From: Dehalococcoidia bacterium
GTDB taxonomy: Bacteria; Chloroflexota; Dehalococcoidia; DSTF01; JACRBR01
Assembly: GCA_041494685.1 (NCBI GenBank)
Contig: JBGQBE010000003.1
Span: forward strand, 1-64,000
Reading direction: 5' to 3'
Length of the DNA: 64,000 nt
Positions 1 to 64,000 of the stretch are shown piece by piece. The position numbers and the translations under genes were made by a program. Below the pieces are notes generated by a model. It made no database searches, had not been told where the DNA came from, and saw only the letters and a program-made list of their open reading frames with translations. Position 1 is the stretch's first letter; the number at the start of each line of letters is the position of its first letter.

Positions 1-141
1 GACGCACCTGCCCCGTATCTCCGCCATATCTCCGTCTTCTCCTGCACCGTCAACGCTGATCGGACCATCATTACCACCCCATCCTTCACGAGCAGTCTTA
101 GCCCGTTCGACGGGGTGGTGCGATCACCGCTTGAGACCGCC
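1..141 (-). mobile_element. Probable left end of an IS30-family insertion sequence: terminal IR at 141-115 plus the start of the transposase (ATG at 71, runs off the window edge)
   Basis: Minus strand reads GGCGGTCTCAAGCGGTGATCGCACCAC, resembling IS30-type IRs of high-GC bacteria. It is followed by the ORF MMVRSALTVQEKTEIWRRYGAGA.., resembling the N-terminal HTH of IS30 transposases. Only 23 codons are visible. Confidence 0.55.
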
Positions 142-256
142 GCTCATCGTGTTGGAATAAGGTGAATCGCCGGCTGATCCTCAGCCGCGTTGCGTTCGCC
201 GCGTTGCCGCAACAGGGCTTGCTTCGGGGTGCAGTTGCAGACGTGAGGTCTGGCGG

Positions 257-682
257 TCACGCGAGGTCGGCTACGCGTTCGGCGATGTCCTTGACGAGAT
301 CGACAACGGCAACGGGGCGCGCCTCGTTCCACGCCTGCACACATTGCTCGATGTCAGGTCTTGGATGCGCAGCGTCCCACAACGTCTCCGCAACGAAGTG
401 AGCGCCCCGACCAGTCTTCAGCGGCGCGATCGGTAGGACTCTCAAGATGGATCCGTAACGCAGAGTGGCATGCTCTCCGACTCGTTGGACGCTCAGCTCG
501 ATTGGTTGCACCAGATGAACCCGCCAGGAGTCGAATGCCGCCAGCCTCTCTTTGTCCGCTTGCATGAGGAGGGCCGCGCGCCATGCGGCGTCGACGGGTG
601 CCGCTCGTAGTTCATCCCCGAGGCGCGTCTGAATTTCGAGCGCCTCCAGCAATGCAGCACAGGTTTCCTCGTACGTCATCAA
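257..682 (-). CDS. hypothetical protein
   Basis: 141-aa ORF with protein-like composition in the accessory region; no recognisable motif. Confidence 0.45.
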   Translation of the reverse strand: MMTYEETCAALLEALEIQTRLGDELRAAPVDAAWRAALLMQADKERLAAFDSWRVHLVQPIELSVQRVGEHATLRYGSILRVLPIAPLKTGRGAHFVAETLWDAAHPRPDIEQCVQAWNEARPVAVVDLVKDIAERVADLA

Positions 683-808
683 GGTCGGTCCGCAGGTTGG
701 TTCGGAGTGCGCCGTCGGACACCTCTACCTGCTCCGAGAGTCGGCTCAGGCTCAGCGCAGATCGCGCGTGGCCGCGAGCGGTTCCAAGCTGTCTGCGAGC
801 CTTAATCG

Positions 809-1486
809 TTACCGGGCGGTGGCCGGCGGCACCGAAAGCGACCCGCTCGCCGTCGCGCGCGGCGCACGCTTCGGCGCTGACTGGGTGATAACGTAGCCGA
901 AGATGTACGCGCCCGTGGCGGCGACCAGCGCGAGCGACACGTAGAACACTCCGATCGCCACCGAGAAGTTCGCGTTCGACGTCAGATGGTCGACCATCCA
1001 GCTCAGATGGCTCTGCGATGCGACTTCGACCCCGAGCGTCAGTGGCGCCAGGTAGAGGACCGACCCGATCATCAAGAACCCGACGCTCAGCCGGTAATCG
1101 GCAGGGTTCTCGTCAGGGTCACGCACCATCTTGACCAGCAACGCCCACAACACGAAGACCGCGGACAACGGTGCCGTGATCGGCAGCGGGTTGTCGTGCA
1201 AGAGGTTTGGATAGAAGAAGAACAAGCTGACGATGAACGTGATGATCAGCACGCCGTCGCGGAGCAGCACGTACGAAAGCCAGAAGACATCGGCCGCGAA
1301 GCGCAGCGAGAGCTTGCGCAGCGTGCGGATGGCGTACGGCCGCATCAAGTAGAACGCGAGCGTGGCGATCCAGAACATGGGCAGCGCCGCCACGAGGGTC
1401 CCCACCATGAAGTCGCGAAAGCCGTCATGGAACGCCTGGCTAAGGGCGTTCGTCAGTTCGTCGGGGGTGAGTGCCAAGATTGTCAT
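809..1486 (-). CDS. multi-pass membrane protein of unknown function (paralog B)
   Basis: Start MTILALTPD at 1486 with a GAGGAGG RBS and an ATGA overlap with the ferredoxin stop; about 5 hydrophobic segments; clearly paralogous to 2004-2654. Confidence 0.85.
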   Translation of the reverse strand: MTILALTPDELTNALSQAFHDGFRDFMVGTLVAALPMFWIATLAFYLMRPYAIRTLRKLSLRFAADVFWLSYVLLRDGVLIITFIVSLFFFYPNLLHDNPLPITAPLSAVFVLWALLVKMVRDPDENPADYRLSVGFLMIGSVLYLAPLTLGVEVASQSHLSWMVDHLTSNANFSVAIGVFYVSLALVAATGAYIFGYVITQSAPKRAPRATASGSLSVPPATAR

Positions 1487-2004
1487 TTCGATCCTCCTCG
1501 TGGAGACTGTCCCGGCTTCGCGGGGCCTGCCGCCTTCGTCCATGTTCGCCAGACCTGCCAGGGCGCCACGCGCTTCGCGATGCGCCAGCGGAGGTCTTTG
1601 CCCCAGGGGTCGTGCGCCTCGCGCGGCTCCTGCATCTTTTTGCCTGCCCGCGTGTACGATGCCAGGGGTGCCCAACGGCCTCCGAGGTCGGGCGGCTCGA
1701 CCAGGATCGGCCCCTGCCGCGGAGCATGGGCCGGTGGCGTCGCGACCTGGCGGATCGAGATCGCCTCGGTCGGGCACTCCCGGACGCAAATCGTGCAGCC
1801 GTTACAGTGATCCACCTGGATGGGGACCGTCATCATCCAGTCAGAGACGGGAGCGCGAGACGGCGTGGCGCGCAGGAACGTGGCCTCGGGCCCGAAGCCG
1901 CGGACGCGCGTCATATCGAGCGTGTGGATCGGGCACACGTCCATGCAGATCCCGCAGTTGATGCAGGTCGCTTCCTCGACCGTGACCGCGAACTCCTTTT
2001 CCAT
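1483..2004 (-). CDS. 2x[4Fe-4S] dicluster ferredoxin with Pro/Trp-rich C-terminal extension
   Basis: Two CxxCxxCxxxCP motifs (CINCGICMDVCP, CNGCTICVRECP). Confidence 0.92.
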   Translation of the reverse strand: MEKEFAVTVEEATCINCGICMDVCPIHTLDMTRVRGFGPEATFLRATPSRAPVSDWMMTVPIQVDHCNGCTICVRECPTEAISIRQVATPPAHAPRQGPILVEPPDLGGRWAPLASYTRAGKKMQEPREAHDPWGKDLRWRIAKRVAPWQVWRTWTKAAGPAKPGQSPRGGSK

Positions 2005-2654
2005 CAGGACCTCGCGGCGCTGGTGTCCCCAGCGTCAGGCAAGTCGGCCGTCATCGCCGAGTGGAAGAACACAACATATCCAACGGCAACGAGTCCGAGT
2101 GATGCCGCGAGCGCCATGTTCACGTAGGTGAGGGCGGCCGCGAACACCGGGTGCTCTGACGAGATGAAGAGCGAACTGAAGCTGCTGATGTTGCCGAAGT
2201 CGGTCGCCTGGACACCGAGCAACGTCGGCACCAGGTACAGGACAGAGCCCAGCGCGATCAGCACGCTGACGGCGTAGAACGGGACGGGCTCATCGTCGGC
2301 GTCCCAGATGAGTTTGATCACGAGTGCTGCCAGTGCGCACACGGCCGCCACCCCGCCGGTGATCGGGAAGGCGTTCTGGATGAACGGGTCGACGAAGAAG
2401 AACTGGAAGCTCATCACAAAAATGACCACCAGCAAGAGGTCGCGGACGCTCGCGTAGGCCAGCCACCAGAGGTCGGCGCCCAGCCTGAGGCTGAATTTCG
2501 TGACGACCCGCAAGATGTACGGTCGCGCGAGGTGGATCGCGATCGCGGCGAACCACAGCATGGGTAGTGCGGCCACAACCGTTCCCTCGATGATCGATTC
2601 GCCGGAGCCCGTGATGGCGCCATATACGGCTTGGGTGACTTGATCAGGTGTCAT
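2004..2654 (-). CDS. multi-pass membrane protein of unknown function (paralog A)
   Basis: Start MTPDQV at 2654 with an AGGAGG RBS; TGATG overlap with the ferredoxin start; shares motifs with 809-1486. Confidence 0.85.
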   Translation of the reverse strand: MTPDQVTQAVYGAITGSGESIIEGTVVAALPMLWFAAIAIHLARPYILRVVTKFSLRLGADLWWLAYASVRDLLLVVIFVMSFQFFFVDPFIQNAFPITGGVAAVCALAALVIKLIWDADDEPVPFYAVSVLIALGSVLYLVPTLLGVQATDFGNISSFSSLFISSEHPVFAAALTYVNMALAASLGLVAVGYVVFFHSAMTADLPDAGDTSAARS

Positions 2655-3205
2655 ATCCTGCGCCCTCCTGTATCGAAAGATACTGGTCGAAAGGTACATG
2701 GACGTTTATATCCGCGCCCAGCTCGCGTTGAAAGCGCCGGGCGGCATGATCGGACAGGCCGTTCGGCTCCAACTCTTCTGTGCGTCTTCAAAGCAACGAT
2801 CGTGCCAACGCGAGGAGCGGCGCATCCGACGTGCGACGGCGGAGCGGATAGGGCCTGAGGACCCAGCAGCCCGTCGTAGGCCGCGCCGGAGGTGAAGTGG
2901 CGCGCGGACAGACATCACGAGAACGGATGCAATGAGCCGGAAGCCCTGCGCGGCGCGTTCGTCTACTCGAGCGGATCTTCGTACAGGGCGTGGCGAGGAT
3001 CGCCCCCATGGTGACGTACGCCGTTTCCACGGACCCTCTGAGCGGATGGTGGGCATTCGATGGCTGCGCACCGCCTCTTGGCGTGGGCTCCACGGTCCGT
3101 TGCGAGCCAACCAGCTCTTTGAGGACTCGTCTTGGAGCGCCGCGGCTATCGACTCCACATCCATTGCCGCCGGACCAACGTACTTGTGTTGTACGGAGGT
3201 GCAAT

Positions 3206-3673
3206 GTGAGCGATATCAACAAACGCGGATCGGGTGTGGTAGTGGTCGTCATCGCGCTTCTGGCAGTTGCCTGCGGCGGCAGCAGCTACGGCACGTCCAC
3301 GACGGCGAGCCTAGCAGGCTCGTCAGCCGCAAGTGGAAGTCTGCGCGTTGAGCAGATGGACTTTCGGTTCCAACCTCAAACGCTGAGTGCCGGAGCCGGC
3401 AAGGCGGCGACGATCGTGCTCGTGAACAGCGGTAGCGTGACGCACACGTTCACAATCGACGAGTTGGGTGTGGACAAGTCCGTCGCACCTGGCCAGACCG
3501 CCACGGTGAGCTTCACTCCCACCAAAGGAGGTGATCTCACGTTCTACTGCCGCTTCCACCGTGGCTCAGGGATGACGGGCACCCTCAGGGTCTCCGGTGC
3601 TGCCAGCGTCGCGCCCGCGAAGGCGACGCCGTCTTCTAGCGGCGGAGGTTCCAGCGGAAGCTACGGCTACTAG
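3206..3673 (+). CDS. cupredoxin-domain lipoprotein (type-1 copper site)
   Basis: GTG start after GGAGGT; lipobox LAVAC; copper ligands H(TFT)...C-RF-H-RGSG-M. Confidence 0.85.
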   Translation: MSDINKRGSGVVVVVIALLAVACGGSSYGTSTTASLAGSSAASGSLRVEQMDFRFQPQTLSAGAGKAATIVLVNSGSVTHTFTIDELGVDKSVAPGQTATVSFTPTKGGDLTFYCRFHRGSGMTGTLRVSGAASVAPAKATPSSSGGGSSGSYGY

Positions 3674-3800
3674 GTCACGCACCATGAGGTTCTCTGTACT
3701 GTAGGCTCTGTGCGCGGCGGACGGCTGACCGACTATGAGGTGGCGGCGCAACAGGATTGGAACACGGCGTGGGAGTCCTCTATCAGGGACCGATGCGGTT

Positions 3801-3848
3801 CTTCGGGAACCGAGGGTCGGGGTTCGAATCCCTCCGGGCGTGCCGCTT
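3801..3848 (+). pseudogene. 3' half of tRNA-Arg(UCG), att-like remnant copy 1
   Basis: CTTCGGGAACCGAGGGTCGGGGTTCGAATCCCTCCGGGCGTGCC contains the anticodon loop, T-arm (TTCGAAT) and 3' acceptor strand; no 5' acceptor strand or D-arm upstream. Confidence 0.8.
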
Positions 3849-4021
3849 TTCAGGATCGAAACAAGGCCGCATACACGCCGGATCGGCGATCGCCGTATTC
3901 TCGTTCGGATTGCGGGTGAACAGAGATCATTGCTGGACGACCCACCAAGTCAGACGACGCCGCGCCATCTGCCATGCGTCGCGCGCGCCACGGCGTACTA
4001 GCGGGGTGCGCGGCTCGTCGC

Positions 4022-4909
4022 TCAGGCGACGGCGCTGCGGAACCGGCGCGTCGCAAAGGTCATCGTCACGGTGGCGAGGCCGAGCAGGATGGCGAGCGCG
4101 AGGAGGATGGTGACGCCGACACTGTGGTCGGTCGCCGCGGCGGGTCCGTTGAGCAGCACGCGCATGGAGTTGATGGTGTAGGTCACCGGATTGACGCGGG
4201 CCACCATCTGCATCCAGTGAGGGAGCAGGGCGATCGGCAGCTGCGCCGAGCTCGTGAAGAGCAACGGAAGCGTCAGGAAGTTGCCGAGCAGGAACGTGGC
4301 CTCGGTGCTGCGCGTCGTGAGGGCGATAAAGACGTTGAACCCCATCAACACCAGCGCGAAGAGCATCGCGATGGCCAGCGCGCCAAGGACGCCGCCGATC
4401 CCGTAGTAGAACGAGATGTGAGGCGTCTGGAAGCCGCCGATCGCCCAGCCGATGAGTACGACCAGCACGATTTGGAGCGTCATGCGTGTCAGGTCGCCAA
4501 GGATGCGTCCGAGCAGGATCGCCAGTCGATTGATCGGCGTTGTCAGGAGCTTGTCGAGGAAGCCGCTGTCGATGTCGGTAATCATGCCTACGCCGGACTG
4601 TCCGGCGCCGAAGAGGACGGACTGCAGCATCACCGTGGGGATGAAGAACTGCAGGTAGCTGACGTTGCCGAACTGCTGCGCCGCGCCCGGGAAGCGGGCG
4701 ATGCGAGAGAACATCTGGCCGAAGAGCACAAGCCAGATGAGCGGCTGGACGAGTGAGAACACGATGATGGTGGGCTGGCGGGAGAGCCGCTTCATCTGCC
4801 GGACGTACAGCGTTGCCGTCTCGCTCGCCAGCTTCGGCACGCCGCGCGGCAAGGCGCCCGCCGGCACAGGCATTGCGGCACCCGGAGCGGTGATGGTGTC
4901 CTCGCTCAT
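4022..4909 (-). CDS. ABC-2 type exporter permease (DrrB-like)
   Basis: About 6 TM segments; FLDKLLTTPINR and NPVTY motifs; downstream of the ATPase gene. Confidence 0.9.
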   Translation of the reverse strand: MSEDTITAPGAAMPVPAGALPRGVPKLASETATLYVRQMKRLSRQPTIIVFSLVQPLIWLVLFGQMFSRIARFPGAAQQFGNVSYLQFFIPTVMLQSVLFGAGQSGVGMITDIDSGFLDKLLTTPINRLAILLGRILGDLTRMTLQIVLVVLIGWAIGGFQTPHISFYYGIGGVLGALAIAMLFALVLMGFNVFIALTTRSTEATFLLGNFLTLPLLFTSSAQLPIALLPHWMQMVARVNPVTYTINSMRVLLNGPAAATDHSVGVTILLALAILLGLATVTMTFATRRFRSAVA

Positions 4910-4928
4910 GCGTGCGGTCCCTTCGGCA

Positions 4929-5966
4929 TTACGGACGGCGTCCGGCGCGCGGGCCCATGCCCGGGCGCATGAATCTCTGGTTGCGCCAGTTCTGGACCGG
5001 CGCATCTTCGCGTATCCGCTCACCGGTGTACTTGAGGAACACGTCGTCGAGCGTGGGAGACGTGAGCGTCATCTCATCGACGTAGAGCCCGGCCTCGTCG
5101 AGCGCGCGGACGATGCGGGGCAGGGAGCGCCCTCCCTCCGTTGCCGTCACGACGAGGGTCGAGCCGGACTCGCTGACGCCGCGGACGTACGGGCTGCCCT
5201 CGAGGAGCGCGGCGGCGCTGCGGCGGTCGCGCTCCGTCTGTGCGGCGTCGCCCTTGAACGTCAGGTTGATGATGCCGCCGCCGAGCTCGGCCTTCAGGCC
5301 GGCCGGGCTGCCGCTCGCGATGATCTGTCCGTGGTCGATGATCGCCAAGCGATCGCAGAGGCGGTCGGCCTCTTCGAGGTAGTGGGTGGTGAGGAAGATA
5401 GTGAGGCGCTCCCGCTTGTTGAGGTCTTCGAGGTAGCTCCAGATGCCGGCGCGGTTCTGCGGATCCAGGCCGGTCGTCGGCTCGTCGAGGAAGAGGAGCT
5501 GCGGGCGATGGATGAGCCCCGTCGCGAGGTCGAGGCGCTTTCGCATGCCGCCGGAGTACGAGCCGGCGATGCGATCGGCATCGACGGCGAGGTCGACGAG
5601 TTCGAGCAGCTCGTCGATGCGGCGGCGCAACGTCGGCGGGTCCATGTGGTAGAGGCGCCCCTGTAACTGGAGATTCTCACGGCCGGTGAGCTCGTCGTCG
5701 ACGCCGACTTCCTGAGCCGAGTAGCCGATGAGCCGCCGGATCAGGTTCGGGTCGGCGGCGACGTCGTGACCGAACACGCGGGCGGTGCCGCCGGTCGCGC
5801 GCAGGAGGGTGATGAGGATCTTGATCGTCGTCGATTTTCCGGCGCCATTCGGGCCGAGGAAGCCGAAGAATTCGCCCTCGCCGACTTCGAAGGAGATGCC
5901 GCGCACGGCCTCGGTGCCATCCGGGTACGTCTTGTAGAGGTCTTTGACTTCGATGACTGCCGTCAT
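4929..5966 (-). CDS. ABC exporter ATP-binding protein (DrrA-like)
   Basis: Walker A GPNGAGKS, signature YSGGM, Walker B LFLDEPTTGLD, TTHY. Confidence 0.95.
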   Translation of the reverse strand: MTAVIEVKDLYKTYPDGTEAVRGISFEVGEGEFFGFLGPNGAGKSTTIKILITLLRATGGTARVFGHDVAADPNLIRRLIGYSAQEVGVDDELTGRENLQLQGRLYHMDPPTLRRRIDELLELVDLAVDADRIAGSYSGGMRKRLDLATGLIHRPQLLFLDEPTTGLDPQNRAGIWSYLEDLNKRERLTIFLTTHYLEEADRLCDRLAIIDHGQIIASGSPAGLKAELGGGIINLTFKGDAAQTERDRRSAAALLEGSPYVRGVSESGSTLVVTATEGGRSLPRIVRALDEAGLYVDEMTLTSPTLDDVFLKYTGERIREDAPVQNWRNQRFMRPGMGPRAGRRP

Positions 5967-6118
5967 GCCGGCCCTTCAACGCTCGCTGGCCTGCGCGCGG
6001 CAAATCCCCGCCATCGCGGGGTGAGGCGAGAGCGCGCCGCCGTCCGGGTTGATCTTAGCGGCTGCCCGCGCATGGGGCACGGCCCGGCGCCCGGACATGC
6101 TTCGGCGGGGCGGACGGC

Positions 6119-6320
6119 TCAGGTCGTCTCGACGCAGACACCTGGCGTGTCGTTGGCGTTCCCGCTCACGTTGTCGCCCGTGACCTGTACAACACCCGCA
6201 TTGGAGAGGCAGATAGCCGACCCGCCGTTGCTGTAGATCTGGTCGTTCGCGACCGAGCCCATCGACCCATTCACGAACGAGATGCCGATCCCCCGGTTGT
6301 CGTGGATGCGTGCCGCCGGC
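6119..6320 (-). pseudogene. C-terminal fragment of a right-handed parallel beta-helix repeat protein
   Basis: IHDNRGIGI / IYSNGGSAI / VSGNAND repeats; no convincing 5' end before the AT-richer junction. Confidence 0.5.
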
Positions 6321-6531
6321 GTAATCCTCGTGTGTCCCGGTTGCTCAACGGACATGGATCTGTTGCCAGGCTGATAGCCTGGACGGCGCCGCGCGAGCGA
6401 ACTTCAGGCTGACGCGCGGGACGCTTGCCAGTTCCTACGACTTTTGGCGGTGCCCAAACTGCGGGAAGCAAATCCAAATGGAGATGAAATACCGAATCAA
6501 CAAAATGCTCGAACCATAGCGGCCCCGGCGA

Positions 6532-6555
6532 AAACAATCACCGAAACAATCACCC
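6532..6555. repeat. 12-bp tandem direct repeat AAACAATCACC(G/C) x2
   Basis: Seen directly, in an AT-rich tract about 100 bp left of the second tRNA remnant. Confidence 0.7.
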
Positions 6556-6658
6556 GATCCGCCTACCTACCCCTGACGGCACCTTGATCCGCCGTTCGTC
6601 AGATTCAAAATGCCCGATTGCACCTGACATAACACTGTCCAACCCCGTGGATCGCGTC

Positions 6659-6706
6659 CTTCGGAACTGAGGGTCGGGGGTTCGAATCCCTCCGGGCGTG
6701 CCGCTT
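6659..6706 (+). pseudogene. 3' half of tRNA-Arg(UCG), att-like remnant copy 2
   Basis: CTTCGGAACTGAGGGTCGGGGGTTCGAATCCCTCCGGGCGTGCCGCTT is near-identical to 3801-3848; no 5' half. Confidence 0.85.
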
Positions 6707-6742
6707 GCCATCCCCCCTGTGCGCTCGCCGCAGCGTCGCCAG

Positions 6743-7531
6743 TCAGGCCAGGTAGCCCAGCGCGCCGACGGTTTCCGTCCTGGCGCTCGCGCCGTCGACG
6801 GCGAATCGCACGGAGCGCGCGGCGTCGGGCACGACGCGGATCACCTGGTGCGGCGCCTGCGGCGTCACCTTGCCGGCGAAATGGCCATCGCCGTCCTTGA
6901 AGACGAGGCAGCCGACCGAGTCGGGCGCGAGGTACACGTCGAGGTCGACGGCCTTGCACGCCGGCAAGCCGGGGAAATCGACCGCCAGCTGCATGACGCC
7001 GTCGGGCCCGGCGGGGAGCAGCTTGCCCGTGAAGAAGTTCGCGACGCCGTTGAAGCGTTTCCACATCTCGTCTTCCTCCTCGATGCTCTTGAACATCGCG
7101 CACTCGGCCTCGCGGCGCCGCACGAGGCCGGGATACGTCTTGCCGTCCGTCCCTCGCACGTACTTCCGGAGTTCCGCGCAGACATCGCCGCCTGCGTTGA
7201 TCGCGGTGCGGACGGACGATCGCTCGTAGCCCTTCTGTCCGATGTTGTAGCAGAGGCTGGTGAGCGCATCGAACTGGTGCTGCGTGAGGGGTTTGGAGAG
7301 CCGTTCGACGGCGGCGGCGTACGGCTGCACCTTCTCCGTGAGCATCGCCCGGCCCTGTGCTTCGGTGATGCCGTTGAGGTACGGGGCTTCGTCCGCGCGG
7401 CCGTCGCAGTTGCCGAGATGGACGAGGAAGCCGTAGCCGATGGTGCAGTGGCCGACGGGGTCGTCGTAGAGCGTGGGCGAGAAGCCCTCGAACTCCGCGA
7501 TGAGTTTGAGCCCGGCGTCGCTCACGTCCAT
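6743..7531 (-). CDS. GH24 (phage-type) lysozyme with C-terminal accessory domain
   Basis: Catalytic E-x8-D-x5-T (FEGFSPTLYDDPVGHCTIGYG), QFDALTSLCYNIG, PGLVRRREAE; AGGAG RBS. Confidence 0.9.
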   Translation of the reverse strand: MDVSDAGLKLIAEFEGFSPTLYDDPVGHCTIGYGFLVHLGNCDGRADEAPYLNGITEAQGRAMLTEKVQPYAAAVERLSKPLTQHQFDALTSLCYNIGQKGYERSSVRTAINAGGDVCAELRKYVRGTDGKTYPGLVRRREAECAMFKSIEEEDEMWKRFNGVANFFTGKLLPAGPDGVMQLAVDFPGLPACKAVDLDVYLAPDSVGCLVFKDGDGHFAGKVTPQAPHQVIRVVPDAARSVRFAVDGASARTETVGALGYLA

Positions 7532-7666
7532 GGCACTCCTCCGCCTCATACTACGTGCCGTGTAGGCATGAGTATAGAGCCACCAGACGGATGATGTATA
7601 CGATGGTCAAGGGGGAGATTTGCATAGAGTCACCCGGCGGAAGGAGAAGGGCGCGTTCAGCACCGG

Positions 7667-7966
7667 CTAGGCGATCGCGTAGAACGCCAGGTAGGCGCAG
7701 GGGAGGAGGGCGGCGAAGACGGTGAGGGAGCGCTCGCCGAGGCGGGCGATGGTGGCGAATGCGGTCGCGCCGGAGAAGATGCCGAACGCGACGGCCGCGG
7801 CGGGCGGCGATGAGAGCGACGCGCCGGTCGCGAGGATCGCGAGGAATGCGGCGAAGAATGCGGCGGCCCACCAGCCGGGGCGGGTGTCCGGGAGCAGGTG
7901 GAGCCCGGCCTTGCCCGCGGGCATGTGCCGGTCGTCCATGTGAGATCCGTCGTGCGCGTCGTCCAT
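7667..7966 (-). CDS. small membrane protein
   Basis: 99 aa with 3 hydrophobic segments (GWWAAAFF..., GERSLTVF). Confidence 0.6.
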
Positions 7967-8256
7967 GCGGTCACTGTGCGCCGGCGAGCCGAGCCGCCGG
8001 TAGTGCCGAAGGTATGGCGCCGGCACGACAGATGGCAGGGGCGACGGGCCCGCGCGATGTGACACCGCGACGTGTCGACGGCGGCCATCCGGGCCGGGCA
8101 CTCGCGGGCGGAGACGTCGAGGTCGCGGGCGCGGACGACGGGGCGCCCGCACGCATGTTACTATCGCCTCCAGGCTGCGTTTACAATTGGTAGGCTCTCG
8201 TCCCAGGTGCGCCGCGCGGCGGACCTGTCAGACATGGAGGCGGAGGACATGCTTCA

Positions 8257-9348
8257 GTGAGAGATGGGCGGCTCCACGGCGTCTGGCAGCGACTCCTGCT
8301 CGTCGTGCAGCTTACTGTCAGCGCGGGCGCGCTTGTGCTGCTCTTCCGCGGCCTGGACCTTGGAACGACGCTCGACGCATTCAAGGACGCGAACTACTGG
8401 CTCCTGCCCGTGGCGGTGGCGCTGCTCCTCGTCGATCTCGGGCTGCGGTCCGTGCGCTGGCGACTGCTGCTGAGGCCGCAGTCGGGGCTGTCGCTCGACA
8501 ACCTGTTCGGCGCGACGAACGTGGGCTATCTCGTGAACAACATTCTGCCGTTCCGGGCCGGCGAGATCGCGCGTGTGCTTGCGGTCGACCGGCTGGAGAA
8601 GACGGGACGCCTGCGCGCGGCGTCCAGCGTCGCGATCGAGCGCGGCATCGACCTCGTCGCGATGGTCGTGCTGGTCGTCGCGCTGTTCCCGTTTATCGAG
8701 GAGCCGGACTGGGCGCGGGGGCCGGCGCTGCTCCTGGGCGCGGTGGTGGTCGCCGGTTTCGTGACGCTGGGAGTCATCGCGCGGCTGAACGAATCCGGGC
8801 ACGGCTTCTGGCGACCGCTTGTGCGCGCCGTGCCCCGCTTCTCGGCGCGGCTGGAGCACCTGATGGATCAGGTGCTGGCGGGGTTCCACCCGTTGCTGCG
8901 CTGGCGGGTATTGGCCGAGGTGCTGGTGCTGACGGCCATCATCTGGGCATGCGCGGCGCTGAGCTTCTACACCGTCATGAGCGCATTCAATCTCGACCTG
9001 AGGTTCAGCGCGGCCGCGCTCGTGCTCGGCGCAACGACGCTGGGCATGGTAGTGCCGTCGTCGCCGGGATACATCGGCGTGTTCCACGCGATCGCCGTTG
9101 AGACACTGGTATCCGTGTTCGGAGTGCCGAGGGAACACGCGCTGACGTACGCGGTCGCGCAGCACGCCGTGATCGTCATCGTGCCGTCGATGCTGGGCAT
9201 CGCATTCCTGCTGCGACGTCGCAGCATGTGGCACGACATCGTCGCGTCGCTGCGGGGACGCGGGCCGGACTGGACGGCCAAATCGGCGTCACCCCCCACG
9301 TTGCACGGCGACGCGGCCGCGATGCCGGGCGGCGGGGTGGACCCTTGA
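8257..9348 (+). CDS. lysylphosphatidylglycerol synthase TM-domain / UPF0104 flippase-like protein
   Basis: RSVRWRLLL, GYLVNNILPFRAGEIAR, IERGID and PSSPGYIG motifs. Confidence 0.88.
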   Translation: MRDGRLHGVWQRLLLVVQLTVSAGALVLLFRGLDLGTTLDAFKDANYWLLPVAVALLLVDLGLRSVRWRLLLRPQSGLSLDNLFGATNVGYLVNNILPFRAGEIARVLAVDRLEKTGRLRAASSVAIERGIDLVAMVVLVVALFPFIEEPDWARGPALLLGAVVVAGFVTLGVIARLNESGHGFWRPLVRAVPRFSARLEHLMDQVLAGFHPLLRWRVLAEVLVLTAIIWACAALSFYTVMSAFNLDLRFSAAALVLGATTLGMVVPSSPGYIGVFHAIAVETLVSVFGVPREHALTYAVAQHAVIVIVPSMLGIAFLLRRRSMWHDIVASLRGRGPDWTAKSASPPTLHGDAAAMPGGGVDP

Positions 9349-10508
9349 GGGTCGTCATCGTCCTTCCCACCTACAACGAACGCGCGAACATCGAACCGCT
9401 GATCGCGGCGCTGCAGACGGCGTGCGCGGAGACGCGGCACCGCTGCGAGGTCCTGGTCGTCGACGACAGCTCGCCCGACGGCACCGGCGACGTCGTCCGC
9501 GGCCTGCAGCAGCGCTACGACAACCTGCAGCTGCTGAGCGGCAAGAAGCAGGGCCTTGGCGTGGCGTACGCCCGCGGCATCGACCACGCGCTGCGCAAGA
9601 TGGGCGCCGACGTGATCGTCCACATGGACGCGGACTTCTCCCACGATCCCGCCGATGTGCCGCGGCTGGTGGCGAAGATCGACGAGGGGTACGACTTCGT
9701 GGTGGGGACGCGATACATGGAGGGCGGCGGCCTGCCGGGGGACTGGGGCTGGCATCGACGGCTGATCTCGCGGCTGGCGAACTTCGGCGCGCGGATCATC
9801 GCCGGGCTCACGGCGCTGCATGACTGCACGAACGGGTATCGCGCGTACCGGGCTTCCGTGCTGCTGCCGGTGGACCTGTCGTCGGCGCCACGAGGATACG
9901 CGGTGCTGACGTTCCTGGCGTACCACGGGCTCATGAACGGCCGCGGTGTGGCCGAGGTCCCGATCGTATTTTCCCAGCGCGCGCAGGGGACGAGCAAGCT
10001 GCGACTCAACGACGTCACCGAGTTCTTCCTGAACGCGTGGTGGATCCGCTACGACCGCCGCGAGCGGTTCCTCCGTTACGCCAGCGGGGGACTCTCCAGC
10101 GTCGCAGCCAACCTGGCGACCATCGCGCTGCTGTATTACGTCGCGGGCGTGCCCGCGCCGGCCGCCTCACCGCTGGCGATCGAGGCGTCGATCCTGTTCA
10201 GCATCGGCTGGCGCAGGATCTGGGGGCGGGCGCTGGGGCGGCGTCAGGGCGGGCTCGGCGCGTTCGGCGTCCGGACGCACGTGCTGGCCGTCCCGCCGTC
10301 CCTGCTGACATTCGGCGTGTTCTTCGTATTGACGCGCACAGGTGTGCCGGTCGTAGCAAGCCAGGCGGCGGGCATCGTGCCGGCGCTGATCTGGAACTAC
10401 TTCATTGGCGACCGCGGCCTGGACATGCTGCGGCGGCTGAATGTGATGGGCGACCTGTCGAAGATCGAACCCTCAGCAACAGATCGGACCTCCGATGGGC
10501 TCCGCTGA
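9345..10508 (+). CDS. GT2 polyprenol-phosphate glycosyltransferase (DPM1-like) fused to GtrA-like domain
   Basis: TTG start overlapping the upstream stop; PTYNE, VDDSSPDGT, HMDADFSHDP, DCTNGYRAY; hydrophobic C-terminal domain ending WNY. Confidence 0.9.
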   Translation: MRVVIVLPTYNERANIEPLIAALQTACAETRHRCEVLVVDDSSPDGTGDVVRGLQQRYDNLQLLSGKKQGLGVAYARGIDHALRKMGADVIVHMDADFSHDPADVPRLVAKIDEGYDFVVGTRYMEGGGLPGDWGWHRRLISRLANFGARIIAGLTALHDCTNGYRAYRASVLLPVDLSSAPRGYAVLTFLAYHGLMNGRGVAEVPIVFSQRAQGTSKLRLNDVTEFFLNAWWIRYDRRERFLRYASGGLSSVAANLATIALLYYVAGVPAPAASPLAIEASILFSIGWRRIWGRALGRRQGGLGAFGVRTHVLAVPPSLLTFGVFFVLTRTGVPVVASQAAGIVPALIWNYFIGDRGLDMLRRLNVMGDLSKIEPSATDRTSDGLR

Positions 10509-11310
10509 CCGCGACGGGCATGGCCCGGTGACCACCGACACGTATTTGCGGCGGTACCTGCGCCAATCGCCAGCGGCGCTCGCGCTCTGGCGTTCGATTG
10601 AGGCGCGGCATTTCGCATCGGTCCCGATGCGGCGACCGCTGCTCGACGTCGGCGCCGGATTCGGCGAGTTCGGCCGCGCTTTCTTCGACGAGCCGGCGGA
10701 CGTCGGACTCGACATCTCGCGCCGAGACCTCCGCATGTGCCGGCAGACCGGCGTGTATCGGAGCCTGGTGCAGGGAGACGCGCGCGTGCTGCCGTTCGCG
10801 GACGGGGCGTTCAACACGGTCATGAGCGTGAGCGTGCTCGAGCACATACCCGGCGTCGACCCGTTCTTCGGCGAGGCGTTTCGCGTATTGCGGCCAGGCG
10901 GCACGCTGGTATTCTCCGTGCCGCTCGCGGACATGGACGCGTACATGCTGTTCCCGCCAGCCGCGCGGCGCGTCGGGCTATCGGGTCTGGCCGACGCGTA
11001 TGTCAGGCGCGTGCATCGCGCGTTCAAGCACGTGAACCTGCACCAGCCGGAGTACTGGCTGGTGCACGTCGAACACAGCGGGTTCGAGATCGTGGAGCAG
11101 CGGCGGATCATCTCGCGCACAGCGACGCGGCTGTTCGACCTCGGCCTGCCGACAGCGTTGCTCTCGCAAATCGGGCGGGTGCGGACGGGGCACCGCGCCG
11201 TGTGGCACCCGGAACCGCTCGTGAGCCTGTGGGCGGCCGCGCTGCGGCCCTTCGTTGAGGCGCCGGAGAGCGACGGCAGCAATCTGCTCGTCGTGGCGCG
11301 GCGCCCTTAG
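10495..11310 (+). CDS. class I SAM-dependent methyltransferase
   Basis: LDVGAGFG, GDARVLPF, VLEHI, RVLRPGG; alternative GTG start at 10528. Confidence 0.9.
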   Translation: MGSADRDGHGPVTTDTYLRRYLRQSPAALALWRSIEARHFASVPMRRPLLDVGAGFGEFGRAFFDEPADVGLDISRRDLRMCRQTGVYRSLVQGDARVLPFADGAFNTVMSVSVLEHIPGVDPFFGEAFRVLRPGGTLVFSVPLADMDAYMLFPPAARRVGLSGLADAYVRRVHRAFKHVNLHQPEYWLVHVEHSGFEIVEQRRIISRTATRLFDLGLPTALLSQIGRVRTGHRAVWHPEPLVSLWAAALRPFVEAPESDGSNLLVVARRP

Positions 11311-11401
11311 CGAGCGAGCGGAGGAGGATCGGCGGGCGCGCCGCCGGAAGTCAGCGCGCGCCGCCTGTACGCAGTACGCGGGATCGCAGACGCACTGCCG
11401 T

Positions 11402-14400
11402 CTACGGCTGTATGATTTCGATGCCCGGATACAGGGACGAGACGGAGAACCAGAAGCCTTCGAACATCGGCACCGGCGTAAGTTGCGCGCCCTTGTTGGG
11501 CCCGTCTACGGCCCGGCCATAGACGTCCCACGCAGTGCCGTTCCGTCCGTCGATGAAGTGGCCGACGCCGGAGCCGATCGCTGAGAACGTGCGCGGCGGG
11601 TCCTCGTCGCCCCGCAGGAATGCCGCGAGCGTCCCGACGTGCCGGGAGTCCGACGGGTTCTTCACGTCGAGCAGCGAGAGCGGACGCGCGTCGAAGAAGA
11701 TCGCGACCTGTCCGGCATCAGCCTGCAATGTGTACGTCCGATCGACCTTCTTCGACGCGTCGGGGAACGGCAACGCCACCCGGCGCGATCCGAGGTCGAT
11801 GACAGCCACGCGCGTCATCGGCGCCAGTCGGGCATCGACTGGCGCGAGCGTAAAGATGGGCTTACCGTCGGGGGCGTCGTAGCCCAGATACGGGTTTCCT
11901 TGACGCAGCGTCGTGTCGGAGTCGGTAGCCAGCACCTTGCCATCCGGGAACGCCGCGGCAAACTCGCCGTAGGTGCCGACGACCGCGGGGAGCATGCGCA
12001 GCTTCGATCCTGCGAGCGCACCTGTCACGGCCTCGCCCGTGAGCTGCTGCCACCACGTCTCCGAGCCGCGGTCGTAGAGCAGCGCGTTGCCGTTGCGTAG
12101 CAGCCCGGTGAGACCGAAGGAGAGCGTCTGTCCGTTCAGCTGCCGGAGATATGCGCGAGCAACGCCCGCGATCGGATCAAAGGTGATCACGGCCGGGACG
12201 CCGCCGATGGTGTCGTTCACCGGGCCGCGGCGAAGCAGCGTGTGCAGCGGGTATGCCCGCTCGTCCGCGCCGCGCGTGACCACAACCACCGGCTCGTCCG
12301 GCCCCATCCGGACGTCGTTCGGCGTGCCGAACTGCGGCTCGTCGACGGACGGGACGAAGTCGCGCTCCTGGCCCTTCACCACCATGTCGAGCCCGACGCC
12401 GAGCGTGAGATCCGTCGACCAGGCGCTGGTGATGTCCTCGGAGCGCAGGTCTCCTCGCTGGATGCCGGCAGACATGACGGCCACGCGCGCCTGGCCAGAC
12501 AGATCCGTCACGGTGCGGACGTCACCGGGGAAGACCCCTGCCTGGAGCCGCTGCACCAGCGAACTGACCTCTGGCCTGTCGTAGCTGATGAAGGCGACAC
12601 ATCCGATTCCCCCGGCCGGTGGATACGCCCCGTACGCGGACGTAACGTCGTCGAACGCGATCTGCAGCGGGGGGACGTTCTTCATCCCGAAGAACCGCCA
12701 GAGCCCGTTCAGCAGCGAGGCCGGGTTCGGCGCGTACGCAATATCCCGCAGCGGCTGCTGCCTGCAGTCCTTAGCCGTGAGTTCACGCACGACGACCGTC
12801 TCCGGGGTCGTGGGATTGTGCCGCGCCGAGTAGATAAAGAAGTGTTGGCCGTTGATGATGAACACGAGCGGCGCCAGCGCCGCGAACGCCGCCACCCCTA
12901 CGATTCGCTCGAACGATGGCCGCTGGGCCGGCCATCCGGCAGCGGCGATTAGCCGGTCGATGCCAATGCCCGCCAACGCCGCCATCGGCGGCATCAGGAA
13001 GTTCAACCTCGAGATCGACACGAACTCATACGACGACAGCAGCCCTGACACGACCGCGCCGACCAGCAGCCAGATCACAATCAACCGATAGGCATCGTTC
13101 CGGATCCCCCGGATCGCCACGCCCACGCCGGCGACGGCCAGCGTGAAGCTCACGCTGTCCATCAGCGCGCCCGCGACGTAGTGGATGTTCGACGGATTGA
13201 AGCTGAATGCGAGAAACGTGCGCGGCGTATTCTGGGTGATCTTGTCGAAGAACGGCTGATGCGTCTGGCTGCTCGACAGGAGCAGCATCTGCCGGATCAC
13301 GTCGTACTTGTTCGTCGCGAAGATCGGCATCGCCGATATCAGGAAGCCCGCTCCGACCGCAGCGGCGATCTCCGGGCGCAACCCCCGCCGCCCCATCAGC
13401 ACCACCGCTACGGCAAGCATGATGATCGCCGAGCGCGAAGAGTAGTACGTGTACCACCCGAGTCCCGCGAAGAACCCCGCGATGAACAACAGGGTGTAGC
13501 TCGTCCGCCGCAGCCCGGCCACGAAGAACGCAAGCGCCGCTGTTGTCGGAAACAGCGTGAAGACGTTCTCGTACCCGGTGTGCGCGTACGAAAACAGATA
13601 GTGCGATGCCGCCAGGAACAGCGTCCCGAAGGCAGCCACCCGCACGCCCAGCAGTTGGCGCAAGAGCCAGTAGAACAGCGGGAACGTCAGTGCGATCGAC
13701 AGCACTGAAGCCATCTTCCAGCCGAAGAGCCCGGAGCCGAAGATGCGCATCACCAGCGCCTGCCACACGGAACTGAGGATCGGGTGATTGCCGTACACCC
13801 CCGCCTGCGAGAACCAGTTGAGGGGGTCGCCTCGTATCACACGCTGGCCGAAGTCCCAAAATGCGCCTTCGTCGCCGATGGCCGAGTAGCGCCAGTTGTC
13901 CAGGTCGCGCGCGCTGATGCCGACGAACGTTCCGGCCAGCGCCAGCACGAGGATCACTTCGAGCAGGTGCGGCCACCTGATCCGCGGCAACGACAGCCGT
14001 CCGTCCGCCCGGTCGATGACCATCAGCGTGATCAGCACCCAGAAGACGGCTGCGGCCATCCACCATCGATAGCCACGGTCGTAGTGGTGATTGGCGAGCC
14101 GAAGGAGCAAGTACCCCCAGATCAGCAGCGGGGGGAGTAGCACCGAGACGACGATCGCCGCGCGCCGGCGAGTCACCGTGATCCGCGACTTCCAGCGCTC
14201 GACCCGCTGAGACACGGGCATCGGCACCAGCGCCGCGACGATCGCAGCGCCAGCGAAGAACAATGGCAGCGCGAACGCCAGCGCGTTCCTCGTGTGATAC
14301 ACATCGCGCTGGAGCCAACGATTGAAACCGCGCAGGAACGGCCAGTGGAACGGCACGTGCACGGGGTTCCGGCTGACCTCGTACTGTCCCCAGACGATGA

Positions 14401-14512
14401 GCAGGAAGCCGCCGGCGACGGCCGCCGTCGGCATCGTACGGATCACCCGCCGAGCCAACGCATTCAGCCACGGCGGGCGCGCCGAAGCGGACCGGGAAGC
14501 GGTCCCGCTCAC
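11402..14512 (-). CDS. ArnT/PMT-like GT-C glycosyltransferase fused to a C-terminal DUF3179-like domain
   Basis: Multi-TM region with GDE and HP motifs and GLGWYTYYS; C-terminal RAYPL..VNDTIGG..FGLTGLL..LYDRGSETWWQQ..GEAVTG..G resembles DUF3179. Confidence 0.8.
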   Translation of the reverse strand: MSGTASRSASARPPWLNALARRVIRTMPTAAVAGGFLLIVWGQYEVSRNPVHVPFHWPFLRGFNRWLQRDVYHTRNALAFALPLFFAGAAIVAALVPMPVSQRVERWKSRITVTRRRAAIVVSVLLPPLLIWGYLLLRLANHHYDRGYRWWMAAAVFWVLITLMVIDRADGRLSLPRIRWPHLLEVILVLALAGTFVGISARDLDNWRYSAIGDEGAFWDFGQRVIRGDPLNWFSQAGVYGNHPILSSVWQALVMRIFGSGLFGWKMASVLSIALTFPLFYWLLRQLLGVRVAAFGTLFLAASHYLFSYAHTGYENVFTLFPTTAALAFFVAGLRRTSYTLLFIAGFFAGLGWYTYYSSRSAIIMLAVAVVLMGRRGLRPEIAAAVGAGFLISAMPIFATNKYDVIRQMLLLSSSQTHQPFFDKITQNTPRTFLAFSFNPSNIHYVAGALMDSVSFTLAVAGVGVAIRGIRNDAYRLIVIWLLVGAVVSGLLSSYEFVSISRLNFLMPPMAALAGIGIDRLIAAAGWPAQRPSFERIVGVAAFAALAPLVFIINGQHFFIYSARHNPTTPETVVVRELTAKDCRQQPLRDIAYAPNPASLLNGLWRFFGMKNVPPLQIAFDDVTSAYGAYPPAGGIGCVAFISYDRPEVSSLVQRLQAGVFPGDVRTVTDLSGQARVAVMSAGIQRGDLRSEDITSAWSTDLTLGVGLDMVVKGQERDFVPSVDEPQFGTPNDVRMGPDEPVVVVTRGADERAYPLHTLLRRGPVNDTIGGVPAVITFDPIAGVARAYLRQLNGQTLSFGLTGLLRNGNALLYDRGSETWWQQLTGEAVTGALAGSKLRMLPAVVGTYGEFAAAFPDGKVLATDSDTTLRQGNPYLGYDAPDGKPIFTLAPVDARLAPMTRVAVIDLGSRRVALPFPDASKKVDRTYTLQADAGQVAIFFDARPLSLLDVKNPSDSRHVGTLAAFLRGDEDPPRTFSAIGSGVGHFIDGRNGTAWDVYGRAVDGPNKGAQLTPVPMFEGFWFSVSSLYPGIEIIQP

Positions 14513-14908
14513 GGCGCCGCTCGATGCGCCGAAAGAAGCTCCTGGTGTGTCCGGAACAATAGCTTGCGAAGCACGATGTGTAGCTTAACCGTTCGTTCGG
14601 AGCAGCGCGACCACCGATGAGCTGACAGGTCGCGGCGGAGACGCGGAGATTGACACCCGACGCGGAGAAATCAGGGGATCGCATGCCACCTGCGAGGCAG
14701 GGCGTTGGCGGCCCTCTTCACCGGTTCGACAGGACACCGGCCAAGCGCTGAGGGCGGGACGTGAAGACGCGTTCGACGTTACGGTGCGAACCGATCCCGC
14801 GTTCTCTTGTTCGCAAGTGCTAGGTATCATACCGGCGATGCTCTTCTACTACCTGCGGGCCGGCTCCTGGATATCGCAACATCCCCCCATAGCTGAAGTT
14901 GAGACCAC

Positions 14909-16564
14909 GTGATGATCAGTGATGAGGGCGTCGGCGAGACGAGGCGAGCCGGCGCGGCGCGCGCCCGCCTCGGCGGGCGGCCCACTGCCATCTTCGGCCT
15001 GATAACACGCTATCGGGAATTAGTCTTCGTCGTCGCCGTGACCGGCGTCGCGCTCTTCCTCCGCACGTATGAGCTCCTCGACTATCCGCCTGGCTTCCAC
15101 GGCGACGAAGGCCTGCTCGGGATGGACGCCCAGCGCGTGCTGCGCGAGGGCTGGATCGGTCCGTACCTCGGCAGCGGCGGCGGCTATGCCGCCGGGCCGG
15201 TCTACTGGACCGCGCTCATCTTCAGGATTGGCGGCTCGTCGGATTTCAACGTGCGCCTCTCGACGGCGCTCCTCGGCACCGTCGCGGTTCCCATCGCCTA
15301 CTATGCGTTCCGCATCATGTTTGGCTTCCGGGTCGCCGTGCTCGCGTCGATCTTCTTCGCCTTCTCGGCGTTCGACATCCACTACAGCCGCGTCGGCTAC
15401 ATGCCGGTTGCGCAGCCTATCATCGAGGTAGCGACGATGCTACCGCTGTTTCTCGCCGTACGCACCCGCCGCTGGTACTACTTCTTGATCGCCGGGACCA
15501 TGGCCGGCTTCGGCGCGTTCAGCTACAGCCCCTATCCGGTCTTCGTCGCCGGTCTGGCGTTGTTCTTGCTCTGGTTTGCGGTGCGCGGATATTGGTGGCG
15601 ACACCTCCACACGTTCGTTCGCGACATGGCCTTGTTCTGGGGCGCGTTCTACTTCGCCGCTCTCTCGATGATCCAGTACGCCCGGAATGAGCCCGGCTTC
15701 CTCAACCACGCTAGGGCGGAGTCCATCCGTTCGACGCGCGAGTGGAAGAACGCGCACGGCCTGCTCGCCCATCTGCAGATCGTCTGGTTTCACGCAAAGG
15801 ACTGGTTCTACACCGTCACGTCACGTCCGAAGTTCGACGGCGTTGATGCGACCGGCATCGGGCACATGTTCGACCGTTTGTCGTTGTACCTCATCGCCGC
15901 CGGCGTCGTTATCGTCATCCTCAACTGGCGGCGGCTCCCCTACGCCTTCACGCTGATTATGTTCGCCGTGCTGCCGTTCGGCGCCATCCTCACGATCGGC
16001 GCCGGGTTCCGCCGCACCATCGGCTTGCTGCCGATGCTCTTTGTGCTGATGGCGCTCCCCCTGGAGCGCGTCTGGCGCTGGGCGGACGCGGCGCCGGCGG
16101 CGAAGCGGACCCTCGGATATGGGTTGGTCGGAGCCGCCGTCGCGTTCGTCTGCATCTACAACGTCCGCTACTACTTCGGCACGCTCGCAAGCTCGGAGCA
16201 GGCGCGCTGGACGTACGTAGAGGAGCTGGCCGATGCCTCCCGGTACATCGAGAAGCAGCACCCGGACTACGTGTATTTCTACTCCGCGCGTTGGGGGTAC
16301 GGCTATCCGACCCGCAGCTACCTGGCGCCCGACGTACCGGGCGAGGATCGTTCGAAGGAGTTCAGCAAGCTGAACGGCTCGATCGACGTCAACACCTCGC
16401 GCGATGCGATGTTCCTGTTCATCGGCGGCTACATGGACTTACTCCCCGAGGTGCAGCAGAAGTATCCTGGCGGCATCGCCCACATCGGCACCGCCGGTGA
16501 TGGGCGCAAGCTCTTCGCCACGTACCGCCTCCCATCTCACGCCAAGGCCACGGTTCTTCCGTAG
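14909..16564 (+). CDS. ArnT/PMT-like GT-C glycosyltransferase
   Basis: PPGFHGDE, IHYSR and GAFSYSP motifs; about 11 TM segments followed by a soluble C-terminal domain. Confidence 0.85.
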   Translation: MMISDEGVGETRRAGAARARLGGRPTAIFGLITRYRELVFVVAVTGVALFLRTYELLDYPPGFHGDEGLLGMDAQRVLREGWIGPYLGSGGGYAAGPVYWTALIFRIGGSSDFNVRLSTALLGTVAVPIAYYAFRIMFGFRVAVLASIFFAFSAFDIHYSRVGYMPVAQPIIEVATMLPLFLAVRTRRWYYFLIAGTMAGFGAFSYSPYPVFVAGLALFLLWFAVRGYWWRHLHTFVRDMALFWGAFYFAALSMIQYARNEPGFLNHARAESIRSTREWKNAHGLLAHLQIVWFHAKDWFYTVTSRPKFDGVDATGIGHMFDRLSLYLIAAGVVIVILNWRRLPYAFTLIMFAVLPFGAILTIGAGFRRTIGLLPMLFVLMALPLERVWRWADAAPAAKRTLGYGLVGAAVAFVCIYNVRYYFGTLASSEQARWTYVEELADASRYIEKQHPDYVYFYSARWGYGYPTRSYLAPDVPGEDRSKEFSKLNGSIDVNTSRDAMFLFIGGYMDLLPEVQQKYPGGIAHIGTAGDGRKLFATYRLPSHAKATVLP

Positions 16565-16690
16565 CTTGCCGGCCCCGGTATCTCGAACGCATCGGTCACC
16601 GGGACGATTCGAGGTTTCCCGCGATGAAGCCGGCTCCTACACTGCGGCTGGAGGGCGCCGAGCCGCGCCCCCGGATCGGAGCGCCACGCG

Positions 16691-17692
16691 ATGCCCAGAC
16701 TGACTGCCGCCGACGAGCTGTTCGTACACCAGATCCCCGAGCCGTTCCCGAACGTTCAGACGCACCACGAGCACTGGCGGGACAGCTACTTCTTTGTCGT
16801 GCACCCGCGCACCGGGCCGGGCGACGTGCTGCTGCTGACGATGGCGCAGTTCCCGAAGCGGGCGGTGATGGACTCGCTGCAGATGGGGCAGATCGGCGGG
16901 CAGCACGTCTTCGGGCGCTACGAGCGGCCGTACGGCGACGACCCGCACACGCCGGTGGTGGGGCCGGTGACGATCGAGATCGTCGAGCCGTACAAGACGC
17001 TGCGGCTGAAGGCGGACGCGGCGGCGGGTGCCACGGTCGGCGTGGATCTGACGTTCACGGCGCGCACCGCGGCGTACGGGCTGCGGCGCGGCACGATGAA
17101 GGCCGGCCACGAGATCATCTGGGACCAGAGCCACTTCTTCCAGTCCGGTGACGTCAACGGCACCTACACGTACCAGGGCGTGACGCACGCGGTCGACAAC
17201 TGGTGGTGCCAGCGCGACCACTCGTGGGGCATCCGCGACCACGCGCGCTGCCCGATGTGGATGTGGTTCGCGGTGCAGCTCGACGACGGCATGCTGGGCG
17301 TGTGGCACTGGGAGTACCCGAACGGCGCGCGCGTCTTCACGGACGGCTGTTGGGCGCCAGCGGGTGGCGGCGCGCCGGTGCCGGTGATCGACTTCCGCCA
17401 CGATCTGCACTGGACCGACAGGGACGGCAGGCCGGCGGACTATGGCCGCGACGGCGCGGGCACGGTCGGCCTGGCGGGGCGGGTGGAGTTCACGCTGGAA
17501 GGCGGCCGTACCATCGCGGTGGAAGGCGAGGGCACGCGTTGCGCGCCGTACGGGCAGTACGGCGGCGGCCAGCACCAGCTGAGCGTGCGCACGGACGACG
17601 GGCGCAGGGGGATGGCGATCTACGAGCTGACGGGCTGCTACCACCACCGCTACTTCCCGATCGCCCGGGCGGAGAACCTGCCGCCGGGCTAA
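16691..17692 (+). CDS. conserved hypothetical protein (AttH/tocopherol-cyclase-like beta fold likely)
   Basis: WRDSYFF, EIVEPYKTLRL, RDHSWGIR motifs. Confidence 0.7.
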   Translation: MPRLTAADELFVHQIPEPFPNVQTHHEHWRDSYFFVVHPRTGPGDVLLLTMAQFPKRAVMDSLQMGQIGGQHVFGRYERPYGDDPHTPVVGPVTIEIVEPYKTLRLKADAAAGATVGVDLTFTARTAAYGLRRGTMKAGHEIIWDQSHFFQSGDVNGTYTYQGVTHAVDNWWCQRDHSWGIRDHARCPMWMWFAVQLDDGMLGVWHWEYPNGARVFTDGCWAPAGGGAPVPVIDFRHDLHWTDRDGRPADYGRDGAGTVGLAGRVEFTLEGGRTIAVEGEGTRCAPYGQYGGGQHQLSVRTDDGRRGMAIYELTGCYHHRYFPIARAENLPPG

Positions 17693-17812
17693 CACCGACA
17701 GGTACAGGAAGTATCGAGCCGATCGGGGCTGGATGACAGGCCGATCGGCCATTTCTTGCGCGCGGGCGCAAGCGTAGCCTTTGATCGACGCTATCGAAAG
17801 GAGGCGAAGGCA

Positions 17813-18277
17813 ATGGCTACGAATGGTAAGACGGAACTGGCGGTGCGGCGTCCGGCGTTCCCGGACTTCGAGGAACTGCGCGACCTGCTGCGGTTCGACA
17901 CGCGCTGGCCGTTCGCCTTCCCGGCGCGTGCCCTGCGTATGGCGGAGCGCGAACTGCCCGCGATCGACATGTTCGAGCGCGACGGCAACGTCGTGGTAAA
18001 GGCGGAAATGCCGGGCATCGATCCGGCGAAGATCGACGTGACGGTGGTGAGCGGCGAACTGCGGATCAGTGGCGAGCGTAGGGAAGAGCATGAGGTGAAG
18101 GAGGAGCAGTATTACCGCTCCGAGCGCACCTTCGGCCACATTTACCGCGCGCTGACGCTGCCGGAAGGTTGCGACACGGAGCACATCGCCGCGACCGCGA
18201 GGGACGGCGTGCTCGAAGTCGTGATCCCGAAGAAGCAGACCGCCGTCACGCACAAGGTGGAAGTAAAGCCGGCCTGA
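17813..18277 (+). CDS. Hsp20/alpha-crystallin small heat shock protein
   Basis: PAIDMFE, KAEMPG, ERTFGHIYR, DGVLEV; AGGAGG RBS. Confidence 0.95.
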   Translation: MATNGKTELAVRRPAFPDFEELRDLLRFDTRWPFAFPARALRMAERELPAIDMFERDGNVVVKAEMPGIDPAKIDVTVVSGELRISGERREEHEVKEEQYYRSERTFGHIYRALTLPEGCDTEHIAATARDGVLEVVIPKKQTAVTHKVEVKPA

Positions 18278-18409
18278 CCAACGGCCGGCCCCTTCACCGC
18301 GTGAGAGCGCCCGGAAGCACCCGCCGGGCGCTCTCCGCGTGTCCGCCTTGCGGGCTTCTGCGCGATGCGGGGTGACATGCTCCCGCGCGGGCGCTGCGGA
18401 TATCGCAGA

Positions 18410-18982
18410 CTAGCGGCCGTAGAGTCCGACGATCTCCGCCTGCGCAAGGATGTGCGGCTGCAGCGCAGCCAGCACGGCGGCCTTCGATGCACCGGCCGCC
18501 AGGCCGAGCGGCGCGTCGAGCGCGTAGAGGCGGAAGTGGTAGTGGTGGGGCGCGCCCGCGGGCGGGCAGGGGCCGGTGTACGCCGGCTGGCCGCGGCCGT
18601 TCGCGCCCTGCCGGCCGCCGCTGGCGATGTCGCCCGACGGTACGTTTGCGGGGAGGGCTGATGCGCTTCCCGGCAGATCGAAGGCAACCCAGTGCGTGAA
18701 GCCGCCCTGCAGCGGCGCGTCGGGGTCGTCCATGATCAGCGCGAACGATTTCGTGCCGGACGGAGCGCCCGACCAGCGCAGCGCGGGCGAGGTGCCGGCG
18801 CCCGAGCATGTGTACTGAGCCGGGATCGCGGTGCCGTCCGCGAAGGCCCCGCTGGCGATCGAGAACGTCGATGCGGAGGCCGAGGGCGCGGGCGTGGCGG
18901 CTGTCTTCGATCCGCCGCCGCGGCAGGCGGCGCCGAATGAGAGCAGTGCGAGCATGGAACAGGCGAGGATCGCGCGTATCAC
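18410..18982 (-). CDS. YbhB/YbcL (PEBP family) lipoprotein
   Basis: Lipobox FGAAC; DPDAP, FTHW, YTGPCPP, HHYHF; start position uncertain. Confidence 0.9.
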   Translation of the reverse strand: MIRAILACSMLALLSFGAACRGGGSKTAATPAPSASASTFSIASGAFADGTAIPAQYTCSGAGTSPALRWSGAPSGTKSFALIMDDPDAPLQGGFTHWVAFDLPGSASALPANVPSGDIASGGRQGANGRGQPAYTGPCPPAGAPHHYHFRLYALDAPLGLAAGASKAAVLAALQPHILAQAEIVGLYGR

Positions 18983-19076
18983 GCCTGATCGTACGCATGC
19001 CGCAGCACGCGCCGCAACACACACGATCCGCGCTACCATGCCGCCGCGACAGGAGCAGCGGCACGAGGAGGCGCGG

Positions 19077-19871
19077 ATGGCACGGTTCGACGGGAAGGCG
19101 GCGTTCGTCAGCGGCGGCGGCACGGGGATCGGGCTGGCGTGCGCGCGGGCGATCGTGGAGGGCGGCGGCCGCGTGACGATCGCGGGCCGGCGCGAAGAGG
19201 TGCTGCAGACGGCCGTGGCGGCGCTGGGCGAGCGGGCGGTGTATGTGCGCTGCGACGTGACGGACGACGCCTCCGTCGATGCGGCTGTGGCGGCCGCGGC
19301 GGAGCGCTTCGGCGGGCTGCAGATGGCGGTGAACGCGGCGGGCGTCGGCGCCGTGGGCAGCGTGATGAACGGCACGAGCGCGGACTTCGCGCGCACGCTG
19401 GAGACGAACCTCACGGGCGTGTTCCGCTGCATGCGCGCGGAGTCGCTGGCGATGGACGCGGCGGGCGGCGGCAGCATCGTCAACATCTCGTCGATCGCGG
19501 GCGCGCTGACGCACCGCTGGATGAGCGCGTACTGCGCGTCGAAGGCGGGCGTGAACATGCTGACGATGTGCGCGGCCGACGACCTGGGCGAGCGCAACAT
19601 CCGCGTGAACGCGGTGATGCCGGGGCTGGTCTATACCGACCTGGCGGCGATGCTGACGAGCAGCGACGTCGCGCGCGACGAGTACCTGCGGCTGATGCCG
19701 GTGTCGCGGCTGGGCCAACCGGAGGACATCGGGGCGACGGTCGCGTTCCTGCTGAGCGACGAGGCGTCGTGGATCACGGGGCAGTGCATCGGCGTCGATG
19801 GCGGGCACACTATCCGCAGGGGGCCGGACCTGGTGCCGCTGTTCAGCCAGTTCCTGCCGGCGAAGCGCTGA
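19077..19871 (+). CDS. SDR family NAD(P)-dependent oxidoreductase
   Basis: SGGGTGIG, NAAG, YCASK, IRVNAVMPG. Confidence 0.95.
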   Translation: MARFDGKAAFVSGGGTGIGLACARAIVEGGGRVTIAGRREEVLQTAVAALGERAVYVRCDVTDDASVDAAVAAAAERFGGLQMAVNAAGVGAVGSVMNGTSADFARTLETNLTGVFRCMRAESLAMDAAGGGSIVNISSIAGALTHRWMSAYCASKAGVNMLTMCAADDLGERNIRVNAVMPGLVYTDLAAMLTSSDVARDEYLRLMPVSRLGQPEDIGATVAFLLSDEASWITGQCIGVDGGHTIRRGPDLVPLFSQFLPAKR

Positions 19872-19946
19872 CTGCGGGCGGCCGGCAAGGCGCCAGTACC
19901 GCAAGCGGACATCGTCGTGCGCGGGCTGTACGCCCGCGCCACGGCA

Positions 19947-20951
19947 TTAGCGATAGCCCTCGACGACGGGGCGGCGGGGGAGGCTCCACCAGGCGGCGTC
20001 GCACGCCTCCTTCATCTCGTCGTCGAGCGTGAATGCGGCCGCGGCCAGTGTGGCGTCGAGTTGCTCCGGCTTGCTGGCGCCGATGATCGCCGCCGTGACG
20101 CCGGGCTGGGCGAGCACCCACGACACGGCGACGGTAGGCAGTTGCAGCTCGCGCGCCTCGACCGCCTGGCGCAGCGTTTCGACGGCTTCGAACTGCGCAT
20201 CCTGCCAGTAGCGATGCTGGTACGTGCGGGCGGCGTTGCCGAGCGCGAAGCGCGTCCCTTCCTCCGGGATGCCGCGCTGGTGCTTACCGGAGAGAAATCC
20301 ACCGGCGAGCGGGTTGTAGACGATGACTCCAAGCCCGTGCGCGCGGGCGAGCGGCAGGATCTCCGTCTCGATGTCGCGGTAGAGCAGGTTGTATCGCGGC
20401 TGCAGCGACTCGTAGCGGGCGATGCCGAGCCGTTCGCTGGCGGCGAGCGCGTCGGCGAGGCGCCACGCCGGGTAGTTGGAGCAGCCGGCGTAGCGGACCT
20501 TGCCGGCGCGGACGAGATCGTCAAGCGCGAGCAGCGTCTCATCGATCGGGACGGTGGGGTCGAAGGCGTGGACCTGGTAGAGGTCGATGACGTCGGTCTG
20601 GAGGCGGCGCAGACTGTCCTCGACGGCGCGCTGGATGTGGTAGCGCGAGAGGCCGGCGTCGTTCGCGCCGGGCCCCATGCGGCCGGCGCACTTCGTGGCG
20701 AGGACGACCTTGTCGCGCACGCCGCGGTCTCGCATCCAGCGCCCGACGATCTCCTCCGTGCGGCCGGCGGTCGTCTCGTCGCCGCCGAGCGGATAGACGT
20801 CGGCGGTGTCGATGAAGTCGATGCCGCCCTCGAACGCGCGGTCGAGGATGGCGAACGAGGTGGCCTCGTCGCACTGGAGGCCGAAGGTCATGGTGCCGAG
20901 GCAGAGGGGCGGGACGCGGAGCCCCGTGCGGCCGAGCGAGCGAGTCTGCAT
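19947..20951 (-). CDS. aldo/keto reductase
   Basis: LCLGTMTFG, DTADVY, ATK, IDLYQVH, GCSN. Confidence 0.95.
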   Translation of the reverse strand: MQTRSLGRTGLRVPPLCLGTMTFGLQCDEATSFAILDRAFEGGIDFIDTADVYPLGGDETTAGRTEEIVGRWMRDRGVRDKVVLATKCAGRMGPGANDAGLSRYHIQRAVEDSLRRLQTDVIDLYQVHAFDPTVPIDETLLALDDLVRAGKVRYAGCSNYPAWRLADALAASERLGIARYESLQPRYNLLYRDIETEILPLARAHGLGVIVYNPLAGGFLSGKHQRGIPEEGTRFALGNAARTYQHRYWQDAQFEAVETLRQAVEARELQLPTVAVSWVLAQPGVTAAIIGASKPEQLDATLAAAAFTLDDEMKEACDAAWWSLPRRPVVEGYR

Positions 20952-21048
20952 GTGTGCGCCTCCGTTGCCTGGGTGCGGGGTTCTGGCAGCGCGGGCGCTG
21001 CGGTAGCATCAGCGTGACAGACGGAGCGCGCACACAGAAGCGGAGGCG

Positions 21049-22077
21049 ATGATGAAGCTGGGACTTTCGGCCGGGTACTGGAGCAGTGGCCCGCCGGCGG
21101 GCGTGGACGAGACGATCGCCGCTGCGGAGAGCCTCGGGTTCGACTCGATGTGGACGGCCGAAGCGTACGGCTCCGATTGCCTGACGCCGCTGGCGTGGTG
21201 GGGCGCGAAGACTTCGCGGATTAAGCTAGGCACCTCGATCGCGCAGCTGTCGGCGCGGACGCCGGCGGCGATGGCGATGGCGGCGATGACGCTGGACCAC
21301 CTCTCGGGCGGGCGCTTCATCCTGGGGCTCGGCGCATCGGGGCCGCAGGTGGTGGAGGGCTGGTACGGGCAACCCTATCCGAAGCCGCTGGCACGCACGC
21401 GCGAGTACATCGAGATCGTCCGGCGCATCGTCGCGCGGGAGGCGCCGGTGGAGTTCCACGGCGAGCACTACGACATGCCGTTCCGGGGCGGCATGGGGCT
21501 GGGCAAGGCGTTGAAATCCACGATTCACCCGCTGCGCACGCGCATCCCCATCTACCTTGCGGCGGAGGGGCCGAAGAACGTCGCGCTGGCGGCGGAGGTC
21601 GCGGACGGCTGGCTGCCGCTGTTCTTCTCGCCGAAAAGCGACGGCTTCTACCGCAAGGCGCTCGCGGAAGGGTTCGCCAAGTCGGGGACGCCGGAGAAGG
21701 CGGACACGTTCGAGGTTGCGTCGATGGTGTCGATCATCGTGAGCGACGACGTGGAGAAGGCGGCGGACCTGCTGAAGCCGAACCTGGCACTGTACGTCGG
21801 CGGCATGGGCGCGAAGGGCGCGAACTTCCACTACGACGTGCTGGCGCGGTTGGGCTACGAGGACGACTGCGCGCGCATCCAGAAGCTGTACCTGGAGGGC
21901 AACAAGCGCGACGCGATCGCGGCCGTGCCGACGTCGATGGTCGAGGACACGTCACTGATCGGGCCGATCGAGAAGATCCGCGACGAGTTGCAGGCGTGGA
22001 AGTCGACATGCCTGACGACGATGCTCGTCGGCGGGCCGCCGCAGACGCTGGAGCGTGTGGCGTCGGTGGTGTTGTAG
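21049..22077 (+). CDS. LLM-class F420-dependent oxidoreductase
   Basis: WTAEAYGSD, TLDHLSGGRFILGLGASGPQVVEGW. Confidence 0.9.
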   Translation: MMKLGLSAGYWSSGPPAGVDETIAAAESLGFDSMWTAEAYGSDCLTPLAWWGAKTSRIKLGTSIAQLSARTPAAMAMAAMTLDHLSGGRFILGLGASGPQVVEGWYGQPYPKPLARTREYIEIVRRIVAREAPVEFHGEHYDMPFRGGMGLGKALKSTIHPLRTRIPIYLAAEGPKNVALAAEVADGWLPLFFSPKSDGFYRKALAEGFAKSGTPEKADTFEVASMVSIIVSDDVEKAADLLKPNLALYVGGMGAKGANFHYDVLARLGYEDDCARIQKLYLEGNKRDAIAAVPTSMVEDTSLIGPIEKIRDELQAWKSTCLTTMLVGGPPQTLERVASVVL

Positions 22078-22170
22078 CTGGTGGCTGGTCATGGGTGATT
22101 CGGGCTGTGTTATAGCGGCGCTGGGGACTATACTCGCGTCATCGGTTGTAACTTCAGGAGGTGAAGCGAG

Positions 22171-22542
22171 ATGATCAAGGGACTACGGGTAGCGTCGATC
22201 TGGAGCGAAGACGTGCAGAAGCTGCTGCCGTTCTATCGCGACGTGCTGGGCCTGTCGGTGGGCATGGAGGTGCCGGGCTTCGTCGTGCTGGGCGACCCGA
22301 ACGGGCCGGCGCTTGCGCTGGGCACGCATAGCGACGTGAAGGGGCGCGCGGGCGACCCGTACCGCCACATGGTCGGGCTGGACGTGGACGACTGCAAGGC
22401 GGAGGCGGCGCGGCTGAAGTCGAAGGGCGTCGAATTCATCGAGGAGCCGAACGAGGCGCCGGGCGGCGGCCTGACGCTCGCGACGTTCAAAGATCCCGAG
22501 GGCAACCTGGTGCAGCTCATGCAGTTCCACGGACCGATGTGA
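22171..22542 (+). CDS. VOC/glyoxalase family protein
   Basis: FYRDVLGL, FKDPEGNLVQL. Confidence 0.9.
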   Translation: MIKGLRVASIWSEDVQKLLPFYRDVLGLSVGMEVPGFVVLGDPNGPALALGTHSDVKGRAGDPYRHMVGLDVDDCKAEAARLKSKGVEFIEEPNEAPGGGLTLATFKDPEGNLVQLMQFHGPM

Positions 22543-23984
22543 GCGAGGCGGGCGCGCAGGGGCGCGCGTGGCCGTTCAGGCTCTCGTTCCACGGTGGCGC
22601 AAACACCGTGACGGGTTCGCGCTACCTGCTCGAGGCGGGCGGGCGGCGGTTGCTGATCGACTGCGGCATGTTCCAGGGGCTGAAGGAACTGCGCTTGAAG
22701 AACTGGGAGCCGCCCAGTTTCGATCCGCAGTCCGTCGACGCGATGGTGCTGACGCACGCGCACATGGACCACGCCGGCTACATCCCGCGGCTGGCGCGCG
22801 AGGGCTTCCGTGGACGCATCTATTGCGAGCGCGCGACGCAGGCGCTGGCGGAAGTTGTGCTGCTGGACGGCGCGAAGCTGCAGGAAGAGGACGCGGAATA
22901 CGCCAATCGCAAGGGCTACAGCAAGCACCACCCGGCGCTGCCGCTCTACACCGGCGCTGACGTGCTGGCGGCGATGCGGCTGTTCCGCACGGTGGACTAC
23001 GGCGACTGGATCGACGTGGGAGGCGGCGTGCGGGCGCGGCTGCACAATGCCGGGCACATCCTGGGCTCGTCGTTCGTCGAGGTGGAGGCGCCGGGGCCGG
23101 AGGGGATCGCGCGCATCGTCTTCAGCGGCGACGTGGGCCGCTACGGTGCGGAGCTGCACACCGACCCGGACCCGCTCTGCGCGTGCGACGCGCTCGTCAT
23201 CGAATCGACGTACGGCGACCGCGTGCACACCGAGACGCCGCTGATCGACCAGATCCGCGGGCCGTTCCTGGAGACGATCCAGCGGAAGGGCACGATCCTG
23301 ATCCCGTCGTTCGCGATGGCGCGGACGCAGCTCGTGACGCTGATGCTGGGCGAGCTGATGGACTCGGGCCAGGTGCCGCGCGTGCCGGTGCACGTCGACA
23401 GCCCGATGGCGATCGAGATCACCCGCATCTACGACGCGCACCTGGGCACGGGCGAACTGGACCGGGGCCTCGGCGACGAGCGGCAGTCGCGGCTGCTGCC
23501 GCACGGCGTGCTGTTTCACCGCACGGTGGACGAATCGAAGACGCTGAACCACCTGCCGGGGCCGCGCGTGATCATCTCGTCCAGCGGCATGCTGACGGGC
23601 GGGCGGGTGCTGCACCACCTGGAGCGGCTGCTGCCGGACGAGCGGAACCTGGTGATGCTGGTGGGGTTCCAGGCGCCCGGGACGCGCGGCCGCTCGCTGC
23701 AGGACGGCACGCAGATGCTGCGCATGCACGGCCGGGACGTGCCGGTGCGCGCGCGGGTGCTTCCGGTCGAGGGGATGTCGGCGCACGCGGACAGCAACGA
23801 GCTGATGCGGTGGCTGCGGTCGGGGCCGTCGCTGCCGAACGCGGCGTTCGTCACGCACGGCGAGCCGGAGGCCTCGGCGGCGCTCGCGAAGCGCATCGGC
23901 GAGGAGGCGGGCGTGCCGTCGTACACACCGCACATCGGCGACGGATACGACCTGGCGGACGTGATCGCGGCGGGGCGGGCGTAG
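22539..23984 (+). CDS. MBL-fold metallo-hydrolase, beta-CASP RNA-processing type
   Basis: THAHMDHAG, AGHILGS, ESTYGDR, SAHAD, THGE. Confidence 0.93.
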   Translation: MSEAGAQGRAWPFRLSFHGGANTVTGSRYLLEAGGRRLLIDCGMFQGLKELRLKNWEPPSFDPQSVDAMVLTHAHMDHAGYIPRLAREGFRGRIYCERATQALAEVVLLDGAKLQEEDAEYANRKGYSKHHPALPLYTGADVLAAMRLFRTVDYGDWIDVGGGVRARLHNAGHILGSSFVEVEAPGPEGIARIVFSGDVGRYGAELHTDPDPLCACDALVIESTYGDRVHTETPLIDQIRGPFLETIQRKGTILIPSFAMARTQLVTLMLGELMDSGQVPRVPVHVDSPMAIEITRIYDAHLGTGELDRGLGDERQSRLLPHGVLFHRTVDESKTLNHLPGPRVIISSSGMLTGGRVLHHLERLLPDERNLVMLVGFQAPGTRGRSLQDGTQMLRMHGRDVPVRARVLPVEGMSAHADSNELMRWLRSGPSLPNAAFVTHGEPEASAALAKRIGEEAGVPSYTPHIGDGYDLADVIAAGRA

Positions 23985-24031
23985 CGGCGCGCCGTGCGCA
24001 TGGCGATCTCGCTGTGCTATCGTCTCGCGTG

Positions 24032-24895
24032 ATGCCGGACGCGAATATCACCGCCACGCTGCTGATCTCCTGCCGCGACCAGAAGGGGCTGGTGGCGGCC
24101 GTCTCGGACTTCCTCTACCGTCACGACGGCAACATCGTGCACGCGGACCAGCATACCGACCACGAGGAGGACGTGTTCCTCCAGCGCGTCGAGTGGCAGC
24201 TGGCGGGCTTCGCGCTGGGACGCGACGCGATCGCGGAGGCGTTCCGGCCGATCGCCGAGCGCTTCGACATGACGTGGACGCTGCGCTTCTCGGACGAGGT
24301 GCCGCGCGTGGCGCTGCTGGTGAGCAAGCTGCACCACTGCATGTACGACCTGCTGGCGCGCTGGCGGCTGGGCGAGCTGCACGCGGAGATCCCGATCGTG
24401 ATCAGCAACCACGCCGACGCGGGGGAGATCGTGGGCGATTTCGGCGTCGAGTTCCGACACCTGCCGGTGAGCGCGGAGACGAAGGCGGCGCAGGAGCGGC
24501 AAATGGCCGAGCTGCTGGCGGAGCGGAAGATCGACGTGGTGATCATGGCACGCTACATGCAGGTGCTGAGCGACGGCATCGTGCGGCGCTACCCGAACCG
24601 GATCATCAACATCCACCACTCGTTCTTGCCGGCGTTCGCGGGCGCGCGCCCGTACCACCAGGCGCACGAGCGCGGCGTGAAGATCATCGGCGCGACGGCG
24701 CACTACGCGACGCCGGAGCTGGACCAAGGGCCGATCATCGACCAGGACGTGGCGCGGGTGAGCCACCGCGACTCGGTAGACGACCTGGTGCGCAAGGGCC
24801 GCGACCTGGAGAAGACGGTGCTGGCGCGCGCGGTGGACCTGCACCTGCGCAACCGGGTGCTGGTGTACGGGAACAAGACCGTCGTCTTCGACTGA
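24032..24895 (+). CDS. purU: formyltetrahydrofolate deformylase
   Basis: N-terminal ACT domain; ARYMQVLS, INIHHSFLPAF, GVKIIGATAHY, LDQGPII. Confidence 0.96.
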   Translation: MPDANITATLLISCRDQKGLVAAVSDFLYRHDGNIVHADQHTDHEEDVFLQRVEWQLAGFALGRDAIAEAFRPIAERFDMTWTLRFSDEVPRVALLVSKLHHCMYDLLARWRLGELHAEIPIVISNHADAGEIVGDFGVEFRHLPVSAETKAAQERQMAELLAERKIDVVIMARYMQVLSDGIVRRYPNRIINIHHSFLPAFAGARPYHQAHERGVKIIGATAHYATPELDQGPIIDQDVARVSHRDSVDDLVRKGRDLEKTVLARAVDLHLRNRVLVYGNKTVVFD

Positions 24896-24909
24896 CGCGG
24901 TCGGTTTGT

Positions 24910-24936
24910 CCACAGATAACACAGATGGGCACAGAT
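24910..24936. repeat. triple CACAGAT repeat between convergent genes
   Basis: CCACAGAT-AA-CACAGAT-GGG-CACAGAT seen directly. Confidence 0.7.
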
Positions 24937-24984
24937 GACGGACGGTGAGTGGCGGCTCGCGTCAGATGCCGGGTGCGGCGCCGG

Positions 24985-26394
24985 CTACACCGGCGCGGCG
25001 GGGGCGGTGAGCGGCCAGGGGCGCGCGCGCTCCATCGCCAGCGCCAGGTCGAGGAGCAGGGCGTCTTCGTGGCGTCGGGCGATGGCCTGGAGTCCGACCG
25101 GCAGGCCGGAGGGCGTGAGACCCGCCGGGATCGAGATGGCGGGATAGCCCGTGATGTTCGCCGGGATCGTCAGCGCGCCGTTGTTGTTGCGGCCGACGCG
25201 CTCGCCGTCGACGCGGCTGGGCATCGGGCCCTCCGCGGCGAACGGCTCGACCGGGTCGGTGGCGCAGAGGATGATGTCGGTCCCCTCGAACACGTCGGCC
25301 ATGGCCTCGTTGAGGTCGGCGCGGAAGCGGTCCACCCCCGCGGCGTGCCAGACGCGGTAGTGCTCCGCGGTCCACTGCATCGAGAACGCGATCTCGAACG
25401 TCAGGTCGTCCTTGCAGTCGGGCCAGAAGTCCTTGAGGTCGTTGAAGAGGCCCGGCGCGCCGGCGTTCAGCCACTTCGCGCCGCCCTCTGGCAGGCGCAC
25501 GTCGAGATCGACGCGGCGCATGCCGGACGCTTCGACGATGGCGGCGGCGGCGTCCGTGACGACGCGGCGGATGTCGGCGGCGAGGACGGTGCAGCCGAGG
25601 TCGGGCGAGACGGCGACGCGCAGGCCTGGCAGGTCGTGCGTGCCGAGGTCGCGCTCCCAGCCGTCGATGCGTGGCAGGGAGAAGGGGTCGCGCGGGTGGT
25701 AGCCGGAGGCGACGTCGTACCAGCGGGCGGTGTCGCGCACGCTGCGGGAGACGGTGCCCCAGTTCGACGTGAGCGGCCCGTTCCGGGCGTGCGGCCCGCG
25801 CGGGATGCGACCGAAGGTGCCCTTCATGCCGACGAGGCCGCAGAACGCGGCGGGCTTGCGGATCGATCCGCCGCCGTCGCTGGCCGTGGCGAGCGGCACG
25901 AGGCCCCCGGAGACCGCGGCCGCCGATCCGCCGGACGATCCGGCCGGCGTGCGCTCGGTGTTCCAGGGGTTGCGCGTGACGCCGTGGAGCTTCGTCGCGG
26001 TGTAGGCGACGAGGCCGAACTCCGGCGCGGCGGACTTGCCGACGATGACGGCGCCCGCGGCGCGCAGGCGCGCGACGTGTGTGGAGTCGTGGTCGACGAT
26101 GTTGTCCTTGTACGGCACGGAGCCGTACGTCGTGGGCATGTCCTTCGCGTGCTCGAGGTCTTTCACGAGCAGCGGCACGCCGGCGAACGCGCCGGGGTCC
26201 TCGCCGGCGGCGACGCGGCGGTCGATCTCGGCGGCCTGGCGGCGCGCGCCGTCGGCATCGAGGTAGACGACGGCGTTGAGCTTCGACGCGGCGATGGCGG
26301 CGAGCGAGGCTTCCAGCACGTCGGCGGAGCGGATTTCGCCGCGGCGGATGGCGTCGGCGAGCGAGCAGGCGTCTTGCATCCAGGGTGTCGTCAT
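24985..26394 (-). CDS. amidase signature family protein
   Basis: VKD, GSSGGSAAAV, SDGGGSIR; GGAGGTG RBS. Confidence 0.93.
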   Translation of the reverse strand: MTTPWMQDACSLADAIRRGEIRSADVLEASLAAIAASKLNAVVYLDADGARRQAAEIDRRVAAGEDPGAFAGVPLLVKDLEHAKDMPTTYGSVPYKDNIVDHDSTHVARLRAAGAVIVGKSAAPEFGLVAYTATKLHGVTRNPWNTERTPAGSSGGSAAAVSGGLVPLATASDGGGSIRKPAAFCGLVGMKGTFGRIPRGPHARNGPLTSNWGTVSRSVRDTARWYDVASGYHPRDPFSLPRIDGWERDLGTHDLPGLRVAVSPDLGCTVLAADIRRVVTDAAAAIVEASGMRRVDLDVRLPEGGAKWLNAGAPGLFNDLKDFWPDCKDDLTFEIAFSMQWTAEHYRVWHAAGVDRFRADLNEAMADVFEGTDIILCATDPVEPFAAEGPMPSRVDGERVGRNNNGALTIPANITGYPAISIPAGLTPSGLPVGLQAIARRHEDALLLDLALAMERARPWPLTAPAAPV

Positions 26395-26600
26395 GGGCAT
26401 CACCTCCGTGCGGCGTCTGTGGACGAGTGTAGTGCGGCGGGCGGTTACGCACGAGCGCGGCACCTGACAGGTGGTCCGACTCCGCCGGACGCACAGCTGG
26501 GGACGGCTGTGCTACACGGTTCGCGCGACGGGGCCAGGCGTTTTTCAGTACCCTACGACCAATCTGGTCAGTGTCAGATCGTTGAGTGGAGGGAGATGCG

Positions 26601-27104
26601 ATGACGACCCAACTCGACCCGGCGGCGCTGGAGGTGCTGGCGACGACGCCGGCAGTGCTGCGCGCGATGCTGGGCAGGCTGCCGGACGCAACGGTGAGCG
26701 CGCCGGGCGCGGAAGGATGGTCACCGAAAGACGTCGTGGCGCACCTGGCGTCGATCCAGCGGCCAGCCGTGATCGAGCGGATCGGCGCGCTGCTGTCGAA
26801 CGAGGGCGCGACTGTGCCGAACGTCGATGAGGACGGGGCGCTGGCGCAGTCCGGGCTGCGTGGCCGGCCGCTGGAGGACGTGCTGGAGATCTTCGCGGAG
26901 CTGCGGGCGGAGGCGATGACGCTGCTGAGGTCGATCGAACCGGCGCAACTCGGGCAATGGGGCAAGCACTCGGTCGCCGGCGAGATCAGCGTGGCCGACA
27001 CGATCCACCACCTGGCATACCACGACCTGCTGCACATCGCGCAGGTGGCGCGGCTGCTGTACGTGCCGATCGAGCGCGAGCGCGGCGCGATGCGGATGTT
27101 CTGA
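26601..27104 (+). CDS. DinB family protein
   Basis: WSPKDVVAHL...HDLLH metal-binding histidines. Confidence 0.88.
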   Translation: MTTQLDPAALEVLATTPAVLRAMLGRLPDATVSAPGAEGWSPKDVVAHLASIQRPAVIERIGALLSNEGATVPNVDEDGALAQSGLRGRPLEDVLEIFAELRAEAMTLLRSIEPAQLGQWGKHSVAGEISVADTIHHLAYHDLLHIAQVARLLYVPIERERGAMRMF

Positions 27105-27110
27105 CGCCGC

Positions 27111-28298
27111 TCAGTCCCGCGGCAGACCGAGGCCGCGCTGGGCGATGATGTTGCGCTGCACTTCGGACGTGCCAGCCGCGATGGTGTAGGAGACGGCGGC
27201 GAGGTAGTACGCCGCGATCCGGCCGTCGAGCGGCGCCCACGCGGAGCCGCGGGCGAGCACGCCGGCCGTGCCCATCAGCCCGACGGCGGCGACCGAGAAC
27301 CGCGACTGCAATTCCGTGGAGTAGAGCTTGGCGACCGAGGCCTCGGCGTTCGGCACCTGGCCCTGCCCCTGCATCCACGCGACGCGGTAGGCGAGCAGGC
27401 GGCCGAGCGTGAACTCGATGTGCAGCTCGGCGAGGCGGTGGCGGATCACGGGGCGGTCGATCATGCGGACGCCGTCGTCGTTGTGCTCGCGCGCCCAGGC
27501 GATGAGATCGTGCAGCAGCGTCTCGGCGAAGACGATGCGCTGGATGCCGGAGCGTTCGAAGTCGAGCGTGGTGGTGGCGACGTACCAGCCGCGGTTGAGC
27601 TCGCCGACCAGGTTAGCGCGCGGAATGCGCACGTTGTCGAGGAAGAGCTGATTGAAGGCGGCCGAGTCGAGCATGTTCGTCAGCGGCGTGATCGTGATGC
27701 CGGGCGACTTCATGTCGAGCAGGAAGTAGCTGATGCCGCGGTGCTTCGGCGCTTCGGCGTCGGTCCGCGCGAGCAGGATGCAGTAGTCGGCGCGATGCGC
27801 GCCGGACGTCCAGATCTTCTGCCCGTTCACGACGAAGTCGTCGCCGTCCTGTACGGCGCGCGTCTGGAGCGACGCGAGGTCGGAGCCGGCGCCTGGCTCG
27901 CTGAAGCCCTGGCACCAGCTCATCTCGGCGCGGGCGATGCGGGTGAGGAAGCGCTGGCGCTGGTCCTCGGTGCCGTGCAGCATGAGCGTGGGGCCGACCA
28001 TCGCCACGCCGGTGCCGCCGAAGCCGGGCGCGCGGAGGCGGGACATCTCCTCGTTGTAGACGAGCTGCTGCATGGCGCCTGCGCCGAGGCCGCCGTACTC
28101 CTTCGGCCAGGCGAGCGTCAGCCAGCCCTTGTCGGCGAGCTTGCGCTGGAAAGCGCGCGAGGCGTCGCTGACCTCGCGGGGCGCGTCCTCGCGGTCGTTG
28201 TAGGCGGCGCGGCCCCAGTCGGCAGGCAGCTCGGCGCGGACGAAGGCGCGGATCTCGTCGCGGAACGCCTCTTCCTCGGGGCTGAAGTGGAAGTCCAT
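27111..28298 (-). CDS. acyl-CoA dehydrogenase family protein
   Basis: WCQGFSEPGAGSDLASL, NGQKIWTS, FNQLFLD, TIAAGTSEVQRNII. Confidence 0.95.
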   Translation of the reverse strand: MDFHFSPEEEAFRDEIRAFVRAELPADWGRAAYNDREDAPREVSDASRAFQRKLADKGWLTLAWPKEYGGLGAGAMQQLVYNEEMSRLRAPGFGGTGVAMVGPTLMLHGTEDQRQRFLTRIARAEMSWCQGFSEPGAGSDLASLQTRAVQDGDDFVVNGQKIWTSGAHRADYCILLARTDAEAPKHRGISYFLLDMKSPGITITPLTNMLDSAAFNQLFLDNVRIPRANLVGELNRGWYVATTTLDFERSGIQRIVFAETLLHDLIAWAREHNDDGVRMIDRPVIRHRLAELHIEFTLGRLLAYRVAWMQGQGQVPNAEASVAKLYSTELQSRFSVAAVGLMGTAGVLARGSAWAPLDGRIAAYYLAAVSYTIAAGTSEVQRNIIAQRGLGLPRD

Positions 28299-28460
28299 GG
28301 ACGCCCTCCTCCTTGACATGGTTCGGGCAGCGCAAAGCGATGCTAGCACAGCGCGGCCCTTGATCCTTCCCATGCACTCTTGAACCCGCAGCCCGCAGCG
28401 GGTATCGTCGCGGACATCCCCGCGTGTCGGCCGGCGCCGATTACCCTGGACGGACCGCAC

Positions 28461-29789
28461 ATGCGTCAACATGAAGGCGCCGGCGAAGGGCGCCTTGTTG
28501 CTATCGACATCCTGCGCGGGATCGCGATCGTCTGGGTCGTGCTGTTCCACCTGTGGGGCGACCTGGAGTTCTTCCCGGGCGCGCCGCGGGAGTACTACGA
28601 GCAGCTGACCTGGCAGGTGCGGCAGGGCGAGGGTCCGTGGCGCATCTGCACGGCGTTCACGGACCTGCTGTTCCGTGACGGCTTCCAGGGCGTGCCGCTG
28701 TTCATGATGATCAGCGGCATCTCGCTGACCGTGGCGGCGTATCGCGGCGGCGGCGCCGTGCGCTGGCCGCGCTTCTTCGCCGCGCGCTTCCGCAAGCTGC
28801 TGGCGCCGTACTGGGCGGGGGTGGCACTGACGTACGCCGTCATGGCCGCGATCGCGTGGCGGCAGGTGTCGGTCGGCGGCGGCAGCTTCGGCGATCACTT
28901 CACCGACGGCGTCACGATCTCGGTGCACAGCGCCATCCATGTCGATAGCGGCGTCGCATTCGCGAGCATCGCGCTGCTGCCACGGCTATGGCGCGCCGAG
29001 TGGTTCTTCGCGCCGCAGCTGGCGCTGTGGTTCGTGGGGCTGCTGGCCCAGTACTACCTGCTCTTCCCGGCGCTGTTCTTCGCGATGCGGCGCATCGGCG
29101 TGCTGCCGTTCGTGGTGGCGACGTTCGGGATGACGGTGGCGGCGAACTGGTGGATCGTGGACCAGTACGGCGCGCCGGAGTTCAAGTTCGCGATGGTGAC
29201 GGGTTGGGCGCCGTTCCGGCTGTTCGAATTCACGTCGGGGATGGCGATCGGCTGGCTGCTGGCGTCGCCGGAGCGGCACCGCGCGCTGGCGATCGCGCGC
29301 AATCCGCTGGTGATCGCGGCGGTGCTGATCGCCGGCTTCGCCGCGCACACCACGGGCGACCTGCTGATCGGGCGCTGGAGCGTGCGCTACTGGCAGTCGA
29401 TGGCGCTGCCGCTCTCGACGCTGGGGCTGGGTCTGCTGGTGCTGCCGCTGCTGGTGAAGCCGCCGAGCCGCGTGGACGTGACGATGCCGGTGCGCGCGCT
29501 CGCGTCGCTCGGCGTGATGTCGTACGCGCTGCTGATCGTCAGCGACGCGATGCGGCTCGTCGCGAGCCAGGTGCGGCTGGAGGGTGCGTCCGACGCCGTG
29601 TGGTGGACGTTCCTCGTGGGGGTGTACGTGCCGGTCAGCGTGCTGATCGCGTGGCCGATGGCGCAGCTGCTGGGGCTGATGCCGAAGCGCCCGCCACGCG
29701 AGGCCGTGCCGGCGCAGTACCGCCGCGCCGAGCCGGTGGCGCCGCTGGCGCTCGCGTTCGAGCCGGTGGAAGCGGAAGCTACAGCGTAG
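28461..29789 (+). CDS. acyltransferase-3 family membrane O-acyltransferase
   Basis: IDILRGIAIVWVVLFH, GVPLFMMISG, LWFV..LAQYYLLFP, LGVMSY. Confidence 0.88.
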   Translation: MRQHEGAGEGRLVAIDILRGIAIVWVVLFHLWGDLEFFPGAPREYYEQLTWQVRQGEGPWRICTAFTDLLFRDGFQGVPLFMMISGISLTVAAYRGGGAVRWPRFFAARFRKLLAPYWAGVALTYAVMAAIAWRQVSVGGGSFGDHFTDGVTISVHSAIHVDSGVAFASIALLPRLWRAEWFFAPQLALWFVGLLAQYYLLFPALFFAMRRIGVLPFVVATFGMTVAANWWIVDQYGAPEFKFAMVTGWAPFRLFEFTSGMAIGWLLASPERHRALAIARNPLVIAAVLIAGFAAHTTGDLLIGRWSVRYWQSMALPLSTLGLGLLVLPLLVKPPSRVDVTMPVRALASLGVMSYALLIVSDAMRLVASQVRLEGASDAVWWTFLVGVYVPVSVLIAWPMAQLLGLMPKRPPREAVPAQYRRAEPVAPLALAFEPVEAEATA

Positions 29790-30699
29790 GGGCGAGCACC
29801 GCCAAGGCCTGTGCGACGAGATCGGGCGCGAGCGCGTCGAGCCAGGTGATGCGCGGGTCGTCGTCGCGGAACCACGTGTGCTGCATGCGCGCGAGGCGGT
29901 GCGTCTCCGTCTTGATGCGCGCGGCCGCTTCGACGAGCGTGCATTCGCCGCGCAGGTGCTCGCAGATCTGGCGATAGCCGATGCCGGACATCGCCGGCAG
30001 ATCGCAGCCGTAGCCCCCGGCGTTCAGCCGCCGCACCTCGTCCACCAGCCCGGCCGCGAGCATGGCGTCGACGCGCGCATCGATGCGGGCATAGAGCGCG
30101 GCGCGCTCCATGCGCAGGCCGATGACCCTGGCGTCGAACGCGGGTTCGTCGCGCTGCCTCCACTCGCTGAAGGGCCGGCCGGTCGCGCGAGTGACCTCGA
30201 TGGCGCGGATGACGCGGCGGACGTTCGCGGCGTCGATCGTGTCCGCGCTGGCGGGGTCGATGCGCCGCAGCTCCGCGGCGACGGCGGTCGCGCCTTCGCG
30301 CGCGGCGAGTGCCTCGAGTTCGGTGCGGAGGGCGGCATCGGGCGGCACGCGCGGCACCCGCCAGCCCTCGAGCAGCGCCCAGACGTACTGGCCCGTGCCG
30401 CCGGCGACGATTGGCAGGCGGCCACGGCTCCAGACGTCGTCGAGCGCGGCGCGGGCGAGGTCGAGGAACGAAGCGAGCGTGAACGTCTCGTCCGGAGCGA
30501 TGGCGTCGATCAGCCAGTGGCGCGCGCGCGCCTGCTCGGCCGCAGTCGGTTTGGCGGTGCCGATATCCATGCCGCGATACACCTGGCGCGAATCTGCGCT
30601 GATGACTTCGCCGCCGAGCTGCCCGGCGAGCGCGACCGCGAGGGCGGTCTTGCCGGTCGCAGTTGCGCCGGCGATGGCGATGAGGCGGGGACGCGTCAC
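29779..30699 (-). CDS. miaA: tRNA dimethylallyltransferase
   Basis: GATATGKT, ADSRQVYRGMDIGTAKP, GGTGQY, IGYRQ. Confidence 0.97.
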   Translation of the reverse strand: MTRPRLIAIAGATATGKTALAVALAGQLGGEVISADSRQVYRGMDIGTAKPTAAEQARARHWLIDAIAPDETFTLASFLDLARAALDDVWSRGRLPIVAGGTGQYVWALLEGWRVPRVPPDAALRTELEALAAREGATAVAAELRRIDPASADTIDAANVRRVIRAIEVTRATGRPFSEWRQRDEPAFDARVIGLRMERAALYARIDARVDAMLAAGLVDEVRRLNAGGYGCDLPAMSGIGYRQICEHLRGECTLVEAAARIKTETHRLARMQHTWFRDDDPRITWLDALAPDLVAQALAVLAPTL

Positions 30700-31463
30700 G
30701 CGCGCGCCGCGGCGGCCGCGGCCGTGGCGTCGATGATACCGGCGAAGCTATCGGCCTTCAGCGACGCGCCGCCGACGAGGCCGCCGTCGACGTCAGGCTG
30801 CGACATATATTCCGCCATGTTGTCCGGCGTCACGGAGCCGCCGTAGAGGATGCGGACGCGGCCGGCGACCTCGCCTGCGACTTCGCGCACGGTGCGGCGG
30901 ATCAGGGCGATCGCCTCTTCGGCGGTGGCGCCGTCGGCGGCGAGGCCGGTGCCGATGGCCCAGACGGGCTCGTACGCGACGACGAAGTCCGCGCTCAGGT
31001 CGACGCCGTCGAGGCCGCCGCGCGTCTGGCGCATGAGCACTTCGGCTGTCTGGCTGGCCTGGCGCTGGTCCAGCGTCTCGCCGACGCACATGATCGGCTT
31101 GAGTCCGTGGGCGAGCGCCGACCTGACGCGGCGGTTCACGGTCTCGTCGGTCTCGCCGAAATACTGGCGCCGCTCGCTGTGGCCGATGATGACGTATTCG
31201 GCGGCCTCGGCGATCTGGGTGACGCTGACCTCGCCGGTGAACGCGCCCTTCTCTTCCCAGTAGACGTTCTGCGCGCCGACCTGGATCGACGAGCCATCGA
31301 CCGCGGCGCGGACGTCGTGCAGGTAGGGGAACGGCGGGCAGATGATCTTCTGGACGCCGGAGACCGCGTCGGAGCGCTCCCGGATCGCGCGTGCGAGCGC
31401 GATGGCGTCGGCGCGCAGGGTGTTCATCTTCCAGTTGCCGGCGACGATCGGTGTGCGCAACAT
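30696..31463 (-). CDS. tpiA: triosephosphate isomerase
   Basis: AGNWKMN, GHSERR, AYEPVWAIGTG, YGGSV, LVGGASL. Confidence 0.98.
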   Translation of the reverse strand: MLRTPIVAGNWKMNTLRADAIALARAIRERSDAVSGVQKIICPPFPYLHDVRAAVDGSSIQVGAQNVYWEEKGAFTGEVSVTQIAEAAEYVIIGHSERRQYFGETDETVNRRVRSALAHGLKPIMCVGETLDQRQASQTAEVLMRQTRGGLDGVDLSADFVVAYEPVWAIGTGLAADGATAEEAIALIRRTVREVAGEVAGRVRILYGGSVTPDNMAEYMSQPDVDGGLVGGASLKADSFAGIIDATAAAAAARA

Positions 31464-31478
31464 AGCTACCTGTTCTGG

Positions 31479-31922
31479 TTACTCACCCGCCAGCCGGTAG
31501 TTCAACTCCCAAAGAGCTGATCTGTTCGAGTCCCAGTGCAGGATATCGTAGGCTTCGTTGTATGGAAGCCAGCGGTACTCGACGTGTTCCGTCGAGATCG
31601 TGAGTTCAGACGTGTCTGCCCTGACGCCGAACGTGTGTTCCGGGACCACGAGGACGCTTGGCCCCCACTTGAACCCCATGTGTACGACGGGGATCGTACT
31701 AACAGAAGCGAGCGGCAAGAACTCGGAATCCATGCGGATGCCCGCTTCCTCATAGGTTTCGCGACGCGCTGCCTCCAGCGGCGTCTCGGCGTCCTCCCCG
31801 CCTCCCGCGATCGCCTGCCAGAACCCACCGTCGGTGTCCAAGCGGCGAAATAACGCATAGAGGAGTCCGTCCGCGGTCAGGCGATAGGGGATGACCAAGA
31901 CCTGGAACGGCGCCCTGGACAC
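31479..31922 (-). CDS. NUDIX pyrophosphatase (NudB-like)
   Basis: FWQAIAGGGE...AARRETYEEAGI, EHVEYRW. Confidence 0.9.
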   Translation of the reverse strand: MSRAPFQVLVIPYRLTADGLLYALFRRLDTDGGFWQAIAGGGEDAETPLEAARRETYEEAGIRMDSEFLPLASVSTIPVVHMGFKWGPSVLVVPEHTFGVRADTSELTISTEHVEYRWLPYNEAYDILHWDSNRSALWELNYRLAGE

Positions 31923-31955
31923 AGCGGCAGTCCTTCTCCTACGAACGTGAGATGA

Positions 31956-33158
31956 TCAGGCTCCGTATTTTGTGAGGCGCCCCGCGTGCGCCATCGCCAG
32001 CGAGAGGACTTCCTTCGCGGGGAAGGTGCCCAGGATGCCGCGCGCGCAGGCCTTCTCGTTGAAGCCCTCTGTGACGTCGGCGCGCGCGAATTGCTTCGCG
32101 TGGAGCATGAACGGTACGGGGTGCCACGAGTGCCCCGCGACGACGGCGGGCGTGGAGTGGTCGCCGGCGATCATGAGTACGTCGGCCTGGAGCGCGTGCA
32201 GTTCCTCGGCGTAGGTGTCGATCTCCTCGAGCGCGGCGATCTTCGCCTGAAAGTCGCCGTCCTCTCCGGCGGCGTCGGCGCGCTTGAAGTGGATGAAGAA
32301 GAAGTCGTAGTCGTCCCAGTGCTGCTTCAGCGTCGCGACCTCGTCCGCGAAGGTGGAGCCGGTCTGCAGCACGTCCATGCCGACGAGCTTCGCCAGTCCG
32401 CGGTACATGGGGTAGGCGGCGATGGCGGCGGCGCGGAACTTGCAGATCTCGGCGATTGAGGGCATCGGCGGGTGCTTGGCGAGGCCGCGCAGCGTCAGCA
32501 TGTTCGCGGGCGCGTACGGATGCAGGACCTTCGCGGCCTGCGCGATCCAGTCGTTGAGCAGCTTTGCGGTCGTCTCGGCTTCGGGCGCGGTGGCGCGTAC
32601 AGGCAGCGGCGCCTGGCCTTCGCGCTGCGGGTCCGTCTCGGTAAGGCGGTCGGAGAGGCCCTCGCCGCGCAGCACCAGCAGGAAGCGGTGGTCGCGCACC
32701 GGCTCGACGAACACCTGCACACCGGGCAGCTGGATGCGCGCCAGCTCCTCGCAGAGCGGAGCGGTGCGCTCGGTCGCGATGCGGCCGGCACGGCGGTCGG
32801 TGATGCGGCCGTCGATATCGACGGTGCAGAAGTTGCCGCGCGCGGCGACGTCGGTCGAGCGGAGATCGAAGTCGATGCCCAGCGCTTCCAGCACACCGCG
32901 GCCGACGGTGTACTGCTCGGGGTCGTAGCCGAAGAGGCCGAGGTGACCGGGGCCAGAGCCGGGCGTGACGCCGAGTGCGACGGGCACCGTGAGGCCGCAC
33001 ATGCTGTCCTGCGCCAGGCGGTCCAGGTGGCCGATGTCCGCCTGCTCCAGCTCGGAGCGGCCGCTGTCGTTCGGGAGGCCTCCCAGGCCGTCGATCACGA
33101 GCAGCAGGATCTTCGTGTTGTGGGTGATGGAGAGTTCGCGCAAGAGTTCAAGATTCAC
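31956..33158 (-). CDS. apgM: 2,3-bisphosphoglycerate-independent phosphoglycerate mutase (archaeal type)
   Basis: IDGLGG, TPGSGPGHLGLFGYDP, ARGNF, DRRAGRI, GDHSTP. Confidence 0.92.
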   Translation of the reverse strand: MNLELLRELSITHNTKILLLVIDGLGGLPNDSGRSELEQADIGHLDRLAQDSMCGLTVPVALGVTPGSGPGHLGLFGYDPEQYTVGRGVLEALGIDFDLRSTDVAARGNFCTVDIDGRITDRRAGRIATERTAPLCEELARIQLPGVQVFVEPVRDHRFLLVLRGEGLSDRLTETDPQREGQAPLPVRATAPEAETTAKLLNDWIAQAAKVLHPYAPANMLTLRGLAKHPPMPSIAEICKFRAAAIAAYPMYRGLAKLVGMDVLQTGSTFADEVATLKQHWDDYDFFFIHFKRADAAGEDGDFQAKIAALEEIDTYAEELHALQADVLMIAGDHSTPAVVAGHSWHPVPFMLHAKQFARADVTEGFNEKACARGILGTFPAKEVLSLAMAHAGRLTKYGA

Positions 33159-33244
33159 GGGCGTGAGTGTATCGCCGGGGGCGGGCTCGGGCTAGCGCGA
33201 GTGGTCTCCCGTTGACGCGGCGCACGCTGTATGCTGCACGGCAC

Positions 33245-34084
33245 ATGGACTTTGTGAAGCTGCAGGGCACAGGAAACGACTTCGTCGTCGTCGACGCGCG
33301 GACGCTGGACCGCGAATGGAGCCGGCTGGCGGAGGCGATCTGCAACCGGCACTTCGGCGTGGGCGGCGACGGCTTGATCCTGGCCGCGCCGTCGTCGCGA
33401 GCGGACGTACGGATGCGGATCTTCAACGCGGACGGTTCCGAAGCGGAGATGTCCGGCAACGGCATGCGGTGCCTGGTGAAGTTCGCGGTGGATAACGGGC
33501 TCGTCAAGCCGAAGGACGACGAGTTCGACGTGGAGACCGGCGCCGGCGTGTTGCGAGTGCACATCACGACGGAGCGCGGCCGGGTGTTCCGCGTGCGCCA
33601 GAGCATGGGGCCGCCCCGGCTCGACCCGCGCGAGATTCCCGTTACCATCGATGCACCGCCGCCGGTGATGAACGCCGAGGTGCAGGTGGGCGGGCGTACG
33701 ATCGTCTTCACGCCGGTCTCAATGGGAAATCCGCACGCGGTGCATTTCCAGGATCTGCCGGTCGCGGATTTCCCGCTGCACACGGTCGGCCCGTTGATAG
33801 AGCAGCACCAGTTGTTCCCGAAGCGCACGAACTTCGAGGTCGTGCGGATGCTCGGCCGGGATCGCGCGGAGATGCGCGTGTGGGAGCGCGGCGTCGGCGA
33901 GACCCTGTCTTGCGGCTCGGGCGCTTCGGCGACGATGGTGGCGGCGCGGCTGCTGGGTCTGGTGGACGACAGGATGGAGCTGATGGTACCGGGCGGCGTG
34001 CTGCAGCTGGAGTGGAACGGCGAAGGAGACGTGATCCTCACCGGGAACGTGGAGGAAGTCTTCCGCGGGAGCTGGCCCGAATAG
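33245..34084 (+). CDS. dapF: diaminopimelate epimerase (first catalytic Cys replaced by Ser)
   Basis: GTGNDF, FGVGGDG, NADGSEAEMSGNG, SMGNPH, WERGVGETLSCGSG. Confidence 0.9.
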   Translation: MDFVKLQGTGNDFVVVDARTLDREWSRLAEAICNRHFGVGGDGLILAAPSSRADVRMRIFNADGSEAEMSGNGMRCLVKFAVDNGLVKPKDDEFDVETGAGVLRVHITTERGRVFRVRQSMGPPRLDPREIPVTIDAPPPVMNAEVQVGGRTIVFTPVSMGNPHAVHFQDLPVADFPLHTVGPLIEQHQLFPKRTNFEVVRMLGRDRAEMRVWERGVGETLSCGSGASATMVAARLLGLVDDRMELMVPGGVLQLEWNGEGDVILTGNVEEVFRGSWPE

Positions 34085-34990
34085 ATGCCGCAAGAACGAC
34101 CGCGACGCCTGCTTGTCCCCGCCGCGAGCCTGTACGACGAGATCACGCGGCAGCCGCTGAGCGCGGCGTGGAGCCGTGCGGAGTGCGACGCCGTCGAGCG
34201 CGAGCACCGGGAGCTGATCATCCGGCACGAGGGCAACGTGCTGGCAGCGGTGCAGCGCGACCCGGCGGGGCTGGCGTACGCGTTCCGCGGCAACAGCGAC
34301 TTCATCGACTACTTCCCCGGCATGTTCGAACAGCTGCTGAAGCGCGTGCGGCGCGAGCTGGGCGCGGACACGATCCGCTTCCGGCTGGAGTACAACCCGG
34401 CGCGCCCGGTCGTCGAGCCGGTGCTGAAGAATCTCTACTTCGCGGCCGGCAAGCCGTGGCTCGGCTTCACGCTGGCGAAGAAGACGCCGCTGCCGAAGCT
34501 CGCGCCGGTCGCCGGCGTGAAGTTCCGCGCCGGCGACATGCGTGACGTTGACGCGCTGGTGCGCATCGACCGCGCGGCGTTCCCGGACACGCCGTTGCCG
34601 ATTGCGGCGCTGCGCGAGCGTATCGCGGCGGGTGAGCGGGTGCTGCTGGCGACGGTGAAGGACGAGGCCGTCGGCTGCGCGCTGTACTCGCAGTCGCCGG
34701 GCGAGGGCGGCTACCTCTGGATCGTGGCGGTGCTGCCGGAGCATCACGGGCGCGGCATCGGCGCGGCGCTGACGGTGCGCGCGGCGAAGGCGATGTTCGC
34801 GGCGGGTGCGGATGCCGTGCGGCTGAAGACGGACGACGACAACAGCGCGGCGATCCGGCTGTACATGCGGTTGGGCTTCCGCCAGACGACGGCGGGCTGC
34901 GACTACTCCCGGCCGACGGACCCGCGCGCCATCACGCGCATCAAGAAGCTGCGCGAGGGCACGCTCGTGCGCTTCGGCGGCTGGCGCTAG
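34085..34990 (+). CDS. GNAT family N-acetyltransferase with extra N-terminal domain
   Basis: VAVLPEHHGRGIG, NSAAIRLYMRLGF. Confidence 0.85.
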   Translation: MPQERPRRLLVPAASLYDEITRQPLSAAWSRAECDAVEREHRELIIRHEGNVLAAVQRDPAGLAYAFRGNSDFIDYFPGMFEQLLKRVRRELGADTIRFRLEYNPARPVVEPVLKNLYFAAGKPWLGFTLAKKTPLPKLAPVAGVKFRAGDMRDVDALVRIDRAAFPDTPLPIAALRERIAAGERVLLATVKDEAVGCALYSQSPGEGGYLWIVAVLPEHHGRGIGAALTVRAAKAMFAAGADAVRLKTDDDNSAAIRLYMRLGFRQTTAGCDYSRPTDPRAITRIKKLREGTLVRFGGWR

Positions 34991-35000
34991 GCGGCGCGCT

Positions 35001-35534
35001 GTGAGCGTCAGCGAGATCTTCGGCGTCCACGCCCCCTTCTTCGCAATCATCTACCGCACCGCGATCGTGTACGGCGTGATCGTCATCGGCCTGCGGGTAA
35101 CGGGCAACCGCCAACTCGGGCAAATGACGCCGTTCGACCTCGTATTGATCCTGCTGATCGCCAACGCCGTGCAGAACGCGATGGTCGGGACGGACGTCTC
35201 GATTTTCGGCGGTCTGGCCGCCGCGGTGACGCTGCTGGCGCTGAACCGGCTGACGGCACTGGTGACGGACCGTCTGCCGATCTTCCGGCGCGCACTGGAA
35301 GGTCAGCCGATCCTGCTGATCAACAACGGCGCGCTGATCGAGGAGCATGTACGCCGCGCGGGCCTGACCGACGAGCTTGTGCTGCAGTCGATCCGGGAGC
35401 ACGGCTTCGAAAACGAGACGCAGGTGCACCTGGCGGTGCTGGAGATCGACGGCACGATCAGCATCGTGCCGTCAGGCACGGGCACGGTGCGGACGCGGCA
35501 CCGTGTGCGGGCCGTGCGGCCGGGAGGGAACTAG
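35001..35534 (+). CDS. DUF421/YetF membrane protein
   Basis: GNRQLGQMTPFD, AVLEIDGTISI. Confidence 0.9.
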   Translation: MSVSEIFGVHAPFFAIIYRTAIVYGVIVIGLRVTGNRQLGQMTPFDLVLILLIANAVQNAMVGTDVSIFGGLAAAVTLLALNRLTALVTDRLPIFRRALEGQPILLINNGALIEEHVRRAGLTDELVLQSIREHGFENETQVHLAVLEIDGTISIVPSGTGTVRTRHRVRAVRPGGN

Positions 35535-35535
35535 C

Positions 35536-37866
35536 GTGCCGGAAGCCGTATCGTCCGGGCTGGGCCGCAACGGGCCGTGGCTGCAGAACCAGTGGCTGCG
35601 CGTCGAGACGCGCCAGGACGACGCGTCGATCTCGCCGGTGGCGCTGATGGGCGCGTTCCGGCCGACGGAGCGCGCGCTGGCGTATGTCGCGCCCGTGGAC
35701 GGAGCCGCACTGCACTTCGAGCGCGCCGACTACGACATCCAGCCGCACGAGGACGCGCTGGGCCGCGGGCGGCGGCTGACGCTGCTGAGCTCTCTGCCGC
35801 GGCGAGGCGTGCGCCTGCAGCGCGAGATCGTGCTGTACGACGCGCAACCATTCTGCGTGACGCGCGTCGGCATCACCAACGATCGGCGCGAGCCGCTGGC
35901 GATCGCGTCGCTGCACGCGTTCAGCACGCCGGACGAAGGGCGCGGCCGCTTGCAGATGGCGTCGAAGCCGGAGATGTGGCGCATCTATCGGCACGGCTGG
36001 CAGTCGTGGTCGCCGACGATGTCGCTGGGGGGCGCGCAGCACGACGTGCGGAGCCGCCGGCCGGAGCTGTCACCCGAAGAGCCGCAGCAGGAAGCCGGGC
36101 GCTTCGCCTGCGATGACATCGGCGTGCTGTACGACCCGGCATCGGGCGCGTCGCTGCTGGCGGGCGTGGTGACGGCGCGCGACTTCATCTCGCAGGTGTT
36201 CGTGGACGCGCCGGGGAGGCGCATCGACGCGCGCTGCCTTGCGGACGGCGTGCCGCTCGCGCCGGGCGAGACGCTGTGGTCGGAGCGCTTCGCCATCGAC
36301 GCGACGGGCGCGCCGAACGCGCAACTGGAACGCTACGGCGACGCGCTGGCGCGTTGCATGGGTGCGTGCGTGCCGGCGAAGACGCCGGCCGGCTGGTGCT
36401 CCTGGTACTACTTCTTCACGAACGTCACGGAGGACGATGTCGTCCGGAACCTGCGTTTCCTGGAGCAGCACCGGCGCGAGATGCCGATCGACACGGTACA
36501 GATCGACGACGGCTACCAGGCGGACATCGGCGACTGGCTCACGGCGAACGAGAAGTTCCCGCACGGCATGGCGTGGCTGGCGAGCGAGATCACGCGGGCG
36601 GGCTACACGCCGGGGCTGTGGCTGGCGCCATTCCTGATCTCGGACCGGTCGAAGACGTTCGCGGAGCACCCGGAGTTCGTGGTGCGCGGCGATGACGGAG
36701 AACCGGTGGTGGCGACGAACAACTGGCTGCGCCGCAACTACGGGCTCGATGGCTCGCATCCCCGTGCGCAGGCATGGCTCAAGGAGCTGTTCCGGGAGGT
36801 GTGCGACGGCTGGGGCTACGAGTACGTGAAGATCGATTTCCTGTACGGCGCGGCGGTCGCCGGGCGGCGCCACGATCCCGCGTCGACGCGGGTGCGAGCG
36901 TACCGCGACGCGCTGGCGGCGGTGCGGGCGGGCGTCGGCGAACGCTTCATCCTGGGCTGCGGCTCGCTGATGGCGCCGTCCGTCGGCGTATTCGACGGCA
37001 ACCGCATCGGGCTGGACGTGGCGCCGTTCTGGCGCAACCTGACGACGGCGGAGCGGGCAGAGCCGCGTCCGCGGTCCCGCACGCCGGACGATAGCCTGAG
37101 CGCAGAGGGAGCGATCCGCAACACGCTGGCGCGGTCGTGGATGCACGGGCGGCTGTGGGCGAACGACCCGGACTGTCTGTTGGTGCGCACGGACCTGACG
37201 AAGCTGACGCTCGACGAGGTTCGCACGCTGGCGGCCGTCATCGGCCTGTCGGGCGGGATGATGCTGTCGAGCGACGACCTGGAGCGCGTGCCGCCGAAGC
37301 GGATCGAGCTCGTCTCCATGCTGCTGCCGGTGCTGCCGCACGCGGCGACGCCCGTGGACCTCATGGAGCGGGACATGCCGGAGCGGTACGAGTATGCGGA
37401 AGGCGAGCGGCGCGTCGTGGGGCTGTTCAACTTCGATGACGACGCGAAGGACCTGGTGCTGCCGCTGCCGGAGGGACGCTGGCACGTCTTCGAACTATGG
37501 GAGGAGCGCTACCGCGGCGTCGCGGAGGCGGCGGTGGAGTTCGCGCTGACGGCGCCGCACGCGAGCCGGGTCGTGGCGCTGCGGCGGGACACGGGCGTCC
37601 CGTGCGTGGTAGGGACGACCGCGCACATCGGCATCGGCATACTCGACATAACGGATGAGGTCTATGATGCGGCGGCGGGGACGCTGCGCGTGAGCCTGGC
37701 GCCCGTGGGCCGCCGCGCGCGGGGCGTCTACGTCGCGACGGGCGGCCTGGCGCCGCGGGGCGCGACGCTCGATGGGCGCGCGGTGGATGTGCGAGCGGAC
37801 GACGGTGTATGCAGCGTCGACGTGGAGGTCGACGCACCGTCAGAGCTGGCGATCAGGTTCGGATAG
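35536..37866 (+). CDS. alpha-galactosidase (GH36)
   Basis: GWCSWY, QIDDGYQ, PGLWLAPF, YVKIDF, NDPDCL. Confidence 0.9.
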   Translation: MPEAVSSGLGRNGPWLQNQWLRVETRQDDASISPVALMGAFRPTERALAYVAPVDGAALHFERADYDIQPHEDALGRGRRLTLLSSLPRRGVRLQREIVLYDAQPFCVTRVGITNDRREPLAIASLHAFSTPDEGRGRLQMASKPEMWRIYRHGWQSWSPTMSLGGAQHDVRSRRPELSPEEPQQEAGRFACDDIGVLYDPASGASLLAGVVTARDFISQVFVDAPGRRIDARCLADGVPLAPGETLWSERFAIDATGAPNAQLERYGDALARCMGACVPAKTPAGWCSWYYFFTNVTEDDVVRNLRFLEQHRREMPIDTVQIDDGYQADIGDWLTANEKFPHGMAWLASEITRAGYTPGLWLAPFLISDRSKTFAEHPEFVVRGDDGEPVVATNNWLRRNYGLDGSHPRAQAWLKELFREVCDGWGYEYVKIDFLYGAAVAGRRHDPASTRVRAYRDALAAVRAGVGERFILGCGSLMAPSVGVFDGNRIGLDVAPFWRNLTTAERAEPRPRSRTPDDSLSAEGAIRNTLARSWMHGRLWANDPDCLLVRTDLTKLTLDEVRTLAAVIGLSGGMMLSSDDLERVPPKRIELVSMLLPVLPHAATPVDLMERDMPERYEYAEGERRVVGLFNFDDDAKDLVLPLPEGRWHVFELWEERYRGVAEAAVEFALTAPHASRVVALRRDTGVPCVVGTTAHIGIGILDITDEVYDAAAGTLRVSLAPVGRRARGVYVATGGLAPRGATLDGRAVDVRADDGVCSVDVEVDAPSELAIRFG

Positions 37867-37922
37867 GGCGCAACACTTGTAGCGTTCTTGCGGCGAACAA
37901 CGCGCGCGAACGGGCGGCGCGG

Positions 37923-37951
37923 TTGACATCTTGATCGCCGTTTCGTAGAGT
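37923..37951 (+). promoter_or_regulatory. sigma70-type promoter TTGACA-N17-TAGAGT
   Basis: Consensus -35, 17-bp spacer and -10 directly upstream of the riboswitch. Confidence 0.8.
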
Positions 37952-37957
37952 GCCAGC

Positions 37958-38095
37958 ACAACTGAATAGAGCCTAACTCGCGTAGCGCGAGGCGGGGGAA
38001 CCACCAAGTTCCCGGGGTGAATCGCACCGAAAGGTGCGTAGGCGAACTCCTTTGAGCCGAACCCGTCAGCTAACCCCGCAGGCATAAAGAGGAGA
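37958..38095 (+). ncRNA. cyclic di-AMP (ydaO/yuaA) riboswitch
   Basis: Conserved blocks GCGGGGGAACCA, GGGGTGAATC, GAAA-capped hairpin and CCGAACCCGTCAGCTAACCCCGCAGGC. Confidence 0.9.
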
Positions 38096-38104
38096 GGGTG
38101 AGAC

Positions 38105-38137
38105 CGGCTGAAGGTGCGCCTTCAGTCGTTTTGTTTT
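38105..38137 (+). terminator. intrinsic terminator (riboswitch expression platform)
   Basis: CGGCTGAAGG-tgcg-CCTTCAGTCG followed by TTTTGTTTT. Confidence 0.85.
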
Positions 38138-38168
38138 CCCCTCGCGGGCCCGATTCCGGAGGTACAGC

Positions 38169-38450
38169 GTGGCGATTGACCACGGCAGGAAGACGGACAG
38201 GATCACGGACGAGCAGTTGCAAGCTATCGAAGAGACGATGCGGATCATCATCGAAGAAGACGAGGCGCGGGGGGTGGACCCGGCGGCCGCCTTCGACTGT
38301 GCGCGCTGCCGGCGCGCGCGGCCGCTCGTCGGGTCGGTGGACTACGCCGGCGTGCGCATGTGCAACGCCTGCGCTACGCGGTTCGAGCTGGCGCGGCTCG
38401 ATGGCCGCGTGAAGACCGGTGCGCAGTACGCGGGCCGCGCGCCGCACTAA
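38169..38450 (+). CDS. small CxxC...CxxC (putative zinc-binding) protein
   Basis: GTG start after GGAGGT; CARC-x17-CNAC; 93 aa. Confidence 0.8.
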   Translation: MAIDHGRKTDRITDEQLQAIEETMRIIIEEDEARGVDPAAAFDCARCRRARPLVGSVDYAGVRMCNACATRFELARLDGRVKTGAQYAGRAPH

Positions 38451-38477
38451 TCAAGTCAGCAGCCTCCTCCTCCAACG

Positions 38478-38518
38478 GCAAGAGGCCGGGTCGCAACTGC
38501 GACCCGGCCTCTTGCTTT
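38478..38518. terminator. long hairpin terminator between convergent genes
   Basis: GCAAGAGGCCGGGTCGCA-ac-TGCGACCCGGCCTCTTGC followed by TTT. Confidence 0.8.
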
Positions 38519-38538
38519 GTATCAGTGAAACGGAGCGG

Positions 38539-39345
38539 CTAGGACGAGGTGACGGTGACCGAATCGATGCGCGTTCCCGGCGCGGGGTCCTGTTCCTTCT
38601 GCGGGTCGCGCTCCTGAAGCTGCTGAAGCACGTCCTGCCCGGAGACGATCGTGCCGAACACCGTGGCCTTACCGTCCTGCGTAGGGATATCGCTGAGGGC
38701 GAAGAAGAACTGGCTGCCGCTGTTCGCCGTGCCGGCCCGATCGGGCTTCGCCACGGCGAGGGTGCCTGCCTTCACGGGTGTCGTGGTCGATTCGAAGGGC
38801 AGCTCGTAGCCCGGGCCACCGGAACCGGTACCGCTGGGGTCGCCGGTCTGGGCGACGAAACCGGGGATGACGCGGAAGAAGGTCACGCCGTCGTAGAAGT
38901 GGTCGTTCGCCAGGAAGACGAAGTTGTTGACGGCATCCGGCGCTTCCTTTGAGAGCAACTGGACCACGATGTCGCCCTTTTCGGTCTTGATGGTCGCCGT
39001 GTAGGTCTTGTTAGGGTCGATCCCCATCGCGGGCGGGGCGGTGTACTGCTTGATGGCCGCTTGCGCGCCGGTGACGCTCGTGACGCCGGCCTCGGGCGTG
39101 GCCTTGGTGACGCCCTGGCCACGCACGGACTTCGCCGCCGAGTTCTTGCTGGTGTTGCTGTAGAAGGCCGAGATGCCGAATCCGCCGATCAACACGACGG
39201 CGCCGATGACGGCGAACAGCTTGTAGTTGCTGAAGACCTTGAAGGCACCTTTGGGCTTGACCTGCGTGGCGTCGCCGGAGAGTTGGCCCGGCGTGTACAC
39301 CTTGCGGCGTTTCTGCGTCTGGACGGTCTGCTTCTTGCGTGGCAT
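38539..39345 (-). CDS. membrane-anchored cyclophilin-type peptidylprolyl isomerase
   Basis: N-terminal TM; FYDGVTFFRVIPGFVAQTGDP, GSQFF, TVFG. Confidence 0.93.
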   Translation of the reverse strand: MPRKKQTVQTQKRRKVYTPGQLSGDATQVKPKGAFKVFSNYKLFAVIGAVVLIGGFGISAFYSNTSKNSAAKSVRGQGVTKATPEAGVTSVTGAQAAIKQYTAPPAMGIDPNKTYTATIKTEKGDIVVQLLSKEAPDAVNNFVFLANDHFYDGVTFFRVIPGFVAQTGDPSGTGSGGPGYELPFESTTTPVKAGTLAVAKPDRAGTANSGSQFFFALSDIPTQDGKATVFGTIVSGQDVLQQLQERDPQKEQDPAPGTRIDSVTVTSS

Positions 39346-39505
39346 CTGGCTCTCTTCCCGAATCTGGATTGGCTGTTCACTATAGCACCCGGCGGAAGGT
39401 TCTATCGAGGTAACGCTCGCGGCGGGCTGTTGGTTGCACCCGCGTCGCCCCCCCGCGTATTGTCGGAGGGTGAATACACCGCCCCGCGGTCACGGCGGGC
39501 GCGCC

Positions 39506-40747
39506 ATGCGCACGCTGCGCCGCCTCTGGTCGCTGCCGGGGGCGGGGGTCGTCACGGGTGCGTCTGACGACGACCCTTCGGGCATCGCGACGTACTCGGT
39601 CACGGGCGCGCAGACCGGCTACTCGCTGCTCTGGACGAGCATCCTGACGCTGCCGCTGAACGCGGCTATCCAGGAGATGTGCGCGCGCATCGGCCTGGTG
39701 ACGGGCGGGGGGCTGGCCACGGTGCTGCGGCGCCACTACCCGCGGCCGCTGCTGATGGTGCTGGTGTCGCTGTTGTTCGTCGCGAATACGGTGAACATCG
39801 GCGCGGATATCGCGGCGGTGGCGGCCGGCATCGACCTGCTGACGGGGATACCGCAGGACGCGCTGGTGGTGCCGGTCGGCATCGCCGTCGCGGCGACGGA
39901 AGTGCTGGTCCCGTACCGGGTCTTCGCGAACTACCTGAAGGTGCTCACGCTGGTGCTCTTCGCGTATGTGATCGACGCGTTCGTCGCGGGGCCGGACTGG
40001 GGGCGCGCGTTGCGGAGCACGATCTTCCCGGTGTTCCACGTGGACGCGACGTTCATCACCACGCTCGTGGCGATCCTCGGTACGACGATCTCGCCGTATC
40101 TTTTCTTCTGGGAGACGTCCGAGGAGGTGGAGGAGATGCACCGCAGGCACGTGCTGCCGGGAGACGAGCCGGAACTCTTGCGCGCCCGGATCGATACGGA
40201 TATCGGCATGTTGCTGGCGAACGTCGTCTTCTACTTCATCGTGCTGACCACGGCGGCGACGTTGTATCCAGCGGGCATCCACAAGATCGCGACGGCGCGC
40301 GAGGCGGCCGAGGCACTGCGGCCGCTGGCGGGTGACGGCGCTGCCGCGCTGTTCGCGATCGGACTCATTGGCACGGGGCTGCTGGCGATCCCGGTGCTCG
40401 CGGGCAGCGCGGCGTACGCGGTGGCGGAGGTCTTCGACTGGCACGAGGGGCTGGAGAGCAAGCCGTCGGAGGCGCCGCAATTCTACGCTGTAATCGCGCT
40501 GGCGACGGTGATCGGCGTCGTGATCGCGCTGTCGGGCTTGGGCGCGATCCGCGCGCTGTTCTACGCGGCGGTCGTCAACGGCGTGATCTCGCCCATGCTG
40601 CTGATCGCGATCGTCGTGGTGAGCAACGACGAGCGCGTGCTGGGGGAGCACCGCAACGGGGCGCTGTCGAACGTGCTGGGCGTCGCCACGGTCGGCGTGA
40701 TGGGGTTCGCCGCGATCGCGATGGTGGTCACCTACCTGTTCGGTTGA
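39506..40747 (+). CDS. NRAMP-related divalent metal transporter (non-canonical DDDPSG type)
   Basis: GASDDDPSGIATYS, QEMCARIG, GTTISPYLFFW; start uncertain. Confidence 0.88.
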   Translation: MRTLRRLWSLPGAGVVTGASDDDPSGIATYSVTGAQTGYSLLWTSILTLPLNAAIQEMCARIGLVTGGGLATVLRRHYPRPLLMVLVSLLFVANTVNIGADIAAVAAGIDLLTGIPQDALVVPVGIAVAATEVLVPYRVFANYLKVLTLVLFAYVIDAFVAGPDWGRALRSTIFPVFHVDATFITTLVAILGTTISPYLFFWETSEEVEEMHRRHVLPGDEPELLRARIDTDIGMLLANVVFYFIVLTTAATLYPAGIHKIATAREAAEALRPLAGDGAAALFAIGLIGTGLLAIPVLAGSAAYAVAEVFDWHEGLESKPSEAPQFYAVIALATVIGVVIALSGLGAIRALFYAAVVNGVISPMLLIAIVVVSNDERVLGEHRNGALSNVLGVATVGVMGFAAIAMVVTYLFG

Positions 40748-42035
40748 CGTCGCGGCGGCCGGGCAGCACGTACCAGGCGAGTACACCGAGGGCGAGCGTG
40801 GCGCCTCCCACGAGCCACGCCGAGGGGGCCAGGTACACAAGCATGAGCAGGACGGTCCCCTCCGCGGCGATCGGCAGCAACGGCAGCTTTCCGATGCGGC
40901 CCGGCACCGTGAAGGTACGCGTCAGATCTGGCTGTCGGAAGCGCAGGACGATCACCGACGCGTTCACCGTGAGGAAGATGGCGTAGACGGCGAAGTCGGT
41001 GACGGCGGCGACGAAACCGATGCTGCCCGCGAGCGCGAACACCGCGGCGGCGACGAAGGCGAAGACTGCGGCGACGTAGGGCGAGCGTGCGCGGCCCACG
41101 GTGGCGAACACGCGCGGCAGCGCCCCGTTGCGCCCCATGCCGAACAGCAGGCGCGACGCGGCGGTGAGCACGAGCAGCGTGGTGTTCGTGGTGGACGCCA
41201 GCGCGATGAAGGCGATGATATCGGAGGCGCGGCTTCCCCAGTCGTGCTCGATCACGAGGGCCAGGGGACGGTCGGACGATGCAAGCGCGTCCGCGCCGAC
41301 GAGGCTGACGGAGCAGATGCCGACCAGCAGGTAGAGCACCGTGGCGATCGCCAGCGCCAGCAGCAGGGCGCGCGGGATGACGCGGGCGGCGTCGCGGGTC
41401 TCCTCGGAGAGCGTGACGACTTCATCGAAACCGATGAACGCGAAGAACACGAGTGCCGCACCCGCCAGCACGCCCCCAGCGGACGAACCGCTGACGAGCG
41501 ACGCGTTCCCGATGTGCGGCGCGCCGGAGGCGATGATCATCAGGAGTCCACCCACCTGCAACACGACGAGCGAGACGGAAAACCAGATGGTGCGCTGGAC
41601 GCCGCTGGCGACGAGCAGTGTGAGCGCGAACAGCAGGCCGGTGGAGATGAGGCGCTCGTCGGCGTCGACGAAGTGTCGGGCGTACCGGGCGAAGCCGATC
41701 GATACGGCGGCCGCGGCGATGATGTTGGCGGCGATCATCGTCCAGCCGGCCATGAAGCCGGTGAAGTTGTTGAAGGCGCGGCGGGCGAACTCGTACTCCG
41801 CGCCGGCGGTCGGGAACATGCCGGCAAGCTCGGCGTAGCTGAGGCCGGTGAGCGCGCTGAGCACGGCGGCCAGCACGAACGACAGCCAGAGCGCGGCGCC
41901 CGCCTCTTTCGCCGCTTCGCCGATGAGCACGTAGATGCCGGCGCCGATGACGATGCCGACGCCGGACACCGTGACCTGCCAGAAACCGAGCGAGCGCTTC
42001 AGTGCGGGCGTGGCCGCTGCGGGCGTGGTCGTCAT
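40728..42035 (-). CDS. APC family amino acid permease
   Basis: IGAGIY, SYAELAGMFP.AG.EY, FFAFIGF. Confidence 0.92.
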   Translation of the reverse strand: MTTTPAAATPALKRSLGFWQVTVSGVGIVIGAGIYVLIGEAAKEAGAALWLSFVLAAVLSALTGLSYAELAGMFPTAGAEYEFARRAFNNFTGFMAGWTMIAANIIAAAAVSIGFARYARHFVDADERLISTGLLFALTLLVASGVQRTIWFSVSLVVLQVGGLLMIIASGAPHIGNASLVSGSSAGGVLAGAALVFFAFIGFDEVVTLSEETRDAARVIPRALLLALAIATVLYLLVGICSVSLVGADALASSDRPLALVIEHDWGSRASDIIAFIALASTTNTTLLVLTAASRLLFGMGRNGALPRVFATVGRARSPYVAAVFAFVAAAVFALAGSIGFVAAVTDFAVYAIFLTVNASVIVLRFRQPDLTRTFTVPGRIGKLPLLPIAAEGTVLLMLVYLAPSAWLVGGATLALGVLAWYVLPGRRDVNRTGR

Positions 42036-42091
42036 GCTGCAGGGTAGCGTGCGTTGCCGCCGGGCACGCGGCACACGTATCATGGGGTCAC

Positions 42092-42166
42092 GCCCCCGTA
42101 GCTCAGCGGATAGAGCGCTAGCCTCCGAAGCTAGAAGCACAGGTTCGAGTCCTGTCGGGGGTACCA
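42092..42166 (+). tRNA. tRNA-Arg(CCG)
   Basis: Full cloverleaf: GCCCCCG acceptor, AGCTCAGCGGATAGAGC D-arm, CTAGC-CTCCGAA-GCTAG anticodon arm, GTTCGAGTC T-arm, encoded CCA; TATCAT -10 at 42078. Confidence 0.97.
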
Positions 42167-42175
42167 CGACATAAC

Positions 42176-42202
42176 GAGAGGCCGGTCATCGACCGGCCTC
42201 TC
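42176..42202. terminator. hairpin terminator downstream of tRNA
   Basis: GAGAGGCCGGTC-atc-GACCGGCCTCTC. Confidence 0.75.
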
Positions 42203-42226
42203 TGCTTGTCCTCGGAGAGGGCCCGC

Positions 42227-43285
42227 TTATCCGCGCAGTGCGGGGATCGAGGAGCGCTCCGTGACGGCGAGGCCCTGCTGGGTCAGCGCCAGCACTTGCG
42301 CGGCCATCGTCTCGAAGCCGGTGCCGACCGTGCCGCCTTCGAGGAAGCGGGCGTTGATGCCCTCCAGGATGACGGCCAGCTTGAAGAAGGCCAGCGCGGC
42401 GTAGAAGTCCAGGTTGCTGATGTCGCGGCTGCTCTTCCGGGCGTAGCGCTGCATAGCTTCGCTGCGCGTCGGGAAGCCGGGCAGCGAGAGGACCGGGCCG
42501 CTGCCGACGCCGGCACCGGGGCCGGCCGTGGCGGAGCCTGGCTCGGGCCAGTACATGAACTGCAGTCCCAGGTCGGCCAGCGGGTCGCCGAGCGTCGCCA
42601 TCTCCCAGTCCAGCACGGCCGCGATGTGGCCTTCGCGGTCGATGACGCAGTTGTCGAGGCGGTAGTCGCCGTGCACGAGCGTGTGTTCGGACTCCTCCGG
42701 GATCGCGTTCGAGAGGCGGCGGCCCAGTTCCGTGAGTTCCGGGATCTGGCGGATCGTGGAGGCTTCGAGCTGCGCGTTAAAGCGCTTTACCTGGCGGGCG
42801 ATGAAGCCCTGCGGCTTGCCGAAGTCGGCGAGCCCGACGGAAGCGGGGTCGATGGCGTGGAACGCGACGAGCACGTCGATCAACTCATCGCCCATGCGGC
42901 GCCGGATCGCTTCGTCGTAGGTGGCAGCGACGAGGTTCGGATCGACGGGCACGATGCCTTCTACGAACGACATGACGTAGAACGGCGCGTCGTTGACGGC
43001 GAGGTCTTCGCACAGGGCGATGGCGTGCGGCACGGGCACAGCGGTGCCTTCGAGCGCGGAGATGATGCGGAATTCGCGCTTCATGTCGTGCGCGGTGGGG
43101 AGGACGTGCGAAAGCGGCGGCCGGCGCAGCACCCAGGCGCGGCCGTCGCCCGCTTCGACGCGATAGGTAAGGTTCGACCTGCCGTGTCCGACGACCTTTG
43201 CGCTGAGCGTGGTCACCGGCGCGACGTGCTCGGCGAACCAGGGCGTCAGGCGTTCGAGGTCGATGCCGGGGATCGTGTCGCTCAT
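42227..43285 (-). CDS. phosphotransferase family protein (APH/ACAD10-kinase-like)
   Basis: GRSNLTY, LRRPP, AHDMKRE, HGDYRLDN, LDWEMATLGDPLAD. Confidence 0.92.
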   Translation of the reverse strand: MSDTIPGIDLERLTPWFAEHVAPVTTLSAKVVGHGRSNLTYRVEAGDGRAWVLRRPPLSHVLPTAHDMKREFRIISALEGTAVPVPHAIALCEDLAVNDAPFYVMSFVEGIVPVDPNLVAATYDEAIRRRMGDELIDVLVAFHAIDPASVGLADFGKPQGFIARQVKRFNAQLEASTIRQIPELTELGRRLSNAIPEESEHTLVHGDYRLDNCVIDREGHIAAVLDWEMATLGDPLADLGLQFMYWPEPGSATAGPGAGVGSGPVLSLPGFPTRSEAMQRYARKSSRDISNLDFYAALAFFKLAVILEGINARFLEGGTVGTGFETMAAQVLALTQQGLAVTERSSIPALRG

Positions 43286-43417
43286 CCGTTGTTCCTCGCC
43301 GGCGCTGCGCGAGTCGTGACCCTAACGCGCACGCGTCCTACAATCGAATCGTTGACCTGCGCCGCTGCGGCCGGTGCGGGTGTCCACGCCGCACTGTCTA
43401 TCTGAAGGAGGCACTCC

Positions 43418-44641
43418 ATGCCCATCGACTTCACGCTCGCGCCGGACGTCGAATCCGTCCGGATGCGCGTCCGCACGTTCATGGACGAGGAGGTCCGCCC
43501 CACCGAGGAGAAGCTACGCCAGAACGAGTCAGACCGCAACGCCTACATCACCGAGATCGCGCGGCTGCGGCAGCGCGCGCACGACCTGGGGCTGTGGAAC
43601 CCGCACTTGCCGAAAGAATGGGACGGCATGGGGCTGGGCCAGGTGGCGATGGCGTTCGTGTCGGCGGAGGCCGGGCGCACGGGCATCGGCCCGTACGTGC
43701 TGAACGCGCAGGCGCCGGACGAAGGCAACATGCACACCTTGCTGCACAACGCGACGGACGCGCAGAAGGAGAGGTACCTGCGCCCGCTCGCCCAGGGCCG
43801 CTCGCGCTCGTGCTTCGCGATGACGGAGCCGGAGGTTGCCGGCTCGGACCCGACCGGCATCCAGACGACGGCGGTGAAGGACGGCGACGACTGGGTGATC
43901 AACGGCCACAAGTGGTTCATCTCGGGCGCGAAGGGTGCGCGCTTCGCGATCTTGATGGCGCGCACGGACCCGGACGCCGATCCGCCGCAGGCCCGCAACT
44001 CCGCGTTCCTGGTGGACCTGCCGGCGGAGGGGTGGGAGATCGTGCGCGACATCGACACGATGGCGGGGATGGGCAACCATTGCGAGATCCGCATCACGAA
44101 CCTGCGGGTGCCGGCCGAGAACATGCTTGGTCAGCGGGGCCACGGTCACTTGCTGGGGCAGTATCGCCTGGGGCCGGCGCGGCTGGCGCACTGCATGCGG
44201 TGGATCGGTAACGCCGAGATCGCGTTGGAGATGCTGGTGGACCGGGCGCTGCACCGCGAGGCACACGGCTCGCTGCTGGCGGACAAGCAGGCGATCCAGT
44301 GGATGATGGCGGAGTCGGCGATGGAGCTGTACACGGGGAAGCTGATGGTGCTGCACGCGGCGTACAAGATCGAGAACGGCCTGCCGTTCCGCAACGAGGT
44401 GTCGATGGCGAAGCACCACGTGGCGAACATGCTGTGGCGCATCGTCGACCGGGCGATCCAGGTGCACGGGGCGCTGGGCTATTCGACGGACACGCCGCTG
44501 GAGCGGATGATGCGCAACGCGCGCTCGGCGCGGCTCGTGGACGGCGCCGACGAGGTGCACATGCAGACGATCGCGCGGGCGGTGATCTCGGCGTACAAGG
44601 AGACGGGCAGCACGCGCGCCGCGACGGGCGACCTGATCTGA
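43418..44641 (+). CDS. acyl-CoA dehydrogenase
   Basis: APDEGNM, FAMTEPEVAGSD, NGHKWF, RLGPARLAHCMR, DGADEVH. Confidence 0.95.
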   Translation: MPIDFTLAPDVESVRMRVRTFMDEEVRPTEEKLRQNESDRNAYITEIARLRQRAHDLGLWNPHLPKEWDGMGLGQVAMAFVSAEAGRTGIGPYVLNAQAPDEGNMHTLLHNATDAQKERYLRPLAQGRSRSCFAMTEPEVAGSDPTGIQTTAVKDGDDWVINGHKWFISGAKGARFAILMARTDPDADPPQARNSAFLVDLPAEGWEIVRDIDTMAGMGNHCEIRITNLRVPAENMLGQRGHGHLLGQYRLGPARLAHCMRWIGNAEIALEMLVDRALHREAHGSLLADKQAIQWMMAESAMELYTGKLMVLHAAYKIENGLPFRNEVSMAKHHVANMLWRIVDRAIQVHGALGYSTDTPLERMMRNARSARLVDGADEVHMQTIARAVISAYKETGSTRAATGDLI

Positions 44642-44684
44642 GGGAGCGGCCAGCAACTGGCAGTTAGCGCTGAGCGGCCGACCT

Positions 44685-45131
44685 TTATGCGGCCCGAACC
44701 AGCAGCGTGGGCAGGCTGCTGAGGTGGAGCACCTCTTCGGCGACGCTGCCGAACATCAGCCGGGTGACGCCGCGGCGAGAGTGCGTGGCCATGGCGATAG
44801 CGTCCGCCCCAACTTCCTTCGCCGCGTCCACGATCTGCCGCGCCGGCGCACCCTGCTTCACAAGCGTGCGGACGGTGAGTCCGGTTCCGCGGATCGGCGC
44901 CGCGATGCGGTCCAGGTAGTCCTGGGCGTGGTCGGCGAAGAGTGAGTGCGGGCTCGCGTCGACGGTGCCCTTGCCGAGGGCGCCCCGCTCGCTCCAGTCG
45001 GTGTTGACCGCATCGACGATGCGGAGCAGCGTCAGTTCGGCGCCCAGTGACTGCGCGACGCCGGTCGCGTGCGGGAGCACGGCCTCCGATCGCGGCGAAC
45101 CGTCGAGAGTGATGAGGATGTGCTTGTACAT
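44685..45131 (-). CDS. universal stress protein
   Basis: ILITLDGS, IAMATHSRRG, FGSVAEEV. Confidence 0.93.
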   Translation of the reverse strand: MYKHILITLDGSPRSEAVLPHATGVAQSLGAELTLLRIVDAVNTDWSERGALGKGTVDASPHSLFADHAQDYLDRIAAPIRGTGLTVRTLVKQGAPARQIVDAAKEVGADAIAMATHSRRGVTRLMFGSVAEEVLHLSSLPTLLVRAA

Positions 45132-45319
45132 GGTGTGTTGCTCCTCCTGGTCCGTGAAGGACCTCGTCACGCGCGCCGTGTATCGCGCGGCGATGCGTGG
45201 CAGCGGGGGATCAATCGCCGCGCGGTGGATGCGCGGGTGAGTGAGTCACCCCTGACCCTGTTTACTAACCCGTGAGAGTTATCGGCAGGATCTTCCTCGA
45301 TCCGTGATAGGATTCCGAC

Positions 45320-46279
45320 ATGACGCGCACATTCCTCGCGGTATGCGCCGCCGGCGTGCTGCTCCTCGCCGCTTGTGGCGGCGGATCGTCCTCGCACTCG
45401 ACGCCTGTAGCTTCGATGTCGACCACCGCGCTGGCAGCCGCGGGGTGCGCACCGGCGCTGGGGCACGCACCGGGGACGACGAACGAGACGGTCCAGAGCG
45501 GCGGGCTGGCGCGGCGCTACATCCTGCACGTGCCACCGGGATACGACGGCGGCAAGAGGCTGCCGCTCGTGCTGGGCCTCCACGGCTACGGCCAGCCGAA
45601 CGACCTCTTCGCCCAGTACACCGACTTCGCGACGGTGGCCGACGCGGCGGGGTTCGTCATGGCAATACCGGCCGGTACCGGCGACCCGCTGACCTGGAAC
45701 GACGCCAAGCTGGTGAACCGGCCGGACGACGAAGCCTTCCTGAAGGACGCGCTGGCGGCGCTCCAATCGACGCTATGCCTCGACCCCGACCGCGTGTACC
45801 TCGCCGGCTTCTCGCTGGGCGGGGCGATGGCGATCCGCACAGCGTGCGACGCGCCGGAGACGTTCGCGGCGGTGGGCCTCGTCAGCGCCGTGTACGTGGG
45901 GTGCCAGCCGAAGGCGCCGCTGATCGCGTTCCACGGCATCGCCGACCCGGTCGTGCCGTTCGAGGGAGGCGACAATCCGCCGGAGCGGGGCGGCGGCACG
46001 TTCCCGCCGGTGCGGCGCGCCGTTTCGGGGTGGGCGGTGGGACTGGGGTGCGACGGCCTGCCGCTGATCTCGCGCCCCGCGCCGAGCGTGGAGCTGTCCG
46101 CGTTTCAGCGCTGCGGCCCCGGCACGGACGTCTCGCTCTATGCGATCAGCGGCGGCGGGCACAGCTGGCCGGGCTCGAAGATGACGCTGCCGGAGAACCT
46201 CGTCGGGACGACGTCGCAGGCGATCGACGCGACGAAGACGATGTGGGAGTTCTTCGCGGCGCATCCGCGGGCACACTGA
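45320..46279 (+). CDS. PHB-depolymerase/LpqC-like esterase lipoprotein
   Basis: Lipobox LLAAC; LGLHG, GFSLGG, HGIADP, GGGHSWPG. Confidence 0.88.
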   Translation: MTRTFLAVCAAGVLLLAACGGGSSSHSTPVASMSTTALAAAGCAPALGHAPGTTNETVQSGGLARRYILHVPPGYDGGKRLPLVLGLHGYGQPNDLFAQYTDFATVADAAGFVMAIPAGTGDPLTWNDAKLVNRPDDEAFLKDALAALQSTLCLDPDRVYLAGFSLGGAMAIRTACDAPETFAAVGLVSAVYVGCQPKAPLIAFHGIADPVVPFEGGDNPPERGGGTFPPVRRAVSGWAVGLGCDGLPLISRPAPSVELSAFQRCGPGTDVSLYAISGGGHSWPGSKMTLPENLVGTTSQAIDATKTMWEFFAAHPRAH

Positions 46280-46341
46280 CGCTCAGCGGCGCAGGATGTG
46301 GTGCGTCGTTTAGTCTCGGGGCTCCGGGCGTTCGTCCGCGA

Positions 46342-46938
46342 TCAGGCCGGCTCAGGCGGGCTCCGGTGGACGGAGACCGCGTAGTCGCTGGCAGCGCCCC
46401 ATGCGCCGCACTCCCACGTGGACCAACGCTCGGCGAGGACGAGGCCTGCGTTTGCGGCGAGTTCGTCGTACCGCTCGATTGAGAGCCGCCCCGACTTGAG
46501 CTGGAATCCGGCGACCAGCACACCGCCCGGCCGGAGGTGGCGTGCGAGGTTCGACACGACATCCTGCTCGCTGCCCGGCGCGAGGAAGATCATGACGTTG
46601 CCCGCCATGACGATGGCGTCGAACGAGCGGCCGAGGTCGACGGTCGCGAGATCGGCGAGGCACCATGCGACGTCCGGTGCCTTGCGTCGCGCCGTGGCCA
46701 GCATCTCCGCGTCGATATCGATGCCGACGACCTCGAGTCTGCGGCGCGCGAGCTCGCGGCCGACGCGGCCGGTGCCGCAGCCCGCGTCGAGTACCGATGC
46801 CGGCGCGAAGCGCTGCACGAAGTCGGCCTCGCCGTGGACGTGCTCGCCGGCGGCGGCACGGCGCTCGTACGTCGCGTCGTAATCGTCGCCGGAGACACTG
46901 CGGCTTTGCAGCCAGCGGTTCGCGGGGTCTGTCGTCAT
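46342..46938 (-). CDS. class I SAM-dependent methyltransferase
   Basis: VLDAGCGTG, AGNVMIFL, HLRPGG. Confidence 0.9.
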   Translation of the reverse strand: MTTDPANRWLQSRSVSGDDYDATYERRAAAGEHVHGEADFVQRFAPASVLDAGCGTGRVGRELARRRLEVVGIDIDAEMLATARRKAPDVAWCLADLATVDLGRSFDAIVMAGNVMIFLAPGSEQDVVSNLARHLRPGGVLVAGFQLKSGRLSIERYDELAANAGLVLAERWSTWECGAWGAASDYAVSVHRSPPEPA

Positions 46939-48635
46939 GCGGGTGCGTCGCCTCCCGTCGCACGCGCGAGTTCGCGGGCGAGTTGGTCCAGCCCCATGGG
47001 GCCCAAGTTCAGCGCGCGCGTGTGGAAACGCTTGAGGTCGAACGCCGCGCCTTCGCCCTGGCGAGCGGCGTCGCGGGCGGCGAGCCAGGCGCGCTCGCCG
47101 ACCTTGTAGCTGATCGCCTGCGCGGGCCAGCCGAGGTAGCGCACGACCTCGCTCGCCATGAACTCGCGCGGACGCAGGCTGCGCTCGACGGCGAAAGCGA
47201 GCGCCATGTCGTGGGACCAGACTTCGCCGCAGTGAAAGCGCTCCGACGCCGGGATCGGCAGCTGGAGGTGCAGGCCGATGTCGATGATCACACGGACGCA
47301 GCGCATCGCCTGCGCGCTGAGCATGCCCATGTAGTGGTCGGGGTTGTCGAGGTAGCCCAGCTCGCCCATCAGGCGCTCGGCGTAGAGCGCCCAGCCTTCG
47401 CCGTGGCCGGAGATGAAGCCGAGCGTGCGCTGGTAGCGCGAGAGCTCGCCGCCGAGGCAGCGCACTGCGCCGACCTGCAGGTGGTGGCCGGGCACACCCT
47501 CGTGATAGGCGGTGGATACTTCGCCCCACAGGGGGAAACGCGTCCGCGTGCCGATGGGCCACCAGGTGCGGCCGGGGCGCGAGAAATCCTCCGAGGGGCC
47601 GCTGTAGTAGGGCGCGAGTGCGCCCCCGGCCGGCGGGATCGTCACCTCGACGACCTTGACGCGCGGGTCGATGTCGAAGTGGCGCCCATCGAGATCGTCG
47701 AGCGCGCGGTCGTGCAGGTCCTGCAGCCACGCGCGGTACGCGTCGATGCCCTCGATCAAGCGCGCCGGATCGGTTTCGAGCAGGTGCAGCGCGTCGGCGA
47801 TGCTGCCGCCGGGGGCGATCCGGCGGGCGGTCTGCTCCATCTCGCGCTCGACGCGGTAGAGCTCGTCCCAGCCCCAGCGATAGGTCTCGTCGAAGTCCAG
47901 CTCGCAGCCGTTGAAGGAGCGCGAGTTGAGGGTGTAGCGCTCACGTCCGACGCCATCGGCGTCGGCGGCCTTCGCGAGATACTCGTCGAGCAGGTACGCG
48001 CGGAAGCGGGCGTAGGCGGATTCCGCCGCGCGGACGCCGGACTCGAGGTCGCCGCGCAGCGCCGGCGATGAGACACCGCTGCGGTCGAAGGAGTCGAGCA
48101 ACGAGTTGAAGAAGGACGGCTGGCCGGGGCGCAGGCCGCTCCAGATCTCCGCCTGGGCGGCGCACTCCCGCACTTGCCGTTTCGCCGCGACGAGGCCGCG
48201 CTCCGCGCCGAGCGCGAGCGAGCGCCGGAAGCCGTCGAGCGCGCGTGGCACGAGCGCGAGGCGCGCGGCGATGTTGCGCCAGTGCTCGTCGGTCGCGCGC
48301 GGCATCTGGTCGAAGACGCTGCGGATGCTGGACATGGGGCTGGCGATGATGCGCAACGCGCGCAGCTGCTCGCCGGCGGCGTGCGTGTCGAGGCGGACGT
48401 TGAAGCGCTCGGTCATGCAGTCGCGGGCGATGCGGTCGTGCTCGTCCTCGATGGGCGCGGCGGCGAGCTCGCGCAGCGTCCGCCGGTCGAGGTCGGCGAC
48501 GGCGTCGGAGCCGTCGGGCGAGTAGTCGGTCATCTCCGAGTCGTGGCCGGGCACGCCCCAGGCGGTCGCGCCGCTCGGGTCGAGGGCGGCGAGCTGGTCG
48601 ACGTACTGGTCGGCGATATCGAAGACGCGGGACAT
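46935..48635 (-). CDS. DUF885 family protein (putative metallopeptidase)
   Basis: YHEGVPGHHLQ, EGWALYAE, PAQAISYKVG. Confidence 0.92.
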   Translation of the reverse strand: MSRVFDIADQYVDQLAALDPSGATAWGVPGHDSEMTDYSPDGSDAVADLDRRTLRELAAAPIEDEHDRIARDCMTERFNVRLDTHAAGEQLRALRIIASPMSSIRSVFDQMPRATDEHWRNIAARLALVPRALDGFRRSLALGAERGLVAAKRQVRECAAQAEIWSGLRPGQPSFFNSLLDSFDRSGVSSPALRGDLESGVRAAESAYARFRAYLLDEYLAKAADADGVGRERYTLNSRSFNGCELDFDETYRWGWDELYRVEREMEQTARRIAPGGSIADALHLLETDPARLIEGIDAYRAWLQDLHDRALDDLDGRHFDIDPRVKVVEVTIPPAGGALAPYYSGPSEDFSRPGRTWWPIGTRTRFPLWGEVSTAYHEGVPGHHLQVGAVRCLGGELSRYQRTLGFISGHGEGWALYAERLMGELGYLDNPDHYMGMLSAQAMRCVRVIIDIGLHLQLPIPASERFHCGEVWSHDMALAFAVERSLRPREFMASEVVRYLGWPAQAISYKVGERAWLAARDAARQGEGAAFDLKRFHTRALNLGPMGLDQLARELARATGGDAPA

Positions 48636-48789
48636 GGCTCCTCCATTCGGGATGGCGGGCGTGGCGCCCGTGCGGTGATTCTGGAGGTTGCGGGGCGTGA
48701 GGGCCAGTCACGGCGCGCGGCGGGCGCATCCAAGAGGGGCGCCACCGCGCATATTCCGCGGGGTGGGAGGATTCGGCGCGGATTGCCAC

Positions 48790-48819
48790 TTGACGAACAG
48801 GTGTTCTAAGTGCGATGAT
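48790..48819 (+). promoter_or_regulatory. comM promoter overlapped by a LexA (GAAC-N4-GTTC) box
   Basis: TTGACG -35 (48790), GAACaggtGTTC (48795-48806), extended -10 TGcGATGAT. Confidence 0.7.
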
Positions 48820-48828
48820 CGCGCCGCT

Positions 48829-50361
48829 ATGGCGCTGGCAAAGATCCTTTCGTGCGCGGTTGTGGGCCTGGAGGGCGAGATCGTCGAGTGCGAGGTCGAC
48901 GTGTCGCGCCGTGGGCTGAACAGCATGGCGATGGTCGGGCTGCCGGATGCGGCGGTCAAGGAGGCGAAGGACCGTGTCGAGTCGGCGATCAAGAACTCCG
49001 GCTTCCGCTTCCCGAACGGCCGGGTCGTCATCAACCTCGCGCCGGCCGACATCCGCAAAGAGGGGCCGACCTACGACCTGCCGATCGCGGTGGGGGTGAT
49101 GGTGGCGGCCGGCGAGGTGGTGGCCGACATCAGCCAGTGCGTCTTCCTGGGCGAACTGTCGCTGGACGGGGCGGTGCGACACGCGCAGGGCATCCTGCCG
49201 ATGGTGGCACTGGCGCGGGAGCGCGGCATCCGCACGGCGTACGTGCCGTCGGTGGACGCGGCGGAGGCAGCGCTGCTGCCGGACATGACGATCTATCCCG
49301 TCGCGACGCTGGCGGCGCTGCTGGGGCATCTCGGCGGGCGCGATCCGATCGCGCCGGTGCCGCACACGGGCATGGCGCCGCCGCGCGACGAGCAGTGGCA
49401 CGGCACGGACTTCGCGGACATCAAGGGGCAGGAGCACGTGAAGCGCGCGCTGGAGGTAGCGGCGGCGGGCGGGCACAACCTGATGATGAGCGGTCCGCCC
49501 GGCAGCGGGAAGACGCTGCTGGCGCGGGCGCTGCCGTCGATCCTGCCGGCGATGACGCCGGAGGAGCAGCTGGACGCGACGAAGATCTATTCGGTGGCGG
49601 GACTGCTGCCGGCGGACACGCCGCTGATCACGCGGAGGCCGTTCCGGGCGCCGCACCACACGATCTCGCACGCGGGGCTGGTCGGCGGCGGGCGGAACCC
49701 GCGGCCGGGGGAGATCACGCTGAGCCATCGCGGCGTGCTGTTCCTGGACGAGTTGCCGGAGTTTGGCCAGCAGGTGCTGGAGGTGATGCGGCAGCCGCTG
49801 GAGGACCGGACGGTGACGATCTCCCGCGCGAGCGGGACGGTCACGTACCCGGCGAACTTCATGCTGGTGTGCGCGCAGAACCCGTGCCCGTGCGGCTTCG
49901 CGGGCGACCTTGCGAAGGAGTGCTCGTGCTCGTCATCGACGGTGACGCGCTACCAGAAGCGGGTGTCGGGGCCGCTGCTCGACCGCATCGACATCTTCGT
50001 CGAGGTGCCGCGCGTGGAGTACGAGAAGCTGTCGTCGGAGTGGCGGGGCGAGCCGTCGGAGGTCGTGAGAGAGCGGGTGGAGGATGCGCGTCGCGTGCAG
50101 CAGGCGCGGTTCGCCGGCACGCGCTTCATGGCGAACGCGGAGATGACGCCGACGGAGGTGCGCACGTACTGCCAGACGCAGCTCGACGAGCAGGCGCAAT
50201 CGCTGCTGCGGCTGGCGATGGCGCAGCTATCACTGTCGGCGCGGTCGTTCCACCGGATCCTGAAGCTCTCGCGTACGATCGCGGACCTGGCGGGATCGGA
50301 GATCATCGCGTCGCACCACCTGGCGGAGGCGGTGCAGTATCGGCAGCGCGCGTCAGGGTGA
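48829..50361 (+). CDS. comM: YifB/ComM Mg-chelatase-like AAA+ ATPase
   Basis: INLAPADIRKEG..YDLPIA, GPPGSGKT, RAPHHTIS, LFLDELPEF, NPCPCG, SGPLLDRID. Confidence 0.95.
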   Translation: MALAKILSCAVVGLEGEIVECEVDVSRRGLNSMAMVGLPDAAVKEAKDRVESAIKNSGFRFPNGRVVINLAPADIRKEGPTYDLPIAVGVMVAAGEVVADISQCVFLGELSLDGAVRHAQGILPMVALARERGIRTAYVPSVDAAEAALLPDMTIYPVATLAALLGHLGGRDPIAPVPHTGMAPPRDEQWHGTDFADIKGQEHVKRALEVAAAGGHNLMMSGPPGSGKTLLARALPSILPAMTPEEQLDATKIYSVAGLLPADTPLITRRPFRAPHHTISHAGLVGGGRNPRPGEITLSHRGVLFLDELPEFGQQVLEVMRQPLEDRTVTISRASGTVTYPANFMLVCAQNPCPCGFAGDLAKECSCSSSTVTRYQKRVSGPLLDRIDIFVEVPRVEYEKLSSEWRGEPSEVVRERVEDARRVQQARFAGTRFMANAEMTPTEVRTYCQTQLDEQAQSLLRLAMAQLSLSARSFHRILKLSRTIADLAGSEIIASHHLAEAVQYRQRASG

Positions 50362-51222
50362 GTCTGTGCGGCGGCGGTACGGCGCGATGCCCGAGGTCTC
50401 GATGCGCGTGGCGTAGACGCCCGTGCGCGCGGCGATGAAGAGCGTGGAGCCATCTTCGCCCCACGTGCAGTTGGCGGGCAGCTGCGGGCAATCGATGACG
50501 CCCAGCGGCCGTCCGTCCGGGGCGAAGACCTGCACCGTCATCGCGCAGACGTAGAGGCGGCCGGCGCGGTCGACCTTCATGCCGTCCGGGCGGCCTTCTT
50601 CGCGCATCTCGGCGAAGACGAGGCCGTTGCTCAGTGATCCCTCGGGCGCGACGTCGAACGCGCGGACGTGATGGCGCGCCGTATCGGCGATGTAGAGCGT
50701 GCGCTCGTCCGGCGAGAATGCGAGGCCGTTCGGGCGATCGAAGTCGGTGAGGAGCAGCGTCAGCCCGCTGCCGTCGGCGGCGATGGTGAAGACGCCGTTA
50801 TACGGCAGTTCGCGCTGGTCCTCCGTGATGCCGTAGGGCGGGTCGGTGAAGAAGATGCGGCCGTCGTCGCGGACCACCACGTCGTTCGGGCTGTTCAGCC
50901 GCTTCCCGTCGTAGTGCGTCGCGAGCGCGTGCACGGCGCCGTCGCGCTCGATCGAGACGCGCCGGTTCTCGTGCTCGCAGGCGACCACGCGCATCGCGGC
51001 GTCGAGCGTCAGTCCGTTGGACTGCCCCGACGGCTGGCGGTAGACGTCGAGCGCGCCGCCGCGCCAGCGCATGATGCGGCTGTTGGGGATGTCGCTGAAC
51101 AGCAGCACTCCGTCCGGATGCCAGACAGGTCCTTCCGTGAATCCCAGCCCGTCGCCGATGAGGCGCCAGGGCTCGCTGGCGACGAGTGGGCGCAGACCAT
51201 CGTCGAAGCGGACGTCAGGCAT
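50353..51222 (-). CDS. SMP-30/gluconolactonase family protein
   Basis: TEGPVW, LNSPND, FTDPPYG, PNGLAFSPD, PDGMKVD. Confidence 0.93.
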   Translation of the reverse strand: MPDVRFDDGLRPLVASEPWRLIGDGLGFTEGPVWHPDGVLLFSDIPNSRIMRWRGGALDVYRQPSGQSNGLTLDAAMRVVACEHENRRVSIERDGAVHALATHYDGKRLNSPNDVVVRDDGRIFFTDPPYGITEDQRELPYNGVFTIAADGSGLTLLLTDFDRPNGLAFSPDERTLYIADTARHHVRAFDVAPEGSLSNGLVFAEMREEGRPDGMKVDRAGRLYVCAMTVQVFAPDGRPLGVIDCPQLPANCTWGEDGSTLFIAARTGVYATRIETSGIAPYRRRTDSP

Positions 51223-51256
51223 CGGTTCGCGTGAACCTCGGCATCATGGTGTGCTC

Positions 51257-52486
51257 CTAGAAGTCATCGGGGCAGTATGGCGCAAATGGCGTCGAGAAGA
51301 CGTCGGTCAGCGCGGCCACGGCGCGCTCGTGCGATGCGCGCACCGCGCCGACGCGGACGGAGTCGGCGGGCTTCATAAAGCCGTTATAGATCGGCCCGAG
51401 CGCACGCGCATCCATTTCAATCTCGGCTGGCGCCTCCGTGCGCTCGGCGCTCATGCGCCCCTCATGCGATGCGATGCGCCACGTGCCGGCGTTCCAGGGA
51501 GCGGCGTCGTCGGTGAGCGCCAGCGTGACGGACTTGCCGCTGGCCTGCGGCAGCGCGGGCCGCAACTCGATCGCCTGCTGCACGTCGACGAGGCGGAGCA
51601 TGATGCCCAGCCACGCCCCGGGCGGCTCCTCGATGTGTACCGGTTCCTCGAGCGCGTCCGGCAGCGGCTCATCCGGCGAGGCGAGGAGGAAGATGCGCGA
51701 CGCAAGGTCGTGGCCCAGCAGGTACGAGAGGACCGCGGCGTAGGCGTCCGCATCGAGCGCACACCAGTCGAACACGCGCAGCACGGTCTCGCCTGTCGGG
51801 TGGCCCGGCGAGGGCCCGCGGCTCACGGACGAGTAGACGACGTACCCCAGGGCTTCGCCGGCGGCGTTGGACCAGACTGCGGCGTCGCGCGGCCGGTCGG
51901 CATAGTCGGTCAGCACGTTGTAGCGCCAACGGCGCTCGCTGCGGGTCAGCGCCCCGTTGCGCGGCGCGTAGAACGCGGTGTAGACGGCGTCGAGGGTAGC
52001 CCAGTCGTCTGCGCCGACGCGGCGCCACGTGCCTTTCGCGCCCAGGCGGCGCACCTTCGCGGTCTTCGGCTGGAAGGCGTAGCTCATCATCCGACCCGCC
52101 AGCTCCCAGCCGAAGCGGCGGTAGAGCGAGTAGTGCGGCGTGTACAGCGCCGAGAGCGGCTGCCCCGCATCGCGCATCTGCGCCAGCGACGCGCGGAGCA
52201 GCGCGCCGACGTAGCCGTCGCGCCGCCGCTCCGGCAGGCAACTGACCGAGGCGACGCCGCCGAGCGGGACCTTCGCTCCGTTGATGTACTGCTCGAACGG
52301 GACGATCGTGAGCCCGGCGACCTGCTCCGCGCCGTCGAACGCCGCGAGGGACCAGTCCCGCTGGTAGTAGAGGTCGCGACGGGCAACGGCTTTGTCGCCG
52401 CGGTCGCCGTTGAAGGCGTACGCGGAGATGAAGCTGTGCTGCGCCCACTCGGCGTCGGTTAACGGCGGCCGGATCTCGATGCCCAT
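51257..52486 (-). CDS. Eis-like GNAT acetyltransferase with SCP2 domain
   Basis: GVASVSCLPERRRDG, LYRRFGW, MLRLVDV, C-terminal PYCPDDF. Confidence 0.9.
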   Translation of the reverse strand: MGIEIRPPLTDAEWAQHSFISAYAFNGDRGDKAVARRDLYYQRDWSLAAFDGAEQVAGLTIVPFEQYINGAKVPLGGVASVSCLPERRRDGYVGALLRASLAQMRDAGQPLSALYTPHYSLYRRFGWELAGRMMSYAFQPKTAKVRRLGAKGTWRRVGADDWATLDAVYTAFYAPRNGALTRSERRWRYNVLTDYADRPRDAAVWSNAAGEALGYVVYSSVSRGPSPGHPTGETVLRVFDWCALDADAYAAVLSYLLGHDLASRIFLLASPDEPLPDALEEPVHIEEPPGAWLGIMLRLVDVQQAIELRPALPQASGKSVTLALTDDAAPWNAGTWRIASHEGRMSAERTEAPAEIEMDARALGPIYNGFMKPADSVRVGAVRASHERAVAALTDVFSTPFAPYCPDDF

Positions 52487-52614
52487 GGTGTCCCAGCGTA
52501 CCCGCTCGCGCGGGCGAGTTACAGGCAGGGCGTTGAACTTCGCCAGGATGGAGCGGCCGTGCTGTCAGCACGGATGCCATTTCACCGCGGGGACCGCACC
52601 GGTATAGTCGCGGC

Positions 52615-53265
52615 ATGAGTGGACGCGGCCTGTGGCAGAGCATCCGAGCCGATCTGTTGGCGCAAGACCGCTTCGCGATCGGGCCGGGCTGGACGCCGCG
52701 TGGCGGCGGCGCGGGCGCGTGGTGGCACCGCTACAAACGCAACCACCACGCCGCGGGCATCATGATCCTGTATCGGGTGCGCGAGGCGGCGTTAAGGCGG
52801 CACCTGCCGGTGCTGCCAGGGCTCTGCGACCGCTTGATGGAGATCGTGCACCACACGTCGATCAGCCGCGGCGTGAAGCTGGGTGTGGGGGTGTACTTCC
52901 CGCACGGTGACGCGCACATCCACGGCGAGACGATCGTCGGCGACTGCGTGATCGTCGGTGTGCACTCCGGGCTGGGCCTGCGCGGAAGCTTCTTCTCGGA
53001 TGACATGGGCACGAAAGGACCGACGATCGGCGCGTACACGCGCATCGGCACGGGCGCGAAGGTGCTGGGCGCGGTGACGGTGGGTGAGCGCGCGGTGATC
53101 GGCGCGGCGGCCGTCGTGCTGACGGACGTGCCGGAGGCGGCGACGGTCGTCGGCGTGCCGGCGCACGTCGTGCGGCAGGGGCCCGTCGGCGACGAACTGC
53201 CCGCCGCCCTCGAGCGCCTAGAGGCGCTGCGCGCGATGGCGCAGCGGCCGGACGAGGAGGACTGA
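52615..53265 (+). CDS. serine O-acetyltransferase-like hexapeptide-repeat acyltransferase
   Basis: YFPHG, PTIG..IGTGAKVLG, TVVGVPA. Confidence 0.85.
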   Translation: MSGRGLWQSIRADLLAQDRFAIGPGWTPRGGGAGAWWHRYKRNHHAAGIMILYRVREAALRRHLPVLPGLCDRLMEIVHHTSISRGVKLGVGVYFPHGDAHIHGETIVGDCVIVGVHSGLGLRGSFFSDDMGTKGPTIGAYTRIGTGAKVLGAVTVGERAVIGAAAVVLTDVPEAATVVGVPAHVVRQGPVGDELPAALERLEALRAMAQRPDEED

Positions 53266-53268
53266 TCC

Positions 53269-54243
53269 ATGGCGCGAGCGTACACCCGCGACCCGCTGCA
53301 CCCGTTGGTCGAGGGGTTGTTCCAGGCGATCTTCGGCACACGCCCGGCCGAGCGCGTGATGGAGGCGGACGTGCTGCGAGCCAGCGACCCGCTGACCGCG
53401 GCGATGTTCAACATCGGCGCCCCAACGCTTCCGGTCGAGCGCGAAATCACGATCCCGGGGCCCGCGGGCGACCTGCGTGCACTGGTGTTCGCGCCGCAGG
53501 AGGCGGGCGGCGCGCCACTGCCCGTCGTGGTGTACTTCCACGGCGGCGGTTTCGTGATCATGACGCCGGAATCGTCAGCGAAGATCGCGAAGCGCATAGC
53601 CCAGAACGCCGGTGCGGTCGTCGTCAGTATCGACTACCGGCGCGCGCCGGAAGCCTCGTACCCGGCACCGCTGGACGATTGCATCGCGGCGTTCCGCTGG
53701 GTGCGCGCGCACGCGGCGTCGCTTGGCGGCGACCCGTCGAGGGTGGCGGTCGGCGGGGAATCGGCCGGGGGCAATCTCGCCGCAGCGACCGTGCTGCGGG
53801 TGCTGGCCGACGGAGACGCGCCGCCGGCCGCGGCGGTGCTGATGTGCGCGTGGCTGGACCTCCAAATGGATTCGCCGTCGTTTCGTGCGTTCGGCCCGAC
53901 GGACGCGCTGATCGACGACGTCGTGATGACGTACTGGCGCGACTGCTACACCGACGATCCGGCCGTGTGGGCGAACCCGCTGGCGAGCCCGCTGCGCGGC
54001 GACCTGTCGGCGTTTCCTCCGGCGTGCGTGCTGGCGGGCGGCATCGACCCGCTGTGCGACGAAGACGTGCAGTTTGCGGAGAAGCTGAGGGCGGCGGGGC
54101 GCGACGTCGAGTTGCACGAGTACGCCGGCATGCCGCACATCTGGAGCTTCTTCCCGCAGCTCGACGGTGTCACCGACGTCGACGCGCGCATCGGCGCGTT
54201 CCTGCGGCGCGTCTTCGGCAGCGAGGCGATCCTTCCGGAGTAG
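53269..54243 (+). CDS. HSL-family alpha/beta hydrolase (esterase)
   Basis: HGGGF, DYRRAPE, GESAGG, DPLCD, GMPH. Confidence 0.93.
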   Translation: MARAYTRDPLHPLVEGLFQAIFGTRPAERVMEADVLRASDPLTAAMFNIGAPTLPVEREITIPGPAGDLRALVFAPQEAGGAPLPVVVYFHGGGFVIMTPESSAKIAKRIAQNAGAVVVSIDYRRAPEASYPAPLDDCIAAFRWVRAHAASLGGDPSRVAVGGESAGGNLAAATVLRVLADGDAPPAAAVLMCAWLDLQMDSPSFRAFGPTDALIDDVVMTYWRDCYTDDPAVWANPLASPLRGDLSAFPPACVLAGGIDPLCDEDVQFAEKLRAAGRDVELHEYAGMPHIWSFFPQLDGVTDVDARIGAFLRRVFGSEAILPE

Positions 54244-54246
54244 GAC

Positions 54247-56454
54247 TTACGGCGCGGGCGCGGTGCGGCGGCCGTCGATCTGGCGGTTCACCGTGATGAC
54301 GCCGCGTACCGACTCCAGCTTCGCCATCATCCGGCTCAACTGCGCCACGCCGCTGGTCTCCAGCGTGAGATAGACGGACGTCGTGCGGTCGTCCAGGTGC
54401 TCGGTGCGCACGCCCATCATGTTCACCTTCTCGTCGGACACGAGCGTCGAGATATCGCGGAGCAGGCCGACGCGATCCCACGCCTCGATGTGCACGGCTA
54501 CGGGATACATATCGCCCGTGCGGCCCCACTCTACGTCGACGAGGCGGTCCTGCTCGTCCTCGTGCAGGACGTTGTGGCAGTCGGCGCGGTGGATGGTGAC
54601 GCCGCGGCTGCGTGTGATGTAGCCCATGATGCGGTCGCCGGGGACGGGGTTACAGCAGCGAGCGATCTGCGTGAGCATGTCGCCGGTACCGAGGACCTGC
54701 ACGGTCTGGCTCTGCAGGCGGCGCTGGTGGCCGCCGGCCGCCGGCAGCGCCGGCTCATCGTCCTTGTGGATCAGCGGCGCCAGTCGCAACGCGATGTGCG
54801 TTGTGGTAATGCCGCCGTAACCGAGGGCGGCGAGGAAGTCGTCGAGGGCGTCGTACTTGAAGATCTTGAGGAGGTCTTCCTGGCACTCGTGCAGGGCGAG
54901 GTTGAGACGGCGCAGCTCCTTGTCGATGATCTCGCGCCCGCGCTCGATGTTCTCGGCGCGCTCCTGCTTCTTGAACCACTGGCGGATCTTGTCGCGGGAG
55001 TGGCCGGTCTTCACGTAGCCGAGGTTGGGGTTCAGCCAGTCGCGCGACGGGCCGCGCGTCGGCTTGCCTGCCAGGATCTCGACGACGTCGCCGTTCTGGA
55101 GCTGGTAGGTCAGCGGCACGAGGCGGCCGTTGATCTTGCCGCCGACGCAGCGGTGGCCGAGTTCTGTGTGGACGCGGTACGCGAAGTCGATGGGCGTGGC
55201 GCCGGCGGGCATCTCCTTGATCTCGCCCTTGGGCGTGTAGATGAAGACCTGGTCGCGGAAGAGGTCGTTCTTCACGGACTCGACGAACTCTTCGGCAGCG
55301 GGCATCTCGCGCTGCCATTCGATGAGCTGGCGCAGCCACGACATGCGCTCCTCGTAGCGCACGTCGCGCGGCGACGCGCCCTCCTTGTAGCGCCAGTGCG
55401 CGGCCACGCCGTACTCCGAGAGCTGGTGCATCTCCTGCGTCCGGATCTGTACCTCGAGCGGGCGCGCGCCGATCGCCATGACCGTCGTGTGCAGCGACTG
55501 GTAGAGGCTCTCTTTGGGGCTGGCGATGTAGTCGTCGAACTGGCCGGGGATGGGGTGCCAGAGGCCGTGCACGACGCCGAGTGCGTTGTAGCAGTCGCCG
55601 ATCGTGCCGACGACGACGCGGATGGCCAGCAAGTCGTAAATCTGCTCGAAGGTCTTGTGCTCGGCGGCGTACTTCTCGGCCTTCTGGGCGATCGAGTAGA
55701 TATGCTTGGCGCGGCCCTTCACCTCTGCCTCGATGCCGTTCTTGCGCAGCTCTTCCTTCAGGATCTTCTCGACCTGCGCGATGTAGCGCTCGCGCACGGT
55801 GCGCTTCGACTGGATGAGCCGGGCGATCTGCTTGTAGCGCTCCGGCTCCAGGTGGCGGAACGCGAGGTCTTCGAGTTCCCACTTGATCTGCCAGATGCCC
55901 AGCCGGTTGGCGAGCGGGGCGTAGATCTCCATCGTCTCTTGCGCCGTGCGCAGGCGCTTCTCGGGCGGCTTGGCGTCGAGCGTGCGCATGTTGTGGAGGC
56001 GGTCGGCGAGCTTGATGATGACGACGCGCGGGTCCTCCGCCATCGCCAGGAACATCTTGCGCAGGTTCTCCGCCTGGATGCTCTGGTCGCCCGGCCGCTC
56101 CGCGGGCGCGCGCCAGGTGATCTTCTCGAGCTTCGTCGCTCCGTCTACGAGTTTGGCGACTTCTGCGCCGAAGCGCTTCTTGATCTCGTCGTTGGAGACG
56201 CCGCAGTCCTCCTGCACGTCGTGCAGCAAGGCGGCAGCGATGGCGCCGGAGTCGAGCTGGAGGCCGGCGACGGTAATCGCGGCGTCGAGCGGGTGGATGA
56301 TGTAGGGCTCGCCGGTCAGCCGCTTCTGGCCTTCGTGCGCGCGCGCCGCGAACTCGTACGCCTCTTCGATCAGGCGGATGCGCTCCTGCGGCAGGTAGGC
56401 GGCAGCCTTCTCGAGCAGGGGCTGGATCGTGGGCTCAGAGGCGAGGGTGGTCAT
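54247..56454 (-). CDS. rel: bifunctional (p)ppGpp synthetase/hydrolase
   Basis: GEPYIIHP, LLHDVQED, KLADRLHNMRTL, YQSLHT, TGS and ACT domains. Confidence 0.96.
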   Translation of the reverse strand: MTTLASEPTIQPLLEKAAAYLPQERIRLIEEAYEFAARAHEGQKRLTGEPYIIHPLDAAITVAGLQLDSGAIAAALLHDVQEDCGVSNDEIKKRFGAEVAKLVDGATKLEKITWRAPAERPGDQSIQAENLRKMFLAMAEDPRVVIIKLADRLHNMRTLDAKPPEKRLRTAQETMEIYAPLANRLGIWQIKWELEDLAFRHLEPERYKQIARLIQSKRTVRERYIAQVEKILKEELRKNGIEAEVKGRAKHIYSIAQKAEKYAAEHKTFEQIYDLLAIRVVVGTIGDCYNALGVVHGLWHPIPGQFDDYIASPKESLYQSLHTTVMAIGARPLEVQIRTQEMHQLSEYGVAAHWRYKEGASPRDVRYEERMSWLRQLIEWQREMPAAEEFVESVKNDLFRDQVFIYTPKGEIKEMPAGATPIDFAYRVHTELGHRCVGGKINGRLVPLTYQLQNGDVVEILAGKPTRGPSRDWLNPNLGYVKTGHSRDKIRQWFKKQERAENIERGREIIDKELRRLNLALHECQEDLLKIFKYDALDDFLAALGYGGITTTHIALRLAPLIHKDDEPALPAAGGHQRRLQSQTVQVLGTGDMLTQIARCCNPVPGDRIMGYITRSRGVTIHRADCHNVLHEDEQDRLVDVEWGRTGDMYPVAVHIEAWDRVGLLRDISTLVSDEKVNMMGVRTEHLDDRTTSVYLTLETSGVAQLSRMMAKLESVRGVITVNRQIDGRRTAPAP

Positions 56455-56474
56455 GCTGCTCCGTCATTGAGGCG

Positions 56475-56732
56475 CTACTGGCGCGCCGCGGCGTCCTTCG
56501 TCAGTCCCAACTCTTCGAGAATCTTCTCGACGGGCGTGCCGCCTTGCCGGGCGTAGCCCTTCATGCGGGCGCGCATCAGGATCGTGTCGTGCTCCTCGGC
56601 GCTGGCCTCGAACATGATCTGGAGGGCGTCGGCGACCAGGTCCTTGGCAGGGCGGTGCGAGCGAGCGGCCGCGACCTTCAGGGTCGTGTAGAGCTCCTCG
56701 TCGTCGAACACGATGGTCATGCGCCGGGTCAT
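56475..56732 (-). CDS. small ribbon-helix-helix / antitoxin-like protein
   Basis: 85 aa: RMTIVFDDEELYTTLKVAAA...LVADAL; C-terminal GGTPVEKILEELGL resembles antitoxin tails. Confidence 0.65.
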   Translation of the reverse strand: MTRRMTIVFDDEELYTTLKVAAARSHRPAKDLVADALQIMFEASAEEHDTILMRARMKGYARQGGTPVEKILEELGLTKDAAARQ

Positions 56733-56851
56733 ACGGGTACCCCTCTCTTCGGCCACGCACTTGACGCCTGTACGCTTGGGCGTACGTACGCCTGAGTGTA
56801 TCACGGCAGCCGTTCGCCTCGTCTGAACCCGGCTGGTATCCTGCCGGACGC

Positions 56852-58135
56852 ATGAGCGAGTCTGAGAAGGCCGGAAAACCACAGAAATTCGCCGCCCCCC
56901 GCGGGATTGCCGACGTCCTGCCGGACGAATGGCCGTACTGGCAGTACGTCCGCGACACGGCCGAGCGGGTCTGCGGCCTGTTCGGCTACCACCGCATCGA
57001 GACGCCGACGTTCGAGCACGCGGGGGTTTATTTGCGCACGGTCGGGGCCGGCACGGACATCGTCGAGAAGGAGATGTACCTCTTCGAGGACCGCGGCGGC
57101 GGGCGGCTGGCGCTGCGGCCGGAGGGGACGGCGGGCGTCATCCGCGCCTACATCGAGCACGGCATGGCGAGCCTGTCGCAGCCAGTCCGCCTGGCGTACG
57201 TCTCGCCGAACTTCCGATACGACCGCCCGCAGGCCGGCCGCTACCGGCAGCACACGCAGTTCGGTGTGGAGGCGATCGGCGACGGCGACCCGCTGGTCGA
57301 CGCGGAGGTCATCGACCTGCTGTGGACGTTCCTGGGCGAGCTGGGGCTGCGCGACTTCATATTGAAGCTGAACACGATCGGCGACCAGGCGTGCCGCCCG
57401 GCATACATCGCCAAGCTGCGGGAGTACTACCGGCCGCACCTCGACGCGGTGTGCGCCGACTGCCGGATGCGCTTCGAGAAGAACCCGCTGCGACTGCTCG
57501 ACTGCAAAGAGGAGCGCTGCCGGCCGCTGATCGCCGGCGCACCGCGTCAGCACGACTTCCTCTGCGACGCCTGCCGCGACCACTTCGCGCGCCTGCGCGG
57601 CTACCTCGCGACGCTCGGCGTCGAATATACGATCGACGAGCAGCTGGTGCGCGGGCTGGACTACTACACGCGCACCGTCTTTGAATGCCACCCGAGGGTG
57701 GAAGGGTCGCAGAGCAGCATGGGCAGTGGCGGTCGCTACGACGGCCTCTGCGAACTGCTGGGCGGTCCGCCGACGCCCGGCATCGGCTTCGGCGCCGGGA
57801 TCGAGCGGCTGATCCTGAACATCAAGCGGCAGGAGGTTTCCGTGCCGGGGGCGACCGCCCCGGACCTGTACATCGCGCACCTGACACCGGAGGCGGCGAC
57901 CGCGGCGCTGCGCATCGCGCGGGCGGTACGGGCGGCGGGGCGGCAGGCGATGGTGGGGAGCGCCGGCAAGAGCCTGAAGGCGCAGATGCGCCACGCGAAC
58001 GCGCGCGGCGCGCGCTACGTGGCGATCATCGGCGCGGAGGAGATGGCCGTGGGCGAGGCGACGCTGCGGAACCTCGCGGACCACAGCGAACGCCGGGTGC
58101 GCATCGACGACCTTGGGACTGCGCTGGGCGGCTGA
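56852..58135 (+). CDS. hisS: histidine--tRNA ligase
   Basis: DIVEKEMY, LRPEGTA, FRYDRPQAGRYRQHTQ, LVRGLDYY, GGRYDGL. Confidence 0.98.
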   Translation: MSESEKAGKPQKFAAPRGIADVLPDEWPYWQYVRDTAERVCGLFGYHRIETPTFEHAGVYLRTVGAGTDIVEKEMYLFEDRGGGRLALRPEGTAGVIRAYIEHGMASLSQPVRLAYVSPNFRYDRPQAGRYRQHTQFGVEAIGDGDPLVDAEVIDLLWTFLGELGLRDFILKLNTIGDQACRPAYIAKLREYYRPHLDAVCADCRMRFEKNPLRLLDCKEERCRPLIAGAPRQHDFLCDACRDHFARLRGYLATLGVEYTIDEQLVRGLDYYTRTVFECHPRVEGSQSSMGSGGRYDGLCELLGGPPTPGIGFGAGIERLILNIKRQEVSVPGATAPDLYIAHLTPEAATAALRIARAVRAAGRQAMVGSAGKSLKAQMRHANARGARYVAIIGAEEMAVGEATLRNLADHSERRVRIDDLGTALGG

Positions 58136-58188
58136 CAGGCAAGGCTTTGCGCTGTGATTAGCCACGGCGTGAAGCTGAGGAGCGCGAG

Positions 58189-58698
58189 ATGCCGGACATG
58201 CTGGTGAAGCTCTACGACCTGGGCGACACCCATTGCTACGACGCGCGTGTCGCCGGGGCAGGCCTCGTGGTGCGGCGGATGGACGCGTGGGACCGCCCGG
58301 CGGTGCGGCGGTTCATCAACCAGCATTTCACCGAGAGCTGGGCGGCGGAGGCGGACTTCGCCTTCTCGCACGGCCATCCGATCACGGGGTTCGTGGCGAC
58401 GAAGGACGGCGACGTCGTCGGCTTCGCCGTGTACGAGAGCAGCCGCCGCGGCTACTTCGGCCCGACGGGCGTGCGCGAGGACCTGCGTGGCAGCGGCGCC
58501 GGAGCGGCGCTGCTGTTCCGCTGCCTCGAATCGATGTGGGAGATGGGGTACGGCTATGCGATCGTCGGCTGGGTAGGGCCGGCGTCGTTCTACGAGAAGG
58601 TCTGCGGCGCCAGAATCATCCCGGACAGCGACGTGGGCGTGTACGGGCACTTGCAGCGCGAGACGCGGGAGCGGCTGTCGCGCCAGCAGCAGGCGTGA
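58189..58698 (+). CDS. GNAT family N-acetyltransferase
   Basis: MPDMLVKLY, FGPTGV...RGSGAG, GYGYAIVG. Confidence 0.85.
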   Translation: MPDMLVKLYDLGDTHCYDARVAGAGLVVRRMDAWDRPAVRRFINQHFTESWAAEADFAFSHGHPITGFVATKDGDVVGFAVYESSRRGYFGPTGVREDLRGSGAGAALLFRCLESMWEMGYGYAIVGWVGPASFYEKVCGARIIPDSDVGVYGHLQRETRERLSRQQQA

Positions 58699-58776
58699 GC
58701 CGCGCACTACCGCCGCGGGTGCTACCATGGGATCGAGGACGAAGCCCCCTGCGGCAGGGGGCTTCTGTGTGTGACG

Positions 58777-59853
58777 ATGTTTGACCGGCTGGAAGCAACA
58801 GAACAGCGCTACGAAGACCTGACGCAGGAGCTGGCGCGCCCCGAGATATCCGGCGACTACGAGAAGTTGCAGGCGATCGCGAAGGAGCGCGCCGCCATCG
58901 AGCAGGTCGTGACGCTGTACCGCGAATGGCGCGCGAACGGCAAGGCGCTGGAGGAAGCGCGATCCGTCATCGGCGACAGCGACCCGGAGCTGGCGGCGCT
59001 GGCCAAGGAAGAGGTCGAGTCGCTGACGGCGCAGCGCGGCGACCTGGAGACGAGGCTCAAGCGCGCGCTGGTGCCGAAGGACCCGCGCGACGACCGCGAC
59101 GTGATCGTCGAGATCCGGGCCGGCACGGGCGGCGACGAGGCGGCGCTCTTCGCGGCGGACCTGTTCCGCATGTACTCGCGCTACGCCGACCGGCGCCGCT
59201 GGGGCGTGGAAGTGCTGTCCGTCAACGAGATCGGCATCGGCGGCATTAAGGAAGTAGTGTTCGAGGTGCATGGCACGGGCGCGTATTCGCGGCTGAAGTA
59301 CGAGAGCGGCGTGCACCGCGTCCAGCGCGTGCCGGAGACGGAGGCGCAGGGCCGCATCCACACATCGACGGCGACGGTGGCCGTGCTGCCGGAGGCGGAG
59401 GAAGTGGAGGTGCAGGTGAACGAATCGGACCTGCGGATCGATAAGTTCCACTCCGGGGGCGCGGGCGGTCAGAACGTCAACAAAGTGGAGACGGCGATCC
59501 GCATCACGCACCTGCCGACCGGCATCGTCGTCGTGTGCCAGGACGAGCGCTCGCAGTTGAAGAACCGCACGAAGGCGATGTCCGTGCTGCGGGCGCGCCT
59601 GCTGGACCAGAGGCAGAGCGCGCAGGCGGAGGAGATCGCGGGCGCGCGGAAGCAACAGGTGGGCAGCGCCGAGCGGTCGGAGAAGATCCGGACGTACAAC
59701 TTCCCCCAGGACCGGCTGACCGACCACCGCGTGGGACTGACCACGCACAACCTGCCGCGTATCATGGACGGAGAGATCGACGACGTCATCGACGCCGTGT
59801 CGGCCGACGTGGAGGCGCGCCAGCTCGAAGCGAGTGGCGCGGAGGCACGATGA
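58777..59853 (+). CDS. prfA: peptide chain release factor 1
   Basis: GGQ motif, RF1-specific PxT (RVPETE), [11 protein letters not shown]; alternative GTG start at 58771. Confidence 0.97.
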
Positions 59854-60131
59854 GCGACGCACTGGAGCGGCACCGGCTCGAGATCGAGTTCTGCACGCAG
59901 TGCCGGTTCCAGGGCCGCGCGTTCTGGATGGCGCGCGAGCTGTTCGACCAGGTGCCGGAGATCGCCGAGGAGATCGTGCTGATCCCGTCGACGGGCGGCG
60001 TGTTCATCGTGCGCTTCGACGGCGAGGTGGTGGCCGACTACAAGACCACCGGCCGCTTCCCGGAGCCGAAAGACGTGCGCGAAGCGATCCTCGCCGCCAG
60101 CGGCCGGCCGCCCCGGCCGCGCTCGCACTGA
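59850..60131 (+). CDS. SelT/SelW/SelH (Rdx) family protein, Cys form
   Basis: [21 protein letters not shown]. Confidence 0.88.
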
Positions 60132-60136
60132 CCCGC

Positions 60137-60994
60137 ATGGCTACCGCCGGCGAACTCACCCACGCCGCCGCGCAGCGCCTCGCTGCAGCCGGCATAGATG
60201 ACGCGCGCCTCGAGGCAGAGGTGCTCTTCGCGCAGGCGCTGGGGTCGGACCGCGTGCACGTGCTGGCGGCGCTGCACGATCCCGTGCGGGAGGACGCGAC
60301 GCGGACGTTCGGGGCGCTGATCGAACGGCGGTTGCGGCACGAGCCGCTGGCGTACATCGTCGGGCATCGCGAGTTCTACGGCATCGACATCGAGTGCGCT
60401 CCGGGCGCGCTGATCCCACGGCCGGAGACGGAGATGCTGGTCGAGATCGCCCTGGCAGAGGTGCGGGCGCGCGGCGCGGCGCTGCGTCTCGTGGACGTGG
60501 GGACGGGCAGCGGTGCGATCGCCGTTGCGATCGCGGTGAACGCGCCGGACGTGCGCGTACTGGCGATCGACGCGTCGGAGCCGGCGCTGGCGGTGGCGCG
60601 GCGCAACGTGCAGCGGCATGGCGTCGCGGCGCGCGTGGAGCTGCGGGCCGGCGACCTGCTGGGCGGGCAGGGTCAGTTCGACGTGATCGTGGCGAACCTG
60701 CCGTACGTAAGCGGGGCAGATTGGCGCGCCCTGCCGCCGGAGATCCGCGACCACGAGCCGCAGGAGGCGCTGACGCCGGGGCCCCTGGGGACGGAGGCGG
60801 TCGCGGCGCTGCTCGCGCAGGCGCCCGCGCATCTCGCCCCCGGTGGCGCGCTGGCGGCAGAGATGGGCGATACGCAAGGCGCGGCGCTGCTGGCGGAGGT
60901 GGCGCGCGCCTTCCCCGAAGCGGATCGGTACGTTATGAAGGATCTCGCAAGACTCGACCGCGTGCTGGTGGTCCGGGTGGGGAGTGGAGGCTGA
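60137..60994 (+). CDS. prmC: release factor glutamine methyltransferase
   Basis: EPLAYIVG, LIPRPETE, DVGTGSG, NLPY; downstream of prfA. Confidence 0.95.
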   Translation: MATAGELTHAAAQRLAAAGIDDARLEAEVLFAQALGSDRVHVLAALHDPVREDATRTFGALIERRLRHEPLAYIVGHREFYGIDIECAPGALIPRPETEMLVEIALAEVRARGAALRLVDVGTGSGAIAVAIAVNAPDVRVLAIDASEPALAVARRNVQRHGVAARVELRAGDLLGGQGQFDVIVANLPYVSGADWRALPPEIRDHEPQEALTPGPLGTEAVAALLAQAPAHLAPGGALAAEMGDTQGAALLAEVARAFPEADRYVMKDLARLDRVLVVRVGSGG

Positions 60995-61367
60995 TCTGGA
61001 AGCGCAGGGGTTGAGAGACGCGGTCGAGGCGCAGGCGCGCGCGCGTGTGAAGCACGACCTGGCGGCGTTCGCGTCGTACATGACGCCGCAGGCGATCGTG
61101 CAACTCGGCCGGCAGCCAGCCGTGCCGCGGCGATCGCGCTCGTTCGAGGTCGTGAGCGTCTCGGAAGACGGCGCGGACGGCATGGCGGAAGTCCGCTTCA
61201 GCGGCGGCGGAGCGTACGTGCTGCGCACGCGTTGGAAGCAGATCGACGGCCGCTGGAAGGCCGTGGAGGCCGAGATCCCGGCGGCGTCGATCCGCGTGCC
61301 GTGGTGGCGACGGATCGTCGGCGGCGGGCGGCCGGGGCCCTCGCCCGAGCGGCGTGACCTGAGTTGA
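60984..61367 (+). CDS. hypothetical protein (possibly NTF2-like fold)
   Basis: Overlaps its neighbours in an operon; helix-then-strands pattern ending RWKQIDGRWK. Confidence 0.65.
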   Translation: MEADLEAQGLRDAVEAQARARVKHDLAAFASYMTPQAIVQLGRQPAVPRRSRSFEVVSVSEDGADGMAEVRFSGGGAYVLRTRWKQIDGRWKAVEAEIPAASIRVPWWRRIVGGGRPGPSPERRDLS

Positions 61368-61975
61368 GCCCGGGTGAGCGTGCGATCGTGATCGAGAGCA
61401 GTGATCTGCGCCTCGAGAGCATGCTGCACGAGGGCGACGGCCGCCTGGCGGCGGTGATGCTGCACCCGCATCCGCAGTACGGCGGCGACATGGACAACCA
61501 CGTCGTGATGACGGTGTGTCGGACGCTGGCCGCCCATGGCGCGACGACGCTGCGCTTCAACTTCCGCGGCACGGGCGAGAGCGACGGCCAGTTCGACAAC
61601 GGCGCCGGCGAGCGCGACGACGCGCGCGCGGCGATCGCGGCGCTGCGAAGCATCGCGCCGGACGCGCCGCTCGTACTCGCCGGCTACTCCTTCGGGGCAA
61701 TGGTGGCCGTCGGCATCGCGCCGGCGTGTCCGCTCGCGGCGCTGGTACTGGTCTCGCCGCCGGTAGCGTTCGCGCCGCTGCCGCCGCTGCCGGACATCCC
61801 GACGCTGCTGATCACGGGCGAGTTCGACGACGTCGCGCCGGCGGACGCGCTGGCGGCGTCGGCCGCGCCGGGGCGGCGTGTGGTCGTGGTCGCCGGTGCG
61901 GGGCATGCGTGGTGGCCCGGGGCCGACGGCCTGTCCGCTGAATTGTTCGATTTTGCCGCTCAATTGACCGCCTGA
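61364..61975 (+). CDS. alpha/beta hydrolase
   Basis: HPHPQYGGDM, LRFNFRG.G.S, GYSFG, GAGH. Confidence 0.92.
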   Translation: MSPGERAIVIESSDLRLESMLHEGDGRLAAVMLHPHPQYGGDMDNHVVMTVCRTLAAHGATTLRFNFRGTGESDGQFDNGAGERDDARAAIAALRSIAPDAPLVLAGYSFGAMVAVGIAPACPLAALVLVSPPVAFAPLPPLPDIPTLLITGEFDDVAPADALAASAAPGRRVVVVAGAGHAWWPGADGLSAELFDFAAQLTA

Positions 61976-62025
61976 ATGGCCCGAATAGGTGTAGTCACCT
62001 AGGGAGTCCTGCCGATAACTTCAAT

Positions 62026-64000
62026 GTGAAATCGGCGGCGACTCTCCCATCTGACGCGCGCAGCGAAGTCCGGCGCATCGTCCTGGTCTCCCGGATCGCA
62101 GGGGCGCTGGTCGCGGTCATGCTCGTGATCGCGGGCCTGTACCTGAACCGCCAGTCGCCCACGTCGGCGGCGGCGGTCTTCGGCTACCTGAGCATCGCGG
62201 TGGGGACCATCGCCTTCATGAGCATCTCGACGCTCGCCCGGATGGGGCACGCGCGCGTGCTGGAACGCACGATCGAGGAAGTCGGCAAGCTGACCGAACA
62301 GTTGCGTGAACTCGCGGAGCGGGACCCGCTGACCGGGCTGTACAACCTGCGTGCGTTCAACGAACTGCTGCAGGCCGAGGTGACCGGCGCGGTGCAGGAC
62401 GGGGTGGCTGTCAGCCTGATCGTCGCGGATCTGGACAACTTCAAGCTGCTGAACGACTCGTTCGGGCACCAGTTCGGCGACGAGGTGCTGCGCGCCGCCA
62501 GCAGCCTGTTCCTGGCGGAGGGCGGGCCGCGCGCGGTGGCCGCGCGCCTCGGCGGCGACGAATTCGCGCTGCTCCTGCCGGAATCCAACCGCGACGCCGC
62601 GGTGCGGATCGCGCGGAGCATCGACACCGCGCTGGGCGCGCTGGACTTCGGCGCGGGACAGCCGCCGCCGCGTGGCAGCTTCGGGGTCGGCTCGTATCCG
62701 GCGGACGGCGACACGGTGCAGGCGCTGTTCGCGGCTGCTGACGGGCGCATGTACAGCGAGAAGCACCGCCGCAAGGCGGAGTCGCTGTCGTCGCTGGCCG
62801 GCGCGACGCGCAAGCTGTTCGTGCGGGCGGGACGGGCAATGCGCCCGAACCAGACGACCGCGCACATCCTCCAGGAGATTGCCGCGGCAGCGCGCGACGA
62901 ACTGTCGCTGAGCCTGTGCGCGATCAACATCTCGCCGCGCGCGCATCATCCGCGTGTGACGGCTTCCGCGGGCGTGTCGCCGGAGATCGAAGCGGCGTTC
63001 GCCGATGCGTCCGCCCGTGGCGCGCAGAACGCGGGGGCGGCGAGCCAGATCCTGCCTCCGGACGCGTGGCTGATCGAGACGCTGGTGCCCGACGACGGCG
63101 GAGATGGAGGCACGCTGCTGCTGGCAGGCCTGCCGACGGCGTCGTGCAGACCTGATGCGCCGATCGTCGTGGCGCTGGCGGACCTGATCCAGGCCGTTGT
63201 CGCCAACGGCCGCACGCACGTCGACGCGGTGCGGGCGGGGCGCGAGCGGGACATCCACATTGACCTTGCGCACGCGCTCGCCGGGGGCGGATCGCTGCAG
63301 GCGCGGCTATCGGCCGTGGCGCAGTTGATCGGCGACTTCATGGGCGCGTCGGCCGTAGCGATCGAGGGGCTCGACACGGATTTCCACAGCATGGCCGGCT
63401 CTTCGCCGGAGAACAGGGCGGCGTGGGACCTTGCCCGCGGATCGGACGAATGGCGCCGATTTGTGAGCCTGATGGCGCGCGTGGCTCCCTGCATCGCGGG
63501 TGACCCGCGGGACGAACCGCTCATGCCAGCGCCGCAGCGGGCGATCCTGGCCGGCAGCGGCATCCGATCGAGCGCCGTGTGCCCGGTGCGTTTCGACGGC
63601 ATGGTGCTGGGCACGCTCACGGCAGTCAGCGACACGGCTGGCTACTTTGACGAGGATCTGCTGGCCGTACTGACGACCATCGCCGATCACCTGGCGCCCG
63701 CGATCAGCGCCGCGCTGCTGCGCGATGAGCTGGAGGTGTCGTCGGCGCAACTGGAGCAGGCCAGCCGCGAGTCGCTGGCGCGGTTGGCGGACGCCGCCGA
63801 GGCGCGCGACCCGCACACCGGCGGACACCTGCGCCGCATCTGGCACTACAGCGTCGCGCTCGCGTGTGAACTGGGACTGCCGGAGGAACAGGCGCGCGCG
63901 ATCGGTCAGGCGTCGGCGGTGCACGATCTGGGCAAGCTGCGACTCAGCGACGAAGTGCTGATGCGGCCGGGAAAGCTCACGGAACTCGACTGGGAGCAGA
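62026..64000 (+). CDS. membrane GGDEF + GAF + HD-GYP c-di-GMP turnover protein (partial, runs off window)
   Basis: Open frame from GTG at 62026, not in the ORF track: 2 TM, DPLTGLYN, DLDNFK..ND.FGH..GD, RLGGDEF, GAF-like region, ARDPHTGGH...VHDLGK. Confidence 0.9.
   Translation, partial: MKSAATLPSDARSEVRRIVLVSRIAGALVAVMLVIAGLYLNRQSPTSAAAVFGYLSIAVGTIAFMSISTLARMGHARVLERTIEEVGKLTEQLRELAERDPLTGLYNLRAFNELLQAEVTGAVQDGVAVSLIVADLDNFKLLNDSFGHQFGDEVLRAASSLFLAEGGPRAVAARLGGDEFALLLPESNRDAAVRIARSIDTALGALDFGAGQPPPRGSFGVGSYPADGDTVQALFAAADGRMYSEKHRRKAESLSSLAGATRKLFVRAGRAMRPNQTTAHILQEIAAAARDELSLSLCAINISPRAHHPRVTASAGVSPEIEAAFADASARGAQNAGAASQILPPDAWLIETLVPDDGGDGGTLLLAGLPTASCRPDAPIVVALADLIQAVVANGRTHVDAVRAGRERDIHIDLAHALAGGGSLQARLSAVAQLIGDFMGASAVAIEGLDTDFHSMAGSSPENRAAWDLARGSDEWRRFVSLMARVAPCIAGDPRDEPLMPAPQRAILAGSGIRSSAVCPVRFDGMVLGTLTAVSDTAGYFDEDLLAVLTTIADHLAPAISAALLRDELEVSSAQLEQASRESLARLADAAEARDPHTGGHLRRIWHYSVALACELGLPEEQARAIGQASAVHDLGKLRLSDEVLMRPGKLTELDWEQ

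What the first reader, a model, noticed from the sequence alone, without database searches (positions are those of the whole stretch)
809..2654. Operon of two paralogous unknown membrane proteins flanking a dicluster ferredoxin
Seen: three translationally coupled genes (TGATG and ATGA overlaps). The two outer proteins share TPD, GTxVAALPMxW, RPY, KxSLRxxADxxWLxY, RD, PIT, KxxxDxD and GSVLYLxPxxLGV, so they are paralogs. The middle gene carries two CxxCxxCxxxCP motifs plus a long Pro/Trp-rich tail. I see no His conserved between the paralogs, which argues against a b-type cytochrome, while conserved R/D/K residues sit near the TM helices. Inference: a heterodimeric membrane complex with a dedicated 2x[4Fe-4S] subunit (redox-coupled transport, sensing or electron transfer). 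I do not recognise it as a described system.
Basis: partly seen in the sequence, partly recalled or inferred. Interest (0 to 1): 0.75.

Follow-up and report, generated by a model that had tools for sequence, protein, structure and literature searches.

The report
Undescribed ferredoxin–membrane protein redox module
Three tightly coupled genes encode two related membrane proteins of a family nobody has described and a special iron-sulfur ferredoxin that always travels with them, which in most relatives is fused to an NAD(P)H-using flavoenzyme, so this is probably an unstudied way of passing electrons to or from the cell membrane.

Summary
On the minus strand lie A (2004-2654, 216 aa), a 2x[4Fe-4S] ferredoxin (1483-2004, 173 aa) and B (809-1486, 225 aa), joined by TGATG and ATGA overlaps. 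A and B are 37% identical (E 1e-43). Neither matches Pfam, NCBIfam or any solved fold.

The ferredoxin link is conserved, but the gene order is not. Among 80 species-representative genome loci, 9 are A-Fd-B and 1 is Fd-A-B. In 65 the same ferredoxin module, tail included, is the N-terminus of a GltD/NfnB-like NAD(P)H iron-sulfur flavoprotein just upstream of A-B. Four are cut by a contig end and one keeps only a ferredoxin relic. Forty-four distant single-copy relatives in metagenomes also sit beside this ferredoxin type. A and B form two parallel clades from one old duplication.

Best reading: an A/B heterodimer docks the dedicated ferredoxin on its cytoplasmic face and links low-potential cytoplasmic electrons to a membrane acceptor, most likely quinone. 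The complex is inferred from genomics, and the acceptor is a guess.

I found no description of the module in my literature searches. Two earlier notes of this scan report the same family.

The parts
2004..2654 (-). Gene A: 216-aa membrane protein with five predicted TM helices. Family signature: GT..A.LP..W / RPY / KFSLRLGAD.WW..Y / RD / P.T / K...D.D / P...GV.
   Evidence: ORF and translation. AF2 model has mean pLDDT 84 with long helices 3-42, 57-81, 100-116, 123-153 and 169-197. No Pfam or NCBIfam hit. 633 homologs, all named 'hypothetical' where named.
1483..2004 (-). Dedicated 2x[4Fe-4S] ferredoxin (173 aa). Core is residues 1-100, with the family-specific insert LDMTR...WMM.P.Q between the two cluster motifs. 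The conserved tail W.PL..YTR...DPWG...W+...R..PWQVWRTW follows.
   Evidence: Pfam Fer4 and Fer4_7 above cutoff. Below cutoff for PorD, NuoI, RnfB and PsaC. Signature conserved in 17 relatives and in distant ones. AF2 gives a confident core and a tail with pLDDT<50.
809..1486 (-). Gene B: 225-aa paralog of A with the same five-helix layout. B-clade invariants include R54, R132, E154 and Q158.
   Evidence: Translation. BLASTP against A gives 37% identity, E 1e-43. B-type alignment. B forms its own clade with support 100/92.
2663..2669 (-). Shine-Dalgarno-like AGGAGGG, 8 nt before A's ATG.
   Evidence: Read from the sequence.
1493..1499 (-). Shine-Dalgarno-like GAGGAGG inside the end of the ferredoxin gene, before B's ATG. 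It points to translational coupling.
   Evidence: Read from the sequence.

Best explanation
The three genes encode one membrane-bound electron-transfer module.

Proposed assembly. A and B come from a single old duplication and form a heterodimer of five-helix subunits. Their topology is N-terminus outside, C-terminus inside. The basic RPY/KFSLRLGAD loop and the acidic K...D.D loop lie on the cytoplasmic face. The dedicated dicluster ferredoxin docks there through its family-specific insert (LDMTR...WMM.P) and its Trp/Arg-rich tail, which probably folds only on binding. This would bring a [4Fe-4S] cluster close to a pocket lined by the conserved Tyr, Trp, Arg-Asp and Lys residues.

Proposed electron path. 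Low-potential cytoplasmic electrons pass through the two clusters to a membrane acceptor, most likely the quinone pool. In most lineages the entry point is built in. The ferredoxin is fused to a GltD/NfnB-type module, giving NAD(P)H -> FAD -> 2x[4Fe-4S] -> ferredoxin 2x[4Fe-4S] -> A/B.

The window's lineage. Here the ferredoxin is free-standing. It would be served by soluble partners, for example the stand-alone NfnB/GltD-like protein encoded elsewhere in this genome.

Shown: the genes, the paralogy, the cluster motifs, the conserved linkage, the fusion in relatives, and the absence of heme or Fe-S ligands in A and B.

Inferred: physical assembly, topology, the docking site, the direction of electron flow, and quinone as the acceptor.
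For: Gene structure. The genes overlap and have SD sites, and A and B are paralogs.

Linkage in genomes (80 species-representative loci).
- The second paralog follows the first in 78. The other two contigs end just after A.
- A ferredoxin of this type is between A and B in 9 loci and just upstream in 1.
- It is fused to Fer4_20+Pyr_redox_2 just upstream in 65.
- Four more loci are cut by the contig start but show the flavoprotein's C-terminal part.
- The one remaining locus (L051) keeps a 23-codon ferredoxin relic abutting A.

Linkage in metagenomes (80 loci found with distant members).
- 43 single-copy membrane genes have the ferredoxin immediately downstream and 1 has it divergently upstream.
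- 3 are cut by a contig end, and 1 (L172) has a truncated ferredoxin relic.
- Of the 32 two-paralog loci, 26 show the ferredoxin and/or the flavoprotein and 6 are cut.

Flanks. They are not conserved beyond the cassette.

Ferredoxin signature. It is shared across subfamilies.

Tree. A clade 97/86, B clade 100/92, single-copy outgroup 100/99, with matching subclades.

Topology. Members with signal peptides or N-terminal extracytoplasmic domains place the start of helix 1 outside. Lys and Arg cluster after helix 1 and in the C-tail.

Cofactor ligands. No invariant His or Cys in A or B.

Precedents.
- The fused partner resembles NfnB, StnC and GltD.
- In DPD a GltD-like module passes electrons to an 8Fe-ferredoxin domain (passages of PMC8097209). 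The ferredoxin core model hits that DPD domain, PorD and NdhI.
- Stand-alone NfnB-like proteins act as ferredoxin:NADP+ oxidoreductases (passages of PMC12221290).
- This genome has such a stand-alone protein at G000:C3:125277-126527.
Against: - No known quinone-site motif or fold was recognised in A or B, so quinone is a choice by parsimony.
- Conservation runs through the whole membrane thickness. It includes the outer-face residues G24, T25, P31, W34, P97, P143, G147 and V148, and a mid-helix Arg-Asp pair. That is more than a passive anchor or a one-sided quinone pocket needs, and it fits ion or substrate translocation.
- Some family members carry extracytoplasmic His/Asp/Glu repeats or a Met/His-rich Ig-like domain, which hints at metal handling.
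- The window's clade has no NAD(P)H module in the operon, and none was seen within the up to 7 kb held on either side in its relatives. The electron donor here is unknown.
- The shortest ferredoxins of the family (91-105 aa) lack the tail, so the tail cannot be the universal docking element.
- No expression or biochemical data exist.
Confidence: 0.5

Rival explanations
1. Redox-coupled ion translocation. A/B is an ion-conducting heterodimer. Electron flow through the ferredoxin (NAD(P)H to an acceptor) drives H+ or Na+ export. Alternatively the ion gradient drives uphill reduction of the low-potential clusters, in the manner of Rnf or Nqr but with a minimal subunit set.
For: - An invariant Arg-Asp pair sits in mid helix 2, and K114, D118 and D120 lie at the inner end of helix 3, in both paralogs and in distant members.
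- Conservation spans both membrane faces.
- The layout of a paralogous membrane pair plus a ferredoxin-like subunit recalls RnfA/RnfE with RnfB.
- NAD(P)H-to-quinone transfer would release enough energy to pump (general knowledge).
Against: - No Rnf/Nqr Pfam match at E<=1.
- A and B have no conserved Cys for an intramembrane Fe-S centre.
- Both paralogs are predicted to have the same topology, not an inverted one.
- A terminal acceptor is still needed.
Confidence: 0.17
2. Transport with a reductive step. A/B is a transporter or channel for a metal or other redox-active solute. The ferredoxin reduces the cargo, or gates the transporter, at the cytoplasmic face.
For: - Some family members have N-terminal extracytoplasmic His/Asp/Glu-rich repeats (P0140, P0143, P0130, P0147) or a Met/His-rich Ig-like domain (P0133).
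- Residues on the outer face are conserved.
- In the window a cupredoxin lipoprotein gene lies divergently upstream.
Against: - The cupredoxin and all other flanks are not conserved, even among close relatives.
- The extensions occur in a minority of members.
- Fusing a four-cluster NAD(P)H flavoprotein chain to the ferredoxin is a heavy device for gating a transporter.
- No transporter fold was recognised.
Confidence: 0.13
3. Membrane tether for reduction of a lipid-soluble substrate other than quinone, for example a polyprenyl or lipid head group, or a redox-sensing device that reports the NAD(P)H or ferredoxin state to the membrane.
For: - Frequent neighbours in relatives are sensor kinases, NarL-type regulators and universal stress proteins.
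- A and B have no cofactor ligands.
Against: - No output domain is fused to A or B, and no real fusion was found among longer proteins.
- The regulators are neighbours only in some lineages.
- The strong conservation of charged intramembrane residues suggests chemistry or translocation, not tethering.
Confidence: 0.1
4. The three genes are merely neighbours: an ordinary soluble ferredoxin between two unrelated-function membrane proteins, with no complex.
For: No physical evidence of binding exists. The ferredoxin core is a common fold.
Against: - The linkage survives gene rearrangement (Fd between, upstream, downstream, or fused to another protein) across phyla and across GC contents of 0.32-0.70.
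- The ferredoxin carries a family-specific insert found only with these membrane genes among the loci examined.
- Even decayed loci keep ferredoxin relics next to the membrane gene.
Confidence: 0.05

Closest known systems
NrfC/NrfD-, PsrB/PsrC- and DmsB/DmsC-type modules (iron-sulfur ferredoxin-like subunit on a cofactor-free integral membrane quinone-site subunit). The comparison is recalled from general knowledge.
   Same: An Fe-S protein with ferredoxin-type cluster motifs is paired genetically with a membrane protein that has no heme or Fe-S ligands of its own. This is the functional analogy I favour.
   Different: No sequence match to NrfD and no specific fold match. The subunits have five helices rather than eight or more. 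There are two clusters rather than four. The ferredoxin has no export signal, so it is cytoplasmic.
Fumarate reductase FrdABCD of E. coli (flavoprotein, Fe-S subunit and two small heme-free anchors). Recalled; the review PMC8097209 (passages) describes the two hydrophobic anchor subunits of succinate dehydrogenase/fumarate reductase.
   Same: The overall plan seen in the relatives: flavoprotein -> Fe-S chain -> two small hydrophobic subunits without obligatory heme.
   Different: No homology. The flavin module here is GltD/NfnB-type and NAD(P)H-linked, not a succinate/fumarate site. The anchors have five helices each and belong to a new family.
RnfA/RnfE (NqrE/NqrD) with RnfB
   Same: A paralogous pair of small polytopic membrane proteins encoded with a ferredoxin-like subunit in a ferredoxin/NAD(P)H-linked system.
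   Different: RnfB model score is 33.8 against a cutoff of 68.7. No Rnf-Nqr Pfam hit for A or B. No conserved Cys. No RnfC/D/G-type domain turned up among the neighbour ORFs that I scanned with Pfam; I did not search for them directly.
NuoI/NdhI and PsaC (dicluster ferredoxins that are fixed subunits of membrane complexes)
   Same: An 8Fe ferredoxin core with extensions that fasten it to membrane subunits. NdhI chains are among the weak fold hits of the core model (6l7o_I, 6hum_I).
   Different: Scores are far below family cutoffs: NuoI 38.2 against 113, PsaC 26.7 against 130.65. The insert and tail are specific to this family.
GltD/NfnB/StnC-type NAD(P)H iron-sulfur flavoproteins, the Fd-GltD fusion proteins AegA/YgfT, and stand-alone NfnB-like ferredoxin:NADP+ oxidoreductases (PMC8097209 and PMC12221290, passages only)
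   Same: The partner fused to the ferredoxin in 65 of 80 genome loci has Fer4_20+Pyr_redox_2. It hits StnC, NfnB and GltD structures at E 1e-110 to 1e-65. AegA has the same ferredoxin-then-GltD domain order.
   Different: This module is absent from the window's operon. The relatives' protein is below every NCBIfam cutoff: PRK12771 468 against 516, AegA 270 against 1003. In the passages I read (those that hold 'membrane' or 'GltD-like'), the 2021 review names glutamate synthase, DPD, Nfn and AegA as the GltD-like enzymes and links none of them to membrane subunits.

Membership tests
Dicluster [4Fe-4S] ferredoxin domain (Pfam Fer4 / Fer4_7) | Two CxxCxxCxxxCP motifs and a score above the gathering threshold | tested here: met
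   Motifs at residues 14-25 and 67-78. PF00037 scores 43 bits against 21.1 and PF12838 41.7 against 27.
PorD/KorD delta subunit (TIGR02179) | Whole-protein score at or above the curated cutoff of 60.05 | tested here: not met
   45.8 bits.
NuoI / NdhI (TIGR01971) | Score at or above 113.05 | tested here: not met
   38.2 bits.
RnfB (TIGR01944) | Score at or above 68.7 | tested here: not met
   33.8 bits.
RnfA/RnfE - NqrD/NqrE membrane pair | Match to the Rnf-Nqr family model, and conserved Cys for the intramembrane Fe centre (the Cys feature is recalled) | tested here: not met
   No Pfam family at E<=1 for A or B. A has one Cys and B has none. No invariant Cys.
NrfD/PsrC-type quinone-site membrane subunit | Sequence match to the NrfD family | tested here: not met
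   No Pfam hit at E<=1.
NrfD/PsrC-type quinone-site membrane subunit | Shared fold | tested here: inconclusive
   Foldseek found nothing at E<=1e-3. VIA-align found only generic helical bundles, Z<=9.8.
b-type cytochrome membrane subunits (cytochrome b/b6, NarI, heme-bearing SdhC/D) | Conserved His pairs that ligate heme | tested here: not met
   No invariant His in the 16 A-type or 17 B-type sequences. Cytochrome b6 rows in Foldseek have E 0.4-1 and TM ~0.26.
GltD/NfnB-like NAD(P)H iron-sulfur flavoprotein as part of the operon | Fer4_20 plus Pyr_redox_2 domains encoded in the cassette | tested here: not met
   Absent from window 809-2654 and its flanks. Present in relatives, and elsewhere in this genome as a stand-alone gene.
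AegA/YgfT (for the relatives' fusion protein) | NCBIfam equivalog score at or above 1003 / 1154 | tested here: not met
   270.5 and 234.6 bits, with only the GltD part aligned.
Unnamed membrane-protein/ferredoxin module (family defined here and in two earlier notes of this scan) | Five-helix protein with the RPY / LR.GAD.WW / RD / K...D.D signature, encoded next to a dicluster ferredoxin with the LDMTR...WMM.P insert | tested here: met
   Window genes. Linkage counts. Signature in distant members.

The most novel reading that the evidence does not exclude
A new class of respiratory-type membrane enzyme. It would be a minimal three-component NAD(P)H/ferredoxin:quinone oxidoreductase, possibly ion-translocating. 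Its membrane part is a protein family unrelated to any known quinone-reactive or ion-pumping subunit. It is widespread in soil Chloroflexota and Dormibacterota, with single-copy cousins in other bacteria. In several lineages it sits beside hypoxia- or stress-type genes (GAF kinase/NarL regulator, universal stress proteins, phosphoketolase-acetate kinase).
Probability: 0.3. Interest if true: 0.85.

Novelty: new variant of a known kind. Interest (0 to 1): 0.68.

Why it matters
Membrane-bound enzymes that connect NAD(P)H or ferredoxin to the membrane (complex I, NDH-2, Nqr, Rnf) set the energy budget of a cell. Few kinds are known.

Here a ferredoxin with its own signature is locked genetically to a membrane-protein family that has no Pfam model, no solved relative and no name. 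In most carriers it is also fused to a complete NAD(P)H-FAD-[4Fe-4S] entry module.

The family was found in 454 stretches of species-representative genomes. These are mostly Ktedonobacteria, Limnocylindria, Dormibacterota and Tepidiformaceae-like Dehalococcoidia, which are abundant but poorly understood soil and sediment bacteria.

If it is a quinone reductase or an ion pump, it adds a new entry to the list of respiratory modules and would change metabolic reconstructions of these phyla. If it is something else (metal handling, sensing), the tight ferredoxin coupling is still unexplained biology.

One carrier is a cultured Ktedonobacter, so the question can be tested at the bench.

Tried and rejected
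- **Complex prediction** of A + B + ferredoxin: best score 0.23 against a mark of 0.32, no verdict. It counts neither way.
- **Fold searches with the A model.** Foldseek against PDB found nothing at E<=1e-3. VIA-align against 48,161 chains found only designed or generic four-helix bundles, Z<=9.8, in the noise range for helical proteins.
- **ESM Atlas**: only unnamed Chloroflexota clusters. The nearest named clusters scored 0.77 (chance level).
- **Pfam at E<=1** on 20 distant members: no family shared by more than 4 members, none significant.
- **Search for longer, fused forms**: one hit, P0272, is an A-B read-through with a garbled middle. P0142, P0213, P0268, P0183 and P0125 look likewise. 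I treat these as frameshifted gene calls, not natural fusions.
- **RNA evidence**: no RNA holder listed. I did not lay reads.
- **Promoter and terminator scan**: 0 promoter-like sites. The 3 terminator-like sites lie inside the genes (1.6 expected by chance).
- **Rfam** on window 1-4000: nothing.
- **Earlier findings** by place and by sequence: nothing.
- **Literature searches**: none of the listed papers describes a membrane partner for a GltD/NfnB-like protein or this membrane family. Only listings were seen, except for passages of PMC8097209 and PMC12221290. Subscription journals are not covered.
- **b-type cytochrome idea:** rejected, no conserved His.
- **Rnf-like intramembrane Fe-S idea:** rejected, no conserved Cys.
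- **A conserved third partner in the window's clade:** rejected, because nothing beyond the three genes is shared with L032-L038, L041, L060 or L084.
Full report
**1. What is in the window**

The region holds three genes on the minus strand.
- Gene A runs 2654->2004 and encodes 216 aa.
- The ferredoxin gene runs 2004->1483 and encodes 173 aa.
- Gene B runs 1486->809 and encodes 225 aa.

A's stop and the ferredoxin's start share one base (TGATG). The ferredoxin's stop and B's start overlap by four bases (ATGA). Purine-rich Shine-Dalgarno-like sites precede A and B.

A and B align over 195 residues without a gap at 37% identity, E 1e-43. The middle protein has two CxxCxxCxxxCP motifs and passes Pfam Fer4 and Fer4_7. 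It is below the curated cutoffs of PorD, NuoI, RnfB, PsaC and every other NCBIfam ferredoxin model.

The window starts at base 1 of its contig, so only 808 bases lie downstream of B.

**2. The membrane proteins belong to no described family**

- A and B match no Pfam or NCBIfam model at E<=1. Twenty distant family members share no Pfam family either.
- An AlphaFold2 model of A (mean pLDDT 84, pTM 0.77) has five long helices.
- Foldseek against the PDB gave nothing at E<=1e-3. VIA-align against 48,161 chains gave only generic helical bundles, Z<=9.8, which the tool's own notes place in the noise range for helical proteins.
- The ESM Atlas returned only unnamed Chloroflexota clusters.
- A word-indexed search found 633 homologs at E<=1e-3. 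All are 'hypothetical' where named, from Dehalococcoidia, Tepidiformaceae, other Chloroflexota and Dormibacteria.
- A full HMMER profile search of 1.84 billion cluster representatives found only 269 at E<=1e-3. The family is real but small.
- In a sample of 301 genomes of the phylum, 28 carried it, and 26 of those carried two adjacent copies.

**3. The link to the ferredoxin is conserved, but the gene order is not**

*Genome loci.* A scan of one genome per species found 454 stretches encoding a relative, and I analysed the best 80.
- The second paralog follows the first in 78 loci. The other two contigs end just after A.
- Nine loci have the window's A-Fd-B order (L032-L038, L041, L060).
- One has Fd-A-B (L084).
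- In 65 loci the homolog of residues 5-155 of the window's ferredoxin, conserved tail included, is the N-terminal part of a protein of about 660 aa that ends just before A. About six of these are split by apparent frameshifts.
- Four loci are cut by the contig start but still show the C-terminal part of that protein.
- The single locus with neither (L051, a second copy in a genome that also has a complete one) keeps a 23-codon ferredoxin relic abutting A.

The large protein is Fer4 dicluster + tail + Fer4_20 + Pyr_redox_2. Its flavoprotein part is nearest to StnC, NfnB and GltD structures (E 1e-110 to 1e-65). It is below all NCBIfam cutoffs, including AegA.

*Metagenome loci.* I then scanned metagenomes with an alignment of the most distant members. 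Of the 80 loci:
- 43 have a single membrane gene with this ferredoxin type immediately downstream;
- 1 has the ferredoxin divergently upstream;
- 3 are cut by a contig end;
- 1 (L172) has a truncated ferredoxin relic;
- 32 have two paralogs: 5 A-Fd-B, 12 with Fd-GltD upstream, 7 showing only the GltD part at a contig start, 2 Fd-A-B, and 6 cut.

GC content of these loci ranges from 0.32 to 0.70.

*Flanks.* Beyond the cassette the flanks differ. The conserved unit is therefore 'membrane protein(s) + this ferredoxin'.

**4. The ferredoxin is a dedicated subtype**

All forms share an insert between the two cluster motifs: LDMTR, then a variable acidic stretch, then WMM.P.Q. The long forms also share the tail W.PL..YTR...DPWG...W+...R..WQ.WR+W. 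In the fusions this tail is the linker to the flavoprotein. The shortest ferredoxins (91-105 aa), found with one single-copy subfamily, lack the tail.

In an AlphaFold2 model the core (residues 1-100) is confident, while the well-conserved tail has pLDDT<50. That is the usual picture for a segment that folds on a partner; this is an inference.

The core's weak fold hits (E 6e-3 to 3e-2) are dicluster modules that sit inside larger enzymes: polyferredoxins, the 8Fe domain of DPD, PorD and NdhI.

**5. One duplication, inherited together**

I built a maximum-likelihood tree of 47 rows. These were the window plus 18 of the two-paralog loci, with A and B from each, and 9 of the 44 single-copy loci. 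The other loci were left out to keep the tree small.

The tree puts all A in one clade (97/86), all B in another (100/92) and the single-copy genes outside (100/99). The same subclades appear in both halves. This is what an obligate heteromer predicts, but it does not prove one.

**6. Topology and chemistry**

- Several family members start with a signal peptide or an extracytoplasmic domain directly before helix 1 (P0129, P0133, P0140, P0143, P0187, P0218).
- In A and B the N-terminal 23 residues have no Lys or Arg. The loop after helix 1 (RPY..R...K...R) and the C-tails are basic.
- I therefore place the N-terminus outside. The RPY/KFSLRLGAD loop, the K...D.D loop and the C-terminus face the cytoplasm, where a ferredoxin without an export signal and an NAD(P)H enzyme must be.
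- No His or Cys is invariant. This rules out b-hemes and an Rnf/Nqr-type intramembrane iron centre.
- The invariant polar residues are R44, Y46, R57, D61, W64, Y67, R71, D72, K114, D118 and D120. Outer-face residues (G24, T25, P31, W34, P97, P143, G147, V148) are also invariant.

**7. Mechanism**

The most economical reading is a membrane electron-transfer module. The ferredoxin docks on the cytoplasmic face of an A/B heterodimer and hands electrons to a lipid-soluble acceptor, most likely quinone, bound among the conserved Tyr, Trp, Arg-Asp and Lys residues.

In most lineages the donor is built in. The chain would be NAD(P)H -> FAD -> two [4Fe-4S] of the Fer4_20 domain -> two [4Fe-4S] of the ferredoxin. 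The same chain logic is described for DPD in passages of the review PMC8097209.

Passages of PMC12221290 report that stand-alone NfnB-like proteins are ferredoxin:NADP+ oxidoreductases. This makes a free ferredoxin plus a separate NfnB-like enzyme a plausible split version. This genome encodes such a 485-aa protein about 123 kb away on the same contig, and a second homolog on another contig. That pairing is speculation.

Rivals that the evidence does not exclude:
- ion translocation coupled to the electron flow, supported by the mid-membrane Arg-Asp pair and conservation on both faces;
- a transporter with a reductive step, supported by His/acidic or Met/His-rich outer extensions in some members;
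- a tether or sensor.

**8. Context in relatives**

- In Limnocylindria and Dormibacterota loci, a GAF-HisKA_3 kinase and/or a NarL-type regulator lie just upstream.
- In Ktedonobacter sp. SOSP1-85, phosphoketolase and acetate kinase precede the operon on the same strand, and a tandem universal stress protein follows.
- One Tepidiformaceae locus has a hemerythrin-domain gene just upstream.

This looks like a stress or oxygen-limitation setting. It is lineage-specific and is not seen in the window, where the nearest neighbour is a divergently oriented cupredoxin lipoprotein gene.

**9. Comparison with what is known, and novelty**

The module works most like the pairs of a ferredoxin-like Fe-S subunit with a cofactor-free membrane subunit (NrfCD, PsrBC). 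In its fused form it resembles the flavoprotein/Fe-S/two-anchor plan of fumarate reductase. It is a member of none of these: every sequence criterion tested failed, and the fold comparison is inconclusive.

In the passages I read (those that hold 'membrane' or 'GltD-like'), the 2021 review names glutamate synthase, DPD, Nfn and AegA as the GltD-like enzymes and links none of them to membrane subunits. Five full-text searches found no description of the membrane family or of a membrane partner for such flavoproteins. Subscription journals are not covered by those searches.

Two earlier notes of this scan (e1-1408368, e1-1361499) describe the fused form in other genomes and reached the same reading. 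They are not independent evidence, but I re-derived their main claims here.

I rate it a new variant of a known kind: a membrane-bound Fe-S oxidoreductase module built on a new protein family. The window shows the less common, unfused A-Fd-B form.

**10. Limits**

Nothing here shows binding, cofactors, activity or expression. The complex prediction gave no verdict, and no RNA data set holds the region.

Noticed in passing
window 2990-3673 (+): A cupredoxin-like protein (Pfam Cupredoxin_1 E 2.5e-16, Copper-bind E 6.5e-7) with a lipoprotein-like signal (…LLAVACGG) and a C/H/M copper-site pattern. It is divergently oriented to the operon. It is not present next to the cassette in close relatives.
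   Followed up: partly
window 4022-5023 (-) and 4929-5966 (-): These look like an ABC-2-type permease and an ABC ATPase (Walker A GPNGAGKST). This is read from the translations only and was not scanned against families.
   Followed up: no
window 257-682 (-): A 141-aa ORF lies 126 nt downstream of B on the same strand. It has no Pfam match and no counterpart in relatives' loci. It is probably not part of the module.
   Followed up: partly
G000:C3:125277-126527 (-) = L112:1555-3012 (-); also G000:C1:157651-158814: Stand-alone NfnB/GltD-like proteins (485 aa in L112) lie elsewhere in the window's genome. They are candidate NAD(P)H-linked partners for the free ferredoxin. A cytochrome-c-motif membrane protein lies next to the first.
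   Followed up: partly
L100:1482-4873, L068:2798-4766, L057:2044-4047, L075:4232-4960: A GAF-HisKA_3 sensor kinase plus a NarL/LuxR-type response regulator lie directly upstream of the Fd-GltD-A-B operon in two Limnocylindria loci (L100, L068). Only the kinase was scanned in L057 and only the regulator in the Dormibacterota locus L075. In the ORF clustering, the kinase family occurred in 19 of 80 loci.
   Followed up: partly
L040:972-4703 and 9491-10513 (Ktedonobacter sp. SOSP1-85): Phosphoketolase and acetate kinase lie directly upstream on the same strand, and a tandem universal stress protein lies downstream of the operon. Stress-protein genes occur in 17 of 80 loci. This suggests a link to oxygen limitation or stress.
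   Followed up: partly
proteins P0140, P0143, P0130, P0147, P0129, P0133, P0135: These family members have a signal peptide plus extracytoplasmic His/Asp/Glu-rich repeats or an Ig-like, Met/His-rich domain in front of helix 1. This may indicate metal binding on the outer face. L193 and L170 pair such a protein with a ferredoxin and a B-like paralog.
   Followed up: partly
L051:6950 (+) and L172:2572 (+): Truncated ferredoxin relics (23 and about 48 codons) abut membrane genes that otherwise lack a partner. The gene pair decays together.
   Followed up: yes
L148:2064-4806 (+); L144:1755-4922 (+); L172:226-1188 (+): In single-copy loci, a 2-oxoacid:ferredoxin oxidoreductase alpha/beta pair (L148) or multiheme cytochromes c (L144, L172) lie just upstream of the membrane gene. 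These are possible lineage-specific electron partners.
   Followed up: no
L035, L084, L093 (record titles): Contigs carrying the cassette are labelled Caulobacteraceae, Candidatus Solibacter and Nitrosotalea MAGs, yet their genes group with Chloroflexota/Dormibacterota versions. This may reflect binning errors or transfers. I did not resolve it.
   Followed up: no
window 700-2800: Near-identical DNA (0.61-0.73 of the sampled words) is held by contigs of three further sediment-metagenome runs from different studies, besides the probable source run.
   Followed up: no
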